This document shows positions 1 to 64,000 of a stretch of 64,000 nucleotides of DNA, piece by piece. The translations under genes and the position numbers were made by a program. Within the stretch, counting starts at the first letter, position 1; each line of letters starts with the position of its first letter. This stretch comes from Miltoncostaeaceae bacterium. GTDB taxonomy: Bacteria; Actinomycetota; Thermoleophilia; Miltoncostaeales; Miltoncostaeaceae. The stretch covers positions 55,560 through 119,559 of the forward strand of contig CAWFXQ010000007.1 of NCBI GenBank assembly GCA_963819845.1, in the 5' to 3' direction. The notes below the pieces were generated by a model that was not told the DNA's origin, ran no database searches, and worked only from the letters and a program-made list of their open reading frames with translations.

Positions 1-55
1 CGCGGTCGCAACAACGTCGGAGCGCCCTGCCTTACCGGGAATTACCGGAGGCACC

Positions 56-77
56 GGGGCGCCGGGACCGGCGCCCC
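56..77 (-). terminator. GC hairpin just downstream of tRNA-Pro (terminator-like)
   Basis: Perfect inverted repeat GGGGCGCCGG-GA-CCGGCGCCCC, 11 nt past the tRNA 3' end. No U-tract follows. Confidence 0.3.
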
Positions 78-87
78 CGCGGTGCGA

Positions 88-161
88 TCGGGGTGCCCGG
101 ATTTGAACCGGGGACCTCTCCGACCCGAACGGAGCGCGCTACCAAGCTGCGCCACACCCCG
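88..161 (-). tRNA. tRNA-Pro (anticodon CGG)
   Basis: The reverse complement folds as a cloverleaf. Acceptor stem is CGGGGTG/CACCCCG. Anticodon stem is CTCCG/CGGAG with loop TTCGGGT (CGG). T-arm is CCCGG-TTCAAAT-CCGGG. Length 74 nt; CCA is not encoded. Confidence 0.9.
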
Positions 162-194
162 ATGCGGGCATCGTAGCCGATGCCCGGCCCCCGC

Positions 195-428
195 CTACAC
201 CGTGATGACGCCCTCGACCTCGGGGATCGCGCGGCGCAACTCGGCCTCGATTCCGAGCGTCAGGGTGGCCGTGGACATCGGGCACCCCCCGCAGGAGCCC
301 TGCATGCTGAGGTAGACGAAGCCCTCCTGGTCGAACTCGACGAGCTCGACGTCGCCGCCGTCCGCATGAAGCGCGGGCCTGATCTTGTCGAGGACGTCCT
401 CGATCTGCGAGAGAATCTCCGCCGACAT
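195..428 (-). CDS. NifU-like (Nfu C-terminal domain) Fe-S cluster scaffold protein, 77 aa
   Basis: Internal ATG of ORF 195..752. The sequence MSAEILSQIEDVLDKIRPALHADGGDVELV...SCGGCPMS...TL is the typical Nfu/NifU C-terminal CxxC domain. Confidence 0.85.
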   Translation of the reverse strand: MSAEILSQIEDVLDKIRPALHADGGDVELVEFDQEGFVYLSMQGSCGGCPMSTATLTLGIEAELRRAIPEVEGVITV

Positions 429-477
429 GCCGCCTCCAGGTGATCGCTCGGACGCGCCCCATCCTAGCGCCCTGCGG

Positions 478-1311
478 GTGGCGGCGGTCCAGATGGGCAG
501 CTCCGCCGAGCCCGAGCGCAACCGGCGGACGGCCGAGGCCCTCGTGCGCCGGGCCGCGGCCGCCGGGGCGCGCCTGGTCGTGCTGCCCGAGAAATGGCCC
601 TTCCTCCACGGGCCGCGGACCCTCGAGGGCGCCGAGCCCCTCGACGGGCCCTCGATCGCCGCCGTCCGCGCCTGGGCGGCTGAGCTGGGGATCGCGGTGG
701 TCGCCGGGAGCCTGCTGGAGGCCGTCAACGGCGACGCGCGCGCCCGCAACACCAGCGTGCTCGTGCGCCCGGACGGCTCCGTGGCGGCGGTCTACCGCAA
801 GATCCACATGTTCGACGTGGACGTCGGGGGCGTCGCCTACCGCGAGTCGGCCGCGACGGCGCCCGGCGACGAGGTCGTGGTGGCGGACGCCCTCGGCCAC
901 CGCATCGGCATGTCGGTCTGCTACGACCTGCGCTTCCCGGAGCTCTACCGGCGCCTCGCCGACGGGGGCGCCGAGATCATCGCCGTCCCCGCGGCGTTCA
1001 CGACCGTGACCGGCCGCGACCACTGGGAGCCGCTGCTGCGGGCGCGCGCGATCGAGAACCAGGCCTTCGTCATCGCCGCCGGCCAGCAGGGCCGCCACGA
1101 CGACGGCACCGAGACCCACGGGCGCAGCATGGTCGTCGACCCCTGGGGGATCGTCCTGGCCCAGGCCCCCGACGGGGAGGGGCTGGCGGTCGCCGACCTC
1201 GACTTCGCCCGCCTGCACGAGATCCGCGCCCATCTGCCGGCCCTGCGCCACCGGCGCCCGGACGCCTACGCGCTAGACCTCCCCCGCCCCGGGGACGTCG
1301 AAGGGCAGTGA
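478..1311 (+). CDS. Carbon-nitrogen hydrolase (nitrilase superfamily)
   Basis: ORF 385..1311. It carries the Glu-Lys-Cys triad contexts VVLPEKW, YRKIHMFD and MSVCYDLRFPE. The start is ambiguous: GTG 478 (VAAVQM) is preferred, because ATG 427 would overlap the divergent NifU start codon. Confidence 0.85.
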   Translation: MAAVQMGSSAEPERNRRTAEALVRRAAAAGARLVVLPEKWPFLHGPRTLEGAEPLDGPSIAAVRAWAAELGIAVVAGSLLEAVNGDARARNTSVLVRPDGSVAAVYRKIHMFDVDVGGVAYRESAATAPGDEVVVADALGHRIGMSVCYDLRFPELYRRLADGGAEIIAVPAAFTTVTGRDHWEPLLRARAIENQAFVIAAGQQGRHDDGTETHGRSMVVDPWGIVLAQAPDGEGLAVADLDFARLHEIRAHLPALRHRRPDAYALDLPRPGDVEGQ

Positions 1312-2439
1312 GGGGTCGGCGTGGGCCACGGCTCCGCCGACCAGCGTCAGCCGCGGCGTCAGCCCCGGGTCGAGCACGACCACGTCGGCGGGGTCGCCCG
1401 GAGCCATCCCCGGAAGGCCGAGCAGCGCCCGCGGCGCCCAGGCCGCGGCGGCGAGGGCGGCCGCGGTCCCGACGCCCGCCCCGGCCAGGGTCCGGGGGCC
1501 CGCGTCGAGGGCCATGGCGCTGCCGGCGAGGCGACCCCGCCGGGTCACGCGCCGCCCGTCCGACATCACGGCCCGCCCGGCCAGCAGGTGGCGGCCCGGC
1601 GGCGCGCCGGCGGCCGCGACCGCGTCGCTCACCAGAACCAGCCGCGGGCCCGCGGCCCGGGCGACGACCGCCGCCACCTCCGGCGCCACGTGCACGCCGT
1701 CGCCGATCAGCGAGACCGACGGGCGCGGGTCGGCGAGGGCCGCGGCGAGCGCCGAGGGCCGGCGGCTCTCGATGCCCCGCATGGCGTTGAGCGCGTGGGT
1801 CACCAGCCGGGCCCCGGCGTCGATCGCGGCCCGCCCCGTCCGCGCGTCGGCCTCCGTGTGGCCGATCGCCGCGACGGCCCCCGCCCGCGCGATCCGGCGC
1901 ACCGCCGCCAGCCCGCCGGGCCGCTCGGGCGCCAGCGTCACGATGGCCGGCGCGAAGGCGGCCAGCAGCCGGTCGACCTCGGCCGGGACGGGGTCGCGCA
2001 GCGCCCCGGCCGGGTGGGCGCCCGCCCGGCCGGGCGAGAGGAAGGGACCCTCCAGGTGGACGCCGAGCGCCCGCGCGCCGGGAGGTGTGCCAATTGGCCG
2101 CGCGCGCCTCGGCCAATTGGCCAAGGGCGCCAGCGCGGCCGCCGCCCTGCCGTAGGCCGCCGCGGAGCGGCTCACGAGGGTGGGGCAGAAGGCCGTGACG
2201 CCCGCCGCCGGGAGGGCCGCGGCGACGGCCGCCAGGGCCTCGGCGCCGCCGTCAACCTCGGCCCCGGCGTAGCCGTTCACCTGGAGGTCGACGAAGCCGG
2301 GGGCGACGATCCAACCCTCGGGGAGCTCCCGCACGGCGCGCCGCGGCCCGCCGGCGGCGATGCGGCCGCGGGCGACCGCGACCTCGCCGCGGATCAGGCG
2401 CCGGCCGGCGAGGACCCGGCCGCGCAGGACGAGCGTCAC
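1273..2439 (-). CDS. nagA: N-acetylglucosamine-6-phosphate deacetylase
   Basis: ORF 1273..2547. Motifs: APGFVDLQVNGYAG, HLEGPFLSP, IGHTEA, THALNAM. GTG start at 2439 overlaps the upstream stop by 4 nt (GTGA). Confidence 0.85.
   Translation of the reverse strand: MTLVLRGRVLAGRRLIRGEVAVARGRIAAGGPRRAVRELPEGWIVAPGFVDLQVNGYAGAEVDGGAEALAAVAAALPAAGVTAFCPTLVSRSAAAYGRAAAALAPLANWPRRARPIGTPPGARALGVHLEGPFLSPGRAGAHPAGALRDPVPAEVDRLLAAFAPAIVTLAPERPGGLAAVRRIARAGAVAAIGHTEADARTGRAAIDAGARLVTHALNAMRGIESRRPSALAAALADPRPSVSLIGDGVHVAPEVAAVVARAAGPRLVLVSDAVAAAGAPPGRHLLAGRAVMSDGRRVTRRGRLAGSAMALDAGPRTLAGAGVGTAAALAAAAWAPRALLGLPGMAPGDPADVVVLDPGLTPRLTLVGGAVAHADPSLPFDVPGAGEV
2088..2122. repeat. Paired palindrome module, copy A: TGCCAATTGGCC-N11-GGCCAATTGGCC, inside the nagA CDS
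   Basis: Read directly from the sequence. The two 12-mers start 23 bp apart. On the nagA strand the module is translated in frame as LANWPRRARPIGT. Confidence 0.85.
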
Positions 2440-3758
2440 GGCCCCGCCGACGCGGAGAGCTCGGCGGCGAGGAGCCCGGGGTCCAGGCCCGGCGCGCCGA
2501 GGTCCCGGGCCAGCCCCTCCGGGTCGAGGGCGCCGCCCTCGAGCCACAGCTCCCGCAGCAGGCGGCCGGCGCGGGGGTCGGCGAACCAGCGCGCGCCGTG
2601 CTCCTCGCGCAGGTGGGTGCGGAGGGCGGCCGCCAGCATCCCGGCGCGCAGCTCATCGGCCGCGCCGAGGCCCGCCAGCCCGTCGGCCAGGCTCAGGGCC
2701 GCCGGCCAGTCGAGCCCGAGGGCCCGCGAGAGCGAGCTGTCCCCGCCCGCGCCGGCGAGGCCGGCCGCGCGGGCGGAGGCGGCGCGGGCCGCCAGCAGGC
2801 GGGCGGTGCCGGCCGCGCCCGCGGCCGCGTCGGCGTCAGCGTCGCGCACCCCGGCCGCCCGCGCCAGCCAGCCCGGGTCGGCCGCCAGGCCCTCGAACAG
2901 CAGCCCCGACGCGCGGGCCAGGGCCGGGTCCGCCAGGCGCGCGCGCTCGAGCGGCAGCCGCGGCGACGCACCGGCGGCGGCCAGCGCCGAGCCCAGGGCC
3001 CCGAGCGTCTCGAGCCACAGCGCCAGGCCCTCGCGCCCGCCCGCCGGCGCCGACGGGCCGCCGGGCGGGCCCAGCTCGAGCAGCTCCCGCGCCCGCGCCG
3101 CCGCATCGCCGGCCGCCGCGGAGCCCAGCTCGGCCTCGAGCTGGGGCGCGCGCACGATCCGCGGCAGGTCGGCGGCGCCCGGCTCCCCGGGGTCGCCGAG
3201 GGCGGCGGCGGCCGCGACGGCGAGCGCGGGGCCGAGGGCGGCGTCGGTGGCGTCGAGCAGGGCCTCGCCCGCCGCGGCGACGCCCGCGAGGTCGAGTCCG
3301 GCGGCGTCGGCGAGCAGCGACTCGGGCGAGTCGGCGCCCGCCCCCCGGGCCGCGTCCTCGCGGCGCCGCCGGGCGTCGGACAGGAGCGGGCCGAGGCGGT
3401 TCTCGAGCGCCCGCAGGCGGGCGGCCTGCAGGGCGCCGCGCCGCCCGCGGTCGGGCTCGGCCGCCAGCGCCGCGTCAACCTCGGGCGGCGCCAGGAGCCC
3501 GCCCGGCCCCTCGACGACGGGCTCCGAGAGCCGGGCCCGCACCTCGGCCAGCTCGTCGGCGCTGGCCAGCCGCAGGAGGCCCTCGGCGGCGAAGCGCGCC
3601 AGCTCGGGCGCGCCCTGGGCCCGCAGGCCCGCGACCGCCTCGGCCGTGAAGAGGTGGGCGAGACGCCGGTCGGCGGCCGGGCCGGGCGCGTCGAGGAGCT
3701 CGCCCGCCCCCCGGCGGTACTCCTCCAGGTCGCGGGGCGGCGGCGGCCACGGCGCAAT
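2436..3758 (-). CDS. Alanine-rich hypothetical protein (about 440 aa, start unresolved)
   Basis: This is the C-terminal part of ORF 2436..5027. It is coding-like, ends ...RTHLREEHGARWFADPRAGRLLRELWLEGG..., and is coupled to nagA. I found no canonical start codon near the 5' end, and I recognise no family. Confidence 0.45.
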   Translation of the reverse strand: MAPWPPPPRDLEEYRRGAGELLDAPGPAADRRLAHLFTAEAVAGLRAQGAPELARFAAEGLLRLASADELAEVRARLSEPVVEGPGGLLAPPEVDAALAAEPDRGRRGALQAARLRALENRLGPLLSDARRRREDAARGAGADSPESLLADAAGLDLAGVAAAGEALLDATDAALGPALAVAAAAALGDPGEPGAADLPRIVRAPQLEAELGSAAAGDAAARARELLELGPPGGPSAPAGGREGLALWLETLGALGSALAAAGASPRLPLERARLADPALARASGLLFEGLAADPGWLARAAGVRDADADAAAGAAGTARLLAARAASARAAGLAGAGGDSSLSRALGLDWPAALSLADGLAGLGAADELRAGMLAAALRTHLREEHGARWFADPRAGRLLRELWLEGGALDPEGLARDLGAPGLDPGLLAAELSASAGP

Positions 3759-3767
3759 ACTAGGAGC

Positions 3768-5133
3768 GTGGAGCGCCCGCGCCGCGACGACGTCCTCGAG
3801 CTCGAGGCCGGCGACCTCGCCTTCGGCGGGGCGGCGGTCGCCCGCCAGGACGGGTTCGTCGTCTTCTGCCGCGACGCCGCCCCCGGCGACCGGGTGCGGG
3901 CCCGGGTGGCGAAGGCGCGGCGGCGGTTCGCCGAGGCCGACCTGGTGGAGGTGCTGCGCCCGGGGCCCGACCGGGTGACGCCGCCCTGCCCGTACGTGCC
4001 GCGCTGCGGCGGCTGCCGGCTGCAGCACGTGGCCTACGGGGCCCAGCTGGCGGCCAAGCGCGACCAGGTGGCCGAGCACCTGGCGCGGATCGGCCACCTC
4101 CCCGACGTGGAGGTGCTCCCGCCCGACCCGGCGGCCGAGCCCTTCGGCTACCGCAACCGGATGGAGTACTCCGCCGCCCCGGGGCCCGCCGGGGAGCTCA
4201 CCCTCGGCTTCCACGCGCGCGGGCGCTGGGACGAGATCGTCGATGTCGCCGCCTGCCTGCTGGCCACGCCGCTGGGCAACGCCGTTCGCGAGACCGCCCG
4301 CGCCGCGGCCGCCGGCGCCGGCCTGGCCCCCTACGACCAGCGCTCCCAGACGGGGACCCTGCGCCACGTCGTGGTGCGCGAGGGCATCGCGACCGGGCAG
4401 GTGCTGGTGACCCTCGTCACCGTCCCGGGCGCCGAGGCGGGCGCCGACGCGGTCGCGGCCCGCCTGGCCGACGCCCATCCCGAGGTCGTGGGGGTGCTGC
4501 ACGCGGTCAACTCGGGGGTCGCCGAGACCACCGCCGGCCACCCCACCCGCGTGGCGCTCGGCCGGGACTGGCTCGAGGAGCGCGTCCGCGGTGCCGCCCT
4601 GCGCATCTCGGCGGGGTCGTTCTTCCAGACGAACACGCGCATGGCCGAGCGGCTCTACGAGCGGGTCGCCGAGGCGGCCGGGCTGGACGGCGCGCAGGTG
4701 CTCTACGACCTCTTCTGCGGCGCCGGGAGCATCGGGGTCGCCCTGGCCGCGGGAGCGCGGGAGGTGGTGGCCATCGACGTCGTGCCCGAGGCGGTCGCCG
4801 ACGCCGAGCGCAATGCCGCGGCCAACGGGCTGGCCAACCACACGGCGCTCTGCGGGGACGTCGGGGTCGTCCTCCGCGAGCGCCGCGGCGAGCTGCCGCC
4901 GCCCGACGTCGCGGTGGTCGAACCCGCCGCGGGCGGGGCTCTCCGGCCGGGCCGTGCGGCGGGTGCTGGAGCTGGCGCCGCCCACGCTGGTGTACGTCTC
5001 CTGCCAGCCCGCGACCTTCGCCGACAACGCCGCCCGCTTCGTGGCCGGCGGCTACCGCCTGGAGTGGGTGCGCCCGGTCAACATGTTCCCCCAGACGCCC
5101 CACATCGAGGCGGTCGCGCGCTTCACCCGCTAG
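3768..5133 (+). pseudogene. 23S rRNA (uracil-5-)-methyltransferase RumA/RlmD family, one frameshift near 4921
   Basis: N-terminal TRAM-like region, Cys cluster CPYVPRCGGCRLQH, and SAM motif DLFCGAGSIG lie in the ORF 2598 frame. The C-terminus NPPRAGLS...LVYVSCQPATFADN...MFPQTPHIEAVARF continues in the ORF 4591..5133 frame. An extra A in gtcgAAccc accounts for the shift. Confidence 0.8.
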
Positions 5134-6806
5134 CGCTGGCGCTGGACGTCCCGCCCCGGGCCACCGATGAGGCGGTCGATGCCCGCGCCGCCGAGGAGCG
5201 TGTCGCGCCCGGCGCCGCCGAGCAGCCGGTCGCGCCCGCGCCCGCCGATCAGCGTGTCGCGGCCTGCACCTCCGCAGATGACGTCGGCGCCCCCCAGGCC
5301 GCGGATCACGTCGTTGCCGCCCAGCCCGGCGATGACGTCGCGGCGCGGCGTGCCGCGCAGCCGGTTCGCCCGCGCGGTGCCGGTCCTCGTCGCCGGGAGG
5401 CCCCCGCAGTGGATCCGTCGCGAGGCGCCGGCGGGGGCCACGGTGGGCGACCCGGTCGTGAAGGTGCGGTCGGCCCCGAGCGTCGTGTCGGAGTCGTTGG
5501 TGGCGACCAGGCGGTAGTGGTGCTCGGTCCCGGGCGCGAGCCCGCCAACCGGGGCGGACGCGGCCTGGAAGGCGAGCGAGGCCCCGACGCCGGCCTCGGG
5601 GGTGCGGGAGCCGTATGCGGGCGTCGTCCCGTAGTCGAAGTGGTAGGTCGTCGTCTGGCCGTTGGGCCGAACCGCGCCGGCGAGCGCGGCCGAGGTCGCC
5701 GCCACCGCGCCGGCCGGCCCCGTCACCGCCGCCGGCCCGACCGAGATGCGGAACACCCGTCCCGGGTCTTGGCTTCCGACCACCCACATCGCGCCGTCCG
5801 GACCCGCCGTGATGCCGTTGGGGAGGGCGTTGGCGGCGAGTCCCGGCGTCATGCCGCCGGCCAGCTCGGTCACCCGGCCGTCCGGGGTGATGCGGGCGAT
5901 CCGCCCCGGGTTCGCCCCCTGGGTGAACCACAGGTTGCCGTCGGGTCCGGCCGCGATGTTGCCGGGGCTGCCGTTGGCCGTGAAGCCGGGCGTCACGCCG
6001 CCCGTGAACTCGGTCACCCGACCGCCGGGCGTGATCCGCGCGACCCGGCCGGGGGCGAGCGACTGGGTGAACCACAGGTTCCCGTCGGCCCCCGCCGCGA
6101 TGTCGATGGGGATGCCGCCGGCGCTGAAGCCGGGGGTCACGCCTCCCGTGAACTCCGTCACCTGACCCCCCGGGGTGACCCGCGCCACCCGGCCGGGCCC
6201 CGCGCTCATCGCAACCCATAGGTTGCCGTCGGGGCCGCTCGTGATCCTGTTGGGCCGGGCGTTGGCGGTGAAGCCCGGCGTCGCGCCCCCGGTGAGCTGC
6301 GTCACCGCGAACGACGGCGTGATCCTCACGATGCCGCCGGGATCCGCGAAGAGGGTGAACCAGACGTTGCCGTCGGGCCCGGCCGTGATGCCCGCGGGCG
6401 TGCCGTTGGCGCTGAACGAGAACGGCCCTCCGCCGGCCAGCTCGCCGACGCCGACGGTGATCCGGGCCACTGCGCCCGGGTTCGCCTCCCCGAGGAACCA
6501 CATCGGGCCATCGGGGCCGGCGGCGAGCCGCGTGGGCCTACGGTCGGCGGTGAACCCGGAGGTGACTCCCCCCGTGAACTCGGTGGCCTGCCCGGCCGGC
6601 GTCATGCGCACGATGTGACCCGGGTCGTTGAGCAGACTGAACCACAGGTTGCCGTCGTTGCCCGCCGCGATGCCCACCGGAAAGGCGTTCGCCGAGTAGC
6701 CGGCCGGGCCCGGCAGGAACTCGGTCACGGTCGGAGCGCTCGCGGCGGCGGACGGACCGAGGGCCGCGAGCAGGAGCGCGGCCAGCGTCGGGAGAAGGCG
6801 CCGCAC
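5130..6806 (-). CDS. Secreted beta-propeller protein: Vgb (streptogramin lyase)-like repeats plus C-terminal RTX-type GGxGxD repeats
   Basis: Signal peptide [24 protein letters not shown]. About 8 repeats of GPDGNLWFT...RITP.G.VTEF. The C-terminus is [42 protein letters not shown]. Confidence 0.8.
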
Positions 6807-6853
6807 CCACGGATCCTACGGCGGGCCGCAGGGCGCGGCAACGCCGGCCGGGA

Positions 6854-7534
6854 TCAGTAGGGCGGCTGGGCCTGGTGCCAGTCGCCGACGGCCCGGAACG
6901 CCTCCCAGAACGCGCGCTTGGCGCTCTGCTCGTCGAGCGACGTGTCGATGTCGGGCACGTAGATCGCCTCGGTCGTCGGGGTCCACCGCTGCACGACGCC
7001 CGGCTCGGCCCCCAGCGGCTCCGACAGCGGGACGCCGAGGCCGTTGAGGGTCTCGACGACGAGCTCGCCCATCGGCACGACGAGCTTGGGTTGCACGATC
7101 TGGAGCTCCTGCGCCAGCCAGGCGGGGCAGAGCCGGGCGGCCTCGGCCGGCTCGAGGTGGGTGCACTTCACGCAGAGGGTCCCGTAGAGCAGCAGCGGGT
7201 CGATGCCCAGCCGTTGCACGCTCTTGAGGATGGCCGAGCCGGCCCGGCCGAAGAACGCCACGCCCTCCTGGCGCTCGGAGAGGCTCGCGGTCCACTTCAC
7301 GAGCATGATCTCCGCCTGCGGCGAGCCCGAGCTCATCACGGGCAGCTCGCCCTCGGGCCGGCAGCGCTCGCACGCCGTGATGGCGTCGTTCAGGGCCGCG
7401 ATCTCCGCGATCGCGCGCCGCTGGTAGGCGTCCTGGATGTCCTCCGGGCTCGTCCCGCCGACGGGGCCGCCGGGCGCTCGGCGGCCGCCTCGCGAGCGCC
7501 GGGTCGAGCGCGGGGTGGGGGGGTCAGGGGTCAT
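6854..7534 (-). CDS. Uracil-DNA glycosylase superfamily protein (family 4-like, divergent motif A)
   Basis: AEIMLV...SERQEGVAFFGRAGSAILK and LCVKC...QPKLVVPMG resemble the family-4 UDG / SPO1 polymerase-related fold. Confidence 0.7.
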   Translation of the reverse strand: MTPDPPTPRSTRRSRGGRRAPGGPVGGTSPEDIQDAYQRRAIAEIAALNDAITACERCRPEGELPVMSSGSPQAEIMLVKWTASLSERQEGVAFFGRAGSAILKSVQRLGIDPLLLYGTLCVKCTHLEPAEAARLCPAWLAQELQIVQPKLVVPMGELVVETLNGLGVPLSEPLGAEPGVVQRWTPTTEAIYVPDIDTSLDEQSAKRAFWEAFRAVGDWHQAQPPY

Positions 7535-7585
7535 GGGCGACGGTCGTATTTCGCGGGTCCGACGCTACTCCTGCCGAGGCCCGTT

Positions 7586-9397
7586 TCACGAGTCCGGAAT
7601 GCGCCGGCCGCGCCGCCGGCCCTGCGGCGCGCGAGCCCGGCGCCGGCGCGGCGGGCGGAGCAGGCGGGCCTCGGCGAGCGCGTCGAGGAGGTCGGCCGGG
7701 CCGTGGAAGGGGCGCAGCTCGGTGACGGCGGCGCCGACCTCGTCGGCGCCCTCCGCGCCGCTCCCGGCGCAGCCGAGAACTCCCATCCGCTGGGCGATGC
7801 GGGCCGTCTCGTCCTCCGCCGGTCCCTCGGCCAGGCCGGCCAGGAGCTGGCGGCAGTCCACCTCGCTGCCCAGCCGCCGGAGCGCCTCGGGGGAGGGGGG
7901 CGGCGCGGGCCCGTCCGGGTGGGGCGCCATGACGATGCCGCCCTGGGCGTGGACGGCGGCGGCGGCCGCCGCCGGGGCCAGCCCGGGCTCGACGTCCCGC
8001 ACCAGGAAGAGGCCGACGAGCGCGCCGTCGGTCGTGGCGATCTCCTGGCCCACGATCACCGCGAGGTCGCCGGGGGCCGCCGCGGCGACGGCCAGGCCCG
8101 TCGCGATCCCTTGCGGGCTGGCGACGGCGATCGCGCCGATGCCGCGCTCCCGGCAGGCCGCCACGATCCGCTCCGGGGCCACGTCCGGCGCCGGCCGCAC
8201 GCGGAGGTCGGCCAGCACCCGCTCCTCGGCGTCCGCGGCGGCGGCCCGCCGCCCCGACGCCATCGCGCCGAGGTACGCGGCCTCCAGGTCGGCGGCGACG
8301 TCGTCCCAGCCGCGCCCCGCCGCGGCCGCCGCGGCGGCGCCGAGGGCCGCCCGGCGGCCGCGGTCGCGCGCCAGGTCGCCCACGGCGTCCGCCCAGGCCT
8401 CGCGCGAGAAGGGCGGGAGCACCAGCGCCTCGACCCCGTGGCGGGCGATCTCGTCGGCACCGGGGCAGCGCGGCGCGATCACGGCGCACCCCGCGGCCAT
8501 CGCCTCCCTGAGGGGAGGCCCGGCCGCGTCCTCGGCCGTCGCGAGCACGACCACCGATCCCGGCGCCAGGAGGGCGGCACGGCCATCGGGGCCCGCGTCC
8601 GGCACCACCGCGACGCGGTCGCGCAGCGCCTTCGGCACGGCGGCGCGCGTCCGCCAGGGGGCGTCGGGGGGGCCCACCAGCGTGACCGGCCCGATGGCCG
8701 CGAGGTCGAGGGACCGGAGCATCCCCATCGCGAACCGCACCCCCGCCCGGTCGCGGCCGCGGGCGACGAGCGTCAGCGGGGGCGGCTCGCCGGCGGGGGC
8801 GGGGACCCCTGCGAGGTCCACGCCGGGCGGCACGACGGCGTAGTCGCCGGGCAGGATCTCCGCCAGCGCCGTGGCGTCGGCCTGCGTGGTGGCGATCCGG
8901 AGGTCGGCGCGGGAGAGCGCCCGGTCCACCAGGGGCCGCAGGAGCGCCACCCCGGCCAGGGGCTCGGCCCGGTGGAAGGTCACGGCGGCCAGCCCGCGCG
9001 CGTGGCGCAGCGCCGCGAGCGCGGGGCTCGGCGCGAGCGGCTCGTGCAGGTCGACGACGTCGAACGCCGGCCGCGACAGCGCCGCCTCCAGCGCCGTCAC
9101 GAGGTCGAAGGGCCCGCCCACCCGGCGGCCGGGGCCGGCGGGGAGCGCCCGCCCGATGGCGACCTCGCGCACCTCGCCCGGCTCCGCGGCGATGGCCCCC
9201 GGGTCGCCCGCCTCGGCGGCGCGCAGCGCCGCCCGCCCGGCCGCGATCCGGTCGCGGGTGGTGGCCGGCGCCAGCAGGGTCACGCCGTGGCCGCGGGCGG
9301 CCAGCGCGCGGGCGACCTCCGCGATGCGGTGGGCGACGTCGTCCCGCGGCGGTGAGGGCAGGGGCGAGACCAGGGCGATGCGCAGCGGCGCGGTCAC
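7586..9397 (-). CDS. GT4-family glycosyltransferase (PimA-like) fused to a C-terminal PHP-like domain
   Basis: Lower part of ORF 7586..9931. GTG start [13 protein letters not shown] overlaps the pgsA-like stop (GTGA). The GT-B region includes ...EAMAAGCAVIA.... The last ~200 aa contain IVGQEIATTDGALVGLF and GGIVMAPHP. Confidence 0.75.
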   Translation of the reverse strand: MTAPLRIALVSPLPSPPRDDVAHRIAEVARALAARGHGVTLLAPATTRDRIAAGRAALRAAEAGDPGAIAAEPGEVREVAIGRALPAGPGRRVGGPFDLVTALEAALSRPAFDVVDLHEPLAPSPALAALRHARGLAAVTFHRAEPLAGVALLRPLVDRALSRADLRIATTQADATALAEILPGDYAVVPPGVDLAGVPAPAGEPPPLTLVARGRDRAGVRFAMGMLRSLDLAAIGPVTLVGPPDAPWRTRAAVPKALRDRVAVVPDAGPDGRAALLAPGSVVVLATAEDAAGPPLREAMAAGCAVIAPRCPGADEIARHGVEALVLPPFSREAWADAVGDLARDRGRRAALGAAAAAAAGRGWDDVAADLEAAYLGAMASGRRAAAADAEERVLADLRVRPAPDVAPERIVAACRERGIGAIAVASPQGIATGLAVAAAAPGDLAVIVGQEIATTDGALVGLFLVRDVEPGLAPAAAAAAVHAQGGIVMAPHPDGPAPPPSPEALRRLGSEVDCRQLLAGLAEGPAEDETARIAQRMGVLGCAGSGAEGADEVGAAVTELRPFHGPADLLDALAEARLLRPPRRRRARAPQGRRRGRRIPDS

Positions 9398-10035
9398 GAC
9401 GCGGCGCGGTACACGAGCAGGATGCGGTGGGCCGCGGTCATCAGGCTCAGCCCGGCGAGCACGGCCATCCCGATGGGCAGCACGTCGCCCACGCCGCCGA
9501 GGAAGAGCGCGGCGCCCACGATCACCAACCGCTCGGGCCGGCCCATGAGCCCGCCGCTCGACCCGGCGATGCCCAGGCCCTCCGCCCGGGCGCGCGCGTA
9601 GGAGACCATGAACGAGGCCGTGAGGGCGACGAAGCAGGCGGCCAGGCCCCAGGTGTCGCCGTCCTGCGCCAGCGTGATGCCGATCGCCCCGATGATGACC
9701 CCCTCGGCGAGGCGATCGAGCGTGGAGTCGAGGAAGGCGCCGAAGGCGGTGACGCGGCCCTGGTACCGGGCCAGGAGGCCGTCGAGCGAGTTGACCAGGC
9801 CCGAGGCGATGAAGACCAGCGACGCCAGCACCCACTGGCGGCCCAGGGCCAGCCCGGCGGCTGCGCAGATGCCCAGGAAGCCGCTGATCGTGACGGCGTT
9901 CGGGGTGATGCGGCTGCGGTTGACCACCCACAGCGCCGCCCGCGACATTCCGGGCCTGCGCCGCCGCGACGCGTCCAGATCCTGAATCTCTGTGGCGATG
10001 TCCGGTCGCCCCTCGGGGGGTTCGGGGTCAGTCAC
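9394..10035 (-). CDS. CDP-alcohol phosphatidyltransferase (phosphatidylinositol-phosphate synthase-like)
   Basis: Signature [25 protein letters not shown] (DGxxAR...GxxxDxxxD). Multiple transmembrane segments. Confidence 0.85.
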
Positions 10036-10071
10036 GGGGACCGTGCCCCGGCCGGACTAGGATAGCGGCGC

Positions 10072-10861
10072 ATGCGCCTCTGCACCTATCGGGATGGGCG
10101 GGGCTCGCGGCTGGGGTCGGTGGACGGCGCGATGGTCGTGCCGCTCGAGGGCCGCGACGTGCGCGACGCGCTCGGCGCACCGCCCGGGCCGGCGGGCGAG
10201 CCCGTCCCGCTCGACGGCCTCGAGCTGCTGGCGCCGCTACGCCCCGGAACGCTGATCGGCGTGGGCCTCAACTACCGCGACCACGCCGCCGAGACCGGCG
10301 CCGCGCTGCCGCACGAGCCCCTCCTGTTCGCCAAGCTGCCCTCCGCGGTCACCTCCCCCCGGGCGACGTCGTGCGGCCCGCGTACACGCGGGAGCTCGAC
10401 TACGAGGGCGAGCTGGCCGTCGTGATCGGCCGCCGGGCCCGGGGCGTCCCGGCCGACCGCGCGCTGGAGCACGTCTTCGGGTATGCGGTCATGAACGACG
10501 TCACCGCGCGAGACCGCCAGCGCGCCGAGCCGCAGTGGATCCGCGCCAAGGGGGCGACACCTTCGCCCCCTTCGGCCCCTGGGTGACGACCGCCGACGAG
10601 GTGCCCGACCCGCAGGCGCTGGAGATCCGCACCGCCGTCAACGGCGAGCCGCGCCAGGACGGGCGTACCGCCGACATGGTCTTCCCGGTGGCCGCGCTGA
10701 TCGCCTGGTGCTCGGCGAGCTTCACGCTCGAGCCCGGCGACGTGATCACCACGGGCACGCCGGCCGGGGTCGGGGCCGCCCGGGGGACGTTCCTCGCCCC
10801 CGGCGACCGGGTGCGGGTCGAGATCCCGGGGCTCGGGGCGCTCGAGAACACGGTCCGGTGA
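10072..10861 (+). pseudogene. Fumarylacetoacetate hydrolase (FAH) family protein, 2 frameshifts
   Basis: The protein is split over ORFs 10072..10425, 10371..10586 and 10535..10861, which join into one FAH-family sequence (...[10 protein letters not shown] / [13 protein letters not shown] / [10 protein letters not shown]...GDVITTGTPAGVG). The shifts fall at a C6 run (~10355-10360) and a G5 run (~10550-10554). Confidence 0.8.
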
Positions 10862-11615
10862 CCCCCGAGGAGGCCCTCCTGCGCGTGCTGGCCCTCACCG
10901 GGCTCAGCTTCCCGCGCGGGGTGCTCGGCCCCGAGACCTGGGCGCTCGCGAGGTCGCTGTCCGACGAGGGCGAGCCCCGCCGCCGACCCCGCGGAGCTGG
11001 CCGGGGCCGCTGCCGCCGCCCACTGGCTCGAGCTGCGCGGGCCGATGGAGGCGGCGCTGCGTCGCGGCCGCGACGCCGCTGGGCCCCAGGACCGCGAGGC
11101 CTTCGACATCGTCATGCCCTGGGCGGCCGACCCGAGCCCCGACACGCCGCTGCCGCGCGCGCTGGCCGTCCGGGCCGCCACCGAGCTGGCCGCGGCGGGG
11201 GCGCGGGCGCGCGAGCGCCTGCGGGACGCCGAGGATGCCGTGGCCGAGGGCGGGCCGGGCGCCGCGGTGGCGGCCGCGACGACGGCGGGAGCCATCGCCG
11301 CCGAGCTGCTCGATCTCGACCCCGAGGACTTCGAGCCCGAGATCGCCGCCTACGTCGAGGCCGGCCGCCGGCCCGAGGACATCGCCGCGCTCGCGCGCGC
11401 CACCGGCGACCCCGAGATCCGCGCCTGGGCGCGCGGCGCGGTGGCGGCGACCGACGAGCCCGAGGCACCGGCGGCGTCCGCCGGCGTCCGCCACCTGGCG
11501 TCCGGGCCCCCGCCGGACGACCCGGCCGAGGACCTCGTGTGGGTGCCCGACGATCCTGTCCCTGGCCGAGGAGGCCATCGAGCGGGCCCTGGTGGACGAG
11601 GCCGGGGAGGCCTAA
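10858..11615 (+). pseudogene. Hypothetical acidic/Ala-rich protein, 2 frameshifts (~10975, ~11543)
   Basis: GTG 10858 overlaps the FAH stop (GTGA). A continuous sensible sequence requires the frames of ORFs 10708, 11045 and 11235. It ends ILSLAEEAIERALVDEAGEA. Confidence 0.5.
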
Positions 11616-12275
11616 GAGGCCGAGGTGGCCAGCGCGACCATCGCCCAGTCCGGCACGGACGCGGGCGCGGAGATCACGCACTGGCGCCCTCCCTCGCGCC
11701 AGGTCGCGACGACCGAGCTCGCCGGCTCGGGCCAGATGCACCTCGACGCCCGACGCGCAGGACGCGGCGCGCGCCCTCGGGCCAGGCGAGCGCCGGACCG
11801 CCGACGATCGTGTACGCCAGCCGCGTGCGCCGCGGCCCGGTGTAGAAGACGGTCGCGGTGGGCCGACCCGCCGAGCCGGTCGGTGCGCTGCCCGCTCGGC
11901 CGCCAGGGCACGGGGCCCGACCAGGCGGGGAACGCCACGCCCTCGACGTCCCGGGCGAGGGAGCCGGGGCTCGCGGCGTCGGGCGGGGGCGCCGGCGCGG
12001 CGGGGCCCCTCTGCGCCAGGGCGGCGGCGTCGAGCACGGTGGGCTTTCCGCGGGGCTGCCGGCCCAGAGGGCGAGCAGGGCCACCACGGCCACGACCGCC
12101 CCCGCGATCGCCCCGGCCGGCAGGAGCGCGCGCCGGCGCAGCGCGCGCCGGGCGGCCAGTCGCTCCGCGCGCCGGGCGATCCCGGCGCGGAGCTCCGCCG
12201 GCGCGGTCACCGATCGGCTCAGGCACGGATCCGGGCCGCCGTGGGGTCGTCGTGCCGGTCGTGCGCGTCGATCAT
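11612..12275 (-). pseudogene. Membrane anti-sigma factor (partner of the adjacent ECF sigma), about 5 frameshifts
   Basis: ATG 12275 overlaps the sigma stop (ATGA). Pieces in three frames are a transmembrane segment LLPAGAIAGAVVAVVALLALW, then ...VEGVAFPAWSG..., ...ATVFYTGPRRTRLAYTIVGGPAL..., and VVATWREGGRQCVIS. Confidence 0.6.
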
Positions 12276-12801
12276 CGCGCCGCACCCGCGGTCGAGCGCG
12301 CGTCCTGCTCCGGCGCGGCCAGGCGCTCCGCGACCCGCCGCCGCGCCCGGTGGAGACGGTGGTGACCGTCGCCTCCTTGGCCCCGAGGAGCCGTCCCGCC
12401 TCGGCGTAGGTGAGCCCCACGACGTCCACCGCCACAAGCGCGTCGCGGAGATCGGCGGGCAGGGCGGCGATGGCGGCGAACACCTCGTGGACCTGCGCCA
12501 GCTCGTCCGGTCGCGAGGCCGCCCTCGGGTCGGCGGGCTCGCTGACGTCCGCCAGGCTCACGGTGCGCGGCCGGCGCCGCGCGGCGCGTCGCCGGGAGGC
12601 CATGGTGTTGCGGAGGGCCCGGAGCAGGTAGCCGAGCGGGTCATCGGAGCGGAGCAGGCGCGGCCGGGCGAGGACCCGGGCGCAGGTCTCCTGCACCAGA
12701 TCCTCGGCCTCGTCGCGCGAGCCGCAGAGCGCCCACGCCGCCCGGTAGAGCTGGTCGAGGTGGGCGGCGAGGCACTCGGGCTCGAGCCGGCGTCGGGCCA
12801 C
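12272..12801 (-). pseudogene. ECF-type RNA polymerase sigma-70 factor, 1 frameshift (~12357)
   Basis: Region 2: LYRAAWALCGSRDEAEDLVQETCARVL. Region 4: LPADLRDALVAVDVVGLTYAEAGRLLGAKEATVTT, continuing as RLHRARRRVAERL only after a -1 shift (accaccgtctc). Confidence 0.75.
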
Positions 12802-12812
12802 CGGTGACGAGG

Positions 12813-13334
12813 CTAGCGCCCCTCGCCCACGATCGTCCTCCCCGTGGGTGCGACGACGTACCAGGCGTCGCCGACGCCCTGGCCGGCCGTGTCCCCGGCG
12901 GCGGCGTCGCCGACGTAGACGTAGAGCGGGCGCCCGGCGTATGTCACCTGGACGCCGCCGTCGTCCCGCGCGGCGGTGCCGAGGAGGGTCGCCCGCGCTG
13001 CGCCGGCAGCCTCCGGTGCGCCCGAGGTGGTGAGCGGCGGCCAGGCCGTCGCGCACACGCCGGTGCATGTGCTGGAGGAGCCGGTGTCGTTGGCGAACGC
13101 GTAGAGCGTGCGCCCGCCGGGACCGACGAGGAAGGTCCCGAGGTCGCCGGCGGCCGTGGAGACGGCCGCGGGCGCCTCGCTCGGCGTCGAAGGGGTGGTC
13201 GCGGCGGGTGGTGCGCCGTAGGCGTAGGGGGGTGCCTCGGCCCCCGCATCGGAGCCGGAGCCGTTCGAGCCGCACCCCGCCGCCACCGCGGCGACGGCGA
13301 TGGCCAGGGAGAGGAGGGCGATGGGTCTGCGCAT
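12813..13334 (-). CDS. Lipoprotein with tandem COG4315-like repeats (LY.F..D and PLY.Y..D motifs)
   Basis: Lipobox AVAAGC. Repeats GRTLYAFANDTG...CTGVCATAWPP and GRPLYVYVGDAAAGDTAGQG. Confidence 0.75.
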   Translation of the reverse strand: MRRPIALLSLAIAVAAVAAGCGSNGSGSDAGAEAPPYAYGAPPAATTPSTPSEAPAAVSTAAGDLGTFLVGPGGRTLYAFANDTGSSSTCTGVCATAWPPLTTSGAPEAAGAARATLLGTAARDDGGVQVTYAGRPLYVYVGDAAAGDTAGQGVGDAWYVVAPTGRTIVGEGR

Positions 13335-13365
13335 GTGGGGTCCTTGCCGGGAACGCCGGATACCC

Positions 13366-14202
13366 TCAAGGACGCCCGGGAGACCCCGATCCTTCCCGCG
13401 GACAGCCCAGGTTCGGTCGTCGCCGCTCTTCCACGAAGCCGAACCGCAGCATGTTCCGGTATGAGGGCCCCGGGGCCTCGTCGCCGACGGGGGCGCCGGT
13501 CTCGGTGATCACCCGCCGCAGGCCGAGGCGCTCGGCGCGCCGCAGCCGCTCGGCGAACAGGGCGCCCTGAGAGCCCCTCCCGCGGTCCTCGGGCAGCGTC
13601 GCGCCGATGGTGGAACCAGCCGGTGTCGCCGTCGGCGAAGAGGGCCGCCGCGCCCACCGGCCGGCCGCGGTCCAGGGCCAGCAGGCAGGTCCAGCGCGGC
13701 CGGCCCACGAGCGCGGCCATCCACTCGCCGAGGTCATCGGGGAGGCCGAAGGCCGTCGCGATGATGCTTCCGAACGCCCCGGCGCGCGAAGGACCGGCCT
13801 CCTCGACCGCCAAGGCGGTCGTCCCGGCGCCCGCGGGCGCGGGCCCCGGCTCGCGGGAGAACGTCATCCATGGCCGCGCGCCCTCTCGGAACCCGCGCCC
13901 GGCAAGGGCGTGGCCGAGGCCGTCGGCCGCCGTGTCGACCGCGATCAGGTACGGGACGCCGAGCCGCGCGTAGAAGGACTCCACCTCGTCGAGCTCGGCC
14001 TCGCCCGCCGGGGCCGCGGTGCCCAGCCCGATGACGTGGTTGAAGATCGGGACGCCCGGCAGGGTCGCGCAGCCGAGGCAGACGCCGCCCCCGACGTCCC
14101 TCTGGGCGATGCCGTGCCGCTCGGCCAGGGCCGGGGCGCGGCCCGCCACATGTCGCGGTAGCCGTCGACCTCGGTGCGCGCGTGGGGTCCGGCTGCGATC
14201 AC
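13366..14202 (-). pseudogene. GNAT-family N-acetyltransferase, 2 frameshifts (~14131, ~13612)
   Basis: GTG 14202 overlaps the cupin stop (GTGA). The pieces are VDGYRDMWRAAP / ALAERHGI...RPVGAAALFADGDTGWF / IGATLPEDRGRGSQGALFAERLRRAERLGLRRVITET, found in ORFs 13945, 12944 and 13366. Confidence 0.65.
13371..13396 (-). promoter_or_regulatory. Candidate ECF-type promoter GGAAG-N17-CGTC upstream of the lipoprotein-sigma-antisigma operon
   Basis: Motif read on the minus strand, about 40 nt upstream of ATG 13334. It resembles the generic GGAAC-N16/17-CGTT ECF consensus. Confidence 0.25.
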
Positions 14203-14561
14203 GCCCACTCCATGGGCTCGTAGCCGCTGGTGCGCGGGGCCGAGACGATCAGGACCGACGCCGTCTCGTCGCCCTCGTTCACGATGGTGCGGAGGGGCTC
14301 GGGGTCGAGCCGGGCAAGCGTGCCGGCCGGCGCCGGATGGCGCTGCCCGTCGATGACCAGGATCGCGGAGCCGCTCAGGACCATGAAGAGCTCCTCGTGG
14401 TCGCGGGTCGTCTCGTCGTGCTCGGGGATCCCCTCGCCTGGCGGGATGTCGACGATGTTGATGCCGAACGAGGCCACGCCGAGGCTGCGGCGCACGAGCG
14501 ACCAATTGCCGGTGCGCTCGAGGTCGTCGCGGTGGGCGATGGTGATGGATGCGGTGGACAT
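14199..14561 (-). CDS. Cupin domain protein
   Basis: ORF 14199..14561. GEGIPEHDETTRDHEELFMVLSG...G is the typical cupin_2 motif pair. Confidence 0.8.
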   Translation of the reverse strand: MSTASITIAHRDDLERTGNWSLVRRSLGVASFGINIVDIPPGEGIPEHDETTRDHEELFMVLSGSAILVIDGQRHPAPAGTLARLDPEPLRTIVNEGDETASVLIVSAPRTSGYEPMEWA

Positions 14562-14672
14562 CGTGGCTCCCTGGGTCGTCGTGCCGATGGGGTCACGCTA
14601 CGTCGCGATCGTCGCGGGCGCGTCTTCCGGCGCGTCGCGGGAGCGTCAAGGGGCCGTCGCTAGGCTGCCGCG

Positions 14673-15350
14673 ATGCCGTCGCCCCGCCCCGGGACCCGGG
14701 CCCACGCCGGCGAGATCGCCCGGCGGCTCGAGGACGCACAGGGGCACATCGCCTGGCGGCGCCACCGCGACCCGGTCAGCGAGCTGGTCACGACGCTCCT
14801 GAGCCACAGCACGACCGACGCCAACCAGATCCGGGCCTTCCAGGCGCTGCGCGCCCGTTACCCCACCTGGGACGAGGTGCGCCGGGCGCCGACGGCCGAG
14901 GTGGAGGATGTGGTGCGCGTGGCGGGACTGGCCGGCCAGAAGGCCCCCCGGATCCAGCACGTCCTGGACGTCATCGCCGAGGACCCCCGCGGATCCGACC
15001 TCGAGTGGCTCGGCGACGTCCCGCTCGACGAGGCCATGGCCTTCCTCACCTCACTCCCGGGCGTGGGGCCGAAGACCGCCGGCTGCGTCATGTGCTTCTG
15101 CTTCGACGCCCCGATCGTGCCCGCCGACACCCACGTCCACCGCATCGCCCTGCGCACCAGGATCGTCCCCCCGAAGGCGAGCGCCCCCGCGGCCCAGGAG
15201 CGCCTCAGCCGGTGGATCCCCCCCGAGCTCACCTACGCCACCCACATGCACCTGATCGCCCACGGCCGGACGGTCTGCACCGCCCGCTCGCCCCGCTGCG
15301 CCGACTGCCTCCTCCTCGACCTCTGCCCGGAGGGCCGCCGGCGGGTCTGA
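14673..15350 (+). CDS. Endonuclease III-like HhH-GPD base-excision DNA glycosylase
   Basis: HhH region LPGVGPKTAGCV, catalytic-region DTHVHR, and a C-terminal 4Fe-4S cluster loop CTARSPRCADCLLLDLC. Confidence 0.85.
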   Translation: MPSPRPGTRAHAGEIARRLEDAQGHIAWRRHRDPVSELVTTLLSHSTTDANQIRAFQALRARYPTWDEVRRAPTAEVEDVVRVAGLAGQKAPRIQHVLDVIAEDPRGSDLEWLGDVPLDEAMAFLTSLPGVGPKTAGCVMCFCFDAPIVPADTHVHRIALRTRIVPPKASAPAAQERLSRWIPPELTYATHMHLIAHGRTVCTARSPRCADCLLLDLCPEGRRRV

Positions 15351-15363
15351 GCTGCCGCTGCGC

Positions 15364-15503
15364 GGCCACGGCGGAGACGGCCAAGTGGCCACGGCGGAGA
15401 CGGCAAGTGGCCACGCGGGACGGCAAGTGGCCACGGCGGAGACGGCCAAGTGGCCACGGCGGAGACGGCCAAGTGGCCACGGCGGAGACGGCCAAGTGGC
15501 CAC
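15364..15503. repeat. Tandem array: six cores of GGCCAAGTGGCC (two lack one C), each followed by the constant spacer ACGGCGGAGAC
   Basis: Cores start at 15379, 15402, 15422, 15444, 15467 and 15490, giving periods of 23/20/22/23/23. A leading partial unit GGCC-ACGGCGGAGAC is at 15364. The array begins 14 nt after the nth-like stop. Confidence 0.9.
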
Positions 15504-15574
15504 TCCTGGCGTCGCGGTCAGGCCGCCGCTTCGCCCGGCGGGTGGGCGTCTCGGGCGGCGAGCAGAGGCGCAAT

Positions 15575-15597
15575 ATCTCAGTCGGACCGACTAAGAT
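15575..15597. promoter_or_regulatory. HAIR-like inverted repeat (candidate HspR operator) upstream of dnaK
   Basis: ATCTCAGTCGG-A-CCGACTAAGAT has 11-bp arms with 1 mismatch. The core TCTCAGT-N7-ACTAAGA shares the 7-N7-7 geometry of HAIR, CTTGAGT-N7-ACTCAAG. The right arm GACTAAGATC is repeated as GACTTAGATC at 15614-15623. Confidence 0.4.
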
Positions 15598-15601
15598 CGC
15601 C

Positions 15602-15629
15602 TTGACATGGCCTGACTTAGATCTACCAT
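15602..15629 (+). promoter_or_regulatory. Sigma-70-like promoter of the dnaK operon (TTGACA-N16-TACCAT)
   Basis: Perfect -35 at 15602-15607 and a TAnnnT -10 at 15624-15629. It lies about 60 nt upstream of ATG 15690, which is preceded by the ribosome-binding site GAGGAGGA. Confidence 0.5.
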
Positions 15630-15689
15630 CGGGGCAGACAATTCGACCCCGCGGGCCGGGCACGCTCGGCCGAGGAGGACAACGGACGC

Positions 15690-17582
<1,893 letters not shown>

Positions 17583-17611
17583 TGGACGAAAGACGAAGGA
17601 GGATCACCGCA

Positions 17612-18064
17612 ATGCCCGCTGTCGTGAGGTTCGACCCCTTCCGCGACATCACCACGCTGCGCGACGAGATGAACCGGCTGTTCACCCGCTCCCTGGGCGA
17701 GGACTCCTCGCCGGGGAGCGCCTGGACGCCCGCCGTGGACATCTTCGACACCGCCGGCGCCATCGTGCTGAAGGCGGAGCTGCCGGGGCTGCCGCCGGAC
17801 GACATCGACATCGAGATCGACGACAACGTGCTCACCCTCACGGGGGAGCGGCGCTTCGATGAGAAGGTCGAGGAGGGCCGCTACTACCGCGTCGAGCGCG
17901 CGTACGGCTCCTTCCGGCGCAGCGTCACCCTGCCGCAGGGCGTGATGGCGGACGAGATCACCGCGACCTTCGAGCACGGCGTGCTGACCGTGCGCGTGCC
18001 GAAGGCCGAGGAGGTCAAGCCGCGCAAGATCGCCGTGGCGGCCAACGGGTCGCCGGCCGCGTGA
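17612..18064 (+). CDS. Hsp20/alpha-crystallin small heat-shock protein
   Basis: Alpha-crystallin domain: WTPAVDIFDT...VLKAELPG...ERAYGSFRRSVTLP...GVLTVRVPK. ATG 17612 is preceded by GAAGGAGGA at ideal spacing. Confidence 0.9.
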   Translation: MPAVVRFDPFRDITTLRDEMNRLFTRSLGEDSSPGSAWTPAVDIFDTAGAIVLKAELPGLPPDDIDIEIDDNVLTLTGERRFDEKVEEGRYYRVERAYGSFRRSVTLPQGVMADEITATFEHGVLTVRVPKAEEVKPRKIAVAANGSPAA

Positions 18065-18645
18065 CCCACGCCGACCCCTTTCGGGCCCCGGGGCCCCCGG
18101 CTCCGGAGCCCGAGGCGCCGGCCGCCGAGGACGCGACGCCGGTCGACGAGCCCGTCGAGCAGAACGGCTCCGAGGAGCTGGAGCGCGTCGCGGCCGAGCG
18201 CGACCAGTACCTCGACGCGCTCCAGCGCCTCAAGGCCGAGTTCGAGAACTACCGCAGGCGCACCGAGCGCGACCGCCAGGCCGTCGTCACGGGCGCCCAG
18301 CGCGAGGTGGTGGGCGGGCTGCTGCCGGTGATGGACAACCTCGAGCGGGCCGTCGCCGCCCTCGGCGACCGGGGCGAGGAGATCGTCGCCGGCCTCGAGA
18401 TGGTGCGCGGCCAGCTGGCCGGCCTGCTCGCCGGGCACGGCGTCGAGGAGATCGAAGCCGCCGGCCGGGCGTTCGACCCCAACGTGCACGAGGCCGTCGC
18501 CCAGATCCCGTCCGCCGAGCACCCCGACGGCGCCGTCGTCGAGGTGGTCGAGAAGGGCTACCGCATCTCGGAGCACGTGCTGCGCCCCAGCCGGGTGGTC
18601 GTGGCGGCGGCTCCGCCGCAGGCCGCGGGGCCGGGCGCGGGGTAG
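18061..18645 (+). CDS. grpE: Nucleotide exchange factor GrpE
   Basis: LKAEFENYRRRTERD...LLPVMDNLERA...FDPNVHEAV...GYRISEHVLRPSRV. GTG start overlaps the hsp20 stop. Confidence 0.9.
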   Translation: MTHADPFRAPGPPAPEPEAPAAEDATPVDEPVEQNGSEELERVAAERDQYLDALQRLKAEFENYRRRTERDRQAVVTGAQREVVGGLLPVMDNLERAVAALGDRGEEIVAGLEMVRGQLAGLLAGHGVEEIEAAGRAFDPNVHEAVAQIPSAEHPDGAVVEVVEKGYRISEHVLRPSRVVVAAAPPQAAGPGAG

Positions 18646-18657
18646 GGGGGCGGGGCG

Positions 18658-19764
18658 GTGGACGACCTCTACGCGGCGCTCGGCGTCTCGCGCACCGCGA
18701 GCACCGACGAGATCCGGAAGGCCTACCGGAAGCTGGCGCGGGTGCACCACCCCGACGCCAACCCGGACGACCCGAAGGCCGAGGAGCGCTTCAAGGAGAT
18801 CTCCCACGCGCACGACGTCCTGTCCGACGCGGACAAGCGCCGCGAGTACGACGCCATGGCCGCGCTCGGGGGCCGGCGCCCCAACGGCGGGCCCGGCGGC
18901 CAGACCTGGTCCCCGGGCGGCGAGGGCGGCGGCTTCGGCGACTTCGCCGACCTGTTCTCGTCGATCTTCCGAGGAGGCGGCGGCGGCGGGCGGGCCCAGG
19001 GGGCCCAGGAGCCGGCGGCGCGGCGCGGGGGCGATGTCGAGGTCGAGGTCAACCTGTCGTTCGAGCAGGCGATGGCCGGCGCCCAGGTGCCGGTGCAGGT
19101 CGAGACGCCGGTGGCGTGCGCCGACTGCAACGGCAGCGGCGCCAAGCCCGGGACCAGCCCGCGCCTGTGCCCCGAGTGCAAGGGGCGGGGCGTCCTCGGC
19201 CGCGACGTCGGGTCGTTCGCGTTCAGCGAGCCGTGCCCGCGCTGCGGCGGCGTCGGCACGGTCATCGACGACCCCTGCCCGACCTGCCGCGGCACCGGCA
19301 GCACGTCCACGCGGTCCCAGATCAAGGTGAAGATCCCGCCGGGCGTGAAGGACGGGACCAAGATCCGCCTCAGGGGCAAGGGCCAGGCCGGCGTCCGCGG
19401 GGGCCCGGCGGGCGACCTGCAGGTCGTGACCCGGGTCGCGCCCAGCCGCCTCTACACCCGCCGGGGCGACGACCTCCTGATCGACGTGCCCGTGACCTTC
19501 TCCGAGGCGGCCCTCGGCGCCCAGGTCGAGGTGCCGACCATCGACGGGCGCGTGAAGCTGCGCGTTCCGCCGGGCAGCGCGGACGGCCGCCAGCTGCGCC
19601 TGGCCGGCAAGGGCGCCCCGCGCCTGAAGGGGGAGGGCCGCGGCGCCCTGATCGCCAAGCTCAGGGTGCAGGTGCCGCGCGAGCTCTCCGACGACCAGCG
19701 CGAGGCGCTGGAGCGCTACGCCGAGCTCGACGGCGGCGACCCGCGGGAGGCGCTGTTCCGATGA
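18658..19764 (+). CDS. dnaJ: Co-chaperone DnaJ
   Basis: J domain DLYAALGV...HPD, G-rich linker, four CxxCxG zinc motifs, and the C-terminal substrate-binding domains. Confidence 0.93.
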
Positions 19765-20198
19765 GCACCGGGTCGCGCGGGGGCGTGTTCCTGATCGGCA
19801 TCGCGGCGGAGCTGGCCGGGATGCACCCCCAGACCCTGCGCGTCTACGAGCGCCGCGGGCTCATCACCCCGGCCCGCAGCCCTCGCAACACGCGCCTCTA
19901 CTCCGAGCGGGACGTGGCCCTGCTGCGGCGCATCCAGGAGCTGTCGGAGGAGGGCCTCAACCTCGCCGGGATCGAGCGCGTCCTGCGGCTCGAGAAGGAG
20001 CTCGAGCGCGCCGAGCGGCGCATCCGGGACCTGGCCCTGGAGCTCGGGGAGGCCACGGAGCGCCACCGCGACGAGCTGGCCGCCGCGCGCGCCGCGCGCG
20101 GCCAGATGGTCGTGGCGGCGCGCGACGGGATGGCGCTGGTGCCGCGCTATGCGCCGGCCGTGCCGCGCCGGCGGACGACGATGGAGGGACGCGCCTGA
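19761..20198 (+). CDS. hspR: MerR-family heat-shock repressor HspR
   Basis: MerR HTH: [46 protein letters not shown] overlaps the dnaJ stop (ATGA). The position after dnaJ matches actinobacterial dnaK operons. Confidence 0.85.
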
Positions 20199-22795
20199 TG
20201 GCGGTGGACACGCCGACCGAGAGGGCCCAGGAGGCGATCGCCGAGTCGGCGCGCCTGGCGGGCGACCGCGGCAACCAGGTGGTGGAGCCGGAGCACCTGC
20301 TGCTCGCGCTGCTCGACGCCCCGGAGGGCGTCGTGGAGCCCGTGCTCCAGAACGCCGGCGCCGACCTGCCGGCCCTGCGCGCCGCGGCCGTCGCGGCCAT
20401 CGAGCGCCGCGCCCAGGTGAGCGGCGCGGCGGCCGGGGCGCAGCTCTCGAACGCCTACCGGCAGGTCCTGCGCCGGGCCGGCCAGGAGGCGGAGAAGCTC
20501 TCGGACGAGTACATCTCGACGGAGCACCTGCTGCTGTCGCTGCTCGAGGAGCCGTCCCCGGCGCGCGAGGCGCTGCGCGGGGCCGGAGTCACCCGCGACG
20601 CCCTGCTCGCGGCCCTGAAGTCCGTTCGCGGCTCGGCGCGCGTCACCGACCCCAACCCGGAGGGCAAGTACCAGGCGCTCGAGCAGTACGGCCGCGACCT
20701 CACCGAGGCCGCCGAGGCCGGGAAGCTCGACCCGGTGATCGGCAGGGACGAGGAGATCCGGCGCGTCATCCAGGTGCTGTCGCGCCGCACCAAGAACAAC
20801 CCGGTGCTGATCGGCGAGCCCGGCACGGGCAAGACCGCGATCGTCGAGGGCCTGGCACAGCGCATCGTGGCCGGGGACATCCCCGAGGGGCTGGCCGGCA
20901 AGCGCGTGGTGGCCCTCGACGTCGGCGGGCTGCTGGCGGGCGCCAAGTACCGCGGCGAGTTCGAGGACCGGCTCAAGGCCGTGCTGCGCGAGATCCAGGA
21001 CGCCGCCGGGCAGGTGATCCTGTTCATCGACGAGCTCCACACCATCGTCGGCGCCGGCGCCGCCGAGGGCGCGGTGGACGCCGCCAACCTGCTCAAGCCG
21101 ATGCTGGCGCGCGGCGAGCTGCGCGCGGTGGGCGCCACGACCCTCGACGAGTACCGCAGGCACGTCGAGAAGGACGCGGCCCTGGAGCGCCGCTTCCAGC
21201 CCGTCATGGTGGGGGAGCCGTCGGTCGAGGCCACCGTCGCGATCCTGCGCGGCCTGAAGGAGCGCTACGAGGTGCACCACGGGGTGCGCATCCAGGACGG
21301 GGCCCTGGTGGCCGCCGCCCGCCTGTCGGACCGCTACATCACGGCCCGCTTCTTGCCCGACAAGGCCATCGACCTCATCGACGAGGCCGCCAGCCGCCTG
21401 CGCATCGAGATCGACTCGGTGCCGGCCGAGCTCGACGCGGTGCAGCGGCGCATCATGCAGCTCGAGATCGAGCAGCAGGCCCTGGAGGCGGAGACCGACG
21501 CCGGCTCGGCGGCCCGCCGCACGGCGATCGCGCAGGAGCTGGCCTCCCTGCGCGAGGAGGCCGACGGCATGCGCGCCCACTGGGAGCTCGAGAAGTCGAT
21601 GATCACGCGCATACGCGAGATCAAGGAGCAGATCGAGGCCGCCCGCCAGGAGCTGGAGCGCGCCCAGCGCGACAGCGACCTCGAGGGGGCGGCGCGGCTG
21701 CAGTACGGCACCCTGCCCGAGCTGGAGGGGGCCCTGGAGACCGCCAACGACGAGCTCGAGCGCCTGCAGGCGGACCGCCGGATGCTCAAGGAGGAGGTCG
21801 ACGAGGAGGACGTCGCCGAGGTCGTGGCGAGCTGGACCGGCGTGCCGGTGAGCCGCCTGATGGAGGGCGAGGTCGAGAAGCTCCTGCACATGGAGGAGCG
21901 CCTGCACGAGCGGGTCGTGGGCCAGGATGACGCGGTGAGCGCCGTGGCCAACGCCCTGCGCCGCGCGCGCGCCGGCCTCTCCGACCCCGACCGGCCGATC
22001 GGCTCGTTCCTCTTCCTCGGCCCCACCGGGGTGGGGAAGACCGAGCTCGCCCGGGCGCTGGCCGGGTTCATGTTCGACGACGAGCGCGCCATGGTCCGGA
22101 TCGACATGAGCGAGTACATGGAGCGCCACGCGGTGGCCCGCCTGATCGGCGCCCCGCCGGGCTACGTGGGGTTCGAGGAGGGCGGGCAGCTCACCGAGGC
22201 CGTCCGGCGCCGCCCCTACTCGGTGCTCCTGCTGGACGAGATCGAGAAGGCCCACCCCGACGTCTTCAACGTGCTGCTGCAGCTGCTCGACGACGGGCGC
22301 CTGACCGACGGCCAGGGCCGCATCGTGGACTTCACCAACACCGTCGTGATCATGACCAGCAACATCGGCAGCCAATTCCTGGCCGACGGGATCGACGAGG
22401 AGATCGCGGAGGAGCGCGTGCTCGGCGCCCTGCGCGACCACTTCCGCCCCGAGTTCCTCAACCGGGTCGACGAGATCGTGGTCTTCGGCCGCCTCGGCCG
22501 CGAGCAGCTCGCGGAGATCGTCGACCTCCAGGTGGCGCGGCTGCGCGACCGCCTCGCCGATCGCGGCGTCGCGCTGGAGCTGGCCCCGGCCGCGACCGAG
22601 CTCCTCGCGCGCGAGGGCTACGACCCGGCCTACGGCGCCCGGCCCCTCAAGCGGCTGGTGCAGCGGCGCATCGAGAACCCACTCGCACAGCAGATGCTGA
22701 GCGGCGCTGTGGGGCAGGGCGACCGGGTGGTGGTGGGCGCCGACGGCGACGAGCTCACGTTCGCGGTGGCCGAGCCGGCGGTGACAACCTCCTAA
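20198..22795 (+). CDS. clpB: ATP-dependent disaggregase ClpB
   Basis: 865 aa. Clp N-domain, two AAA modules (GEPGTGKT and GPTGVGKTE) and the middle coiled-coil. ATG overlaps the hspR stop (TGATG). Confidence 0.97.
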
Positions 22796-22812
22796 AGGTC
22801 GATGGTCGACCT
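22796..22812 (+). terminator. Short hairpin immediately after the clpB stop
   Basis: AGGTCGA-TGG-TCGACCT. The stem is only 7 bp and there is no T-tract. Confidence 0.25.
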
Positions 22813-22829
22813 CCCGATGCACCCGGTGG

Positions 22830-22973
22830 ATGAATCGCGAGGTCACCATCCGGCGCCACTACCGCCGCCGCCCACGCGCCCACCGGGTTCCCGACTGGGC
22901 GCTCGCCCTCGTCATCGCCGCTGCCGGGGCCGGCGTGGCCTGGCTGAACGTGATCATCCTGTCCGCCGGCTGA
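22830..22973 (+). CDS. Possible 47-aa membrane peptide
   Basis: Translated by hand; it is below the ORF-track cutoff. Sequence: MNREVTIRRHYRRRPRAHRVPDWALALVIAAAGAGVAWLNVIILSAG. It has a basic N-terminus, one transmembrane segment and high GC3. Confidence 0.3.
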   Translation: MNREVTIRRHYRRRPRAHRVPDWALALVIAAAGAGVAWLNVIILSAG

Positions 22974-23020
22974 GCGCCCGCCGCCGAGCGGCATCGGGGC
23001 GCCGGGCGTAGCCTGACGAG

Positions 23021-23224
23021 GTGGCTCAGGGGGCTCCCCACGGACGCGCCAGCGTCCTCGCGACCCTGTCCGCGCTCGGCGCGCTCGCCCTCGCGGGCGG
23101 CGCGAGCGTGGCGGTGCAGGCCGGGGGCGCCGCGGGCTACGCCGTCTTCGCGGTGCTGATCGTGCTTGCGCTCGCCCTCGTCGGCGCCGCGGGCTACTGG
23201 TTCCGCCGGTCCCGCCCCTCCTGA
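23021..23224 (+). CDS. Small membrane/secreted protein (67 aa)
   Basis: ORF 23021..23224. Signal-like N-terminus, C-terminal transmembrane segment and a basic tail, WFRRSRPS. Confidence 0.35.
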   Translation: MAQGAPHGRASVLATLSALGALALAGGASVAVQAGGAAGYAVFAVLIVLALALVGAAGYWFRRSRPS

Positions 23225-23246
23225 CGCCGCGCGGACGGCGCCGCCG

Positions 23247-23699
23247 TCACTCCCGGGTGGCGATCAGGGCCAGGCCGCTGAGGATGCCGCCCACGGTGCC
23301 GGCCGCGGCGAGGTAGAGCCCGATCTGGCGCGAGAGGAACTCGGCGGGCTCCGGGAGGACCAGCAGGCGGTAGCCCACCAGCACGGCGGCGATCACCGAG
23401 GCGCTCACCACCACCCAGGCGACCGCGTCACCCGCGCTGGCGTCCAGGCGCAGCCCTCCGCGGGCGTCGAGCGCGGCGACGGCCGACGCGACGGCGACGA
23501 TCGCGCCCATCACGACGGAGGCCTTGGCCAGGTCGCTGGCCTCCCAGCCGGCGACGCTCGTCGGAGAGAAGGGCGGGCCGAGGTTGGTGGCGTACCAGGG
23601 CAGGAAGGCGGCGACCACGATCACGATGCCCGAGATCAGCCCCACGTAGGGCGCCCCGGCGCGATGCGGCCGGACGGCGGCCTGGCGGCGGGCGCTCAC
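23247..23699 (-). CDS. Integral membrane protein (4 TM, FLPWY motif)
   Basis: ORF 23247..23744. GTG 23699 overlaps the upstream stop (GTGA). It has the same architecture as the protein at 29765..30151 (FFPWY). Confidence 0.55.
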   Translation of the reverse strand: MSARRQAAVRPHRAGAPYVGLISGIVIVVAAFLPWYATNLGPPFSPTSVAGWEASDLAKASVVMGAIVAVASAVAALDARGGLRLDASAGDAVAWVVVSASVIAAVLVGYRLLVLPEPAEFLSRQIGLYLAAAGTVGGILSGLALIATRE

Positions 23700-23989
23700 G
23701 CCTCGGCGATCGCGACGGCGACCACGACGGGGATCCAGATGCACAGGGCGACGATCCCGCAGACCAGGCCGCCCACCGCGAGCCCGTGGCGGGAGGCGTC
23801 GCTGCGCCCCGCCGACTCGTCCTGGAAGGCCAGCGACGCCAGCGTGATGGCCAGCACGGCCCCCAGCAGGCCGACCGCGGTGACGCCCGAGACCAGGCCG
23901 AGGATCCCGAGGACGAGCGCCCAGACCGGCTTGCGCCCGCGGGCGTCGCCGGCCGCCGCGCGGGCGGGCATGGCGGGGGTCTGCTCCAT
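23696..23989 (-). CDS. DUF4190-like small membrane protein
   Basis: ORF 23696..24022. Two glycine-rich transmembrane hairpins: WALVLGILGLVSGVTAVGLLGAVLAI and GLVCGIVALCIWIPVVV. Start uncertain (23989 or 24022). Confidence 0.5.
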   Translation of the reverse strand: MEQTPAMPARAAAGDARGRKPVWALVLGILGLVSGVTAVGLLGAVLAITLASLAFQDESAGRSDASRHGLAVGGLVCGIVALCIWIPVVVAVAIAEA

Positions 23990-24027
23990 CGCCGGAAGAC
24001 TACGCGCGGCTGCTACCGTCACCGGCC

Positions 24028-24939
24028 GTGCCGCGGCGGCCGAACTTCTTCATCCTGGGCGCTCCCAAGTGCGGGACCACCGCCCTGAGCGAGTACCTGC
24101 GGGAGCACCCCCGGGCCTTCGTGTCCCAGCCCAAGGAGCCCCACTATTTCTGCGGGGACTTCGACTACTACTACGCCCCGGGCGAGCGGAGCGAGGAGCA
24201 CTACCTCCGCCTCTTCGACGCAGCGACCGACGCGCACCTGGCGGTCGGGGAGGCCTCGGTCTGGTACCTCTACTCGGCCGACGCGGCCCGCAACATCGCC
24301 GCGTTCGACCCGTCCGCGCGGGCGATCGTGATGCTGCGCAACCCGGTGGAGCTGGTGCCCTCGCTCCACTCGCAGCTGCTCTACATGCTCGACGAGGACG
24401 AGCCCGACGCGGCGCGGGCGTGGGAGCTGCAGGAGGCGCGGCGCCGGGGGGAGCACCTGCCCGAGCACGCGCGCGTGCCCGAGTTCCTGCAGTACGGGGA
24501 CGCGGCGCGCCTGGGCTCCCAGCTGCGGCGGGTCTACGAGGCGCTTCCGCGGGAGCAGGTGCTGGCGATCGTCTTCGACGACCTGCGGGCCGACACCGGG
24601 GCGGTGTACCGGCGGACCATCGAGTTCCTGGGCCTGCCCGACGACGGGCGGACCCGGTTCCCGCGCGTGAACGAGAACAAGGTCCACCGCGCCGAGGCGG
24701 TCGCGCGCTTCACCCAGCGCCCGCCCCGGCCCCTGGTGAGCGTGGCGCGGGGGGTCAAGCGGGTGACCGGGGTGGAGCGCCTGGGCGTGCTCGACCGGGT
24801 CCGCCGCGGCAACCGCCAGGTCGCCCGGCGTCCGGAGACCGACCCCGAGCTGGCGGTCGAGCTGCGGGCGTACTTCCGCGACGACGTCGGCGAGCTGGGC
24901 GAGCTGATCGGCCGCGACCTGGGCGGCTGGGTGCGCTGA
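24028..24939 (+). CDS. Sulfotransferase family protein
   Basis: 5'-PSB loop FFILGAPKCGTTAL and 3'-PB region IVMLRNPVE..PS, typical of PAPS-dependent sulfotransferases. Confidence 0.85.
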   Translation: MPRRPNFFILGAPKCGTTALSEYLREHPRAFVSQPKEPHYFCGDFDYYYAPGERSEEHYLRLFDAATDAHLAVGEASVWYLYSADAARNIAAFDPSARAIVMLRNPVELVPSLHSQLLYMLDEDEPDAARAWELQEARRRGEHLPEHARVPEFLQYGDAARLGSQLRRVYEALPREQVLAIVFDDLRADTGAVYRRTIEFLGLPDDGRTRFPRVNENKVHRAEAVARFTQRPPRPLVSVARGVKRVTGVERLGVLDRVRRGNRQVARRPETDPELAVELRAYFRDDVGELGELIGRDLGGWVR

Positions 24940-25003
24940 GCCCGCGCCGTCGCGCACGTTTCGAGAAGACGGCCGCCCGGGTGCGGCCTCGCACAGGATG
25001 GGG

Positions 25004-25039
25004 CAGGGCCACGCGAACGCGCTCGTGGCCCACGCCCTG
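25004..25039. terminator. Imperfect hairpin between convergent genes
   Basis: CAGGGCCACG-cgaacgcgct-CGTGGCC-cac-GCCCTG. It lies between the sulfotransferase stop (24939) and the stop at 25108. Confidence 0.3.
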
Positions 25040-25107
25040 GCCGCTCGGGCCACGGTGCGGCGGGTCGTCGCCTCGCAGCCCGAGGAGCGCCTTCACCCGG
25101 CCGACGG

Positions 25108-25422
25108 CTAGTCTCCCAGCCCGTACGTGCGGTTGAGCGCGGCGGAGCGCGCGTCCAGGCCGCGCAGCTCGTCGGCCGCCGCCGCGCGCGGCGCGTAGTC
25201 GCCCAGCCCGTGCATCCGGTTCAGCGCCTCGCTCCGGGCGAGCAGCCCCGCCATCCAGGACGGCGCGTCGTCGGGGAGGGCGGCCGATCGAGAGAGAGCG
25301 CTCGGCGCGGACGGGACGGCGACGGCGTCCGGCTCGCCGGCCGTCGCTCCCAGCCCCACCGCCACCGCGACGGCGACGGCCGTCGAACCCAGCATGATCG
25401 TGATCCAACGTGGCGTGTCCAT
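25108..25422 (-). CDS. Small secreted protein with internal repeat ALNR(M/T)(H/Y)GLGD
   Basis: Internal ATG of ORF 25108..25725, preceded by GGAGGAG. Signal/TM segment ITIMLGSTAVAVAVAVGLGA. Two repeats: SEALNRMHGLGDY and SAALNRTYGLGD. Confidence 0.6.
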   Translation of the reverse strand: MDTPRWITIMLGSTAVAVAVAVGLGATAGEPDAVAVPSAPSALSRSAALPDDAPSWMAGLLARSEALNRMHGLGDYAPRAAAADELRGLDARSAALNRTYGLGD

Positions 25423-25506
25423 CGTGTCTCCTCCGTTTGCCGGCGCCGGTGCCGCCGGGTCGTCCGGACCATCCGGCCCGGTGGACAGGAATCGGTCAGA
25501 CGCGGT

Positions 25507-27342
25507 ATGGAGCCGGTAATGGACGTCGAGATCCTCGGTCCGATGCAGGTTCGCGACGGCGCCGGCCGCGAGGTGCGGCTGCCCGGCGGGCGGGAGCGGG
25601 CGCTGTTCGCGCTGCTGCTGATCAGCCGCGGCGAGGTCGTCTCGGTTGACCGGATCGTGGACGCGCTCTGGGGCGAGCGCCCGCCGGAGAGCGCGGCGAA
25701 GGCGGTGCAGGGGTACGTGTCGCACCTGCGCCGCGCGCTGGAGGCCGGACCGGGCCGAGGCGCCGGCGGCGCCGTCGTCACCCGCGCCCCCGGCTATCTG
25801 CTGCGCGCCGACGCAGTCGCGCTCGACGCGGAGCGCTTCGAGCGGCTCGCCGCCGAAGGCCGGCGGGCGCTTGAGGACGGGTCGGCCGCGGAGGCGGCCG
25901 GCCTGGTGGAGGAGGCGCTCGCGCTCTGGCGCGGCCCCGCCCTGGCCGAGTTCGCCTTCGACGACTTCGCGCAGGAGGAGGTCCGCCGCCTCGAGGAGCT
26001 GCGGCTGGCGGCGACCGAGGACCGCATCGAGGCGCTCCTACGCCTCGGTCGGCACGGCGAGCTGGCCGGCGAGCTGGAGGCCCTGGTCGCGGCCCACCCG
26101 CTGCGCGAGCGCATGCGCGGCCAGGCGATGCTGGCGCTGTACCGCAGCGGCCGCCAGGCGGGCGCGCTGGCGCTCTACCGCGACTGCCGCCGCCTGCTGT
26201 CGGACGAGCTTGGGCTGGAGCCGGGCCCCGAGCTCCAGCGCCTGGAGCGCGCGATCCTGGCCCACGATCCGGCCCTCGAGGCACCGGCGGCCGCTCTGCC
26301 GCCCGTCGCCGCCCCTGCCGCTGGCCCGCCGGCGCTCCCGGCCGCGGCCCCCTCGCGCCGCCGGCGCCTGATCGCGGTCGCCGCGGTCGCGGCGGCCGCC
26401 GTCGCGGCCGCGCTGATCGCGATGGTGCTGGCGGGCGGGGGAGGGCCAGGGGCGGTGGAGGTCGCGGTGCCGTCGGTCGTCGCCGTTGACCCCGCGACGA
26501 ACCGGTTGGTCGCGTCGGTGGCGGTCGGGTCGCGGCCGGTGTCTGTCGTCGCGGGCGAGGGGGCGGTGTGGGTCGGCGACGCGCGCGACGGGACCGTGAC
26601 CCGTATCGACCCGGCCGGCCGCCGCGTGGTCACGACGATCGGCATCGGCGCCCCGGCTATCGACCTGGCCGCAGGCGAGGGGGCCGTGTGGGTCGCGACC
26701 GGCGGCTTCGGCGAGATCGTTCAGATCGACCCGCGGCTCGACGCCGCGGTCGACCGGATCGCCCTCGCCGGTCCGGGCGACCCGGTCGTGCCGCCCGCCT
26801 CGGCGGTCGGCGTCGGCGGCGGGCTGGTCTGGGCCGGGGCGTACGACGGCCTGGTGCGCATCGACCCGGGCTCGGCGCGGATCACCGGCCGGGTGGACCT
26901 CGGGCGCGCCCCGGCGATCCAGATCGCCGCGCGGGGCGGCGCGCTGTGGGCGACGACCATCCGGCGCCGCGCCAAGCGGGTGGAGACGAGCTCCGCCCAG
27001 GTGACGGCGGAGTTCTACGCGGGCGTCTTCGTCCTCCCCGTCGCCCTCGACGCGTCGGCGGCCTGGGTGGCGGCCGGCGATGACGGGCTGCTGTGGAAGC
27101 TCGATCCGGTCACGGGCGCGCCCCTGCTCACGGTGCGCGCCGGGCGGGGCGCGAACGCCATCGCTCTCGGCGCCGGCGCCGTCTGGGTGACCTCGTGGCC
27201 GGACGAGGCGCTGGTGCGAGTTGACCAGCGGACCGGGGCGGTGCTGGAGACGATCCCGGTCGGCGGTCCGCCGCAGGACGTCGCGGTGGGCGGCGGGCTC
27301 GTCTGGGTCGCCGTCGGGCCTGGGCAGCCCCTCTCCGGTTAG
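25507..27342 (+). CDS. SARP/AfsR-type regulator: winged-helix plus BTAD domain, one TM segment, C-terminal beta-propeller-like repeats
   Basis: OmpR/PhoB-type wHTH (RERALFALLLISRGEVVSVDRIVDALWG). BTAD region (LALWRGPALAEF...ALYRSGRQAGALALY). TM segment LIAVAAVAAAAVAAALIAMVLA. Repeated G.VWV......V.RIDP units follow. Confidence 0.85.
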   Translation: MEPVMDVEILGPMQVRDGAGREVRLPGGRERALFALLLISRGEVVSVDRIVDALWGERPPESAAKAVQGYVSHLRRALEAGPGRGAGGAVVTRAPGYLLRADAVALDAERFERLAAEGRRALEDGSAAEAAGLVEEALALWRGPALAEFAFDDFAQEEVRRLEELRLAATEDRIEALLRLGRHGELAGELEALVAAHPLRERMRGQAMLALYRSGRQAGALALYRDCRRLLSDELGLEPGPELQRLERAILAHDPALEAPAAALPPVAAPAAGPPALPAAAPSRRRRLIAVAAVAAAAVAAALIAMVLAGGGGPGAVEVAVPSVVAVDPATNRLVASVAVGSRPVSVVAGEGAVWVGDARDGTVTRIDPAGRRVVTTIGIGAPAIDLAAGEGAVWVATGGFGEIVQIDPRLDAAVDRIALAGPGDPVVPPASAVGVGGGLVWAGAYDGLVRIDPGSARITGRVDLGRAPAIQIAARGGALWATTIRRRAKRVETSSAQVTAEFYAGVFVLPVALDASAAWVAAGDDGLLWKLDPVTGAPLLTVRAGRGANAIALGAGAVWVTSWPDEALVRVDQRTGAVLETIPVGGPPQDVAVGGGLVWVAVGPGQPLSG

Positions 27343-28322
27343 GTCGCCCCCGGGACCTTCACCTCGCCGGCCACGATGCGGCGACGCAGGCGCTCGAGCC
27401 CGGCGCGGATCTCCGCCGGCACCCGGGGGCTCACGCGGCCCAGGCGCGCCCCCCCGGTGCGCAGGGTCAGGGTCCGGGTCCCGCCCCGGGGGAGGGTGCC
27501 GTCGCGAACCCCCCGCAGAAGCGCCACGAAACCGGTCTCGTAGTCCTTGATGACGCTCGTGAGGACGTGGGGGCCGAGGAACGACTGGTCGCTGTTGACG
27601 CCGATCCCCCAGATCCCCGCGCGCCGCGCGGCTCGCAGCGTGCCAAGGCCGCAGAAGCCGGCCACGTTGAACACCGCCCCTGCCCCGCGCGCGATCTGCG
27701 CCCGCGCGACGGCTGCGCACTTGGTCGAGTCGGTGAAGTCGCGCGAGTAGCCGGTCAGGACCGTGATGCCGCGCGACCCGGAGCGCGCGCCGGCCCGGAA
27801 CCCGACGATGAAGTCATCGACCGGCGGGGCGCTGTAGCCGCCGACGGCGCCGACGACGTCGGGGCCGGGCCGGCGCCGCTCGAGGCGGGCGGCCAGCCAG
27901 CCCGCCAGGTAGGCGGCCTCGTTGGCCCGGTGCTCGATCCCGACCACGTTACGCGGACCGCCGGGCACGCCGCTGTGCGGAGCGTCGAACACCGCGAAGC
28001 GCACGTCGGGGAACCTGGGCGCGACCGTCCCGAGCGCCTCGCTCCAGCTCGGGTCCACGATGACCAGGTCGTGCCGCCTTTGCGCCAGGAGGGACAGGGT
28101 CGCCACGGGATCCTCGCGGACGTCGGGCGACACGATGCGCCCCTCGACCCCCGTGCGGCGCAGCGCGCGGAGGAAGGGAGGGCAGAGGAACTCGATCTCC
28201 GCGCAGGAGGCGGTCACGAAGACGACCCTTGGACGGTCGCCCCCGCCTGTCTGGCCAGGGGCCGGGGTGGTCCCGCAGGCGAGGGTGAGCGCGACGAGCA
28301 GCGCGAGCGATAGCCGCCTCAT
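27339..28322 (-). CDS. BMP-family (PnrA-like) ABC-transporter substrate-binding lipoprotein
   Basis: Lipobox LTLAC, with BMP-like segments GAVGGYSAPPVDDFIVGF and IWGIGVNSDQS. No permease or ATPase genes are adjacent. Confidence 0.75.
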   Translation of the reverse strand: MRRLSLALLVALTLACGTTPAPGQTGGGDRPRVVFVTASCAEIEFLCPPFLRALRRTGVEGRIVSPDVREDPVATLSLLAQRRHDLVIVDPSWSEALGTVAPRFPDVRFAVFDAPHSGVPGGPRNVVGIEHRANEAAYLAGWLAARLERRRPGPDVVGAVGGYSAPPVDDFIVGFRAGARSGSRGITVLTGYSRDFTDSTKCAAVARAQIARGAGAVFNVAGFCGLGTLRAARRAGIWGIGVNSDQSFLGPHVLTSVIKDYETGFVALLRGVRDGTLPRGGTRTLTLRTGGARLGRVSPRVPAEIRAGLERLRRRIVAGEVKVPGAT

Positions 28323-28482
28323 GGCGTCGCCTGTGAGGGCCAGCATGTCATCTTTTGCGACGTTGTCACACCGCCACGATCGCGGCCAGCCCCGAGGGTG
28401 CGCGTCCGCGTGCGACCGGCGTCGGACTCGGCGGGTGGTACGCTCGACGCATCCCGGTGAGCCGCTCGAAGGAGCTCCGCAG

Positions 28483-28767
28483 GTGCCGACCTACATCCTC
28501 CTCAGCACGCTGAGCCCGCACGGCGTCGGGACGCTTAAGGCCAACCCCCAGCGGCTCCTGGAGGTGAACGCCGAGGTCGAGCAGATGGGGGCGAAGGTCG
28601 TGGAGCAGTGGGCGGTGCTCGGCCCCTACGACTTCGTGAACATCGTCGAGGCCCCGGACGAGAAGGTCATCGCCCGCGTCTCCGTGGAGCTGGCCGCGCG
28701 CGGGACGGCCCACTTCCAGACGCTCACGGCGATCCCCGTCGACGAGTTCCTCTCGCTGCTGAAGTGA
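28483..28767 (+). CDS. GYD domain protein
   Basis: GTG start after GAAGGAG. Sequence VPTYILLSTLSPHG...WAVLGPYDFVNIVEAPDE...TLTAIPVDEF. Confidence 0.8.
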   Translation: MPTYILLSTLSPHGVGTLKANPQRLLEVNAEVEQMGAKVVEQWAVLGPYDFVNIVEAPDEKVIARVSVELAARGTAHFQTLTAIPVDEFLSLLK

Positions 28768-28991
28768 GCTGGGCGCGCCGGCCCGGGCGCTGGCTGCTGG
28801 CGGGCGGCCTCCTGGGGCTCGCCCTCTCCCCCCAGACCCGCCGGGCGGGGATGGAGCTGCGCGCCCGCGCCGCTCGCCTGAGCCGGGGCTCGACCGACCC
28901 GGTCGGCCCGTTCCGCCAGGCGCCCTGCTACGAGCACGACCGGGCCGAGACCCGCGCCGCCGGCCCGGAGCGCACCGAGGCGGCGCCCTAG
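28764..28991 (+). CDS. Hypothetical small protein (75 aa)
   Basis: GTG overlaps the GYD stop (GTGA). One N-terminal hydrophobic segment. No family recognised. Confidence 0.35.
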   Translation: MSWARRPGRWLLAGGLLGLALSPQTRRAGMELRARAARLSRGSTDPVGPFRQAPCYEHDRAETRAAGPERTEAAP

Positions 28992-28992
28992 C

Positions 28993-29694
28993 GTGACCTG
29001 GCGCGCGGAGGTGCTGGTCCCCGCGCACCGCATCGTGCTCGCGCTGTCGGGCGGCGAGGTGCTCGAGCTGCGCGGGTCGAGCACCTTCGGGACCTTCGGC
29101 GCCTACCGCGCGCTGCCCGGCGCCGTGCACGGGATGATCGCCTGGCCGAACACGGTCCTGCTGACCGGGCCGGAGGCCGTGGTCGTCGACCCGGGCTACC
29201 AGACGCAGGGCGACATGCTCGCCGCGGCGCTGTCGGCGCGGGGCCTGGCGCCCGGCGACGTCCGCACGGTGCTGGCGACGCACCTCCACTCGGACCACGT
29301 CTCGGCCCTCCCCCAGCTCGGCGAGGTCGAGCTGCACGTGCACGAGGCCGAGCTGGAGACGCCCCACGCCCGCGCCGGCCGCGGGTGGCGCGACCGGGCC
29401 GCCGAGCGCCCCTTCTCGGGCGCCGCCGGGCAGGTGCTGCCGGGCATCCGGTGGATCCACACCCCGGGGCACACCGACGGGCACGTCGCGTTCCTGGTCG
29501 ATACGGGCGACGGCGTTGTGGCGATCGCGGGCGACACGCCCGGCGCGGACCCGTCCTGGTTCGCCGAGGACCGGCTGCCCGAGGACCACCCCCGGCGCGA
29601 CGAGCACCTGGCCGCCTTCCGGGCGATCCGGGGGTCCGGGGCCGTCCGGATGATCCCCGGGCACACGCCGCCGGCGCCGATCGCGCCCGCCTGA
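28993..29694 (+). CDS. MBL-fold metallo-hydrolase
   Basis: Motifs THLHSDH, ...HTPGHTDGH..., ...GD... and a terminal ...PGH. Confidence 0.8.
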   Translation: MTWRAEVLVPAHRIVLALSGGEVLELRGSSTFGTFGAYRALPGAVHGMIAWPNTVLLTGPEAVVVDPGYQTQGDMLAAALSARGLAPGDVRTVLATHLHSDHVSALPQLGEVELHVHEAELETPHARAGRGWRDRAAERPFSGAAGQVLPGIRWIHTPGHTDGHVAFLVDTGDGVVAIAGDTPGADPSWFAEDRLPEDHPRRDEHLAAFRAIRGSGAVRMIPGHTPPAPIAPA

Positions 29695-29764
29695 CCGGCA
29701 GGGGAGCCCGCGCGGGGCGTCGAACAGGGCACCGTCCGCCGACGGCACCGAAGGAGACCCCCAG

Positions 29765-30151
29765 ATGAGATCGATCACCCGCGAGCACAGGATGCTCGGC
29801 GCCGCGGGGGCGAACGTCCTCTTCATCATCAGCCTCTTCTTCCCCTGGTACGGGGTCGCCGACTTCGACTTCAACGGCGAGGACGTCATCCCGTCGTGGT
29901 GGCTGATGCTGATCTTCGCCGCCCTCGCGGCGCTGATCCTGGCCGCCGACGCCTACAACTTCGAGCTGCCCGCCATCGTGCACCCCGGCCTCTGGGCCGC
30001 CTACATGACCAGCGTGACCTTCGTCGTCACCCTGATGGTCTTCCTGGACGGCGATGCCGGCAGCCGCAAGTTCGGGGTATGGCTCGCCCTCATCTTCTCG
30101 CTCGCCGCGACCGTGCTCGTGGCCCTGCACGCCCGTGAGGAGGCGCGTTAG
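29765..30151 (+). CDS. Integral membrane protein (4 TM, FFPWY motif)
   Basis: ORF 29765..30151. Architecture resembles the protein at 23247..23699. Confidence 0.6.
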   Translation: MRSITREHRMLGAAGANVLFIISLFFPWYGVADFDFNGEDVIPSWWLMLIFAALAALILAADAYNFELPAIVHPGLWAAYMTSVTFVVTLMVFLDGDAGSRKFGVWLALIFSLAATVLVALHAREEAR

Positions 30152-30186
30152 ACTCGCGCATCGCATCTCAGGGAAGGGAGCGGCCC

Positions 30187-30438
30187 ATGGGATTCACCGA
30201 CGACGTACGGGACTACGCGAAACGCGCCGGGGACGCGGCCAAGAAGGGCGTCGATGCTGCGCGCGACAAGGGCCGCGAGCTCACCCTCAAGCGTCGTCAG
30301 AACTCCCTCGCCGCCGACCTCGGCCATATCGTCTTCCGCCAGCGCGAGGGCGAGTCCGGCCTCGACGCCGAGGTTAACCGCCTCGTGTCGGAGATGCGGG
30401 GCGTCCGCGCCGAGGCCGAGGCGCTGCACGACGACTGA
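30187..30438 (+). CDS. Small charged coiled-coil protein (83 aa)
   Basis: ORF preceded by GGGAAGGGAG, with good codon bias. No family recognised. Confidence 0.5.
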
Positions 30439-30450
30439 GCGTCGAGCTGG

Positions 30451-31481
<1,031 letters not shown>

Positions 31482-31488
31482 CGGCTCG

Positions 31489-32136
31489 TCAGCCCGCCCG
31501 GCGGTAGCGGAAGTGGGCCGCGGAGGGCGAGGCGAGCAGCTCGGTCGGCTGGTAGCGGGCCTGCCAGCCCGTGGGAAGGTCGAAGAGGCGCGCGCCGCCG
31601 CCCAGAAGCACCGGCGCGATGTGCACCTCCACGTCGTCGATCAGCCCGGCGGCGAGGTACTGGCCGGCGGCCGCCGCGCCGCCCCCCACGACGACGTCCT
31701 TCCCGCCGGCGGCGTTGACCGCCCGCTCGAGGGCGGCCTCGATGCCGCCGGTCACGAAGTGGAAGGTCGTGCCCCCGGCCATCTCCTGGGGCTCGCGGGG
31801 GTGGTGGGTGAGGACGAAGACGGGCGTGTGGAAGGGCGGATCGTCGCCCCACCAGCCGTTCCACGGCTCGTCGGCGCTCCACGGCCCCGGCCCGCCGCCG
31901 AACATGTTGCGGCCCATCACGGTCGCGCCGACGTTCTCGATGGCGCGCGCGGCGACCTCGTCGTTGACGTCCTCCGACCCGCCCGTCATCCCGTGGGCCG
32001 CCCGGAAGCTGCGGGTGGCGAAGGCCCAGTCGTGGAGGGCCTCGCCGCCGACGCCGAGGGGGTCCCGGACGCTCGGGTCCGGCCCGGCGACGTAGCCGTC
32101 GAGGGACATCGAGATGCTGAGCCTGAGCCGTGACAT
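31489..32136 (-). CDS. Dihydrofolate reductase-family protein (RibD C-terminal domain)
   Basis: [12 protein letters not shown]...VMGRNMF...VFVLTH...[32 protein letters not shown]. Confidence 0.85.
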
Positions 32137-32201
32137 GCGGGCCTCCCCGTCGATTCCTGCCCATCCGACCGCCCGGCGGGCCCGAAGTCATCGCGCCGGC
32201 C

Positions 32202-33986
32202 CTACGGGCGCCGCTTCGGGGCCTTCAGGGTGACCGACCGCACCAGGCCGGAGGTGCCCAGGCGGCTGCGGGCCTGCACGGTGACCTGCACCGGGCCGGA
32301 GACGAGGGCCTTCCCGCGGCGGCGGTCCCAGACCACCGTCCGGCGCCCCTGGCGGAGGGGCCGGTTCCCCGCGAGGGTGGCGAGCGTCGCCCCCGACGAC
32401 GAGAGGACGCGCACGGTGACGCGGGCGGGCCGCAGCAGGCGGAAGCCGACCGCGAGGCGGCCGGTCGCCGCCTTCCCCGCGCCGCGCGTGGACGACCGGG
32501 CCGTGAGGGCCGAGAGCGTGCGGTCGAAGATGACCCGACGGCGCTGCTCGGTCTCCCCGCTGCCGTCGGCCGCGGTGAAGCGGGCGATCACGACGTAGAC
32601 CCCGTCGCCCAGGCGCAGGCGCTTGGGGTCGATCGTGACCTTCGCCGAGCCCGGGCCGAGCGGCCCCTGCCACAGGCGCTTCGTGGGGCGCCCGGTCCGG
32701 CGCGCGATGGTCACCGTCGCGGTGCCCGGCAGCGGCGACCGCACCACCGCGGTGGCCCGGTCGTCCACGTGGTCGGCGTTGGCCGACAGCCGGAAGGGCA
32801 GTGGCGTCAGCGTGACCCCGCTGTAGGAGAGCAGCAGGACGTCGGAGAGGCTCCGGGGGGTTGACCAGGGGATGACCAGATCCGTCCCGACGGCCAGCTG
32901 GGCGCTGCCGCCGGCGTCCATGGCGAAGGCGGTGGCCGCGCCGAGCGAGATCATCAGGCGGGCCTGGTCGGCGACCGTCAGGCCCGGGCTGCCCTGGGAG
33001 GGGCCCTCGGCCGTGACCAGCATCAGCGCCCCCGCCGCGGTCTGGCCGACCGCCGAGCGCGAGGTGCGCGCGCCGAGCTGGGACGAGGTGTAGCCCACCG
33101 ACGGCGGCGCCACGGCGGCGCCGCCCGACACCAGCCCGGGGCCGCCGCCGATGGCGTTCAGCGCGCCCGGGGGCAGGCCCAAGAGCCCCGGGGTGAGGGT
33201 GAGGGGCTGCCCGAGGGGGAACTCGGCGACGAGCGGGGGCCCCGACGAGCCGACCCCGCTCAGCACGACGTTGCCGGGGGTGATCGGCATGCCGCCCCCC
33301 GCCGCGGCCGCCACCACGGCGCCGGTGCGCACGAGGTTGGGCGTGAGCGGCCCGGGCTGGTCGAGCCGGACGCTCACCTCGTAGACCGAGCCGCTCTTCG
33401 GGGTGGCCGGGCCGTAGGTGGGCGTGTAGAGGATCGTCTCGCTGCCGCGCTGGGGCGGGCGGTTGATGCCGGCGAAGGCGCGGATGGCGAAGCGCCGGAC
33501 TCCCGTCGGGTTGACCGCCTGGAAGCGGCCCTGGAGCACCAGCCCGGCCGACTCGAGGACGCCGCTGGGCGGGATCACGAGCGCGGGGCGGCTGGCCTCG
33601 GGCTCGTGGATCAGGTCGCCGGCGATCAGCAGCGCGCCGCTCGGCGCGTTGGTGTCGTAGCTGAAGAAGTCCCCGTTCATGCCCACCACGGCGCCCTGGT
33701 CGAGCCGCGCCCCGACGGCGCCGGTCAGCGGGCCGCGCGCGACCGGCGAGCCGGCGGCCAGCGCCGGGGCCAGGCCCACGCGCGGCGACGGCGCGGATCG
33801 CACGACGTGCACGACCTGGTTCCCGTCGCGCACCAGCCGCTGGTAGCCGATGCCGGGCGCGACCTCGACGACCGCGGGCGGCCGCTCGGGCGGCAGCGCC
33901 TGGACGGGGCCGTCCGCGAGCGCCGGCGCGGCCCCGGCCGCGAGCGCCAGCAGGGCGAGGCCCAGGGTGGGGGACAGGTGCCTCAT
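32202..33986 (-). CDS. Secreted phosphodiester glycosidase (NAGPA/DUF2233) family protein with C-terminal Ig-like domains
   Basis: Signal peptide MRHLSPTLGLALLALAAGAAPALA. The core includes VVGMNGDFF...GALLIAGDL and RSAVGQTAAGALMLVT...AMDAGGS. The C-terminal region resembles FlgD-Ig. Confidence 0.75.
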   Translation of the reverse strand: MRHLSPTLGLALLALAAGAAPALADGPVQALPPERPPAVVEVAPGIGYQRLVRDGNQVVHVVRSAPSPRVGLAPALAAGSPVARGPLTGAVGARLDQGAVVGMNGDFFSYDTNAPSGALLIAGDLIHEPEASRPALVIPPSGVLESAGLVLQGRFQAVNPTGVRRFAIRAFAGINRPPQRGSETILYTPTYGPATPKSGSVYEVSVRLDQPGPLTPNLVRTGAVVAAAAGGGMPITPGNVVLSGVGSSGPPLVAEFPLGQPLTLTPGLLGLPPGALNAIGGGPGLVSGGAAVAPPSVGYTSSQLGARTSRSAVGQTAAGALMLVTAEGPSQGSPGLTVADQARLMISLGAATAFAMDAGGSAQLAVGTDLVIPWSTPRSLSDVLLLSYSGVTLTPLPFRLSANADHVDDRATAVVRSPLPGTATVTIARRTGRPTKRLWQGPLGPGSAKVTIDPKRLRLGDGVYVVIARFTAADGSGETEQRRRVIFDRTLSALTARSSTRGAGKAATGRLAVGFRLLRPARVTVRVLSSSGATLATLAGNRPLRQGRRTVVWDRRRGKALVSGPVQVTVQARSRLGTSGLVRSVTLKAPKRRP

Positions 33987-34046
33987 GGCGGGCACCCAAT
34001 CACGCGCCCCCGGACGGCCCAAGCGGGCCGGGCGTCGCCGGGGGTC

Positions 34047-34081
34047 GGCCAATTGGCCAAAGGCGCCACGGCCAATTGGCC
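34047..34081. repeat. Paired palindrome module, copy B: GGCCAATTGGCC-N11-GGCCAATTGGCC
   Basis: Two perfect 12-mers at 34047 and 34070, in the divergent intergenic region between the NAGPA-like gene (start 33986) and the histidine kinase. Confidence 0.9.
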
Positions 34082-34099
34082 GTCTGCGACACTGGCGGC

Positions 34100-35251
34100 G
34101 TGGTCGTCGCGCTGGTCCTGCTGGCGGTCGCGGTCGTCGCCGTCGGGCTCACCGGGCTCGTCGTCGCGCGCCGCCTCCGCGCCGATGCCCGGGCGGCCGA
34201 GGCGCGCGCCGAGCGCGCCGACGCCGAGATCGCGGTCGCCGAGCGCCGCAGCCGTCAGGTGCTCCAGGACCTGCCCTTCATCGCCCTGCGCGTCGACCGG
34301 GACGGGCGCCTGGTGGAGGCGAACCCGGTCGCCCTGGAGCGGTTCCCGTTCCTGGTCGCCGGGATGACGATGCTCGAGTCGTTCAGCGAGCACCGGCTGG
34401 CGCGGCGCGTGGGCCAGGCGCTGGACGACCTCTCGCGCCAGACCTTCGAGGTGCGCCTCTTCGCGGGCGGGCGCCGCACCTACCGGGCCGCGGTCGAGCC
34501 CTACGAGGTGGGCGACGCCCGGGAGGCGCTGGTGTTCCTCACCGACCAGAGCGAGGCCGTGGCCTACCAGGAGCTGCGCTCGCAGTTCGTCGCGAACGTC
34601 TCCCACGAGCTCCGCACCCCGCTCACCGGGCTCCGGGGACTGCTGGAGGCGCTCGACGACCCGCAGATGGACCCCGAGACGCGGCGCGACTTCGTGGCGC
34701 GGGCGGCGAGCGAGACCCAGCGGCTCGAGGCGCTGATCACCGACATCCTCTTCCTCTCGGAGCTGGAGACGACCCCGGGCCTGCCCTCCTCCTCGCGCAG
34801 CGACCTGGCCCAGGCGGCGACGGCCACGGTCGCCGACCTCCACGCGCTCGCCGAGGAGCACGGGGTGCGCCTCGAGGTCGACGCCGGCGGGCCGGCCTGG
34901 ACCCCCCTCACCGACCGGATGGCCGCGACGGTCGTGCGCAACCTCGTCGAGAACGCCGTCAAGTACGCCGGCCCCGGCGCCACGGCGTCGACGACCGTGA
35001 GCTCCGCCGACGGCTCCGTGACGCTGACCGTCGCCGACGACGGCGCCGGCATCCCGGAGCGTCACCTGCCGCACGTGTTCGAGCGCTTCTATCGCGCCGA
35101 CCCCTCGCGCTCGAAGCGCCTCGGCGGCACCGGCCTGGGCCTCTCGATCGTCAAGCACATCGCGGAACGATTCGGCGGCCGGGCCGAGGCCTCCTCCCGG
35201 GAGGGGTTCGGAACCACCGTCACCGTGACCCTCCCCGCCGAGGGGCCGTGA
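34100..35251 (+). CDS. Sensor histidine kinase (TM - PAS-like - HisKA - HATPase)
   Basis: H-box SHELRTPLTGL, N-box VENAVKYA, G1 DDGAGI, G2 GTGLGLSIV. Start is GTG 34100 or TTG 34076 (the latter lies inside the repeat). No response regulator is adjacent. Confidence 0.85.
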   Translation: MVVALVLLAVAVVAVGLTGLVVARRLRADARAAEARAERADAEIAVAERRSRQVLQDLPFIALRVDRDGRLVEANPVALERFPFLVAGMTMLESFSEHRLARRVGQALDDLSRQTFEVRLFAGGRRTYRAAVEPYEVGDAREALVFLTDQSEAVAYQELRSQFVANVSHELRTPLTGLRGLLEALDDPQMDPETRRDFVARAASETQRLEALITDILFLSELETTPGLPSSSRSDLAQAATATVADLHALAEEHGVRLEVDAGGPAWTPLTDRMAATVVRNLVENAVKYAGPGATASTTVSSADGSVTLTVADDGAGIPERHLPHVFERFYRADPSRSKRLGGTGLGLSIVKHIAERFGGRAEASSREGFGTTVTVTLPAEGP

Positions 35252-35270
35252 TAGCGTCCCGCGCCGCCTG

Positions 35271-36374
35271 ATGGCCGTTCCCCTCATGGACATCCAGGCC
35301 CAGTACGGGCCGCTGCGCGCGGAGATCGACGCCGCCATCGCCGGCGTGCTCGACAGCGGCCGCTTCATCCTCGGGCCCGAGGGCCGGGCGCTCGAGGCGG
35401 CGGTGTCCGGGCGGCTCGGAGGCCGCCCCGCGGTCGGCGTGGCGAACGGGACCGACGCCCTGGTCCTCGCCCTCCACGCCCTCGGCGTCGGCCCGGGCCA
35501 CGAGGTGGTCACGACGCCCTACACGTTCTACGCCACCGCCGAGGCGATCGCGCGCGTCGGGGCGACGCCGGTCTTCGCCGACATCGACCCGGTCACCTAC
35601 TGCCTCGACCCGGCCGCCGCGCAGGCGCGGATCGGCCCGGCGACGAGGGCGATCCTGCCGGTCCACATCTTCGGGCATCCGGCCGACATGGCCGCGATCT
35701 GCGACCTGGCCGCGTCGCACGGCCTGGCCGTCGTGGAGGACGCCGCCCAGGCCTTCGGCGCCGCGACCGGCGAGGGGGAGGTCGGGACCTTCGGCGACGC
35801 GGCCACCTTCAGCTTCTTCCCCACCAAGAACTTCCCCGGCATGGGCGACGGCGGGATGGTGGTGTGCCGCGACGAGGACCTGGCCGAGCGGGTGCGCCGG
35901 CTGCGGTTCCACGGGTCGGCCGACAAGGTGGTGTTCGAGGAGGTCGGCTACAACTCGCGCCTCGACGACCTGCAGGCCGCGATCATCCGGGTCTTCTACC
36001 CGCACCTCGACGACTGGAACGCCCGCCGTGCCCGGGCGGCCGCCTGGTACGCGGACGAGGGCTTGGGCGAGCACGCGGCCCTGCCGGGGGTCGCCCCGGG
36101 GGCGCGTCACATCTACCACCTCTTCATGGCCCGCCACCCGCGGCGCGACGAGCTGCGGGCGGCCCTGGCGGAGGCGGGGGTCGGCAGCGCCGTCTACTAC
36201 GGCATCCCCATGCACCTGCAGCCCGTGTTCGCCCACCTGGGGTACGCGCAGGGCAGCCTGCCGGTGGCCGAGGAGTGCGCCCGCACGGCGCTCGCCCTGC
36301 CGATGCACCCGAACCTGACCCGCGAGGACGTCGCGGCGGTGGCCGCCGCGGCCGGGGTGAGTCAGCCGGTCTGA
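35271..36374 (+). CDS. DegT/DnrJ/EryC1/StrS-family sugar aminotransferase
   Basis: Motifs: FILGPE, ANGTDAL, ATFSFFPTKN (PLP lysine), YNSRLD. Confidence 0.9.
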   Translation: MAVPLMDIQAQYGPLRAEIDAAIAGVLDSGRFILGPEGRALEAAVSGRLGGRPAVGVANGTDALVLALHALGVGPGHEVVTTPYTFYATAEAIARVGATPVFADIDPVTYCLDPAAAQARIGPATRAILPVHIFGHPADMAAICDLAASHGLAVVEDAAQAFGAATGEGEVGTFGDAATFSFFPTKNFPGMGDGGMVVCRDEDLAERVRRLRFHGSADKVVFEEVGYNSRLDDLQAAIIRVFYPHLDDWNARRARAAAWYADEGLGEHAALPGVAPGARHIYHLFMARHPRRDELRAALAEAGVGSAVYYGIPMHLQPVFAHLGYAQGSLPVAEECARTALALPMHPNLTREDVAAVAAAAGVSQPV

Positions 36375-37388
36375 CCGAGGGCGCCCGCGCGGCGCGCGCT
36401 GAGGTGCCCCGCCTCGTACAGCCAGCGGACCGTGTCGCGGACCGACTCCTCCGCGGGCCGGAACGGGACGTCGAGCTCGCGGGCCGTCGCCGAGCCGTCG
36501 GCCGAGCCGTCCTGGCTCGCGGCCCAGGAGGCCTCGCGGGAGGGCAGGAGGTCGACGCCCAGCCGGCCGAGCGCCTGGCCCAGCGCCCCGCTGGCCGCGG
36601 CCACCGGGGCGGGGACGGTCGCGATCGGCAGGTGCCGTCCGGTGACCCGCACGACGGTGCGCATGACCTCGGCGACGGGCACGCTCTCGCCGGCGGCGAC
36701 GTGGCGCCGGGGCCCGCCCCCCGGCGAGGCGAGGGCCGCGTGGACGGCGGCCACGTCGCGCACGTCGCTCATCGGCACGATCCCGGGCGGCAGGGCCGGC
36801 AGCCGCCCCGCCAGCGCGGCGAGGGCGACCTGGGAGCTCTCGCCGAGATGCGGGTCGTGCGGCCCCCATACCATGCCCGGATAGGTGATCGCGACCGGGG
36901 CGCCCTCGTCCTGCAGGGCGCGGGCGACGGCCTCGGAGGCCGCCTTCGAGCCGGTGTAGGGGTGGGGCGAGGTCCCGACGGGCGACGTCTCGTCGAGCGG
37001 CCGGCCGGTGAGGTTGGGGATGAGGGCGCCGTAGCTCGACACGTGGACGATCGGGTCGAGGCCGGCCTCGGCGGCCGCCCGCAGCACGCCCTCCGTCCCC
37101 GGGACGTTGACGCGGCGGATCTCGTCCGCGCGCCGGGGAGAGCGAGTAGACGCTCGCGGCGTGGACCACGGCGTCGCAGCCGGCGACCGCGGCGCGCACC
37201 GCCCCCGGATCGGTGACGTCGCCGGGCACGACCTCGACCTCGCCGGGATCGATCCCCACCGGGAGCAGGGCCGGGGCGACGCGGCCGGGCGACCTCACGA
37301 GCAGGCGCAGCTCGTGCCCGGCCTCCCGCAGGGCCGCGACGGTGTGGCAGCCGACGAACCCGGTGCCCCCGGTCACGAGGATCCTCAC
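36362..37388 (-). pseudogene. NAD-dependent epimerase/dehydratase, 1 frameshift (~37134)
   Basis: The N-terminus VRILVTGGTGFVGCH...VVHAASVYSLSP is in the ORF 35220 frame. The rest, RADEIRRVNVPGTEGVLRAAAEAGLDPIVHVSS...YTGSK..., is in the ORF 36362..37087 frame. GTG 37388 overlaps the upstream stop (GTGA). Confidence 0.8.
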
Positions 37389-38797
37389 GGGAGCGCCTCG
37401 GGCGCCCCCCGGTGCGCTGTGAGGAGCGCCGCGACCGTGCGGTCGATGTCCGCCTCGCCCGTGCGCCAGCTCGTCACCGACAGCCGGGCGGCGGCCACGC
37501 CACGCCACGTCGTCCCGCTGGGGTAGCAGGTGCCCTCGGCCTGGGCCGCCGCGACGACGGCCCGGGTGTGGGCGTCGTCGTCGCGCCCGGCCGGGTCGGC
37601 GAACCGCACCACGACCTGGTTCAGGTCCTGGTGCAGCACCTCGGCGCCGTCGGCCGCGGCGAGGCGGGCGGCCGCGCGCTCGGCCATCCGGCAGCAGCGC
37701 TCCACCAGCTCCGCGACCCCGCGCCGGCCGAGGTGGCGGAGCGCGGCCCAGACGGGCACCGACCGGGCCCGCCGCGACAGCTCGGGGTTGTAGTCGATCG
37801 GATCGCGCAGGCCGGCGTCGTCGCCGTCGGGCAGGTAGGCGGCCCGCACCCCCATGGCCCGGCGGTGCGCGTCCGGGTGGGCGCAGACGGCGATGCCGCA
37901 GTCGTAGGGCGTGTTCAGCCACTTGTGCGCGTCGGTCGCCCACGAGTCGGCCCGCTCGGCCCCCTCCACGAGGTGCCGGTAGGCCGGGGCGGCTCGTGCC
38001 CAGAGGCCGAAGGCGCCGTTGACGTGCACCCAGAGGTCGTCGCGGGCGACGCGGTCGACGACCTCGGCCACGGCGTCGACCGCTCCGCCGTTCACGTTCC
38101 CGGCCTGGAGGCAGACGATCGTCGGGCCGCGCCGGCCGGCCGCCGCCGCGGCGAGGGCGTCCGGCCGCACCCGCCCGGCGTCGTCGCACGCCACGGCGTG
38201 CGCCGTGCCGGTGCCGAGGCCCAGCGCGCGCAGGGCGGCGTCGATCGAGTCGTGGCGCTGCTCCCCCACCAGCACGCCCACCCGCGGCGCGCCCTGGAGG
38301 CCCGCCTCCTCGACGTCCCAGCCGTGGGCGGCGAGCACGTGGTTGCGCGCCGCGGCGAGGCACGACGTGTTGGCCATCTGCCCGCCGGTCACGAAGCCGA
38401 CGGACGCCCCCCGGGGCAGGTCGAGAAGGTCGAGCACCCAGCCCGCCGCGACCTGCTCGATCATGGTGGTCGCGGGGAAGGGCTCGGACATCGCCGAGTT
38501 CTGGTCCCAGGCGCTCACCAGCCAGTCGGCCGCGATCGCGACCGGCAGGGTCCCGCCGATCACCCAGCCGTGGAAGCGCCCCGACCCGGACGCCATGAGC
38601 CCGGGCTCGGCGCGCCGGGCGAGGTCGCGCACGACCTCGGCGGCGGGCGCGCCCTCCTCGGGCAGGGGCTCGTCGAAGGCGGCGAGCATGGCGCGGGCTC
38701 CGGCCGCCGGGCGCACCGGGCGCCCGGGCAGGCTCTCCAGCCAGTCGCGGGCCGCGCCTGCGGCGACGGCCAGGACCGATTCGTCTGCGGCGCTCAT
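37385..38797 (-). CDS. PLP-dependent group II decarboxylase-like protein
   Basis: GGQMANTSCL, ...HVNGAFG..., SWATDAHKWLNTPYDCG (PLP lysine). Start taken as MSAADES. Confidence 0.85.
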   Translation of the reverse strand: MSAADESVLAVAAGAARDWLESLPGRPVRPAAGARAMLAAFDEPLPEEGAPAAEVVRDLARRAEPGLMASGSGRFHGWVIGGTLPVAIAADWLVSAWDQNSAMSEPFPATTMIEQVAAGWVLDLLDLPRGASVGFVTGGQMANTSCLAAARNHVLAAHGWDVEEAGLQGAPRVGVLVGEQRHDSIDAALRALGLGTGTAHAVACDDAGRVRPDALAAAAAGRRGPTIVCLQAGNVNGGAVDAVAEVVDRVARDDLWVHVNGAFGLWARAAPAYRHLVEGAERADSWATDAHKWLNTPYDCGIAVCAHPDAHRRAMGVRAAYLPDGDDAGLRDPIDYNPELSRRARSVPVWAALRHLGRRGVAELVERCCRMAERAAARLAAADGAEVLHQDLNQVVVRFADPAGRDDDAHTRAVVAAAQAEGTCYPSGTTWRGVAAARLSVTSWRTGEADIDRTVAALLTAHRGAPEALP

Positions 38798-39066
38798 CCG
38801 TCCACTTCTACACCCCCGGGGGGCCTCTCGGGCGGGCATCTCGGAGGGCGAATCGGCGGTTGACCGCCGCGGCCCGTCCGTCGCTCAATGCTCCGCAACC
38901 GGATCCCGGGGGTGGATCGCGAGCCGGCGGCCGGCGGCCGGCTGACCTGCCGGTTCGCGTTCGGCGGCGACAAGTGACCGCCGCGCGCTCGCTCACCAAG
39001 GCACCGAGGGGCGAGGGGCTGACGGGCCCGGCGGCCCGAGGCGCCGCCCTTCTAAACTCGGCGCCG

Positions 39067-40086
39067 GTGAGGGTCTGGGTTGACATCACGAACTCCCCCC
39101 ATGCCGTGATCTTCCGCCCCCTGATCGCGCGGATGGCGGCGCGCGGCCACGAGGTGACCGTCACCTCGCGGGAGTTCGCCCAGACCGTCGGCCTGCTCGA
39201 CCGGTTCGGTATCGCGCACACCGTGGTGGGCGCCCACGGCGGCGCCTCGCGACGGGGCAAGGCGCGCGCGATGGCGGGCCGGTCGGCCGCCCTGGCCGGC
39301 TTCGCGCGCGAGGGCCGCTTCGACCTGGCCGTGGCCCACGGGAGCACCGACCAGCCGCTCGCCGCGCGCCTGGCCGGCACCCCCCAGGTGACGATGTTCG
39401 ACTACGAGCACGCGGCGGCCATGCACCACTGGAACGGCAGGCTCGCGAGCCGCGTGCTGGTGCCCGCGGCGATCCCGGAGGAGGCCCTCAGCCGCTACGG
39501 CATGCGCCCTCCGCGGCTGGTCCGGTACCCGGGTCTGAAGGAGGAGTACTACCTCGCCGACCACGCGGTTGACCCGGGCGTCATCGACGAGCTGGGGCTG
39601 GATCGCGAGCGCGTCGTGGCCGTCGTGCGACCGCCGCCCGAGGTCACCCTCTACCACCGCGGGGCGGGCACGGAGCTCTTCGCGGCGACCCTCGAGCGGC
39701 TGCTGGCGGCGCCGGAGGCGCAGACCGTGGTGCTGCCGCGCACCCAGGAGCAGCGGCAGGCGCTCGCGGGCCGCCCCGCGATCGTCCCCGAGCGGCCGGT
39801 CGACGGGCCGAGCCTGGTGGCGGCGGCCGACCTGGTGGTGAGCGCGGGGGGGACGATGAACCGCGAGGCCGCGGCCCTCGGCGTGCCCGCCTACACCCCC
39901 TTCGCCGCCCGGCTGGGCGCGGTCGACCGGCGCCTGATCGCCGAGGGGCGCCTGACCCGGCTCGAGCGGCCCGAGGACGTCGCCATCGTTCGCACGGAGC
40001 GGGGCCCGGCGCCGCCCCTGCGCGACCCCGAGGCCCTGCTGGACCTGATTCTCGGCGCGGGCCGCGCTAGGGTGGACCGCTCGTGA
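39067..40086 (+). CDS. DUF354 protein (GT-B-like, uncharacterised)
   Basis: VRVWVDITNSPHAVIFRPLIARMAARGHEV...VVSAGGTMNREAAALGVPAYT matches the DUF354 family pattern. Confidence 0.8.
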   Translation: MRVWVDITNSPHAVIFRPLIARMAARGHEVTVTSREFAQTVGLLDRFGIAHTVVGAHGGASRRGKARAMAGRSAALAGFAREGRFDLAVAHGSTDQPLAARLAGTPQVTMFDYEHAAAMHHWNGRLASRVLVPAAIPEEALSRYGMRPPRLVRYPGLKEEYYLADHAVDPGVIDELGLDRERVVAVVRPPPEVTLYHRGAGTELFAATLERLLAAPEAQTVVLPRTQEQRQALAGRPAIVPERPVDGPSLVAAADLVVSAGGTMNREAAALGVPAYTPFAARLGAVDRRLIAEGRLTRLERPEDVAIVRTERGPAPPLRDPEALLDLILGAGRARVDRS

Positions 40087-41987
40087 GCCGTGCCCCCCTC
40101 ACATGGCGTCCGCGCGCGCTCGCGCACCGGGCGGCCCAGGTGGCGGTCGACGTCGGCCTGGTCGCCGCCGCCTACTGGCTGTCCTTCTACTTCCGCTTCG
40201 ACGGCGACGTGCCGGGGCGGTACGAGAAGCTCTTCGCCGGGACCGTCCTGATCGTCATCGGCGTGAAGCTCGTCGTCTTCGTGGCGATGCGCTTCTACAC
40301 CAAGTGGTGGCGCTTCACGAGCCTGCGCGACCTCCAGGCCATCCTCCTGGCCGTCGCCGCGTCCAGCCTGATCCTGGCCGCCCTGCTGTTGACGTGGCGG
40401 CCGGACGACCTCGTGCCCGTGCCCCGCGGCGTGCTCGCCTTCGACCTCCTGCTGACCCTCGTCCTGGTGGGCGGCGCCCGCTTCGTCGTGCGCAGCGTGA
40501 TCGAGCGGCCGCCGCGCTCGGAGCTGGTGAGCAGCGGCAAGGAGGTCCTGATCTGCGGCGCCGGCGACGCGGGCAACACGCTGCTGCGGGAGATGAAGCG
40601 CAACCGGTCGCTGGGCTACACCCCGGTCGGGCTGATCGACGACGACCCGCGCAAACGCCGCCTGCGCGTGCAGGGCACGCGCGTGCGCGGCACCCGGGCC
40701 GACCTGCCCAGGATCCTGCGCGAGATCGAGGTGGACGAGGTGATCATCGCGATGCCGTCCGCGCCGGGGCGCGCGCGCGAGGAGATCGTGCAGGCCTGCC
40801 GCGCCGCCGGCGTCCCGTGCACCACGCTGCCGGGCCTGCCGGAGCTGATCAGCGGCGAGGTGCGGGTGAGCCTGCTGCGCGAGGTGCGCGTGGAGGACGT
40901 GCTGGGCCGTGCCCCGATCGAGGTCGACTTCGCCCGCGTCGCCCGCTACCTCAACGGGCGCGCGGTGCTGGTCACCGGCGCCGGCGGCTCCATCGGCCGC
41001 GAGTTGTGCCGCCAGGTGTCCGCCACCGGCGCGCGGCGCCTGGTGATGGTGGACCACTCCGAGAACAACCTCTTCGAGATCGACATGGAGCTGCGCGACC
41101 GCGGCCACGCGGGCCCGCTCGTGCCCGTGATCGCCGACTGCAGGGACGCGGCGGCCATGGAGCGCGTCTTCGCCGCCGAGCGCCCGGAGATCGTGTTCCA
41201 CGCCGCGGCCTACAAGCACGTCCCCATGATGGAGCTCAACCCCGTGCAGGCCATCGCCAACAACGCGCTGGCCACCGCCGTGCTGGCCGGCCTGGCCGAG
41301 CGCTTCGAGGTCCACCGGTTCTGCCTGATCTCCACCGACAAGGCCGTGGAGCCCAAGACCGTCATGGGGGCCTCGAAGGCCCTGGCCGAGAGGGTCGTCG
41401 AGGCGCATGGCGCCTCGGGCACGCGCTTCGCGGCGGTGCGCTTCGGCAACGTGCTGGGCAGCTCGGGCTCGGTGCTGCCCATCTTCCGCCGCCAGATCGC
41501 CGAGGGCGGCCCGGTGACGGTGACCCACCCCGAGATGACGCGCTTCTTCATGACGATCCCGGAGGCCGTGCAGCTCGTGATCGAGGCCACCGGCATCGCC
41601 GACGGAGGCGACATCTTCGTCCTCGACATGGGCGAGCCGGTCCGGATCATGGACCTCGCCCGCCGCACGATCGAGCTGAGCGGCCAGGACGTCGCGATCG
41701 AGGTCGTGGGCATCCGGCCCGGCGAGAAGCTCCACGAGGAGCTGTTCAACGTGGACGAGGAGGTGCGCCCGACCCGCTACGGCAAGATCATGCGCGCCAC
41801 CCGGCCGCCGCTGGATCCCTCCACCCTCCACGACGGCCTCGACGAGATCGCCCGCCGCGTCGCGGCCGGGCCCCCCGAGCCGGTCGCCCAGGCCCTCTGG
41901 GCCACGCTCCGAGGCGCAAGGATCGCCGCGTCGGATGGCGAAACCAGGATGGCACCCCCGACCACCCACCCCTGGGAGAGCTCATGA
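40083..41987 (+). CDS. Membrane-anchored CapD/PglF/WbpM-type nucleotide-sugar 4,6-dehydratase
   Basis: N-terminal transmembrane segments and two Rossmann motifs (ICGAGDAG and VTGAGGSIG). Also STDKAVEPKTVMGASK and FMTIPEAVQLV. Confidence 0.9.
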   Translation: MSRAPLTWRPRALAHRAAQVAVDVGLVAAAYWLSFYFRFDGDVPGRYEKLFAGTVLIVIGVKLVVFVAMRFYTKWWRFTSLRDLQAILLAVAASSLILAALLLTWRPDDLVPVPRGVLAFDLLLTLVLVGGARFVVRSVIERPPRSELVSSGKEVLICGAGDAGNTLLREMKRNRSLGYTPVGLIDDDPRKRRLRVQGTRVRGTRADLPRILREIEVDEVIIAMPSAPGRAREEIVQACRAAGVPCTTLPGLPELISGEVRVSLLREVRVEDVLGRAPIEVDFARVARYLNGRAVLVTGAGGSIGRELCRQVSATGARRLVMVDHSENNLFEIDMELRDRGHAGPLVPVIADCRDAAAMERVFAAERPEIVFHAAAYKHVPMMELNPVQAIANNALATAVLAGLAERFEVHRFCLISTDKAVEPKTVMGASKALAERVVEAHGASGTRFAAVRFGNVLGSSGSVLPIFRRQIAEGGPVTVTHPEMTRFFMTIPEAVQLVIEATGIADGGDIFVLDMGEPVRIMDLARRTIELSGQDVAIEVVGIRPGEKLHEELFNVDEEVRPTRYGKIMRATRPPLDPSTLHDGLDEIARRVAAGPPEPVAQALWATLRGARIAASDGETRMAPPTTHPWESS

Positions 41988-42178
41988 CCGTCATCGACCG
42001 CACGACGACCGGCCTCCCGCCCGGGACGACCGCCGTCGCGCCGTGGGGACTGCTCTCCCGCGTCAACCGCCCGTGCCCCGAGCACGGCGGCGAGTGCCCC
42101 TGCGTCGCCCGCCGCGAGGACGAGTCCTGCCTCGTCTTCTGGTGCGAGGCCGCGGGGCACCACTTCACCACGAGGTAG
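41984..42178 (+). CDS. Small Cys/His-rich protein (64 aa, zinc-ribbon-like)
   Basis: ATG overlaps the capD-like stop (ATGA). Sequence ...CPEHGGECPC...CLVFWCEAAGHH. Confidence 0.5.
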   Translation: MTVIDRTTTGLPPGTTAVAPWGLLSRVNRPCPEHGGECPCVARREDESCLVFWCEAAGHHFTTR

Positions 42179-42204
42179 CGCCGGCGCGGCGGGCGGCCGC
42201 GGCC

Positions 42205-42615
42205 TCAGCCCGGGTCGGTGAAGGGCAGCTTGGTGTGGCGGGCCTCGTCGGCCTCGACCACGTAGACGACGGTCGCCTCGCCGCGCATCGGGAAGGGGTC
42301 GCCGGTGTACTTGCGGGCGATCCGGTCGGCCAGGATCAGGGCGGCGCCGCCGTCGATGCGCTCGACGACCCGGCCGCGCAGGTCGGCCTGGCGGTAGGGG
42401 TCGTCGCGGTGGGCGATCGAGAGGGCCACGCGCGGGTCGCGCTCGATGTCGCGCGACTTCCGGCTCCCGAGCTGCGTGACGAAGATGACGCGGTCCTCCT
42501 CGACGTTGACCCAGACCGGTCGCGCCGACGGCGACCCGTCGGCCTCGAGGGTGGCCAGGTGGGCGAAGTTGCGCTCGCCGATGAGGTCGGCGACCTGGGG
42601 CGGGAGCTCGGCCAC
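42205..42615 (-). CDS. Pyridoxamine 5'-phosphate oxidase-family (PPOX/F420-type) protein
   Basis: NFAHLATLEADGSPSARPVWV...VIFVT...RKSRDIERDPRVALSI. Confidence 0.85.
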   Translation of the reverse strand: MAELPPQVADLIGERNFAHLATLEADGSPSARPVWVNVEEDRVIFVTQLGSRKSRDIERDPRVALSIAHRDDPYRQADLRGRVVERIDGGAALILADRIARKYTGDPFPMRGEATVVYVVEADEARHTKLPFTDPG

Positions 42616-42619
42616 GGCC

Positions 42620-42967
42620 TCAGACCACCCGGGGTCCCGTCTCGGGGGCCTCGTCCCAGTCCTCGACCCACGCCTCGATCTCCCTGACGACCCGCGAGAG
42701 CGCCTCCCCCTTCTCGGTGAGACGGTACTCCACCACCCCGCCGCGGCGCTCGCGCCGCTCCATGAGGCCGGCGGCCTCGAGCTCGCGCAGGCGCTCGGCC
42801 AGCAGGCGCGCCGAGAGCCCGTTGACCGAGCCGCGGATCTCGGTGAAGCGCGCCGGCCCCTCCATGGTCGCCCGGATCACCGCGGCGCTCCAGCGCCGGC
42901 CGAGCAGCTCGGCCGCGCGCTGGTAGCGCGTGCACACGGGGGGGCGCGAACGGCAGCGGTCCATCAT
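42620..42967 (-). CDS. HxlR-family transcriptional regulator
   Basis: C..YQRAAELLGRRWSAAVIRATMEGPARFTEIRGSVNGLSARLLAERLRELEAAGLMER...YRLTEKG. Confidence 0.85.
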   Translation of the reverse strand: MMDRCRSRPPVCTRYQRAAELLGRRWSAAVIRATMEGPARFTEIRGSVNGLSARLLAERLRELEAAGLMERRERRGGVVEYRLTEKGEALSRVVREIEAWVEDWDEAPETGPRVV

Positions 42968-42975
42968 CGTGAAAC

Positions 42976-45321
<2,346 letters not shown>

Positions 45322-45345
45322 TGCGCTCTCCTGCCGCTCGTGAAC

Positions 45346-45387
45346 GGTTACCTGCCGTAACCAGGCCGAAGGTTACCTCGCGTAACC
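45346..45387. promoter_or_regulatory. Two tandem inverted repeats GGTTAC-N5-GTAACC in the lon upstream/5' leader region
   Basis: IR1 is 45346-45362 (spacer CTGCC) and IR2 is 45371-45387 (spacer CTCGC), 25 bp centre to centre. IR1 lies 25 nt upstream of the lon start codon (45321), just beyond its AGGAGA ribosome-binding site. Confidence 0.4.
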
Positions 45388-45429
45388 GCCGCCGGCAAGG
45401 GCCGCTCGCCTGTGTGCGAGGCTCCCCCG

Positions 45430-46452
45430 ATGATCCGCACGGTGATCGTCGGCGGCGGGATGGTGGGTCTGACGCTGGCCGGCCTGCTGAGGGCCCGGGG
45501 CCACGACCCCGTGGTGCTGGAGCGGGCGCCGGCCGGCGCCCACGGGCCGCGGGGCTTCATGCTCGGCTACCAGGGCTACGACGCCTTCGCGGAGCTCGGC
45601 GTCCTCGACCGCCTTCGCGCGGCCGGACGCGACGTGGGGGTGGGGCCGAACGGCGTCCCCATCGGGATCGCGGTTGACTACCGCATCGTGATGCGTACCG
45701 TGGCCGAGGGCGTCCCGGTCGCCCACGGCGAGTCGGTGGTCGACCTCCTGCGCGACGGCGACCGCGTCGTCGGGGTCGTCACCGAGGGCCCGGGCGGCCG
45801 CGCGCGCGTCGAGGCGGACCTCGTGGTGGCGTGCGACGGGCGCGGCTCGGCGGTGCGGGAGATGGCGGGCATCGAGGCGCAGCTCTCGCCCCTCAACGAC
45901 GCCTATCTGTCCTTCCTCAGCCCCGTGGCGCCGGAGCAGCTCTTCGGCTTCCGCTACCTCTCCGACGGCGGGATGATCACGATGCTCGGCTGGCCGGAGG
46001 GCTCGAGCGGCTCGAGGCGCGTCGACAAGGTGGGCGAGGAGGCGGTCAAGGCGCCGCCCCTCGGCCGCTTCACGCGCACCTTCGCCGAGCTGCTGCCGGA
46101 GGCGCGGGAGATCGTCTCGGGCGTGACCTCCTGGGCCCAGGTGCGCTACGTCGAGCCCCGCCTGCTGCGCTGCACGCGCTGGTGGGTGCCCGGGGTGGTC
46201 GTGATCGGCGACTCCGCCCACACCTTCGGGCCGGACACCGGCGTGGGCGCCGGCATCGGACTGCAGGACGCCCACGCCCTGACCGAGGCGATCGTCCGGG
46301 CGGACGAGGCCGACGCCGCCTGCGAGAGCTACGTCGCCTGGCGCGAGCCCGCCGTGCGGCCCTACGAGGCCATGGACCCGGCCTGGCAGCGGATGGCGGA
46401 GATCCCCCCGGCGATCCCCGCGGAGGCCTGGCCGCCCCGCGACCGCGGTTAG
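45430..46452 (+). CDS. FAD-dependent monooxygenase (aromatic-ring hydroxylase-like)
   Basis: MIRTVIVGGGMVGLTLAGLL (GxGxxG), DLVVACDGRGS, VVIGDSAH...P..G.G. Confidence 0.85.
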   Translation: MIRTVIVGGGMVGLTLAGLLRARGHDPVVLERAPAGAHGPRGFMLGYQGYDAFAELGVLDRLRAAGRDVGVGPNGVPIGIAVDYRIVMRTVAEGVPVAHGESVVDLLRDGDRVVGVVTEGPGGRARVEADLVVACDGRGSAVREMAGIEAQLSPLNDAYLSFLSPVAPEQLFGFRYLSDGGMITMLGWPEGSSGSRRVDKVGEEAVKAPPLGRFTRTFAELLPEAREIVSGVTSWAQVRYVEPRLLRCTRWWVPGVVVIGDSAHTFGPDTGVGAGIGLQDAHALTEAIVRADEADAACESYVAWREPAVRPYEAMDPAWQRMAEIPPAIPAEAWPPRDRG

Positions 46453-46464
46453 ACTCGGGGCGCC

Positions 46465-47373
46465 GTGGACCTCCGCCACCTCGTGACGCTCCGCACGGTG
46501 GTCGACAAGGGCTCCTTCTCGCAGGCCGCGGAGGAGCTCGAGATCTCCCAGCCCGCCGTGTCGTTCCAGATCCGGGCCCTCGAGGAGCGCCTGGGCCACC
46601 GCCTGCTCGACCGCAGCGGCCGGCGCGTGACGGTGACCGAGGCCGGCGAGGTGGTCTACCGGTACGCCAAGCGCATGATCGGCCTGGAGGCCGAGCTCGA
46701 GCGCGAGTTGGGGGAGATCGGCACGCGCGTCTCCGGCCGCTTGGTGCTGGGGTCGTCGACCGGCCCCGGTGAGCTGCTGCTGCCGCGCCTGCTCGGCGCC
46801 TTCCACGAGGCCTACCCCGACGTGCGCGTGAGCCTGATGGTGAGCGACACCCAGACCGTGTGCGAGCGGGTGCTCGACGACGAGCTCGAGCTGGGCGTCG
46901 TCGGCGCGGCCCGCGCCCAGCGGGGCCTGGTGTTCGAGCCCTTCCTGCGCGACGAGCTGGTCGTCATCGTGCCCCCCGGGCACCGCCTGGCGGGGCACGA
47001 GGCCGTCACCCTGGAGGAGCTCGCGGCCGAGCCGATGCTCCTGCAGCAGGAGGGCAGCGGCGTGCGCTCGGTCGTGGAGGCGGCCATGCGCGAGGGCGGG
47101 CTGCGCGACCGCGACCTTCACGTCGCCATGGAGCTGGGGCTGCAGCAGTCGGTGAAGGCGGCCGTGCTGGACGGCTTCGGCATCACCGTCATCTCGCGCC
47201 TGGCCGTCGAGCGCGAGGCGGACGAGGGCAGCCTGGTCGCGCTGCGCCTGGAGGGCCCCGGGCTCGAGCGGCACTTCTTCTCGGTGCGCCACGCGGGGAG
47301 GACGCCGAAGCGCGTCACCTCCACCTTCCTCGAGTTCGCGCGGGCCGAGCTGGGCGAGATCGCGGCCGCATAA
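46465..47373 (+). CDS. LysR-family transcriptional regulator
   Basis: N-terminal HTH LRHLVTLRTVVDKGSFSQAAEELEISQPAVSFQIRALEERLG, followed by the LysR substrate-binding domain. Confidence 0.9.
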   Translation: MDLRHLVTLRTVVDKGSFSQAAEELEISQPAVSFQIRALEERLGHRLLDRSGRRVTVTEAGEVVYRYAKRMIGLEAELERELGEIGTRVSGRLVLGSSTGPGELLLPRLLGAFHEAYPDVRVSLMVSDTQTVCERVLDDELELGVVGAARAQRGLVFEPFLRDELVVIVPPGHRLAGHEAVTLEELAAEPMLLQQEGSGVRSVVEAAMREGGLRDRDLHVAMELGLQQSVKAAVLDGFGITVISRLAVEREADEGSLVALRLEGPGLERHFFSVRHAGRTPKRVTSTFLEFARAELGEIAAA

Positions 47374-47419
47374 GCTGCCCTTATTGGAAGCATCGCGACC
47401 AGTCGGCTACGCTCGCCGC

Positions 47420-48646
47420 GTGTCGAGGTCCAGCGACGCGCGCGCCGACGTGCTCGTGGTCGGGTCGGGTGGCGCCGGGATGTCGGCTGCCCTGGCCGCC
47501 CGCGCCGCGGGCGCGTCCGTGGTCGTGGCGACGAAGTCGGCCCTCGGGGCCGGCAACACCGGCCGTGCCCAGGGCGGCATCCAGGCCGCGATCGGCGAGG
47601 ACGACTCGCCCGGGTCGCACTTCGAGGACACCTTCGCCGCCGGGCACCGGGCCGCGCGGCCGGAGCTCGTGCGCGGCCTCACCGGCGGCGGCCCCGACGC
47701 GATCGCCTGGCTCGAATCGCTCGGCGTGGGATTCAGCCGCGACGAGGGCCGCCTGCGGCTGCTCCGCTGCGGCGGCGCCACGCGCAAGCGCCTTCTCCAG
47801 GCCGGCGAGCGGACCGGCGCCGAGATGGTCAAGGCGCTGCGCGCCGCGGTCCGGGCCAGTGGGGCGGAGGTGCGCGAGGCGACGGCGCTCGCGGCCCTCG
47901 AGCCGCGGGGGGACGGCTGGGTCGCGACGCTCGCGCCGGGCGGCAACGGCGAGCGCGCGGAGATCCTGGCCGGCGCCGTCGTGCTGGCCGCCGGCGGCGG
48001 CCTGCGCGGCGAGGCCGACGCGCTGGGCGTGGGCAGCACCAACCACCCCGACGCCACCCCGGAGGTGCTGCGCATGGCGTTGCAGCTGGGCGCCGAGGGG
48101 CGCGAGGTCGACTCGTGGCAGCGCCACCCGACGGGGTCGGTCTGGCCGGAGGCGCTCTCGGGCTACGCCCTGCCGGAGACCACGCGCGGCTACGGGGCGA
48201 CCCTCCATGACGCCGACGGCGAGCGGTTCGTCGACGAGCTGGCCCCGCGCGACGTCGTGGCCCAGGGGATCATCGACGCGGTCGACGCGGGGCGCGGGGC
48301 CGCCACCCCGGATGGCCGCGTCGGCGTCTGGCTCGACACCCCGGCGATCGACCGCGAGAACGGCGACGGCTTCACGGCCGACCGGCTCGCCTACGTCCAC
48401 AAGCGCTACCTGAAGGCGGGCGTGGACATCACCCGCGAGCGCGTGCTCGTCTACCCGGTGCTCCACTACCGCAACGGCGGGCTGGCGATCGACGAGCGCG
48501 CGGCCACCACCCTGCCGGGCCTGTTCGCCGCGGGCGAGATCGCCGGAGGGGTCCACGGCTCGAACCGCCTCATGGGCAACTCGCTGCTCGACACCGTCGT
48601 GTACGGCCGGCGGGCCGGGGCGTCGGCGGCGGAGGCCGGCCGATGA
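47420..48646 (+). CDS. FAD-binding oxidoreductase of the fumarate reductase / succinate dehydrogenase / L-aspartate oxidase flavoprotein family (short form)
   Basis: [29 protein letters not shown]-terminal [23 protein letters not shown]. It lacks the long C-terminal helical domain. GTG 47420 is chosen as the start. Confidence 0.8.
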
Positions 48647-49473
48647 GCGTCGAGGCGGGCTCCGTCGGCACCGAGCCGGGCGCCGCGCCCGGCGCGGACT
48701 TCCTGTCACTTCCGGGCCGTCCGCCCAAGCCGCGCCAGGTGGGCATCACACACGTCATCGACAAGGGCCTCAGCCTGCCGGCGCTCGAGGGCGTGCTCGA
48801 GGCGAGCGGCGACTTCATCGACATCGTCAAGCTCGGCTGGGGCACGGCCTACGTGACGCGCAACCTGCGCGACAAGCTGGACCTCTACCGCGACGCCGGG
48901 TTGCCGGTGGTGCTGGGCGGCACCTTCTGGGAGGTCTGCCAGAGCCAGCAGAAGCTCGACGAGTGGCGGCGCTGGGTCACCGACCTGGGGCTGCGGCATG
49001 TGGAGATCTCGGACGGGACGATCACGCTGCCCCACGACGCCAAGCTGGAGCACATCAGCCGGCTGGCGCAGGACTTCGTCGTGCTGAGCGAGGTCGGCTC
49101 CAAGGACCTGGCCACGGTCATCGCGCCGTACCGCTGGGTCGAGATGATCGAGGCCGAGCTTCGCGCGGGCGCCTGGAAGGTCATCACCGAGGCCCGCGAG
49201 ACCGGCACCGCGGGCATCTTCCGCGGCGACGGCGAGGTCCGGATGGGCCTCATCGACGAGATCGTGCACGCCATCGACCCGAACCGCCTGCTCTTCGAGG
49301 CGCCCCAGAAGGCGCAGCAGGTCTGGTTCATCCGCAAATTCGGCCCCAACGTGAACCTGGGGAACATCCCACCGGACGAGGTGATACCGCTGGAGACGCT
49401 ACGGCTCGGCCTCCGCGCCGACACGCTGCTGGACGCGACGACCACCGGCAACATGGACGGAGCGGGGATTTGA
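48643..49473 (+). CDS. comA: Phosphosulfolactate synthase (ComA family)
   Basis: GITHVIDKG...DIVKLGWGT...EISDGT...[25 protein letters not shown] matches the ComA/(2R)-phospho-3-sulfolactate synthase family. ATG overlaps the upstream stop. Confidence 0.8.
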
Positions 49474-50633
49474 GCGCCGCCACGCCCGGGCCCATCGCGC
49501 CCCACGGGGGCACGCTCGTCGAGCGGTTCGACGACGCCCTCGACGAGGGCGGCGGGCGCCCCCGGGTCACGCTCACCGCCCGTCAGCAGGCCGACCTCGA
49601 CCTGATCGCCGTCGGCGCCCTGTCGCCGCTCGACGGCTTCATGGGCCGCGAGGCCTACGAGACCGTGGTCGAGGACATGCGTCTGCCGAACGGCCTCGCC
49701 TGGTCGGTGCCGGTGACGCTCGGCGTGAGCCCCGAGGAGCTCGAGGGCGTCGGATCGTCCGACGAGGTCGCGCTGGTCGACGACGGCGGGCGGTTCCTCG
49801 GGATCCTCGAGGTGACCGACCGCTACGAGACCGACCCGCGCCGCGAGGCCCGGCTCGTCTACGGGACCGAGGACGACGCGCACCCCGGGGTCGCCTCGCT
49901 CTACGCCCACGGCACCACGGCGCTCGCCGGGCCCGTGCGGGTGGCGTCGCGGATGCCGATCGACCCCGCGGCCCAGTCCTTCCTGCTCGACCCGCGCGCG
50001 TCGCGGGCCGAGTTCGACGCGCGCGGCTGGCGCAGCGTGGTGGGGTTCCAGACGCGCAACCCGATCCACCGGGCGCACGAGTACATCACCAAGGTGGCGC
50101 TGGAGACGGTCGACGGCCTGTTCCTCCACCCGCTGGTGGGCGAGACCAAGAGCGACGACATCCCCGCCGACGTGCGGATGCGCTGCTACGAGGTGCTGAT
50201 CGAGGGCTACTACCCGCAGGAGCGGGTGGTCCTGGGCGTGCTGCCGGCGGCCATGCGCTACGCGGGGCCCCGCGAGGCGGTGCTCCACGCGATCCTGCGC
50301 CAGAACTACGGCTGCACCCACTTCATCGTCGGCCGCGACCACGCCGGCGTGGGCGACTACTACGGCACCTACGACGCCCACCGCATCTTCGACGAGGTCA
50401 CCCGCGACGAGCTGGCGATCCAGCCGCTCTTCTTCGAGCACTCGTTCTGGTGCAACCTCACCGGCGGCATGGCGACCACCAAGACGTCGCCGGCCGGGCC
50501 CGAGGACCGCGTCTTCCTCTCGGGCACGAAGGTCCGCGAGATGCTCGGCCGCGGGGAGATCCCCCCGGTCGAGTTCACCCGCCCCGAGGTCGCCAAGGTT
50601 CTGATCGAGGCGTACTCGGGAACCCCCGCCTAG
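49470..50633 (+). CDS. sat: Sulfate adenylyltransferase (ATP sulfurylase, Sat type)
   Basis: Motifs: [37 protein letters not shown] 49470 overlaps the comA stop (TTGA). Confidence 0.9.
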
Positions 50634-50646
50634 CGCCTCGTCCCGA

Positions 50647-50670
50647 CGCCCGCCCATCCGGGGGCGGGCC
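50647..50670 (+). terminator. GC hairpin after sat
   Basis: GCCCGCCC-atccgg-GGGCGGGC, 14 nt after the stop. No T-tract. Confidence 0.35.
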
Positions 50671-50699
50671 GCTCGGGATCGCCCGCCCGGCCGTCCGAT

Positions 50700-50734
50700 G
50701 GCCAATTGGCCATCGCGCGCTCGGCCAATCGGCC
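50700..50734. repeat. Paired palindrome module, copy C1: GGCCAATTGGCC-N11-GGCCAATCGGCC
   Basis: Read directly. The 12-mers are at 50700 and 50723. Confidence 0.9.
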
Positions 50735-50807
50735 GACCGTCCGCCTCGGGGGCCGCCCGCCGCGCCCTCCGCTGCCACGGCCCGGGCAGAGCGGGTGGGC
50801 CGGGGGT

Positions 50808-50842
50808 GGCCATTTGGCCGTCGGGTGGGCGGCCAATCGGTT
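50808..50842. repeat. Paired palindrome module, copy C2 (degenerate): GGCCATTTGGCC-N11-GGCCAATCGGTT
   Basis: Read directly. The 12-mers are at 50808 and 50831, and the second runs into a TTGACA hexamer. Confidence 0.8.
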
Positions 50843-50870
50843 GACAAGCGGCACGCCCTCGTGCTCCTTT

Positions 50871-50898
50871 CGATCCGCGCGGGGGTCGATCCGCGCGG
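50871..50898. repeat. Direct repeat CGATCCGCGCGG x2 (16-bp period)
   Basis: Copies at 50871-50882 and 50887-50898. They lie immediately upstream of ATG 50922. Confidence 0.6.
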
Positions 50899-50921
50899 CC
50901 GATGTGGTGGATCCTCGGGCC

Positions 50922-51449
50922 ATGGCGCGGAGCCTGTACAAGGGGCAGGGACTGGGGAACCGGCCACCGTGTCTGCTCTGCATGGGACCGGGGGAGGGGG
51001 ACCGGGCCGAGCTGCGCCTGCCGTACGGCGTGTCGGTGTGGCTCTGCGCGGCGCACCGGAGCCTCGAGTTCGGGGTCCTGAGGTCGCTTCGGGAGGGAGC
51101 CCCCACCGCCCGGGGTCGACCCCCAGCCACCGCCGGGCGGGTGGCCGGGGCAGGGTCGTGTGGAGGCCCAGGACGACCCTGCCCCGACCTTCGCCGCCCC
51201 CGGACCCTGCACGACCTCGCGTGCCCGACGACTGGGCGGAGGGGTTCCCCGACGACCGCGCCGGACCATCACGTCGGCCCGGACCGGGGGGCGGGGCGGG
51301 TCGTGCAGCGTGCACGTGCAGGGCAGGCACGGCGCGGACCCGGGGTCGCGTGGCGGACGACCTCATGCGCTCTTGGACCCGGCCGGGTCAAGAGGCCGCA
51401 GGTCACCGGAGTGCCGGCCGGCAGCCGGTTGCGAGCAGCCGGTGGCTAG
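50922..51449 (+). CDS. Hypothetical protein with an N-terminal CxxC...CxxH zinc-ribbon-like segment and an R/G/P-rich tail
   Basis: Internal ATG of ORF 50706..51449, with high GC3 throughout. Sequence MARSLYKGQGLGNRPPCLLCMGPGEGDRAELRLPYGVSVWLCAAHRSLEF. No family recognised, and all three frames are open here. Confidence 0.3.
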   Translation: MARSLYKGQGLGNRPPCLLCMGPGEGDRAELRLPYGVSVWLCAAHRSLEFGVLRSLREGAPTARGRPPATAGRVAGAGSCGGPGRPCPDLRRPRTLHDLACPTTGRRGSPTTAPDHHVGPDRGAGRVVQRARAGQARRGPGVAWRTTSCALGPGRVKRPQVTGVPAGSRLRAAGG

Positions 51450-51610
51450 CCAGCCGGGCGCTCGTAGCCGAGGACGTGGTACTGCCAGTGGTCGAGGTAC
51501 ACCTCGCGGGCTGCGGGTTGTCCCTGGCCGCGAGCCACTCCCTCGCCGCCCGCCAGGGCCACGGCCGCCTCAAGGAGAGCGACCGCGGCCGAGTCCAGTC
51601 TCGTCGTTGC

Positions 51611-52009
51611 TCAGCCCAGCAGGCCGGCGCCGGCCAGCAGCGTTGCCGTGTCCCAGTAGACGCGCTCCTCACGGATCAGGTCGCCCGCCATCTCGCACAC
51701 GCTGACACCGCGCAGCTCGACCTGCTCGCCGCGGGCGGGCCAGCCGGGCATCTCGCCCGTGTGGGTGCCCTTCCAGGTCCATTCCACGGTGACCGTGCCG
51801 TCCTCGCCCCGTGTCTCCTTGTGGATCTCAAGCGAACAGTCGGGCAGCGCGTTCACGGAGTTCTGGGCGTGCTCTGCGATCGCCTCCCGTCCCTCGAGAC
51901 GCGCGGGGGGCAACGCGTACTCGATCCGGACGCCGTCGGGGGTGAACGCCTGCGCCACGGACTCGCCGCTTCGCCCGTTCCACGCCTGCTGAAGCCTGGT
52001 GAGCGCCAT
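51611..52009 (-). CDS. SnoaL-like (NTF2 superfamily) ester-cyclase-type protein
   Basis: ORF 51611..52009. ...EWTWKGTHTGEMPG.PA.G..VELRGVSVCEMAGDLIREERVYWD is typical of the SnoaL family. Ribosome-binding site GAGAGGAGG. Confidence 0.8.
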   Translation of the reverse strand: MALTRLQQAWNGRSGESVAQAFTPDGVRIEYALPPARLEGREAIAEHAQNSVNALPDCSLEIHKETRGEDGTVTVEWTWKGTHTGEMPGWPARGEQVELRGVSVCEMAGDLIREERVYWDTATLLAGAGLLG

Positions 52010-52033
52010 CTGGGCCTCCTCTCGCCTCGCGGC

Positions 52034-52318
52034 CTATCGGCGAATGCGGCCGCCATCCACCACGCCGATAGCCTCGGGCGAGGCTAACGCCCGCTTCCCT
52101 GGTACGGCAAGGACGTGCGGCGGCGAGGCGCGCAGGCGGCCCGTTCGACGCCTGACGCTGACCTCATCGGCGCTCGTGGCAGGACACCATGTGAGGCGGC
52201 GGTCGAGGATCTGGGCCCGGGTCTGCCAAGCGGCCTCCCCCACGCCCAGGATCTGCGGCTCGATATCTACGACGCTCGGGATCCCGCCCGGGTAGGTGAC
52301 GTGCTCGAAGGCTCTCAC
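52034..52318 (-). CDS. Hypothetical protein or gene remnant upstream of the SnoaL-like gene
   Basis: GTG inside ORF 52034..52672. High GC3 in VRAFEHVTYPGGIPSVVDIEPQILGVGEAAWQTRAQILD. The stop is 24 nt before the SnoaL start. No family recognised. Confidence 0.3.
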   Translation of the reverse strand: MRAFEHVTYPGGIPSVVDIEPQILGVGEAAWQTRAQILDRRLTWCPATSADEVSVRRRTGRLRASPPHVLAVPGKRALASPEAIGVVDGGRIRR

Positions 52319-52696
52319 GATGCCGCACCCCGCCTTCCAGAGGCGCCGGGCGGGGCGGGACTTCGTCGCATCCCTCGCCCGGGTGGGCGTCGGCCGGGTG
52401 CCTGACGCGGGCGCGGCATCGGGCGCTCGACGCCCACCGGGAGGGTGGTCCCGCCTCCGCCGGGCCGCCGCCGCCGCCCGGGGTCCTATTCCTGGCCCGC
52501 GCTGCGGCGCGAGGCGGAGCGGCGGTTCGCCGCCGGATAGGACCCGCGGCGCGTCGTCGAGGCCCTCCTCGCCCGGGAGCGGGCCGGCCGGGCGGTGCCG
52601 CCGTCGCGGCGGACCATGCGGCGCTGGTTCGCGGAGGGCCGCTGGCGCGGTGACGGCTCGCGCCCGGCGCACCGGCCGCGCCCGCCCCGCCCGCCC

Positions 52697-53315
52697 TCAG
52701 GGCTCCAGCGTCGTGAAGACCCAGTCGGTCTCGGTGGCGATCGAGTGGCAGCCCCAGCAGGTGGCGCCGGTGAGCGACGGGCTGGTGGCGAAGCCGGCGT
52801 CCGGGCTCGCGCGCTTGTACTCCACGAACTCCCAGTCGCCGTGGGCCGGGTTCGACGCCCTCGATCTTGCGCATGATCGCCGCCAGGGTGATCGCGCCGT
52901 CGGTGCGGGCGGCCTTCACCAGGATCGTCCCGACCGGGTACTCGCCCCCGGCCGTCAGCCGCTCCTTCGGCACGCTGACGTAGACGTCCTTGGTCCCCAG
53001 GTGGGCGTCGAAGCCGACCCGCCGGGTCTGCTCGGAGTTGGGCGGGATCGGCTCGGCGTTGAGGCGGTCCCAGCCCTGGAAGCCGGCGGTGTACGCGGGC
53101 AGCCCGGGAAGGGCCGCCGCCTCGGGCTCGGGGGCCGGCTCCGGCGCGGGCGCCGCCGTGGCGGGGGGAGCCGTCGCCGCCGGGGCGGCGGTCGTCGCCG
53201 GCTCGGCCTCGGCGGCGCCGCCCGGGTCGCCGCCGCCGCAGGCGGCCAGCCCCAGGCCCAGCCCGGCGGCCACGACCAGCGCGACGGCCCCTCTCCGTAG
53301 GTTCACGGCGTCCAT
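52697..53315 (-). pseudogene. Cytochrome P460-like lipoprotein, 1 frameshift (~52847)
   Basis: The N-terminus MDAVNLRRGAVALVVAAGLGLGLAAC (lipobox) ...YPVGTILVKAARTDG...MRKIEGV is in the ORF 52164 frame. The C-terminus AHGDWEFVEYKR...GATCWGCHSIATETDWVFTTLEP (CxxCH) was translated by hand in another frame. Confidence 0.7.
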
Positions 53316-53378
53316 ACTCCCCCTGCGTCCCGCGAGGGGCCAGGGGGTTTCACGCACTTGTAAGGAAACCGGCCCGGT

Positions 53379-55404
53379 TTGAGCGCCCCCGCGGGCGCGG
53401 GCATGATGGGCGCGCCCGTGGCCCGTCCCCGCCCCGCCATCGCGCTCGCCTCCGCAGCCCTCGCCCTGGCCGCCGCCGGCGCGGCCTCGGCGGCGCCGGC
53501 GACCGGCGACCGCCCGGCCGGCACGGTCTCGACCTGGTCTCACGAGCTGAACCAGAACGAGCTGCCGCAGTGGAACCGGCGCACCGCGCCGCCCATCGCG
53601 CCGGGACGCTGGTACCGGATCGTTGACGGCATCCTGCGCGAGTCGGGAGCCAACGGCCTCTGGTTCAGCGGGCCGAGCGCGCTGCCTTTCCCGCCGCTGC
53701 CGCTCAGCCCCAAGGAGCCGGTGGGCTGGCGCACGCCGTCGCGCTTCGCCGCCCAGCACCGGAGCACCGGGCTGCGGTGGGACGTGGCGGTGGAGGTCTG
53801 GGCCGCCCGCCGCGCGCTGCAGCGCAAGACGGCGACGGTGTCCGACCCGACGGCCGAGCCGACCGCCTACACCCGCCGCCTGTCGCTGCTCGACCCGGGC
53901 TACCGGCGCGAGGCCCTGCGCGAGATCCGCCGCATCGTCCCGCGCCTGAGGAACGCCCCCTTCGTCAACGTCTACACCGGCAGCGACGAGCCGATCGCGC
54001 TCATCCCGCGCGGGAGGGCCCGCGCGAGCGCCTTCGGGCGCCGGCTGGCCCGCGACTTCCGCCGCGCCACCGGCCTCGCGCTGCCCAACCCGGCCGCGCG
54101 CCCCAGCACCGACCCCCGCGAGGGGCTCCGGTGGCTGGCCTGGTCGCGCTTCTCGGGGGACCGCTTCTTCGCGATGAAGGAGGAGCAGGCCCGCGTGATC
54201 CGCCGCCTCGACCCCGACGCTCTCGTCAGCCCCAACGACTACGGCTTCATCGACGGCTTCGTCCCCTGGGACTACACGCGCCTGGCGGGGTTCGCCGACG
54301 TCGTGGAGGCCGACCCCTACGTGAGCTACCCCGAGCGCGACCGGGCCGGCCGCGGCCGCTACAACCCCGGCTTCGGCGCCAAGCTGCTCTCCGACCTCAG
54401 CGGCAAGCGCACGCGCATCATCGTCCAGGGCTTCGACTACTCGCGCTACCAGCCGGTGCCGGGCGACCTCTGGACCTGGAGCGCGCAGGCCCTGCGCGCC
54501 GGCGCGACCGACCTGAGCTTCTTCGCGTCGGACAACCCGCGCTTCACCAACCGGCGCCTCTACCAGGCCATGCTCGACGTGGCGCGCAGCCTTCGCGGCA
54601 CCCGCTTGCCGGCCCCGCCGACCGACCCCTCCCACCTGGTGCTCTACGCCACGGCCAGCGAGGGCCAGGGGCAGCCCGCCCGGGCGGGCAACATCCGCTA
54701 CCGCACCGACGGCGACGCGATCTACACCACCTACGCGCTGCTGGGTGAGCTGGCCGGCGGCGCGTTCAGCTTCGACGCCGACGCCCGCCTGGCGGCGGAG
54801 CCCGGGCGGCTGGCGGCCGCGCGGACGCTCTGGCTACCGCGGGCCGACATCCTCGAGGCGCCCTTCGCCGACCAGGTCGCCGCGTGGGTCCGCGCGGGCG
54901 GCACGCTGGTGGTGACCGACCCCGAGGCCTTCACCCGCACGCCGTCAGGCGCCTCCCTCGCGGGGGTGCGCGACGCGCTGATCGGCGCCCCCCTCGGCCC
55001 GCCGCGGCCCGGGCGGATCCTGCAGGTCGAGGCGGGGGCGCTTCGCGCCGGGGTCCCCGACGACCTGCTGAGCGTGCCGATCGACGCCGCGCAGGCGCGC
55101 GCCTTCGCCGCGGTCCCGGCGGGGGCCTCGGTGCTGGCGCGCTTCGTCGAACGGGGCGCCCGCCGCGATCGTGCGGCCCGTCGGCGCCGGCCGCGTGGTC
55201 GCCTTCGCCGCCGACCCCATGGAGCCCTCCGTGCTCGACGAGCCCCTCGACCTGGCGCGGCTGGTCGGCGCCCTGCACCGCTGGGCCGGGGGCACCGACG
55301 ACCACCCCGCGTGGCGCTACCGCATCCCGGGCGACCCGCAGCCCGCTCGGCTGCCGTGGGCCGACGCCGTGCCGCCCGAGGCCGCCCGGGCGGGCCTGCC
55401 GTAG
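53379..55404 (+). pseudogene. Secreted GH42-like (beta-galactosidase-like architecture) protein, 1 frameshift (~55150)
   Basis: Signal peptide ...ALASAALALAAAGAASAAP. The body is in ORF 53379. The last 80 aa (GAPAAIVRPVGAGRVVAFAADPMEP...) continue in the frame of ORF 55171..55404. Confidence 0.6.
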
Positions 55405-55456
55405 GACCCCGTCGAAGAAGCCGGCCGCGCGTCCGCCGGCCGGCCCGGCCCGGCCC

Positions 55457-55476
55457 GTCCGTCCGTCCGTCCGTCC
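55457..55476. repeat. Tetranucleotide microsatellite (GTCC)5, preceded by (CGGCC)3
   Basis: Read directly as cggcccggcccggccc-gtccgtccgtccgtccgtcc. It lies 53 nt upstream of ATG 55529. Confidence 0.8.
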
Positions 55477-55528
55477 GGGGCCATGGACTAGGGTTCCCGG
55501 CGCGCCGGTCCGCGACCCCGGGAGAGGC

Positions 55529-56683
55529 ATGAGCAACACGCGACGCGTCGTGGCGGGGCTGATCGCGGTGGCGGCCGCCATCGGGCTCCTGGTGGCCACG
55601 GTGGCGTGCGGCGGAGGCGACGAGACCGCGCCGGTCGGGGCGGTGGCCGCGGTGCAGGACGATCACCTTCCGGTCAACCCGCTCGAGACCCTGCCCGCCC
55701 GGCTGGACCTGGTCGGGGGCACCGGGGCCACGACGACCCGCTACGACATCTTCTGGTCGCAGGTCGCCCCCTCGGAGCCGGCGGACCCGCGCGACCCGGC
55801 CGACCCGGCGTACGACTGGTCGCGCCCCGACCTGGTGCTGCAGGGGCTGGCCGAGCGCGGGATCACCCCGATCGTGTCGGTCTACAACGCCCCCACCTGG
55901 GCGACGGGCGGCCGCTACGAGCCGCCGGGCTACCAGATCAACACCGCCGCGCCCGACCCGGACGCCTTCGCCGACTTCATGGCGGCCCTCGCCGCGCGCT
56001 ACTCGGGGGAGACGGCCTCGCCCGGCGGCGACCCCCTGCCCGAGGTGCTGCACATCGAGATCTGGAACGAGCCCAACCTCGCGGGCTTCTTCCGGCCGCA
56101 GTTCGAGGACGGCGAGCCGGTCTCGCTCGACAACTACGCGGCCATGGTGAAGGCGGCCCACCCGCTCATGAAGGAGGCCAACCCCGACGTGCAGGTGATC
56201 GCCGGCGTCGGCGGACCGCGCGGGAGCACGGGAGAGACCGGCATCGGCGCGATCGATTGGCTCCAGGGGCTGCGCGAGCGCGGGATCCCGCTCGACGGCT
56301 ACTCGCAGCACATCTACCCGTCGGCCGGGCCGCTGGTTCCCACCGACGCCCTGCCGAGCTGGAGCAGCATCGGCCGCTTCCTCGAGGAGATCGACGGCTT
56401 CCGCCCGGGGCTGCCCTTCTACATCACCGAGGCGGGCTACACGACCGCGACGACGCCCTACCGCGACGTTGCGGTCACCGAGGAGGAGCAGGCCGAGTAC
56501 CTCACCCAGATCTACTCGCTGCCTCAGCTGCGCACCGAGCAGGTGAAGGCGGTGGTGTGGTTCAACCTCGAGGACAACGTGAACTGGCCCGCCGGCCTGT
56601 ACCGCGAGGGGCTCGAGCCGAAGCCCAGCTACCAGCGCTTCCTCGACGTCGTCGAGGGCCAGAACGGCGCCCGCCTGGGCTGA
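55529..56683 (+). CDS. Lipoprotein glycoside hydrolase (GH5/clan GH-A-like)
   Basis: Lipobox LVATVAC. HIEIWNEPN (acid/base Glu) and FYITEAGY (nucleophile Glu) contexts. Confidence 0.8.
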   Translation: MSNTRRVVAGLIAVAAAIGLLVATVACGGGDETAPVGAVAAVQDDHLPVNPLETLPARLDLVGGTGATTTRYDIFWSQVAPSEPADPRDPADPAYDWSRPDLVLQGLAERGITPIVSVYNAPTWATGGRYEPPGYQINTAAPDPDAFADFMAALAARYSGETASPGGDPLPEVLHIEIWNEPNLAGFFRPQFEDGEPVSLDNYAAMVKAAHPLMKEANPDVQVIAGVGGPRGSTGETGIGAIDWLQGLRERGIPLDGYSQHIYPSAGPLVPTDALPSWSSIGRFLEEIDGFRPGLPFYITEAGYTTATTPYRDVAVTEEEQAEYLTQIYSLPQLRTEQVKAVVWFNLEDNVNWPAGLYREGLEPKPSYQRFLDVVEGQNGARLG

Positions 56684-58057
56684 TCAGCCCTCGCCGCGGC
56701 GGGCCCGGCCCGCCCGCCACACCGCCACCAGCGCGGTCAGGCCGATCGCGGCCGCCACCACCGACCCGCCCAGCACCCCGATCTTGGCGGCCTCCAGCTG
56801 GGCCGGGTCGGTATAGGCGAGCCCGGCGACGAAGAGCGACACCGTGAAGCCGATCCCCGCCAGCGCCCCCACCCCCACGACGTGGGCCCACCGCACCCCG
56901 GCGGGCAGTATCCCGATGCCCAGCCGCACCGCCAGGGCCACTCCCGCGGTGAGCCCGATCGTCTTGCCCAGCACCAGGCCCAGGGCCACGGCGAGGGCGA
57001 TGCGCGTCTCGGTCGCCGCCTCCAGCGACTCGGAGTCGAGGACGATGCCCGCGTTGGCCAGCGCGAAGATCGGCAGCACGACGAAGCTCGACCACTCGTG
57101 GAGGCCGTTCTCCACCCGGGAGAGCGGCGAGATCGCCTCGCGCGACAACCAGGCCAGCCGGCGCCAGCTGTCGGCGTCCTCGTCCGGGTCGTCGGGCTCG
57201 TCGGCGGTCTCGTTGGCGATCCGGATCGCCTCGGCGCTCACGGCCCGCGGGTCCTGGAACGGGCGCACCGGCGTCAGCAGCCCGATCGCCACGCCGGTGA
57301 TCGTGGGGTGCACCCCCGACTCGAGGGTGCAGAACCAGATGAACAGCCCGAGGATCACGTAGGGCAGCAGGTGGCGCACGTGCACCCGCTGGAGCGCCGC
57401 CATCGCGACCAGCCCGCAGAGCGCCGCGGCCAGCCACCCGAAGGCCAGCGTCTCGGTGTAGTAGACGGCGATCACCAGGATCGCCCCGATGTCGTCGATC
57501 ACGGCGACCCCCAGCAGGAAGGCCACCAAGCCGACGGGCACCCGCCGCCCCAGGGCCGCCAGCGCCCCCAGGGCGAACGCGACGTCGGTCGCCATCGGGA
57601 TCCCCCAGCCCCGGGCCCCCTCGCCGTCGCCGATCACCGCCAGGAAGACCAGCGCCGGCACCACCATCCCGCCCACCGCCGCGACCACGGGCAGGAGCGC
57701 GGCCTTTCGGCTCGCCAGCTCGCCGACCGTGAGCTCGCGCTTCACCTCGAGGCCGATCACCAGGAAGAAGAACGTCATGAGCCCGTCGTTGACGACGTCC
57801 TGGACCGTCTCGGTGATCTCGAAGCCGCCGACCGTCAGGGAGACCTCGTTCGACCAGAATTCCGTGTAGGAGGCGGTCGCGATGTTGGCCCACACAAGCG
57901 CGACGATCGTGGCCCCCAGCAGCACCAGGCCGCCCGAGGCCTCCAGGCGGAAGAACTGCTGCAGCGGCTGGACGACCAGCCGCGGGACGGGCCGCTCGGA
58001 GCCGGACCAGGGTCGGCGGGGCCTCTCTGGGGGGGCGTCGCTCGTCACCGGGGCCAC
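56684..58057 (-). CDS. nhaA: Na+/H+ antiporter NhaA
   Basis: FFFLVIGLEVKRE, GWGIPMATDVAFALG, VIDDIGAILVIA. About 12 transmembrane segments. Confidence 0.9.
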   Translation of the reverse strand: MAPVTSDAPPERPRRPWSGSERPVPRLVVQPLQQFFRLEASGGLVLLGATIVALVWANIATASYTEFWSNEVSLTVGGFEITETVQDVVNDGLMTFFFLVIGLEVKRELTVGELASRKAALLPVVAAVGGMVVPALVFLAVIGDGEGARGWGIPMATDVAFALGALAALGRRVPVGLVAFLLGVAVIDDIGAILVIAVYYTETLAFGWLAAALCGLVAMAALQRVHVRHLLPYVILGLFIWFCTLESGVHPTITGVAIGLLTPVRPFQDPRAVSAEAIRIANETADEPDDPDEDADSWRRLAWLSREAISPLSRVENGLHEWSSFVVLPIFALANAGIVLDSESLEAATETRIALAVALGLVLGKTIGLTAGVALAVRLGIGILPAGVRWAHVVGVGALAGIGFTVSLFVAGLAYTDPAQLEAAKIGVLGGSVVAAAIGLTALVAVWRAGRARRGEG

Positions 58058-58067
58058 ACGCTACGCG

Positions 58068-58085
58068 GGCGCCCGCCGGGGCGCC
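58068..58085 (-). terminator. GC hairpin downstream of the 58156..58554 gene
   Basis: GGCGCCC-gccg-GGGCGCC. No U-tract. Confidence 0.3.
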
Positions 58086-58155
58086 GAGTCAGGCGGTGAG
58101 GTTCCGGTCGATCGTGTCCGGGAGCGTGACCAGCTTCGTCAGTTGACGGCCACGG

Positions 58156-58554
58156 TCACGCGGGCGGGCCCGCGCCGCCGCTGATGGCGAGCGACAGGCT
58201 CTCCTCCGCGCCGGCGCGGTCGACGCTCACGCGGTTGACGAGGCGGTCGACGATGCCGCCGACGCCCGGGACGGCGCTGTCCTCGACGACCCGGCGCGCC
58301 GCGCCCGCCGGGAACGGCCCCAGGCGCACCGTCACGGCGCCCGGCTCGCCGTCCAGCTCGACGCAGAGGGCGTCGTCGGCCAGCTCCCGGCCGGCGGCCG
58401 CGGCCACGGCGGAGCTCGCGATCTGCACGTCCGACAGCCGGTCGAGCGGCAGGTCGACGCGGGCGGCGAGGGCGGCGAGCACCCGGTCCAGCACCGGGCC
58501 CGCGAGCTCGCTGCGGCGGATCACGAGGCGGGCGGCCGGCGCGCGCGTCGTCAC
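58156..58554 (-). CDS. Degenerate RsbW-like protein (HATPase-like fold without N/G boxes)
   Basis: GTG overlaps the RsbW-like stop (GTGA). The sequence can be aligned by eye with the upstream anti-sigma kinase (LVIRR...DRLSDVQIASSAVAAAAG...VTVRLGPFPAG...SLSLAI), but the catalytic motifs are absent. Confidence 0.55.
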   Translation of the reverse strand: MTTRAPAARLVIRRSELAGPVLDRVLAALAARVDLPLDRLSDVQIASSAVAAAAGRELADDALCVELDGEPGAVTVRLGPFPAGAARRVVEDSAVPGVGGIVDRLVNRVSVDRAGAEESLSLAISGGAGPPA

Positions 58555-58970
58555 GGCGCGTCCGCCGCCGGGGGCGAGAAGGACATCCGCACCTCGGTGG
58601 CCCCCTCGCCATCGCTCGCGAACGAGACCTCGTCGCCGATGGCGAGCATCAGGGGCAGCCCGAGCCCGAGGCCGGCCGCCGGCGAGCCGACGCGGGGGGT
58701 GATCCCGCGGCCGTGGTCGCGCACCGCCACGACCAGCTTGGCGGGCTCCACCCAGGCGCGGACCGCGTACTCGCCGCCGCCCTCGGGGTAGGCGTGGAGC
58801 ACGGCGTTGGTGCAGGCCTCGGTCACGGCGATGGAGATGTCGTTGCGGCTCTCCTCGCCCCACCCCAGCACGTCGACGAGGCCGCGCACCATCTGGCGCG
58901 CCAGCACGACGCTCTCGGCGTCGGCGGGCAGCGTGAGCTCGACGTGCGGCTCGGCCTCGCTCACCTGCAT
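58551..58970 (-). CDS. Anti-sigma factor serine kinase (RsbW/SpoIIAB family)
   Basis: N-box IAVTEACTNAVLHA and G1 VRDHGRGI, with GLGLGLPLM. Confidence 0.85.
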   Translation of the reverse strand: MQVSEAEPHVELTLPADAESVVLARQMVRGLVDVLGWGEESRNDISIAVTEACTNAVLHAYPEGGGEYAVRAWVEPAKLVVAVRDHGRGITPRVGSPAAGLGLGLPLMLAIGDEVSFASDGEGATEVRMSFSPPAADAP

Positions 58971-59061
58971 CGCGCGCTCGCCCCCCTTCGCTCGCCGGGC
59001 CCTACACCGGCGGTTCCCATGCTGGCAGACCGCGAAACCACGCGAGGCGCCGCCCCGGGCC

Positions 59062-59784
59062 TCACGGGGCTCCCTGCGCCGGGGGTCCCCCGGCGCTCTC
59101 GCGCAGCGATTCCAGCGCCCGGCGGATCAGGCGCGAGACGTGCATCTGCGACACGCCGATCCGGGCGGCGATCTGCGACTGGGTGAGGCCCTCCTCGAAC
59201 CGCAGGTGCAGGATCACCCGCTCGCGGGCGGGCAGCCCGGCGAGCCCGGAGTGCAGCGTCGCGCGCGCCTCGGCCTGCGCGAACCCGGGCTCGTCGACGC
59301 CCACCGCGATGCCCTCGTCATCCTCGCCGTCGCGGGTGGGGGAGGAGAGCGAGGTCGGGCGCTGGGCGCTGCCGGCGGCCAGCGCGTCGAGCACCTCCTC
59401 GACCGAGAGGTCCGCGCCATCGGCGATCTCCCGCACCGACGGGCTCCGGCCCTCGGTGGCCGACAGGTCGTCGACCGCCTGCGCGATGCGCGCCCGCGCC
59501 TCCTGGATCCCGCGCGGCACGCGCACCGTCCACGAGCGGTCGCGGAAGTGCCGGCGGATCTCGCCGAGGATCGTGGGCGTCGCGAAGCTCGCCAGCTTGT
59601 AGCCGCGCTCGGGGTCGAAGCGGTCGATCGCCTTGATCAGGCCGATGGTGCCGACCTGGACGAGGTCGTCGAGCGGCTCGCCGCGTTCGGCGTACCGCCT
59701 CGCGAGGCCTCGCACCAGCGGCAGGTGCTCCATGATGAGCCGCTCGCGCTCGTCGGCGCTCAGCGGCGCGTTCCCTGGCGGCAT
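59062..59784 (-). CDS. SigB/SigF-group RNA polymerase sigma factor
   Basis: Region 2: DLVQVGTIGLIKAIDRFDPERGYKLASFATPTILGEIRRHFRD. Region 4: RERVILHLRFEEGLTQSQIAARIGVSQMHVSRL. ATG 59784 follows GGAGGGGGAG. Confidence 0.88.
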   Translation of the reverse strand: MPPGNAPLSADERERLIMEHLPLVRGLARRYAERGEPLDDLVQVGTIGLIKAIDRFDPERGYKLASFATPTILGEIRRHFRDRSWTVRVPRGIQEARARIAQAVDDLSATEGRSPSVREIADGADLSVEEVLDALAAGSAQRPTSLSSPTRDGEDDEGIAVGVDEPGFAQAEARATLHSGLAGLPARERVILHLRFEEGLTQSQIAARIGVSQMHVSRLIRRALESLRESAGGPPAQGAP

Positions 59785-59832
59785 CTCCCCCTCCACCCCG
59801 TGCGACGCTGGGAACATCGCAACGCCGGGAGT

Positions 59833-59859
59833 CTGCCCGAATCGACGCGGGGGCAAAAC
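59833..59859 (-). promoter_or_regulatory. Candidate SigB/F-type promoter GTTT-N17-GGGCAG upstream of the sigma gene
   Basis: Read on the minus strand. It resembles the generic GTTT-N15-17-GGGTA(T) stress-sigma consensus. Weak. Confidence 0.2.
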
Positions 59860-59910
59860 TGCCGGGCCGAGGGGCCGGGACGGAGGGCCGCCGCTGCTAG
59901 TCTGGCGGGC

Positions 59911-60240
59911 ATGTCGTCCACCGGCCCGGGAACCTTCACCGCGCGCGCCGAGCAGCGCCCGGAGGCCACCGTGATCGTCGCCGAGGGAGACCTCGACCTG
60001 GTCGGGGCGCCCGCCCTGGCGGCGGCCCTGCCGGCCTCTGGCGACGCCCCGGTGATCCTCGACATGGCCGGCGTCGCTTTCATGGACTCCTCGGGCCTGC
60101 GGGCCGTGCTGGAGGCGCGCCAGGTGTGCCTCGATGCGGGCCGCTCCTTCGGCGTCGCCCGGCCGTCCGACGCCGTGTTGAGGGTGCTGGAGCTGGTCAA
60201 CCTCGCCCGCGAGCTCGAGGTGGTCCGGGCCCCGAGCTGA
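59911..60240 (+). CDS. STAS-domain anti-sigma-factor antagonist (RsbV/SpoIIAA family)
   Basis: VILDMAGVAFMDSSGLRAVLEA carries the conserved phosphorylatable Ser context (DSSGL). Confidence 0.85.
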   Translation: MSSTGPGTFTARAEQRPEATVIVAEGDLDLVGAPALAAALPASGDAPVILDMAGVAFMDSSGLRAVLEARQVCLDAGRSFGVARPSDAVLRVLELVNLARELEVVRAPS

Positions 60241-60244
60241 GCGC

Positions 60245-61063
60245 TCAGCTGATGGTCCCCGCCGCGGTGAGGGCGATGACGACGGCGCCGAGCACCACCC
60301 GGTAGATCACGAAGATCAGCATCGAGTGCGTCGCCAGGTAGCGCAGCAGGAAGGCGATGGCGATGTAGCCGAAGATGAAGGCGAAGGCCGTCGACAGGAC
60401 GAGCGCCCCGACGTCGGCGTCGCTGTCGCCGGTGAAGATCTCCAGCAGCCCGTAGAGGCCGCTGAGCACGATCGCCGGGACCGACAGCAGGAACGAGAAC
60501 CGGGCTGCGGCCTCCCGCTTGAGGCCGAGGAAGAGGCCCGCCGTGATGGTCGCCCCCGACCGCGAGGTGCCGGGGACGAGGGCGAGCGCCTGGGCCAGCC
60601 CCACCCAGACCGCGTCGCGCATGCCGACGTCCTCGACGCCCCTCACGCGCTTCGAGGTGACGTCGGCGAGCAGGAGGATCAGCCCCAGGACGATCAGCAC
60701 GACGCCGATCAGGTAGAGGTTGCGGGCCCCGTTCTCGATCTGGTCGCGGAAGGCGTAGCCGAAGATGACGATGGGGATCGTCGCCACGATCACGTACCAG
60801 CCCATGCGCGCGTCGAGCTCCCCGCGCAGCTCGGGCCGGCGCAGGCTGAGGAGCCAGGTCCTCACGATGCGGACCAGGTCGCGCCAGAAGTAGATGACGA
60901 CGGCCAGCATCGTCCCGAGCTGGACGACGGCGGTGAAGAAGGCCCCCGGGTCCTCCCAGCCGGCGAAGGCGGGGACGATGCGCAGGTGGGCGGTGCTCGA
61001 GACCGGGAGGAACTCGGTGAGCCCCTGCGCGATCCCGAGGACGATGGCCTCGAGCCACGACAC
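60245..61063 (-). CDS. uppP: Undecaprenyl-diphosphate phosphatase
   Basis: GLTEFLPVSSTAHL and PGTSRSGATI. GTG 61063 gives the canonical N-terminus. Confidence 0.9.
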   Translation of the reverse strand: MSWLEAIVLGIAQGLTEFLPVSSTAHLRIVPAFAGWEDPGAFFTAVVQLGTMLAVVIYFWRDLVRIVRTWLLSLRRPELRGELDARMGWYVIVATIPIVIFGYAFRDQIENGARNLYLIGVVLIVLGLILLLADVTSKRVRGVEDVGMRDAVWVGLAQALALVPGTSRSGATITAGLFLGLKREAAARFSFLLSVPAIVLSGLYGLLEIFTGDSDADVGALVLSTAFAFIFGYIAIAFLLRYLATHSMLIFVIYRVVLGAVVIALTAAGTIS

Positions 61064-61127
61064 GACCGCGGAAGCGTAGGGACTTTCCCGCGAGGCGCCG
61101 ACCAGGGACGCCGCTACCATTGGGGAG

Positions 61128-61568
61128 GTGCCGGTCTTCCTCTGCCCCCGTTGCGCGTACCGCGAGAGCGCCAACGACCGCAACGTGCGCCACCAGCCGC
61201 GGGGCTGCTCCCGCTGTGGGTTCGGCTTCGCGTTCGAGCTGCTCGACGACTACTACGCCAGCCCCAAGACGGCGCTGATCGTCTGCGACCAGGAGCGCCG
61301 CATCCTCGTGGCCGGGCACGGCGCGTTCGCGGTCACGGGCTTCCAGGAGGCCGAGCTGATCGGCCACGAGGTCGCCGAGCGGCTCGGGCTCGGGGGCTTC
61401 CCCAACGGCGACCCGGCCGCGACGAGCCTGGAGTGGGGCGTCCGGGTGCTGAACGTCAACTGCACCTACCGGCCGAACGGCTCCGACGACGACGTCGCGG
61501 CGACGGCCGACTTCTTCCCCGCCTACGACGATGACGGGGGCCTGCTGGTGGCGCTGACGCCCAAGTAG
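61128..61568 (+). CDS. Zinc-ribbon plus PAS-like domain protein
   Basis: The N-terminus is CPRC...CSRC. It is followed by LIVCDQERRILVAGHGAFAVTGFQEAELIGHEV, which looks PAS-like. Confidence 0.5.
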   Translation: MPVFLCPRCAYRESANDRNVRHQPRGCSRCGFGFAFELLDDYYASPKTALIVCDQERRILVAGHGAFAVTGFQEAELIGHEVAERLGLGGFPNGDPAATSLEWGVRVLNVNCTYRPNGSDDDVAATADFFPAYDDDGGLLVALTPK

Positions 61569-61597
61569 TCTCCCGCGCGTCGATCAAGGGGGAGCGG

Positions 61598-62599
61598 GTG
61601 GAGCGCCGCCGTCTCGGCGGGACGGATCTGGAGCTGTCGGTCATCGGCCTGGGGACCTGGGTCTTCGGCGGCCGGTGGGGCGGCGCCGACGACGCCGACT
61701 CGCTGGCGGCCTGCCACGCGGCGATCGACGCCGGGGTCAACTGGATCGACACCGCCGACATCTACGGCCAGGGCCGCGCCGAGCGGATCGTGGGCCAGGC
61801 GGTGCGCGAGCGCCGCGACGAGGTGATCGTGGCCACCAAGGGGGGCGTCGCCTGGGACAGCGGCCCGCCGCTCACGATCTGGCGCGAGGCGTCGGCCGAC
61901 TACCTGCGCGCGGCCTGCGAGCGCAGCCTGCAGGCCCTGGGCCTCGATCACATCGACCTCTACCAGGTCCACTGGCCGGTGCCGGGCGTGTCCGCCGAAG
62001 AGACGATCGGGGCGCTCCACGATCTGCGCCGGAGCGGCGTGGTCCGGGCGATCGGCGTCTCCAACTACGCCGCGACCGACCTGGAGGCGGCGGGCGCGGT
62101 CGCGGCGATCGACTCCTACCAGCCCGGCTACCACGTCATGCGCCGCCAGGTCGAGGCGGCCGAGCTGCCCTGGTGCCGCGACAACGGCGTGGGCGTGATC
62201 GCCTACGGGCCGTTGGCCCACGGCCTGCTGACCGGCAAGATGACCGAGGCGACGTCGTTCGCGGCGGGGGACTGGCGCGCCGACAGCGAGCTCTTCGCCG
62301 ACGGCGAACTCCCCGAGCGGATCGCCGTCGTCCGGGAGATCGAGGCGGTGGCGCGGGAGTCCGGGCGGCCTGGGGGCGTCGCCGAGCTGGCCGTGATGTG
62401 GGTGCTGCGCCGGCCGGAGGTGACCTCGGCCATCGTGGGCGCGCGCGACGCCGGCCAGGCGACCCGCAACGCCGCGCTGGCGGCGGCGCCCCTGACGGCC
62501 GACGAGGGGGCCGCGGTGGACGCGATCCTCGCCCGGCACCCGGCGGCGTCGCGGCAGTACGGGCACGGCGAGCCGCCCGAGCGGCCCGCGCGTGACTAG
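61598..62599 (+). CDS. Aldo/keto reductase (intact)
   Basis: LGTW.FGG, WIDTADIYGQGRAERIVG, IDLYQVHWP, and GVIAYGPLAHGLL. Confidence 0.88.
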   Translation: MERRRLGGTDLELSVIGLGTWVFGGRWGGADDADSLAACHAAIDAGVNWIDTADIYGQGRAERIVGQAVRERRDEVIVATKGGVAWDSGPPLTIWREASADYLRAACERSLQALGLDHIDLYQVHWPVPGVSAEETIGALHDLRRSGVVRAIGVSNYAATDLEAAGAVAAIDSYQPGYHVMRRQVEAAELPWCRDNGVGVIAYGPLAHGLLTGKMTEATSFAAGDWRADSELFADGELPERIAVVREIEAVARESGRPGGVAELAVMWVLRRPEVTSAIVGARDAGQATRNAALAAAPLTADEGAAVDAILARHPAASRQYGHGEPPERPARD

Positions 62600-63068
62600 T
62601 CTGCCGCATGGGGTGGGCGGGCCACGACGCCGGCGGACCGACGGCGGCCGGCCCCGCGCGGCCGCCTTCGCGCCCGCGGCCACGCTCGGGCCGCCCGACC
62701 GCACGGCCCTGCTCGCCTCGCTGGGCGGGGCGCTCGACGAGTCGCGGCGCCAGCGACGGCCGGCGACCCTCGTCTGCCTGACCGTCCCGGGCGACGGCGG
62801 CCCGGCGCTGGAGCGGGTTGCCGACCTTGCCCGGCGCACGGTGCGCGACACGGACGCCATCTGGCGCGACGGGCAGGACGGCCTGGCGCTGCTGCTGGCC
62901 GACGCGGACGGCCCGCGCTCGGAACCGGCGCTCGCGCGGCTGCGGCTGCGGCTGCGCGGCCGCGGCATGGGCGGCGTGCTGATGGGCCGGGCCGCACCTC
63001 CGCCGGGGATCGGCGCCGAGGAGCTGCTGGCGCTGGCGCGCAACGACCGCCGGCCGGTCCGCGGGTGA
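62592..63068 (+). CDS. Hypothetical protein, possibly a degenerate GGDEF-like domain
   Basis: LVCLTVPG...VADLARRTVRDTDAIWRDGQDGLALLLADAD resembles the GGDEF beta-sheet core, with GQDGL in place of GGDEF. Confidence 0.35.
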   Translation: MTSLPHGVGGPRRRRTDGGRPRAAAFAPAATLGPPDRTALLASLGGALDESRRQRRPATLVCLTVPGDGGPALERVADLARRTVRDTDAIWRDGQDGLALLLADADGPRSEPALARLRLRLRGRGMGGVLMGRAAPPPGIGAEELLALARNDRRPVRG

Positions 63069-63090
63069 GCCGCCGGGCGGGGTCCGCCCG

Positions 63091-63984
63091 ATGAGGGTCG
63101 CCGTCGTCGGGGCGACGGGGATGATCGGCCGCGCGGTGAGCCGGGCCCTGGCCGCGCGCGGCGACGAGGTGGTCGCGGTCTCACGCAGCGGCGCCGCCGG
63201 GGTCGAGGGAGCGGAGGACGTCCGCTGGGACCCGGCCGAGGGCCCGCCGCCGGAGCGCGCCGTGGCGGGCGCCGACGCCATGGTGAACCTCGCCGGGGCG
63301 CCGATCGAGGGCAAGCGCTGGACCGCCGCCCGCAAGCGCGAGATCCACGAGAGCCGGGTGCTGACCACGCGGCTGATCGTCAACGCCCTCGCGCGCGAGG
63401 GGTCCCCGGGGGCGCTGGTGAACGGCAGCGCCGTGGGCTACTACGGCCCGCGCGACGCGGAGGTCGACGAGACCGCGGGCCCGGGCGCCGACTTCCTCGC
63501 CGCGACCTGCACCGCCTGGGAGCGCGAGGCGCTGCGCGCGCAGGACGGGGGCGCCCGCGTGGTGTGCGTGCGCACCGGCATCGTCCTCGACGCAGACGGC
63601 GGCGCCCTGCCGAAGCTGGCCCTGCCCGTGAAGGCCTTCGCCGGCGGCCCGATCGGCGGCGGCCGCCAGTGGGTGCCCTGGATCCACATCGCCGACGAGG
63701 TGGGCCTCATCCTGCTGGCCCTCGACCGCGACGACGTCGCCGGGCCGCTCAACGCCGCGGCGCCCGACCCGGTGCGCCAGGGCGACTTCGTCAAGGCCCT
63801 GGGCCGCGTCCTGGGCCGGCCCACGGTCGTGCCGACGCCCGCGGTCGCCCTGCGCCTCGCGATGGGGGAGATGGCCACCCTGGCCCTCGACGGCCAGCGC
63901 GCCGTGCCGCGCGCGGCCCTCCGCGCCGGCTACGCCTTCCGCTTCACCGAGCCCGAGGCCGCCCTGCGCGACCTGCTCGGCTAG
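63091..63984 (+). CDS. TIGR01777/YfcH-type epimerase-family protein (SDR plus DUF1731)
   Basis: VVGATGMIGRAV, NLAGAPI...RW, SAVGYYG, G.G.Q..PWIH..D, and C-terminal GY.F.F. Confidence 0.88.
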   Translation: MRVAVVGATGMIGRAVSRALAARGDEVVAVSRSGAAGVEGAEDVRWDPAEGPPPERAVAGADAMVNLAGAPIEGKRWTAARKREIHESRVLTTRLIVNALAREGSPGALVNGSAVGYYGPRDAEVDETAGPGADFLAATCTAWEREALRAQDGGARVVCVRTGIVLDADGGALPKLALPVKAFAGGPIGGGRQWVPWIHIADEVGLILLALDRDDVAGPLNAAAPDPVRQGDFVKALGRVLGRPTVVPTPAVALRLAMGEMATLALDGQRAVPRAALRAGYAFRFTEPEAALRDLLG

Positions 63985-64000
63985 GCGGGGGAGCGCTCCT

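Follow-up and report, generated by a model that had tools for sequence, protein, structure and literature searches.

An in-frame palindrome pair in a Miltoncostaeaceae nagA gene belongs to a lineage-wide family of 23-bp-phased DNA sites, candidate targets of a zinc-finger/HTH-like protein

Short palindromic sequences that lie inside bacterial genes or just beyond them have been described in several forms. Rickettsia palindromic elements (RPEs) are dispersed repeats of about 100–150 bp with a consensus over their whole length; they can occur in frame within housekeeping genes, which stay functional, and they evolve with the host protein. The REP, REPIN and BIME repeats of Enterobacteria and Pseudomonas are units of 35–37 nt, with two conserved complementary arms around a variable middle; they occur in many copies and are accompanied by a dedicated lineage-specific gene flanked by the repeats. 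Palindromes recognized by proteins also lie inside genes, among them the parS sites of ParB, the Noc, SlmA and matS sites, lacO2, the cre sites of CcpA and the PurR boxes. At OR1, OR2 and OR3 of lambda, CI repressor dimers cooperate at a centre-to-centre distance of 23–24 bp, and in the parC/ParR and tubC/TubR systems centromere or iteron arrays lie upstream of the gene for the binding protein. The insertion sequence IS1 encodes InsA, a small protein with a zinc finger and an HTH that binds the terminal inverted repeats of the element, and the cyanobacterial 8-mer HIP1 (GCGATCGC) occurs in single copies about once per kilobase. Here, we compare with these systems a palindrome pair embedded in frame in the nagA gene of a Miltoncostaeaceae bacterium, located in a 64-kb window (the whole stretch of 64,000 nucleotides that was analysed), and place it in a lineage-wide family of DNA sites.

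The host gene, on the minus strand at 1273–2439 (open reading frame 1273–2439/2547), encodes an N-acetylglucosamine-6-phosphate deacetylase (NagA) of 388 aa, whose translation includes APLANWPRRARPIGTPPGARALGVHLEGPF. Its assignment draws on a Pfam Amidohydro_1 match, on similarity to solved NagA structures (E = 8e-45 to 8e-24) and on orthologues, with synteny conserved between their neighbourhoods and that of nagA. The protein has the amidohydrolase fold, NagA-specific similarity and the HLEGPF metal-binding strand (residues 128–133), and its first metal-binding motif is the QxN variant. At 2088–2122, exactly as the sequence-only reading had given the letters, stands the module TGCCAATTGGCC gcgcgcgcctc GGCCAATTGGCC, that is, two 12-mers around an 11-nt spacer with a centre-to-centre distance of 23 bp, in frame and encoding LANWPRRARPIGT. 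Read on the minus strand, the module gives L-ANW-PRRAR-PIG-T, in which the copy of the core GCCAATTGGC at 2112–2121 supplies ANW (GCC AAT TGG) and the copy at 2089–2098 supplies (R)PIG (CGG CCA ATT GGC).

The segment is an insertion. Distant NagA orthologues, which lack the palindromes, read A-xRWP-xxGAR here and run 9 residues shorter, rather than carrying a conserved segment of equal length that would speak against an insertion. The insertion proposed from the letters is thus borne out by alignment, whereas its proposed size of 12–13 residues is not: the extra segment comprises 9 residues (8–11 against solved structures). In DNA terms it amounts to 27 nt in frame relative to insert-less orthologues, placed approximately at 2086–2112 (minus strand), as the alignment between outgroup and ingroup is ambiguous and offers the 27 nt no unique placement or exact boundaries. 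An ancestral stretch in this same ambiguous alignment, CGC TGG CCA TCG GC, looks like a proto-site.

The insert is common to a clade of close orthologues with 76–81% identity to the window protein. In a NagA tree that included 12 insert-bearing proteins, 95 of 100 bootstraps recover the insert-bearers together with the protein P0012 as a monophyletic group; since P0012 lacks the insert and is nested among proteins that have it, one gain and one loss are implied. At the protein level, the core residues are ANW in 9 of the 12 insert-bearers, ATW in two and AKW in one. The structure model of NagA renders the insert as coil, with pLDDT below 50 at residues 110–114 against a model mean of 90.5, and this low-confidence coil sits just ahead of the HLEGPF strand, in keeping with the loop location that had been anticipated.

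Within this clade, conservation is found at the level of DNA. In a codon comparison of seven insert-bearing orthologous nagA genes, with a DNA divergence of about 22%, the codons GCC AAT TGG ... CCA ATT GGC are present in all seven, and the spacer and flanks vary. Third positions are invariant in only 19% of cases in this alignment, yet no invariant run is longer than the two cores, which reach 10 nt each, while runs elsewhere, those in the catalytic motifs among them, do not exceed 8 nt. AAT, ATT and CCA are rare synonymous choices in a gene with a GC3 of 0.96, and their retention in 7/7 genes indicates that selection acts on the DNA. To judge from these alignments, what evolution keeps in nagA is the DNA sites rather than the encoded protein loop.

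The window holds further copies. CCAATTGG occurs five times against 0.14 expected, and GCCAATTGGC at no more than one mismatch 11 times against 0.84 expected, with each count reached in 0 of 100 shuffles; every copy belongs to a pair or array of 23-bp period. A perfect module, GGCCAATTGGCC-aaaggcgccac-GGCCAATTGGCC, lies at 34047–34081, flanked by a divergent unknown gene (32202 to about 33987, minus strand) and a histidine-kinase gene (34076–35251, plus strand). The module GGCCAATTGGCC-atcgcgcgctc-GGCCAATCGGCC at 50700–50734 stands 67 bp past the stop codon of an ATP-sulfurylase gene and about 190–220 bp upstream of a decayed zinc-finger/HTH gene. It is followed at 50808–50842 by a degenerate module, GGCCATTTGGCC-gtcgggtgggc-GGCCAATCGGTT, whose last half overlaps a TTGACA hexamer (50841–50846) some 80 bp before the ATG at 50923. 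Between nth and dnaK, about six tandem 23-bp units (GGCCAAGTGGCC + ACGGCGGAGAC) form an array at 15364–15503 (plus strand), with a period equal to that of the modules and a core that is a variant within the module family. Site density in the window is about one per 16 kb; the gaps between sites, 13.3, 18.6 and 16.7 kb, are suggestive of regular spacing in this one window.

The nagA module is one member of a lineage-wide DNA-site family, the rule of which is at least two palindromes of 10–12 bp (GCCAATTGGC in this lineage) in a constant 23-bp phase, the spacer being free. Pairs and arrays are present in Miltoncostaeaceae, Gaiellales and other Thermoleophilia MAGs; nearly all such loci, among the matches listed, carry the source labels Miltoncostaeaceae, Thermoleophilia, Gaiellales or other Actinomycetota MAGs. 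In the high-GC loci among these matches, 59 of 83 core pairs have a gap of 13 nt between their 10-nt cores, which makes 23 bp, and simple arithmetic with uniform base composition gives a chance expectation of about 0.5 matches in 596 Gb for a single spacing. Most copies have unrelated spacers, and direct arrays of 6–10 units occur. With gene calls from an in-house GC-frame caller, and among the matches listed, 42 of 56 modules are intergenic, with an enrichment between convergent genes, and they typically lie 6–60 bp past a stop codon; the approximately 32 distinct intergenic regions that contain modules, again among the matches listed, include 14 convergent, 14 codirectional and 2–4 divergent ones. 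With modules so close to stops and so few divergent regions (2–4 of about 32), this is not the placement of a regulon, and no functional theme shared by the module-neighbouring genes was found. A search of the recurrent neighbours for transposases found none and instead turned up the zinc-finger/HTH gene, and open reading frames in the gene-poor gaps beside modules gave nothing convincing.

Several members of the family are intragenic like the nagA copy. In-frame modules were found in genes for a BioF/KBL-like protein, MetRS, an EgtB-like protein, a glycosyltransferase and in one further conserved gene, which answers in the affirmative whether copies elsewhere also fall in frame in coding sequences. 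They lengthen loops, by 11 aa in the BioF-like protein and by 6 aa in MetRS, as compared with solved homologues. In Gaiellales MetRS, the equivalent insert decays in many lineages, so that not every intragenic copy is maintained. In the literature searched, no paper places GCCAATTGGC in a context that matters here, and repeats of this kind go unmentioned in those on Miltoncostaea; this dispersed repeat family is so far undescribed there.

The linked gene encodes a protein of about 160 residues, with an N-terminal CxxC...CxxH (CCCH) zinc finger and an HTH-like C-terminus (PPSxRTMRRWF). In the window it is decayed: an N-terminal fragment, MARSLYKGQGLGNRPPCLLCMG...GVSVWLCAAHRSLEF, lies at 50923–51100 and a C-terminal fragment of the family, RRPGSYSWPALRREAERRFAAG*...PPSRRTMRRWFAEGRW, at 52460–52650, both on the plus strand, the latter in another frame and with an in-frame stop inside. 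The family is compact and unannotated, its 344 clusters at 50% identity all being labelled hypothetical; Pfam and NCBIfam returned no match to the protein, and Foldseek against the PDB gave no significant match, the best being to zinc-ribbon ribosomal proteins at E = 1.9.

The gene adjoins modules in nine module-selected loci, and the association also appears when the selection is reversed. In 80 metagenome loci picked solely by peptide motifs of the zinc-finger/HTH protein, cores with at most one mismatch number 68 at −400 to −1 relative to the gene start, 19 at +524 to +595 and eight elsewhere across about 270 kb. Relaxed CCAnnTGG pairs with a spacing of 22–24 bp have a density of 2.7 per kb upstream versus 0.043 per kb elsewhere in these loci, which amounts to an enrichment of site pairs of about 60-fold within the 300 bp that precede the gene start; the pairs peak at −113/−90 and are detected upstream, with strict or relaxed skeletons, in only about one-third to one-half of the gene-selected loci. 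The clade of L018 and L161 has a perfect pair downstream of the gene and not upstream. Site variants differ between protein clades and also between paralogues on one contig, and the half of the pair nearer the promoter shares bases with a −35-like hexamer, TTGACA/TTGCGA. In their position and in their covariation with protein clades, the upstream pairs look like autoregulated operators.

Taken as a whole, the nagA module is probably an in-frame-embedded pair of candidate sites for this zinc-finger/HTH-like protein. We infer that the protein recognizes the sites; the link between them rests on genomic association and on clade-level covariation, the latter partly explained by shared ancestry. 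An intragenic operator had been mentioned as a second option for the nagA copy, and it has moved closer to the evidence, in that the module now looks like a cognate site of a protein whose gene such pairs precede. A symmetric dimer would sit on each palindrome, and adjacent dimers would cooperate across 23 bp. The pair located about 90–115 bp ahead of the protein's own gene start may serve autoregulation, as suggested by the half that overlaps the −35-like hexamer. Sites would then have spread along the chromosome in Miltoncostaeaceae and their relatives, mostly just past stop codons, and the nagA copy would have joined the gene as a 27-nt segment, in frame, in the common ancestor of one subclade. 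What counts against this reading is that a model of site evolution by point mutation leaves unaccounted for how 27 nt with two sites came into nagA and 11 additional residues into the BioF-like protein. The insert was presumably tolerated because its place is a disordered loop and no frame of the palindrome contains a stop, the readings being ANW, PIG or QL. Retained by selection on DNA, the nagA copy thus behaves as a putative intragenic binding site, the likeliest effect of which would be a transcription roadblock or modulation, or else a role in chromosome structure.

Alternatively, the modules could be selfish, REP-, MITE- or RPE-like mobile palindromic mini-elements without host function, and the linked gene could encode their own mobilizing or regulatory protein, by analogy with RAYT and the REPs or InsA and the IS1 ends; we regard this as rather unlikely. 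A module, or a module-core-module unit, would have been copied round the genome and tolerated after stops and occasionally in frame in loops, which would suit the discrete in-frame length gains in several unrelated genes, the convergent-intergenic bias typical of tolerated repeats and the decay of the MetRS insert. A hint of mobility comes from a module-core-module unit of about 180 bp that stands alone between convergent genes at L055 and is 90% identical to units at L026 and L067 in the same genome, where the matching stretches are the upstream regions of two copies of the zinc-finger/HTH gene; BLAST with masked flanks around the modules returned mostly orthology, with whole-unit likeness confined to this one unit in one genome. 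Recurrent 17-mers such as GGCCAATTGGCCACGCG, shared by different loci, point the same way, as does the linked gene itself, which is multi-copy, decayed in the window and at L067, found without conserved neighbours and, in some clades, flanked by sites on both sides. In Miltoncostaeaceae, however, sites accompany the gene on its upstream side only, the spacers of most copies are unrelated, and no structure of terminal inverted repeats and target-site duplications is definable at the modules. Furthermore, inspection of the protein revealed no motif of the transposase, HUH, DDE or recombinase kind, and searches of plasmid and phage collections gave no homologue of it. At about 22% divergence, the cores are the most conserved DNA of the nagA gene and the spacer between them is free, a pattern that marks selection acting on two sites rather than an insertion that drifts.

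The palindromes might instead pair with each other as an RNA or single-strand DNA hairpin, with a stem of 12–15 bp and a loop of 5–11 nt, to act as a terminator without a U tract, as a 3′-end stabilizer or, within nagA, as an attenuator. This we consider improbable, even though modules so near to stops, frequently with each of two convergent genes having one at its end, are well placed for it. Some copies fold stably (−44 kcal/mol, z −7.4, at L005; −36 kcal/mol, z −6.0, for the nagA copy of L120), but the nagA copy of the window is barely better than its shuffles (z −2.0) and folds as two small hairpins. Core-flanking positions do covary across the module, with z of 3–5.7 for the innermost pairs, yet the covariation ends after 2–3 positions and is equally expected from two like-typed palindromes; covariation in the spacer was dropped as a discriminator, the two cases giving the same signal. 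Each arm is itself a perfect palindrome, which a symmetric dimer on duplex DNA needs and a hairpin does not, the fixed 23-bp phase with its free spacer fits the spacing of bound proteins, and both the direct arrays and the −35-like overlap ahead of the linked gene are in line with DNA recognition. An intrinsic (Rho-independent) terminator was rejected as a candidate: a hairpin can form, but the modules are not followed by a T tract, the downstream T content of 13–14% being equal to that upstream. A search of the window and six module-rich loci against Rfam 15 returned only tRNAs. Finally, ANW...PIG could be an adaptation of the NagA protein, a functional loop by the metal site whose likeness to palindromes is incidental. 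The loop does precede the HLEGPF metal-binding strand, and W-P at this place is older than the insert in many orthologues, but this account leaves unexplained why all seven genes hold to codons that are rare in a gene of such high GC3, why the same 35-bp architecture stands in intergenic DNA and, in other frames, in other genes, why P0012 lost the segment and why the loop is predicted to be disordered. It is very improbable and, for practical purposes, refuted.

On the favoured reading of the modules as site pairs for the zinc-finger/HTH-like protein, several consequences are worth considering. The coding sequence of nagA carries a second, non-protein layer of information, in the form of two sites kept more strictly than the catalytic motifs; an unannotated protein family now has a testable candidate DNA motif and spacing rule; and a repeat family has been found in a poorly studied, mostly uncultured class of actinobacteria. 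It is also possible, though we offer it tentatively, that Thermoleophilia possess an unrecognized system of zinc-finger/HTH paralogues, several per genome and each with its own variant of the 23-bp-phased pair. The sites, which in some lineages would have been distributed along the chromosome to gene ends and even into essential genes, might then serve as protein-dependent transcription roadblocks or terminators, or as domain boundaries, where terminators with a U tract are lacking or, alternatively, the system would be a mini-element engine whose protein plants its own putative binding sites, also in frame in coding sequence. If the sites are protein-dependent terminators, insulators, chromosome organizers or the footprint of a mobile element, they bear on two open questions, namely how transcription ends in very GC-rich bacteria and how repertoires of binding sites spread.

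How, then, does the module compare with the described systems? It had been likened to RPEs, with which it shares the character of a dispersed palindromic repeat that sits in frame in several unrelated housekeeping genes without inactivating them and adds a short loop peptide. The affinity does not hold beyond that: the element measures 27–35 nt instead of 100–150, its sequence and host lineage are unrelated, the spacer is unconserved where RPEs have a whole-length consensus, and within the 27-nt insert only the two 10-nt cores are conserved, under purifying selection at the DNA level instead of drifting. The module resembles RPEs only in its in-frame tolerance and is not a member of that family. 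REP, REPIN and BIME repeats are alike in unit length, in their two conserved arms with a variable middle and in their occurrence as singles, doublets and clusters, in many copies that lie for the most part outside genes, directly beyond their ends and between convergent ones; the present family is likewise a multicopy short palindrome mostly extragenic at gene 3′ ends (the 42 of 56 among the matches listed), with a dedicated lineage-specific gene flanked by repeats. The differences are that each arm here is a perfect palindrome, that the 23-bp phase is strict, that arrays are direct, that there is no GTAG-type head, and that the core is conserved over family-to-order-level taxa, with in-frame copies conserved inside genes. 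Nor does the linked protein look like a RAYT, as it has no HUH/Y1 motifs and no Pfam or NCBIfam match, and no His-hydrophobic-His was found among the invariant residues encoded by the repeat-flanked gene, the only one inspected for it.

HIP1 is comparable as a lineage-specific palindrome of coding and non-coding DNA conserved at orthologous positions beyond neutral expectation, but its copies are not paired at a fixed distance, nor is a DNA-binding gene of such a type linked to them. InsA of IS1 is likewise a small protein whose zinc finger is N-terminal and whose HTH-like part is C-terminal, encoded by a gene bordered by its presumed sites; the present case differs in that no sequence similarity was detected, no transposase reading frame lies downstream and the sites of the window lineage are upstream only. 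With parS, Noc, SlmA and matS sites and with intragenic operators, the modules share palindromes of 12–16 bp that are recognized by dimers (here inferred), tens to hundreds of copies per genome and the conservation of coding-sequence sites as DNA against synonymous drift; sites of the parS, matS and lacO2 type, by contrast, arise within existing codons rather than as discrete insertions, have no obligate 23-bp-phased pairs or arrays and are bound by proteins of known families. Although the present sites are also dispersed over the chromosome, with no partner NTPase or operon and no solved fold relative for their protein, they match the lambda OR, parC and tubC systems in the spacing of their palindromes by about 23 bp, in arrays that lie directly upstream of the gene for the presumed binder and in a promoter-proximal site that overlaps a −35-like hexamer.

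The paired palindromes at 2088-2122, TGCCAATTGGCC-gcgcgcgcctc-GGCCAATTGGCC, do lie in frame within nagA (1273-2439, minus strand; 388 aa from the start used in the databases), as the sequence-only reading had claimed, and the translation carries APLANWPRRARPIGTPPGARALGVHLEGPF across them. The ORF is a genuine NagA by its Pfam match to Amidohydro_1; solved N-acetylglucosamine-6-phosphate deacetylases match its product at E = 8e-45, and its codon-position GC is 0.86/0.64/0.96. The palindrome is free of stops in all frames, its three readings being ANW, PIG and QL, and the two copies in nagA, 23 nt apart, are read in different frames, the first as ANW and the second as PIG. At its 3′ end, nagA overlaps the convergent CN-hydrolase gene (427-1311, plus strand) by 39 nt in the window (1273-1311); the overlap is 4 nt in orthologous loci.

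The proposal that the module occupies an insertion in a loop is likewise correct, although its length, first put at 12-13 aa, is 9 residues relative to the nearest orthologues without it, or 8-11 residues, exactly at the module, relative to solved NagA structures. Among database orthologues, the lengthened segment has the form xANWxxxxxPIGx and is found in a close clade with 76-81% identity to the window protein; more distant orthologues have A-xRWP-xxGAR at the site. The nagA copies are orthologues, as synteny is conserved, with an unknown 434-aa gene, nagA, the convergent CN-hydrolase gene and nifU kept across loci. In a distance tree that took in 12 insert-bearing proteins and left out the variable region, these proteins together with P0012, an orthologue that lacks the insert and is nested among them, were monophyletic in 95/100 bootstraps, and the insert-bearers alone never were; the history of the insert is one gain, then one loss. 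With 37 orthologues, AlphaFold2 gave a model of good overall confidence (mean pLDDT 90.5, pTM 0.91) that renders the insert as a coil between the helix at 93-106 and the HLE strand at 128-130, with residues 110-114 below a pLDDT of 50. One further orthologue (P0015, at locus L125 on contig CAWEGW010000015.1) is cut short at 360 aa and has a changed C-terminus, probably through a frameshift or assembly error; several neighbor genes at this locus are called otherwise than in other genomes.

What is conserved in the nagA insert is the DNA. When seven insert-bearing orthologues and two without the insert were compared, GCC AAT TGG ... CCA ATT GGC stood in all seven insert-bearing genes, among which the five spacer codons and the flanks vary, synonymous sites included. 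AAT, ATT and CCA are rare codons, and third positions of nagA are 96% G+C. In the seven-gene codon alignment, any two genes agree at 74-82% of all positions and at 55-67% of third positions, of which just 19% are invariant; no invariant run in nagA is longer than the two GCCAATTGGC cores, at 10 nt each, and runs elsewhere, catalytic motifs included, reach 8 nt at most. At the protein level, PIG is kept in 12/12 insert-bearing proteins, and the first core differs by one change in three further orthologues, to ATW in two and to AKW in one, the latter corresponding to GCCAAGTGGC, the variant of a tandem array at 15364 in the window.

In-frame residence recurs, always in variable loops or linkers, so that the proposed check on whether other genomic copies fall in frame comes out positive. 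A BioF/KBL-like gene (L015) reads ...RANWRSADAPIGA..., with 11 more residues there than solved homologues, and a Gaiellales MetRS (L041) reads ...AANWHSPQLPIGG..., with 6 more; QLADDPLANW lies in the interdomain linker of an EgtB-like gene, PIGIQALSQL is the in-frame copy of a glycosyltransferase, and in one further gene both cores persist in three species. Upkeep is not universal; the MetRS motif, common to one clade, shows visible decay in many proteins of that clade (SNW, RNW, PID, PTG, SIG).

The window, with a G+C of 72-83%, holds five copies of CCAATTGG against 0.14 expected and 11 of GCCAATTGGC with at most one mismatch against 0.84 expected, and for neither did any of 100 shuffles contain as many. 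All copies belong to pairs or arrays with a 23-bp period. Besides the nagA module these are the 34047-34081 pair, which is perfect; one at 50700-50734 and, across a gap of 73 bp, a degenerate one at 50808-50842; and, between nth and dnaK, six tandem 23-bp units (GGCCAAGTGGCC + ACGGCGGAGAC) with the core variant GCCAAGTGGC at 15364-15503. Spacers are unrelated among the three window pairs, and no common theme joins the neighboring genes (histidine kinase, ATP sulfurylase, nth/dnaK). A HAIR-like inverted repeat, CTCAGT-N7-ACTAAG (about 15572-15590), stands just downstream of the array. The four module loci (2.1, 15.4, 34.0 and 50.7 kb) are separated by 13.3, 18.6 and 16.7 kb, which is evener than random in a post hoc comparison (p about 0.02) and could hint at a chromosome-structural role.

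A scan for GCCAATTGGC-N(3-33)-GCCAATTGGC, with each prokaryotic species represented by one genome, yielded at least 118 loci. Among listed loci with G+C of at least 68%, 59 of 83 pairs have their 10-nt cores separated by a gap of 13 nt, a centre-to-centre distance of 23 bp. By our own arithmetic, about 0.5 chance hits would be expected for one spacing in 596 Gb of uniform composition. By record title, nearly all listed loci with this gap come from MAGs named Miltoncostaeaceae, Thermoleophilia, Gaiellales, “uncultured Actinomycetes” or Actinomycetota, and the core-flanking positions depend on lineage, Miltoncostaeaceae having T/G-GCCAATTGGC-C/A and other lineages C-GCCAATTGGC-G. Loci from Tannerella/Tannerellaceae (L023, L094, L002, L077, L093, L100), together with L009 and L039, are not members of the family; they are hits to tandem repeats of unrelated lineages, with GCCAATTGGC at other periods (22, 24, 30 or 42 bp). 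We hold with high confidence that the nagA module is a member of a lineage-wide family under selection at the DNA level. Our own gene caller, which uses codon-position GC and reproduced the known genes of the window, placed 42 of 56 modules between genes, 8 inside genes and 6 touching a called gene end. The distinct intergenic regions with modules are convergent in 14 cases, codirectional in 14 and divergent in 2-4, against a random ratio of roughly 1:2:1; the usual position is 6-60 bp past a stop codon, and convergent genes often have one module per end. No T tract follows the placed modules, and Rfam matches in the window and six module-rich loci were to tRNAs only.

Clustering of module-near genes, and then reading of the noncoding kilobase after 50634, brought up a family of ~160-residue proteins with a CCCH zinc finger and an HTH-like part. 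Invariant residues include C17, C20, C42 and H45 (LYKxxxLGxxPPCxxC...GVSVWLCxxH), and an RPGSYxWP motif and a C-terminal PPSxRTMRRWFxEGRW are conserved. Of about 65 high-GC loci selected by their modules, 9 contain the gene, 7 of them with one or two modules 65-280 bp upstream of its start. The window copy is decayed, with the pairs at 50700 and 50808 just upstream of an N-terminal piece (50923-51100); the C-terminal piece (52460-52650), which is interrupted by a stop, follows after about 1.36 kb in which a SnoaL-like gene runs in the opposite orientation (51611-52009). About 1 kb within 50634-52650 lacks coding periodicity.

To guard against circularity, 80 metagenome loci were fetched by two peptide motifs of the protein only. 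Cores with at most one mismatch to GCCAATTGGC number 68 between -400 and -1 relative to the start, where pairs with 23-bp spacing peak at -113/-90; another 19 lie at +524 to +595, just past the stop, and the rest of the roughly 270 kb has only 8. Relaxed CCAnnTGG pairs with 22-24 bp spacing reach 2.7 per kb upstream versus 0.043 elsewhere. On visual inspection, 12-bp sites ~23 bp apart stand as a pair or array at the upstream position in nearly all homologues, some arrays having up to ten GGCCAA(A/G)TGGCC units. The site sequence differs between protein clades (GCCAATTGGC, GTCAATTGGC, TCCCACTTGGGA, GCGCACTTGGGCC...GCCCCAAGTGCGC, CCACTTTGCCC...GGGCAAAGTG, CGCCACTTGTCG...CGACAATTGGTG), and so it does between paralogues that share a contig (L143/L144; L133/L155). 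The half-site on the promoter-proximal side often overlaps what reads as a TTGACA/TTGCGA hexamer, for example at 50841-50846 in the window. Many homologues (L127-L160) also have a conserved leader motif, GGTG(C/G)TGATC with repeated GGCAC, about 45 bp upstream of the start, between the site pair and the start codon, and the AAGT core variant and period of the 15364-15503 array recur upstream of some gene copies (L176, L172). In one MAG, a ~75-95-bp core (GGCCCGAGGCCGGCCGCCGCGCCCC...GCCGGCCTCGACGGGCCCGCAGGGCCCG, two internal hairpins) is ~90% identical at L026 3447-3531, L055 2508-2607 and L067 3553-3625, always bracketed by modules, twice upstream of the zinc-finger/HTH gene and once alone between convergent genes.

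At 50% identity the family falls into 344 clusters among 1.84 billion representatives, all named “hypothetical protein” at source. It has no match in Pfam or NCBIfam, no homologues in plasmid or phage collections, and no conserved neighbor genes that we could find. The structural model (mean pLDDT 84.5) has two beta-hairpins followed by helices and no significant fold match in the PDB, where zinc-ribbon ribosomal proteins and RING/PHD fingers come closest at E of about 2. The searchable literature yielded no description of the motif or the protein.

With moderate confidence, we take this protein to be the cognate binder of the sites. Symmetric dimers would recognize duplex DNA at each palindrome, dimers on neighboring sites would cooperate, and the protein would regulate its own gene; five features fit this view: the arms are self-palindromic, the phase is fixed and the spacer free, direct arrays occur, the sites hold a fixed place in the promoter region of the gene, and sites covary with protein at the clade level. 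The nagA module would then be a predicted intragenic pair of binding sites, hence the DNA-level selection on its two cores. A role as an RNA hairpin is possible for some copies and is disfavored in that each arm is a palindrome, no T tract is present, the window nagA copy folds weakly (z -2.0) and promoter-upstream sites exist. Of the “intragenic operator or hairpin” offered by the sequence-only reading, the operator comes closest to the evidence.

The dispersed sites at gene ends suggest roadblock-type termination, insulation or a chromosome-structuring role, though our confidence in any such physiological role is low, and repeats that are neutral or selfish are likewise tolerated best at gene ends. 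A reading of the modules as mobile elements is alive, given a ~180-bp module-core-module unit that stands alone between convergent genes at L055 and shares 90% identity with the sequence upstream of two copies of the zinc-finger/HTH gene in that genome, the occurrence of decayed copies of this gene, and the decay of the insert in MetRS.

The repeat family involves a new protein family, and there is a realistic chance that it is something more distinct than dispersed protein-site repeats or in-frame palindromic inserts. The proposed analogy with Rickettsia palindromic elements holds for in-frame tolerance and fails for length and whole-length consensus. The modules further lack the linked RAYT gene and GTAG head of REPs and the T tract of intrinsic terminators, and probably also the terminal inverted repeats plus target-site duplication of MITEs. 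In its distribution the family resembles REPs with a dedicated linked gene, and in its working the nagA module would resemble an intragenic operator, or a parS-/NBS-type site within a gene.

What the first reader, a model, noticed from the sequence alone, without database searches (positions are those of the whole stretch)
15364..15503. Six-copy tandem array of an imperfect palindrome plus a constant spacer, between the nth-like gene and the dnaK promoter
Six cores of GGCCAAGTGGCC (two have lost one C) are each followed by the same 11-nt spacer, ACGGCGGAGAC. The periods are 23, 20, 22, 23 and 23 bp. The array starts 14 nt after the nth-like stop codon and ends about 100 bp before the TTGACA -35 of the heat-shock operon. 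No ORF or known RNA explains it.

The 12+11 geometry is identical to the dispersed GGCCAATTGGCC-N11-GGCCAATTGGCC pairs elsewhere in the window, so the array looks like an amplified member of that family. Possible roles are an iteron- or centromere-like protein-loading array, a REP/BIME-like hairpin cluster, or a multi-hairpin terminator/insulator shielding dnaK from read-through.
Basis: seen in the sequence. Interest (0 to 1): 0.75.

Follow-up and report, generated by a model that had tools for sequence, protein, structure and literature searches.

The report
Expanded dispersed palindromic repeat near dnaK
The 140-bp run of six 23-bp units between a DNA-repair gene and the dnaK heat-shock operon is real, but it is a locally expanded, copy-number-variable member of an apparently undescribed short palindromic repeat family scattered through Miltoncostaeaceae (Thermoleophilia) genomes, not a dedicated dnaK control element.

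Summary
The array is real: TRF finds period 23, 6.3 copies, 95% match. The dispersed GGCCAATTGGCC-N11-GGCCAATTGGCC pairs are real too.

The window comes from a Miltoncostaeaceae (Thermoleophilia) genome. Public genomes and metagenomes of that class hold many copies of the same design: a core Y-GGCCAA(T/G)TGGCC-R plus a free spacer, usually 11 nt. AATT cores occur mostly as pairs. AAGT cores, as here, sit head-to-tail and account for every array of five or more (up to 11).

The position after nth holds 0, 2.5, 5, 6 or 7 cores in close relatives. Spacers are uniform within an array and differ between genomes. Two close relatives and both cultured Miltoncostaea species have no array, yet keep the same HAIR-like/TTGACA dnaK promoter. 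In two relatives a gene separates the array from dnaK. So this is a slippage-type VNTR of a REP/BIME-like family, not a dnaK operator, iteron or insulator.

The cores are under DNA-level constraint. A pair inside nagA keeps GCCAATTGGC twice in three species, using near-forbidden AAT and ATT codons. I infer an unidentified sequence-specific protein.

Inter-core hairpins are disfavoured for the AAGT type (30 head-to-tail loci against 5 inverted).

Moderate interest.

The parts
15364..15503 (+). Whole tandem array: truncated core GGCC, then six [11-nt spacer + core] units; AAGT-type cores all in the same orientation
   Evidence: period 23, 6.3 copies, 95% match, score 252
15379..15390 (+). core 1, GGCCAAGTGGCC
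15402..15412 (+). core 2, GGCAAGTGGCC (one C missing)
15413..15421 (+). degenerate 9-nt spacer ACGCGGGAC (the others are ACGGCGGAGAC at 15368-78, 15391-401, 15433-43, 15456-66, 15479-89)
15422..15432 (+). core 3, GGCAAGTGGCC (one C missing)
15444..15455 (+). core 4, GGCCAAGTGGCC
15467..15478 (+). core 5, GGCCAAGTGGCC
15490..15501 (+). core 6, GGCCAAGTGGCC
14673..15350 (+). nth-like gene (HhH-GPD, endonuclease III FeS domain); the array is anchored to its 3' end in the window, L121 and L124
15504..15576 (.). Right flank of the array. It shows weak similarity, at the same offset, to the 3' end of a minus-strand membrane-protein gene that follows the orthologous array in L121 and L098. It is probably a remnant left when that gene was deleted (inference).
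   Evidence: 24/30 identity at offset 25-54 in the window against 27-54 in L121
15577..15629 (+). Context, not part of the repeat: HAIR-like inverted repeat TCTCAGT-N7-ACTAAGA and the dnaK promoter TTGACA-16-TACCAT, conserved in all relatives with or without the array
15690..17582 (+). Context: dnaK, first gene of the dnaK-hsp20-grpE-dnaJ-hspR-clpB operon
2088..2122 (.). Family member inside the nagA coding sequence (minus-strand gene 1273-2439): TGCCAATTGGCC-N11-GGCCAATTGGCC, encoding ANW-x5-PIG in a loop insertion
34047..34081 (.). Family member: AATT pair in a divergent intergenic region (NAGPA-domain gene to the left, histidine kinase to the right). The orthologous site in L024 has 4 cores.
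50700..50734 (.). Family member: pair GGCCAATTGGCC-N11-GGCCAATCGGCC, downstream of the ATP-sulfurylase gene
50808..50842 (.). Family member: degenerate pair GGCCATTTGGCC-N11-GGCCAATCGGTT abutting a TTGACA. Conserved in L099 and L064, upstream of a conserved 175-aa ORF with no Pfam domain.

Best explanation
SHOWN. The array is a locally expanded cluster of a 23-bp unit. The unit belongs to a lineage-specific interspersed repeat family of Miltoncostaeaceae and other Thermoleophilia.
- The unit is a 12-14-bp palindromic core, Y-GGCCAA(T/G)TGGCC-R, plus a spacer of fixed length (usually 11 nt) and essentially free sequence.
- The basic form is two cores 23 bp apart.
- Because the cores are direct repeats 23 bp apart, replication slippage or unequal exchange adds and removes whole units. 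This makes the spacer uniform within an array and lets copy number drift between genomes.
- The AAGT subtype seen here is the array-forming subtype.
- At this locus the element is tied to the 3' end of nth.

INFERRED.
- The ancestral position was probably between nth and a convergent membrane-protein gene. Loss of that gene in this genome brought the array next to the dnaK promoter.
- The array is not part of dnaK control. That is provided by the conserved HAIR-like operator, the TTGACA promoter and the operon-encoded HspR.
- The cores are kept unchanged because a sequence-specific protein recognises each palindrome, probably as a dimer. The array would then simply offer up to six phased sites. 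Whether that protein is a host architectural or regulatory protein, or the enzyme that spreads the repeat, cannot be told from sequence.
For: Family and phasing
- The commonest start-to-start distance between cores is 23 bp (114 cases), then 24 (19), 20 (14) and 22 (13).
- Lineages differ in centre and spacing: nearly all AATT in MFD09368, mostly AAGT in three Miltoncostaeaceae MAGs, and a 20-bp period in two others.

Expansion
- AATT clusters: 86 pairs, 6 triples, 5 quadruples.
- AAGT clusters: 39 pairs, 19 triples, 13 quadruples and all 16 arrays of 5-11 cores.

Copy number at the orthologous site after nth
- Window: 6 cores, spacer ACGGCGGAGAC.
- L121: 7 cores, spacer AAGCGCAAGGC.
- L098: 2.5 cores.
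- L124: 2+3 AATT/AAAT cores.
- L122, L123, M. marina and M. oceani: none.
- The dnaK promoter is conserved in all of these.
- The site orthologous to 34047 has 4 cores in L024 against 2 in the window, with near-identical flanks.

Dispersal as a unit
- The same 35-mer, spacer included (ACGCGGCGTCT, with one mismatch in the third copy), sits at three loci of one genome with unrelated flanks. That genome also shows a spacer consensus.
- A loop insertion of about 9-10 aa, carrying a pair, is present in nagA of a subclade only.

Constraint on the cores
- In nagA of three species GCCAATTGGC is invariant twice, while the spacer keeps only 4 of 12 columns.
- This uses AAT (1 of 191 Asn codons in window genes) and ATT (5 of 526 Ile codons).
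- One orthologue has AKW, which is the AAGT variant.

Context
- Members lie in all intergenic types: 33 between co-directional genes, 17 convergent, 11 divergent, 12 called inside genes. This does not fit a promoter-specific operator.
Against: - No partner protein was identified, so nothing here shows binding.
- Identical 35-mers at unrelated loci fit a selfish mobile element. Such an element would not by itself explain why an old copy inside nagA stays intact.
- Gene context rests on crude GC3-based gene calls.
Only the metagenome scan was unbiased for orientation.
- A more distant genome (L101) also has a 5-core AAGT array about 70 bp upstream of the dnaK promoter, which keeps a dnaK link faintly alive.
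- A 23-bp period is 2.2 helical turns, so successive sites are not on one face of the helix. Lineages also differ in period (20, 23, 24 bp), which is awkward for a fixed cooperative geometry.
Confidence: 0.62

Rival explanations
1. RNA- or DNA-hairpin element. Neighbouring cores pair to give stem-loops. These would act as (bidirectional) terminators or as 3'-end mRNA stabilisers, as described for REP elements. On this reading the array is a multi-hairpin terminator for nth.
For: - AATT pairs fold as a 13-bp stem with an 11-nt loop, -25.1 kcal/mol, z = -4.4.
- The whole array folds at -98.9 kcal/mol against -84.3 for shuffles, z = -3.7.
- The array starts 13 nt after the nth stop. In L121 and L124 it starts about 25 and 7 nt after it.
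- Among members between co-directional genes, 8 of 33 lie within 20 nt of the upstream stop and none within 20 nt of a start. Seventeen lie between convergent genes.
Against: - AAGT cores are head-to-tail in 30 loci and inverted in only 5 (p = 2e-5). The arrangement that would give a perfect stem is therefore the rare one.
- The two-core AAGT unit folds only at z = -2.6, and in a shifted register.
- No U-tract; the terminator scan finds nothing.
- From established knowledge: mycobacterial RNA polymerase needs a U-tract at intrinsic terminators.
- Spacers show no self-complementarity beyond chance: 2.0 of 5 positions against 2.03 in the control.
- Members also lie in divergent promoter regions and in a coding sequence.
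- By my own tally's context list, AAGT orientation relative to flanking co-directional genes is about even (5 sense, 6 antisense; crude count).
- Loop length is held at 11 nt, which a hairpin does not require.
Confidence: 0.13
2. Sequence drive without a binding function. The cores are kept and multiplied by a biased repair or uptake process, as proposed for HIP1 in cyanobacteria or for DNA uptake sequences. An example would be very-short-patch-type repair coupled to a YGGCCR, GGCC or TGGCCA methyltransferase.
For: - Cores are conserved inside a coding region against codon bias.
- Lineages have their own 'dialects'.
- Each core consists of two YGGCCR hexamers 8 bp apart. The flanks are Y at -1 and R at +1.
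Against: - CCAATTGG never occurs singly in the window; all 5 copies lie in pairs.
- The 23-bp phasing, and whole 35-mers shared between loci, are not what a short-motif drive predicts.
- Roughly 84% of clusters are intergenic, although coding DNA is the bulk of the genome.
- TGGCCA outside the elements is about as frequent as my rough composition-based estimate (about 19 expected; 30 observed, roughly half of them inside the elements).
Confidence: 0.08
3. Dedicated cis-regulatory array of the dnaK operon: an upstream operator, activator or architectural site, or an insulator against read-through from nth.
For: - It lies about 100 bp upstream of the -35 in the window.
- L124 has a 2+3-core cluster in the same place.
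- The distant L101 has a 5-core AAGT array in the same orientation, about 70 bp upstream of the dnaK -35.
Against: - The array is absent from L122, L123, M. marina and M. oceani, which all keep the promoter and the HAIR-like repeat.
- In L098 and L121 a minus-strand gene separates it from dnaK.
- The same repeat occurs next to unrelated genes and inside nagA.
- Copy number and spacer sequence are free to vary.
Confidence: 0.05
4. Plasmid-type iteron or centromere-like array that loads a Rep or ParR/ParB-like protein for replication or partition.
For: Five to seven direct repeats at a 22-23-bp period is the classical iteron or parC geometry (established knowledge). Cores are head-to-tail.
Against: - The setting is chromosomal housekeeping genes, with no rep or par gene nearby.
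- The family is dispersed at about one cluster per 13 kb in the window, and more densely in MFD09368.
- No match in 72,556 plasmids beyond two chance-level hits, and none in the viral contigs.
- The array is missing in close relatives.
Confidence: 0.02
5. Assembly artefact: the copy number, or the array as a whole, results from collapse or expansion in a metagenome assembly.
For: - The source is a MAG contig of 191,564 bp.
- Two cores lack a C and one spacer is 2 nt short. These are the sort of indels that long-read assemblies produce.
Against: - Orthologous arrays with other spacers exist in independent assemblies (L121, L098, L124).
- Arrays of the same family occur in dozens of unrelated metagenome contigs.
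- At 140 bp the array is shorter than any long read.
Confidence: 0.04

Closest known systems
REP / BIME elements of Enterobacteria and Pseudomonas (RAYT-associated repetitive extragenic palindromes, REPINs)
   Same: - Short palindromic units of about 35 nt per pair.
- Inferred to number in the hundreds per genome.
- Mainly extragenic and lineage-specific.
- Clustered at fixed spacing.
- Cluster size varies between strains, as in BIME-2 arrays.
- Often just after stop codons.
   Different: - Each arm is itself a perfect 12-14-bp palindrome.
- Asymmetric (AAGT) cores are head-to-tail, not alternating or inverted.
- AATT cores have no GT[AG]G tetranucleotide.
- Members also occur in divergent promoter regions and in-frame in a gene.
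- No RAYT gene was seen (not testable without whole genomes).
BOX elements of Streptococcus pneumoniae and MIRU-VNTR loci of mycobacteria
   Same: Interspersed intergenic repeats in which one module is tandemly repeated a variable number of times, differing between loci and between strains. This gives VNTR behaviour through slippage.
   Different: The unit is far shorter: 23 bp, against 45 bp for boxB and 40-100 bp for MIRU. The core is palindromic and the spacer is free. The clade is different. There is no evidence of translation or of an RNA-level effect.
HIP1 (GCGATCGC) of cyanobacteria and DNA uptake sequences (USS/DUS) of Pasteurellaceae and Neisseriaceae
   Same: A short motif kept intact at orthologous sites, even inside coding regions and against codon preference. 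There are lineage 'dialects' that differ by one base.
   Different: Those motifs occur mostly singly, at about one per kb, and largely in coding DNA. Here the motif occurs only in phased pairs or arrays, is strongly intergenic, and whole core-spacer-core units are shared between loci.
Plasmid iterons and ParR/TubR centromeres
   Same: Five to seven head-to-tail repeats at a period of about 22-23 bp. Such arrays load multimers of one DNA-binding protein.
   Different: The element is chromosomal, dispersed and dispensable in sister genomes. No cognate rep or par gene is nearby, and the plasmid collection has no analogue.
HAIR operator of HspR (actinobacterial dnaK operon)
   Same: It lies upstream of the same operon, which encodes an HspR-type MerR regulator.
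   Different: The HAIR-like inverted repeat is a separate element at 15577-15599, next to the -35. It is conserved in all relatives. The array shares no sequence with it.

Membership tests
REP/BIME (RAYT-associated) | Imperfect palindrome of 20-40 nt able to form a stem-loop | tested here: inconclusive
   AATT pairs fold into a 13-bp stem with an 11-nt loop. AAGT cores, the type in this array, are head-to-tail in 30 of 35 loci, so neighbouring cores pair with a central 2x2 mismatch.
REP/BIME (RAYT-associated) | Conserved GT[AG]G tetranucleotide at the 5' end of the palindrome | tested here: not met
   The logos of 244 AATT and 103 AAGT cores show only Y at -1 and R at +1. GTGG occurs only as an internal part of the AAGT core.
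REP/BIME (RAYT-associated) | Cognate RAYT (Y1 HUH transposase) gene flanked by the repeats | not testable with these tools
   Whole genomes could not be scanned. The only transposase found next to elements is IS256-like (L141).
REP/BIME (RAYT-associated) | Many extragenic copies, clustered at fixed spacing, with cluster size varying between strains | tested here: met
Intrinsic (Rho-independent) terminator | GC-rich hairpin followed by a U-tract | tested here: not met
   The terminator scan of 15200-15750 finds nothing. No T run follows any core.
Plasmid iterons / partition centromere | Array adjacent to its rep or par gene on a replicon that depends on it | tested here: not met
   The neighbours are nth and the dnaK operon. 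The family is dispersed. There is no plasmid or viral analogue.
HspR/HAIR operator | Inverted repeat related to CTTGAGT-N7-ACTCAAG overlapping or next to the heat-shock promoter | tested here: not met
   The array has no such repeat. The HAIR-like element is separate, at 15577-15599. M. oceani carries a near-consensus TTGAGT-N7-ACTCAA there and has no array.
CRISPR array | Repeats of 23-47 bp, unique spacers of 21-72 bp, cas genes or a leader | tested here: not met
   The repeat is 12 bp, the spacers are 11 nt and identical within the array, and no cas genes are in the neighbourhood.
VNTR / minisatellite (behaviour, not a sequence family) | Copy number differs between close relatives at an orthologous locus, with units made uniform within an array | tested here: met
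   0, 2.5, 5, 6 or 7 cores after nth. 2 against 4 cores at the 34047 site.

The most novel reading that the evidence does not exclude
The cores are the genome-wide recognition sites of an uncharacterised sequence-specific DNA-binding protein of Thermoleophilia. It could be an architectural (nucleoid-type) protein or a domesticated or active mobilising enzyme. It would bind Y-GGCCAA(T/G)TGGCC-R as a dimer and measure about 23 bp between sites. Selection for binding would keep individual sites intact even inside genes. AAGT arrays such as this one would be high-avidity loading platforms whose copy number tunes local occupancy. That would be a new kind of phased, palindrome-based chromosomal site system.
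Probability: 0.3. Interest if true: 0.65.

Novelty: new variant of a known kind. Interest (0 to 1): 0.42.

Why it matters
For the window itself, the result removes a tempting but wrong reading. The array is not part of heat-shock control; dnaK is served by a conserved HspR/HAIR-type promoter.

More generally, the finding exposes an abundant, apparently undescribed interspersed repeat family in a poorly studied actinobacterial class. No paper in the searchable library mentions the motif. Its architecture is unusual in four ways:
- The cores are self-palindromic and phased at 23 bp.
- Lineages have their own dialects of centre and spacing.
- One subtype is prone to forming arrays.
- The cores are conserved at DNA level strongly enough to override codon bias inside a gene.

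That combination points to an unknown sequence-specific protein partner.

Practical consequences: the arrays are ready-made VNTR markers for strain typing of Miltoncostaeaceae in metagenomes. They are also likely trouble spots for assembly and gene calling.

Tried and rejected
- Exact-protein look-ups of the window's Nth and DnaK, and of P0001 (100% identical to DnaK), found no contig. The cluster look-up gave no accession. The source genome therefore could not be named beyond Miltoncostaeaceae.
- Rfam, both locally at E<=1 and over the whole window at gathering threshold, gave nothing but a tRNA-Pro.
- The viral contig scan gave 0 hits. The plasmid BLAST gave two chance-level hits.
- Literature search: no paper treats the 12-mers as a repeat element, and the Miltoncostaea literature has nothing on repeats.
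- The N12 hits of the genome scan turned out to be (GGCCAAGT)n or (GGCCAACT)n 8-bp microsatellites in unrelated phyla, and were excluded.
- I tested whether the element is a larger dyad, meaning spacer self-complementarity or outer-flank covariation between cores. There was no signal above control.
- I looked for a fixed distance to start codons or promoters. There is none.
- I looked for a transposase between closely spaced pairs. The only one found was an IS256-like gene flanked by longer direct repeats in one metagenome contig.
- Pfam on neighbouring ORFs of unknown function gave no DNA-binding candidate.
- Considered and dropped: CRISPR-like mini-array, sigma-70 or sigma-54 promoter element, MetJ/PhoP/GlnR-type direct-repeat operators, BldC-type sites, dif/Xer sites. 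None fits the sequence or the genome-wide distribution (from knowledge, not tested beyond the sequence itself).

Full report
OBSERVATION

Window 15364-15503 holds a tandem array with period 23, 6.3 copies, 95% matches and TRF score 252. It has six cores:
- four exact GGCCAAGTGGCC at 15379, 15444, 15467 and 15490;
- two 11-mers lacking one C at 15402 and 15422.

The cores are joined by ACGGCGGAGAC four times and by a degenerate 9-mer once. One more spacer copy and a truncated core (GGCC) precede the first core. Start-to-start periods are 23, 20, 22, 23, 23, as reported.

GGCCAAKTGGCC with up to one mismatch gives 22 strand-matches against 0.71 expected. The spacer 11-mer is confined to the array. 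The array begins 13 nt after the stop of an endonuclease-III-like gene (HhH-GPD and FeS domains). It ends about 100 bp before TTGACA-16-TACCAT.

Nothing coding or Rfam-like explains it. The dispersed GGCCAATTGGCC-N11-GGCCAATTGGCC pairs at 2088, 34047 and 50700, and a degenerate pair at 50808, are real. Every CCAATTGG octamer in the window lies in one of them.

WHERE THE WINDOW COMES FROM

The DNA is 72-83% G+C. The operon is dnaK-hsp20-grpE-dnaJ-hspR(MerR)-clpB. DnaK is 94-96% identical to proteins of Miltoncostaeaceae MAGs and 90% identical to Miltoncostaea marina and M. oceani.

A FAMILY, NOT A ONE-OFF

The N12 hits were 8-bp microsatellites, (GGCCAAGT)n, in unrelated phyla, and I set them aside. 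What remains is dominated by Thermoleophilia and Miltoncostaeaceae.
- The commonest core-to-core distance is 23 bp (114 cases), followed by 24 (19), 20 (14) and 22 (13).
- The extended core is Y-GGCCAA(T/G)TGGCC-R. Spacer sequence is only weakly conserved.
- Lineages have dialects: nearly all AATT with 23/24 bp in MAG MFD09368, mostly AAGT with 23 bp in three Miltoncostaeaceae MAGs, and a 20-bp period in two others.

A metagenome scan unbiased for orientation gave 68 loci.
- AAGT cores are head-to-tail in 30 loci and inverted in 5 (p = 2e-5).
- AATT clusters are nearly always pairs (86 pairs, 6 triples, 5 quadruples).
- AAGT clusters include all 16 arrays of 5-11 cores.

So the window's array is a typical large member of the array-forming AAGT subtype.

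THE LOCUS IN RELATIVES

After nth:
- L121 has 7 cores with spacer AAGCGCAAGGC.
- L098 has 2.5 cores, plus a stray unit.
- L124 has 2+3 AATT/AAAT cores.
- L122, L123, M. marina and M. oceani have none.

In L121 and L098 a minus-strand membrane-protein gene lies between the array and dnaK. The window's right flank matches the 3' end of that gene weakly, but at the same offset (24/30). I therefore infer that the ancestral position was a convergent spacer, and that loss of the gene brought the array close to dnaK.

All relatives keep the HAIR-like inverted repeat and the TTGACA promoter, whether or not they have the array. The array is therefore dispensable for dnaK.

A more distant genome (L101, dnaK 80% nucleotide identity) has a 5-core AAGT array about 70 bp upstream of its dnaK promoter. 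This is the only observation that still hints at a dnaK link.

At the orthologue of the 34047 site, L024 has four cores where the window has two, between almost identical flanks. Copy number is thus free to vary, and spacers are uniform within arrays. That is the signature of slippage or unequal exchange between direct repeats 23 bp apart.

SPREAD AND CONSTRAINT

In MFD09368 the same 35-mer, spacer included, sits at three loci with unrelated flanks. The genome's elements also share a spacer consensus. So units are copied as a whole.

The pair at 2088-2122 lies inside nagA. It encodes ANW-x5-PIG within a loop insertion of about 9-10 residues. Seven close orthologues have the insertion and more distant ones lack it.

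In three species the DNA keeps GCCAATTGGC twice, while only 4 of 12 spacer columns are conserved. This uses AAT and ATT, which make up 1 of 191 Asn codons and 5 of 526 Ile codons in window genes. One orthologue reads AKW, which is the AAGT variant.

This is constraint at the DNA level. It is hard to reconcile with a dead selfish insertion.

CONTEXT

With crude GC3-based gene calls, clusters fall as follows: between co-directional genes 33, convergent 17, divergent 11, inside. They are often within 20 nt of a stop (8 of 33) and never that close to a start. That is not the pattern of a promoter operator.

By my tally's list, AAGT orientation relative to flanking co-directional genes is about even (5 against 6).

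HAIRPINS

AATT pairs fold into a 13-bp stem with an 11-nt loop (-25.1 kcal/mol, z = -4.4). The AAGT two-core unit folds less well and in a shifted register (z = -2.6). The whole array has z = -3.7.

Four points argue against an inter-core hairpin as the selected feature of the AAGT type:
- the head-to-tail bias;
- the lack of a U-tract;
- the fixed loop length;
- the absence of spacer self-complementarity.

VERDICT

Shown:
- The array is real.
- It belongs to a dispersed, phased palindromic repeat family.
- It is a copy-number-variable expansion of the AAGT subtype.
- It is absent from several close relatives.
- dnaK's conserved promoter does not depend on it.

Inferred:
- Expansion is by slippage.
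- An adjacent gene was lost, creating the proximity to dnaK.
- An unidentified sequence-specific protein recognises the cores.

The iteron/centromere and insulator readings are not supported. The terminator/stabiliser reading survives only weakly.

The nearest known kinds are REP/BIME clusters and BOX or MIRU-type VNTRs. The family fails the REP tetranucleotide test, and its RAYT association could not be tested. I therefore file it as a new variant of that kind, not as a member. No literature on the motif or on repeats in this clade was found.

Noticed in passing
window 15577-15629 (also L098, L118, L119, L121-L124): HAIR-like inverted repeat TCTCAGT-N7-ACTAAGA directly upstream of TTGACA-16-TACCAT, with a further half-site GACTTAGATCT in the promoter spacer. 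It is conserved in all relatives. M. oceani has a near-consensus HAIR (TTGAGT-N7-ACTCAA). hspR (19785-20198) and clpB (20198-22795) sit in the same operon.
   Followed up: partly
window 2088-2122 (nagA, minus strand 1273-2439): A repeat pair sits in frame inside N-acetylglucosamine-6-phosphate deacetylase, as a loop insertion ANW-x5-PIG just before the HLEGPF motif. It is conserved at DNA level in three species with otherwise almost unused AAT and ATT codons.
   Followed up: yes
L002, L006, L009, L011, L013, L017, L031, L077, L088, L102, L110 and others: 8-bp microsatellites (GGCCAAGT)n, (GGCCAACT)n and (GGCCAAAT)n occur in Phycisphaeraceae, Streptomyces, Povalibacter, Reyranella and Micrococcales. 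They contain the same 12-mer by construction but have no 23-bp phasing. Their nature (coding or not) was not examined.
   Followed up: no
L141 1560-3290 (metagenome contig Ga0299914_10057320): An IS256-like transposase ORF (1829-3163) is flanked by direct repeats of about 80 bp. Each holds one element pair with nearly the same spacer (ACGACGGCGTT and ACGAGGGCGTT). This could be an insertion into, or a duplication around, a longer repeat that carries the pair.
   Followed up: partly
L118 1560-2340 (M. marina nth-dnaK spacer): The 950-bp spacer lacks the GGCCAAKTGGCC family. It contains a different repeated segment of about 60 bp (…GGGTCGGCTGGGGCCGATCCTGAGCGCGGGCGGGACCCGGCC…) in at least two copies.
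   Followed up: no
window 5784-6416 and 5148-5340: 144-bp tandem repeats (about 3 copies, 71-77% match) and 27/54-bp repeats lie inside a minus-strand ORF (5130-6728). This is probably a protein with repeated domains.
   Followed up: no
window 37387-39052 vs L024 4603-4620: A segment of about 1.66 kb, carrying a 435-aa minus-strand gene (37385-38689), is present in the window and absent from the otherwise syntenic L024.
   Followed up: no
window 50808-50842 and 50922-51449: The degenerate pair abuts a TTGACA. It lies about 80 bp upstream of a conserved 175-aa ORF (MARSLYKGQGLGN…, Cys-rich, no Pfam hit). Pair and ORF are conserved together in L099 and L064.
   Followed up: partly
L098 834-860 vs L080 63-212 (same MAG contig, about 96 kb apart): A stray unit, GCCAAGTGGCC-AACCGGGCAAC-GGCC, has the spacer of the 7-core L080 array. 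It sits in a rearranged stretch with pseudogene-like fragments downstream of nth. This hints that single units can move or be copied between loci.
   Followed up: partly
window 15402-15432: Two cores lack one C of GGCC and the spacer between them is 2 nt short. This may be genuine decay of the middle units. It may equally be indel errors of a long-read MAG assembly, possibly at a methylated GGCC or YGGCCR motif.
   Followed up: no

Follow-up and report, generated by a model that had tools for sequence, protein, structure and literature searches.

Phased palindromic boxes in Thermoleophilia and their linkage to an orphan zinc-ribbon gene family

Box modules and the broken ZnR gene in the window

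The window, i.e. the whole stretch of 64,000 nucleotides of a Miltoncostaeaceae bacterium that was analysed, has a GC content of 75.8%; a preliminary description of this DNA had put the genome at about 73%. Two modules of paired palindromes, C1 and C2, lie between an ATP-sulfurylase gene (sat), whose orthologue in the syntenic locus L127 carries the PF01747 domain, and an open reading frame starting at 50922. Module C1 (50700-50734) comprises a box GGCCAATTGGCC at 50700-50711, an 11-nt linker and a box GGCCAATCGGCC at 50723-50734; it is located 67 bp past the sat stop codon, its boxes beginning 222 and 199 nt ahead of the ATG at 50922. Module C2 (50808-50842, plus strand) is built in the same way, with GGCCATTTGGCC at 50808-50819, an 11-nt linker and GGCCAATCGGTT at 50831-50842. 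The distance from box start to ATG is here exactly 114 nt for the first box and 91 nt for the second, which carries three mismatches and merges into a TTGACA motif (50840-50845). No canonical promoter or terminator was found at C1 or C2, nor any terminator-like site in 50500-51100.

The open reading frame from 50922 is homologous to an intact gene of the loci L100 and L059 that codes for an orphan protein of ~160 aa, here termed ZnR, with an N-terminal zinc ribbon of the form CxxC...CxxH and a C-terminal three-helix domain. In the window this gene is broken in three ways, by an insertion, a frameshift and a stop codon, and is a pseudogene. The N-terminal remnant (50922-51071, plus strand; residues 1-50, MARSLYKGQGLGNRPPCLLCMG...WLCAAHRSLEF) was identified by tblastn, by alignment with L100 and by a protein family search. 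It is followed by an insertion of 1263 bp (51072-52334), which holds a SnoaL-like gene on the minus strand (51611-52009), and then by the C-terminal remnants (52335-52645, plus strand), with a frameshift between 52440 and 52484 and a TAG at 52538-52540 replacing a Glu codon of L100. Perfect boxes persist in the window although the gene is disrupted. The label ‘sat-downstream’ in the preliminary description is misleading, in that C2, and probably C1, are part of the upstream region of the ZnR gene, and C2 is no terminator of sat; a two-pair arrangement like that of C1 and C2 is also present in other genomes without an adjacent sat.

Boxes of the form GGCCA-NN-TGGCC phased at exactly 23 bp occur at five loci of the window, a six-unit tandem array included, i.e. 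at a density of about one locus per 13 kb. Module A (2088-2122), with TGCCAATTGGCC at 2088, an 11-nt linker and GGCCAATTGGCC at 2111, lies in frame within nagA (1273-2439, minus strand) and encodes the peptide ANW-x6-PIG. The tandem array (15364-15503) has 6.3 units of 23 bp with the box GGCCAAGTGGCC and identical linkers; it begins 14 bp past the stop of a putative nth gene and ends ~187 bp before the start of dnaK. Module B (34047-34081) consists of two perfect GGCCAATTGGCC boxes starting 23 bp apart, at 34047 and 34070, and separates two divergently transcribed genes, a NAGPA-like one on the minus strand and one for a PAS histidine kinase on the plus strand. All eight 12-mers of modules A, B, C1 and C2 are found where the preliminary description had placed them, with the starts of C1 and C2 108 bp apart, and its observation that the paired 12-mers of all four modules are exactly 23 bp apart, with an 11-nt linker that differs in each, is borne out. 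Its list of four copies, all of them real, was nevertheless incomplete, since the 6.3-unit array had been overlooked. It had further judged a chance origin of phased pairs to be implausible. When up to two mismatches are allowed, GGCCAATTGGCC has 12 matches in the window against 2.2 expected, with none of 100 shuffles reaching 12, and the core GCCANNTGGC has 13 against 1.8 expected.

Sequence, distribution and conservation of the boxes

The general core of the box is CANNTG with 3-4 self-complementary flanking bases, which in this lineage takes the form Y-GGCCA-NN-TGGCC-R. The boxes come in phased pairs or in short tandem arrays, and their period is 23 bp here but 20-24 bp in other lineages. 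Across 72 pairs the consensus is Y-GGCCA[A/C][T/G]TGGCC-R with a weak bias at the next base outward: conservation extends over ~16 bp (Y-GGCCANNTGGCC-R), the Y and R flank preferences are independent of each other, and the seven central bases of the linker and the outer flanks carry no information, so that the boxes are not part of a larger concealed element. Several known classes of repeat were considered and rejected: a larger mobile element of the MITE type, as conservation stops at ~16 bp per box; a CRISPR array, as the repeats are of 12-16 bp with linkers of 7-11 bp in 2-6 units, the longest array having identical linkers; and a known RNA family, as Rfam at gathering thresholds matched only one tRNA in the window.

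One genome from each of 185,579 species was scanned for two boxes 5-35 nt apart, which returned at least 118 stretches. The 12-mer excess and spacing preference that the preliminary description expected elsewhere were recovered, in that the spacing histogram over these genomes has its highest peak at 23 bp (at least 54 pairs), with lesser peaks at 24 bp (at least 12 pairs) and 20 bp (at least 10 pairs). Among the matches listed, the box repeats are confined to MAGs of the Thermoleophilia type, and nearly all of the 23-bp pairs come from Thermoleophilia, Miltoncostaeaceae and Gaiellales MAGs with more than 70% GC. The same scan picked up a 23-bp triple in Roseivirgaceae, which does not resemble the box family; a 23-bp pair in Thermodesulfobacteriota, also unlike the family, adjoins a sigma-54 activator gene and is treated as an ordinary activator site; and an 8-bp peak of the histogram stems from (GGCCAATT)n microsatellites unrelated to the boxes. 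A further set of ~1 Mb of loci was retrieved via protein rather than via the DNA pattern: it holds 19 neighbouring pairs of generic palindromic CANNTG boxes at 20-24 bp, as against none in the reversed-sequence control, and 31 of its 44 relaxed pairs are at 23 bp. By GC3-based gene calls, 63 of 72 arrays are outside coding sequences. The searched literature yielded no account of either the boxes or the ZnR protein family, and the box family is apparently a lineage-specific and previously undescribed system.

Comparison across species bears on the age of the modules and on how they change. Three of the loci with 23-bp pairs, L039, L115 and L100, share synteny with the window (75-87% identity), which assigns the window to the Miltoncostaeaceae. 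The region of module B is well conserved with L039, the linkers being more diverged than the flanks, and the orthologous module there has four boxes instead of two, an exact difference of 46 bp. Both C1 and C2 are kept in L100, with the intervening 73 nt unalignable. The insert encoded by module A is present in seven other NagA proteins of 76-81% aa identity, i.e. in eight genomes including that of the window, as a segment of 9-10 aa of the form ANW (AKW in one)-x6-PIG, which corresponds to box, free linker and box; the AKW variant matches the tolerated box centre AAGT. It is absent from P0132/L209 (P0132 being 80% identical) and from all more distant orthologues, a pattern of presence and absence that the DNA of L208 and L209 confirms. 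The combination of conserved boxes and diverged linkers across species points to modules that are old and kept by selection on the boxes, and that change mainly through slippage of 23-bp units. The phased boxes were also noted to be hot spots of copy-number change and to adjoin synteny breaks; they are usable as a lineage marker and are a cause of gene-calling errors. Several gene callers had extended the ZnR open reading frame across the boxes.

Linkage of the boxes to the ZnR gene family

The locus L059 was retrieved solely for its boxes, yet it encodes ZnR just downstream of three box pairs, and this coincidence led to a systematic test of the box-gene linkage. A metagenome scan with the family alignment returned 351 relatives, from which 80 loci were kept and 76 compared with their start codons in register. 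In 48 of these 76 homologous loci CANNTG is found at -113 to -109 from the start codon, against about one of the 76 that base composition would predict by chance. In all ten individually inspected genomes a box pair ends ~80-90 nt before the ZnR start while the neighbouring genes differ, and when six genomes are aligned, nothing but the two boxes is conserved as a block in the 110 nt before that start. The first box of this upstream pair (box 1) is a strong site and the second (box 2) is systematically half-degenerate, its right half reading TTGCGAC, TTGTGAC or TTGACA. No -10 element of the form TANNNT was detected in the 90 nt before the start codon across 44 homologous loci. In the genomes inspected the boxes are only ever upstream of the ZnR gene, never on both sides of it. 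The phased and conserved box family is in this manner linked to the ZnR gene family.

Within this framework C2 is best read from its position and sequence as the canonical upstream pair, a conserved upstream control element of the ZnR gene, the gene being decayed here. Additional C1-like pairs are seen ~100-170 nt further upstream in L100, L119, L126, L135 and L137, among others, those of L100 and L119 being equivalent in place to C1, and the syntenic L127 has a four-box array 19 bp past the sat stop. We read C1 either as an accessory upstream pair or as what is left of an array downstream of sat such as that of L127; an attempt to derive it from the L127 array by alignment gave no clear result.

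The box sequence varies between lineages in a concerted fashion. Its outer bases take the forms GGCC/GGCC, GGTCC/GGACC, GTCCC/GGGAC, CGCC/GGCG, TGCC/GGCA and GTGC/GCAC, and are symmetric throughout. Correspondingly, box 1 upstream of ZnR shows Watson-Crick symmetry at the second position out from the core in 36 cases where 17.6 are expected and at the third position in 34 where 18.3 are expected, with several types of base pair. A lineage's own box variant recurs elsewhere in the same contig at 1.29 per locus, as against 0.31 for foreign variants, and it often recurs as a pair that repeats the lineage-specific spacing seen upstream of the gene (24/24 in L159, 20/20 in L156 and 23 in L149). The exceptions are L139 and L141, whose dispersed pairs are of the GGTCC type and whose local gene-upstream pairs are of the GCGCAC type; this mismatch raises the possibility of more than one protein/box system per genome.

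The ZnR family itself is compact and uncharacterized. A collection of 5.8 billion proteins holds 246 homologues, all of them unannotated and none with a Pfam domain, and an exhaustive profile search found only 347 representatives of clusters at 50% identity. The few members with a named source all come from Miltoncostaea, Miltoncostaeaceae or Gaiellales, the taxa that have box pairs. An AlphaFold2 model (pLDDT 84) features a β-hairpin zinc ribbon followed by five helices, and the zinc ligand residues C17, C20, C42 and H45 are invariant or nearly so. Two sequence motifs, PGSYAWP and RTMRRW..GRW, are also invariant. ZnR found nothing significant in Pfam, NCBIfam, PHROGs or a PDB sequence-profile search, the single Pfam match being a sub-threshold excisionase-like one (E=0.04). 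Foldseek likewise recovered no significant neighbour for the whole model or for its C-terminal domain, all E-values being above 4; the non-significant list for the C-terminal domain is mostly made up of helix-turn-helix DNA-binding domains (RcsB/NarL, RpoN, the Sf6 small terminase, Mos1, StbA, Sin). A role in nucleic-acid binding is plausible for the predicted fold.

Competing readings and comparison with known systems

We infer from these patterns that a protein binds the boxes and that ZnR is the binder, as well as the direction of its regulation. The reading that we prefer, to which we give a probability of about 45%, holds that the boxes are cis-sites of the ZnR protein, that C2 is its autoregulatory operator and that the dispersed copies are REP-like. 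A dimer of ZnR would occupy box 1, the strong palindrome starting at -114 from the start codon, and would, by virtue of the fixed spacing of about two helical turns, assist a second dimer in binding to box 2, the weaker site starting at -91. Binding at box 2, with its right half resembling TTGCGAC or TTGACA, might thereby autoregulate the ZnR gene, and pairs further upstream, such as C1, could add cooperativity. Modules A and B, the array upstream of dnaK and the sat-downstream arrays would be more sites of the same protein: retained by selection, altered in copy number by 23-bp slippage and for the most part confined to the only permissive space, that past stop codons, where they could double as roadblocks or hairpin terminators.

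As the boxes occupy a fixed place before its gene, ZnR is the likeliest factor to bind them, a candidacy that draws on linkage and co-variation and is tentatively held, as the gene is a pseudogene in the window; a second copy of ZnR or a recent loss must be assumed here. The preliminary description had left a choice between a dimer-of-dimers operator and a REP-like stem-loop; both are viable, and the family seems to combine properties of the two. For C2 the operator is favored by the fixed position in 48 of 76 loci, by the succession of a strong and a degenerate box and by the strict lineage-specific spacing. Like operators, the boxes are palindromic sites at a fixed distance between centres, with a position relative to the gene that is conserved across species; against this, lineages differ in spacing by 3-4 bp and so in helical phase, and the lack of a sigma-70-like -10 element downstream of box 2 in the 44 loci also counts against an operator. 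Nor are the sites concentrated in promoter regions, as dispersed copies lie between convergent genes and inside nagA. For these the REP-like alternative fits, on account of their placement past stop codons, between convergent genes and within a gene. The boxes are, as REPs are, short, abundant, mostly extragenic and lineage-specific palindromes; near-identical copies with a shared spacer would be expected of REPs, and here the linkers differ at every locus. No RAYT gene was seen in the contig sequences covered.

The main rival, which we hold to be somewhat unlikely, is that the boxes are hairpins of the REP/REPIN or TRIT kind, functioning at RNA 3'-ends or in single-stranded DNA. They would serve as bidirectional terminators or mRNA stabilizers and would have spread as small insertions into permissive intergenic gaps; ZnR would either recognize the hairpin, as RAYTs do REPs or as does the RNA-binding factor proposed for TRIT, or be unrelated to it. 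It gains its rank from placement: the dispersed pairs typically begin 9-18 bp past a stop codon, many of them filling the gap between convergent genes (at distances of 18/17 bp in L127, 10/11 bp in L159 and 15/16 bp in L120), and convergent contexts outnumber divergent ones 11 to 5. Such post-stop pairs, among them those between tightly convergent genes, where a promoter would not be expected, are unusual for the regulon of a transcription factor but usual for REPs and terminators. Modules are also seen in divergent promoter regions and are conserved within coding sequence, which counts against the hairpin. All modules are predicted to fold stably (-22 to -29 kcal/mol), as palindromic boxes trivially do; the z-score is -1.3 for module A, -3 to -5 for the other three pair modules and -3.7 for the array upstream of dnaK. 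No T-run or U-tract follows any module in the window. The module-sized in-frame insert of nagA is suggestive of unit-wise insertion, but the linkers are unrelated between copies, which speaks against a replicating master sequence. The symmetric co-variation of the boxes is consistent with a stem, yet no excess of Watson-Crick covariation is apparent either in the sequence flanking single boxes or in the outer and inner extensions of the pairs. Upstream of ZnR, the asymmetries of box 1 on the sense strand are T..G in 25 cases and C..A in 7, the lineages not being independent, and its centre is polar (ANTT 25, AANT 3); the two together hint at a strand-specific constraint on this box, at the level of RNA or single-stranded DNA. 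Dispersed boxes, by contrast, are free of wobble bias when oriented by the upstream gene's strand (T..G 28 vs C..A 23). The centres of paired boxes are complementary in L125, L126, L139, L141 and L154, which favors a hairpin, whereas in the GGCC lineages the asymmetric centres of adjacent boxes are direct-identical in 21 cases and complementary in one; moreover, box 2 upstream of ZnR is often, across many lineages, not complementary to box 1 and nevertheless keeps its position. The signals for and against a hairpin are thus divided, and ZnR may yet recognize a folded strand. Precedents for such hairpins exist in TRIT, with 147 palindromic copies associated with gene ends in M. tuberculosis (PMC3152330), and in REPIN doublets, whose arms are conserved and lie a fixed distance apart, with more freedom in the spacer (PMC3116915).

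That the boxes are operators of some other global regulator or nucleoid-associated protein, the ZnR gene being just the most conserved of its targets, appears to us quite improbable. It would draw on the same cis evidence as the preferred reading, and it would sit well with intact boxes beside a ZnR pseudogene and with a DNA-binding fold of ZnR that is only predicted; but ZnR is the sole gene that is recurrently beside the boxes, its named members come from taxa with box pairs, the sequence and spacing of the boxes co-vary with the gene-linked pair in the way of a cognate pair, and no further candidate protein emerged. We consider it very improbable indeed that the boxes are neutral, slippage-prone minisatellites seeded by a chance palindrome. 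Orthologous loci do differ by exact multiples of 23 bp and the identical-linker arrays do resemble recent products of slippage, but the pattern of conservation strongly disfavors neutrality: boxes are kept across species, even in coding sequence, as linkers and flanks diverge, their position upstream of the ZnR family is fixed, and their enrichment and phasing are far above chance. A bolder extension of the preferred reading, which we regard as doubtful, is that the boxes and ZnR make up a RAYT-independent REP-like system in which an orphan protein co-evolves with the boxes, maintains them and perhaps once spread them. If true, such a system would have paralogous protein/box variants coexisting and boxes under selection even within coding sequences, and ZnR could be a new genome-wide architectural or transcription-boundary factor of Thermoleophilia.

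The Thermoleophilia are Actinomycetota abundant in soil and sediment, with almost no molecular genetics. Should the link between boxes and ZnR hold, it would give a function and a testable DNA or RNA ligand to an orphan family of ~350 sequence clusters; it would be a second case, besides REP-RAYT, of dispersed palindromes co-evolving with one dedicated host gene; and it would offer a candidate answer to how gene ends are marked in very GC-rich actinobacteria without U-tract terminators.

Among known systems, the operators OR1-OR3 of phage lambda are 17-bp palindromes with centres 23-24 bp apart, which bind cooperative repressors of the phage type. The boxes are comparable in that they too are palindromes in the range of 12-17 bp whose centres are some two helical turns apart, in the presence of a strong and a weaker site at a promoter-like sequence, and in the extra pairs further upstream. 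They differ in being dispersed through the chromosome, promoterless sites included, and in a candidate binder without a recognized repressor fold. The Rickettsia palindromic elements (RPE) insert in frame into protein-coding genes; module A is similarly an in-frame palindromic repeat, tolerated in NagA as an extra surface loop of 8-10 aa. However, an RPE is 100-150 bp in length and conserved throughout, whereas module A is conserved only in its two boxes of 9-12 bp.

The REP/BIME/REPIN elements and their RAYTs, known from Enterobacteria and Pseudomonas (PMC3116915; PMC3337134), are likewise short, species-specific and mostly extragenic palindromes. The box doublets share with REPINs the conserved arms, the less conserved spacer and the fixed distance between arms; both boxes and REPs have a cognate variant beside one particular gene and cluster past gene ends, and the co-variation of box variant and ZnR gene between lineages can be likened to that of REP variants and RAYT genes (PMC3116915). 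In contrast to REPs, the linked gene codes for a ~160-aa protein with a zinc ribbon and three-helix domain, not for an HUH/Y1 transposase, and the boxes lie only upstream of it rather than on both sides as for RAYT. Further, each box is itself palindromic, the arrays are direct phased repeats of up to six units, the linkers are unrelated between copies with no sign of recent replication of a unit, and there is no GTAG head. With TRIT (PMC3152330; in vitro, PMC3993855) the boxes have in common a high-GC actinobacterial host, a conserved palindromic stem near gene ends, bidirectionality by virtue of being palindromic and the lack of a U-tract, and the sequence conservation of TRIT had also prompted the idea of a binding factor (PMC3152330). 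TRIT nonetheless forms one long stem-loop overlapping the stop codon (at about position -8), whereas the boxes are pairs or arrays with free linkers, usually at +9 to +18 after the stop, and are additionally found in promoter regions, in coding sequence and at a fixed place upstream of one gene family.

Transcription and integrity of the ZnR gene

The region between the paired palindromic boxes and the gene for the small Zn-ribbon/three-helix protein (ZnR, ~160 aa, starting at 50922 in the window) displays a further sequence signature. Across the ZnR-homologue loci (L128-L207), recurrent GGCAC(G/A) motifs with a spacing of ~11 or 22 bp are observed ~75 to 45 nt upstream of the start codon, downstream of box 2; the corresponding region of the window is at about 50848-50870, and in some lineages the motif is replaced by GGAAC. 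A TANNNT -10 element upstream of ZnR is absent in all 44 of 44 loci. The motif region may be a promoter of the ECF type, or a second regulator may have its site there. In public gene calls the ZnR ORF is given as 277-280 aa instead of ~160 (L119, L120 and other called genes), with the extension in several proteins running upstream through the box region: these over-long calls are artefacts of gene prediction in very GC-rich DNA.

In the window, ZnR is split exactly between ...SLEF and QRRRAGRDF by a 1263-bp insertion (51072-52334), which carries a SnoaL-like gene on the minus strand (51611-52009); neither terminal repeats nor a target duplication were obvious. Two more ZnR genes, at 10001-10492 of L127, a locus syntenic with the window, and at 10001-10429 of L126, have lost the conserved C-terminal RTMRRW..GRW region via an apparent frameshift or truncation. 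These shortened genes are either further pseudogenes or indel errors of MAG assemblies.

Box arrays, synteny breaks and coexisting box types

Comparison of the window with L127 and the likewise syntenic L115 revealed that box arrays coincide with synteny breaks (window 45405-46446 and 50645-52331). In L127 the ZnR pair is separated from the sat-downstream array by metE, a gene that is missing in the window. At the 46463 junction, L115 possesses more than six boxes and the window one extra gene; L127 has neither. Box arrays may be hot spots of recombination or indels. Two of the ZnR-homologue loci, L139 (8243-8441) and L141 (13484-13607), contain dispersed GGTCCAATTGGACC-type pairs, unlike the pair upstream of the local ZnR gene, which is of the GCGCACTTGGGC type. 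This difference suggests that several paralogous protein/box systems could coexist within one genome.

The dnaK upstream region and other repeats

A HAIR-like inverted repeat, TCTCAGT-N7-ACTAAGA, is found upstream of the putative dnaK gene (15576-15629 region), adjoined by a good sigma-70-like promoter (TTGACA, 15602-15607; 16 nt; TACCAT, 15624-15629), with the 23-bp box array (15364-15503) ~70 bp upstream of the repeat. By its position between the putative dnaJ and clpB genes, the ORF at 19761-20198 could be hspR.

Separately, a tandem repeat of ~3 copies of a 144-bp unit (71-77% identity; 5784-6416) lies inside a minus-strand ORF and presumably encodes a repeated protein domain. Microsatellites of 8 bp, with 4-6 or more units, occur as (GGCCAATT)n in Phycisphaeraceae (L003, L014, L019, L053, L054 and others), found again on many contigs of the same MAGs, and in Streptomyces (L010, L029) as (GGCCAACT)n or (GGCCACTT)n.

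Boxes with 23-bp spacing in unrelated phyla

GGCCANNTGGCC boxes 23 bp apart are also present in Roseivirgaceae (L007 1676-1733; L107), where they form a triple with identical linkers, and in Thermodesulfobacteriota (L040 4174-4208; L097 1481-1515). Since the L040 pair is flanked by genes for an NtrC-type sigma-54 activator and a response-regulator/kinase, it is probably an enhancer-binding-protein site.
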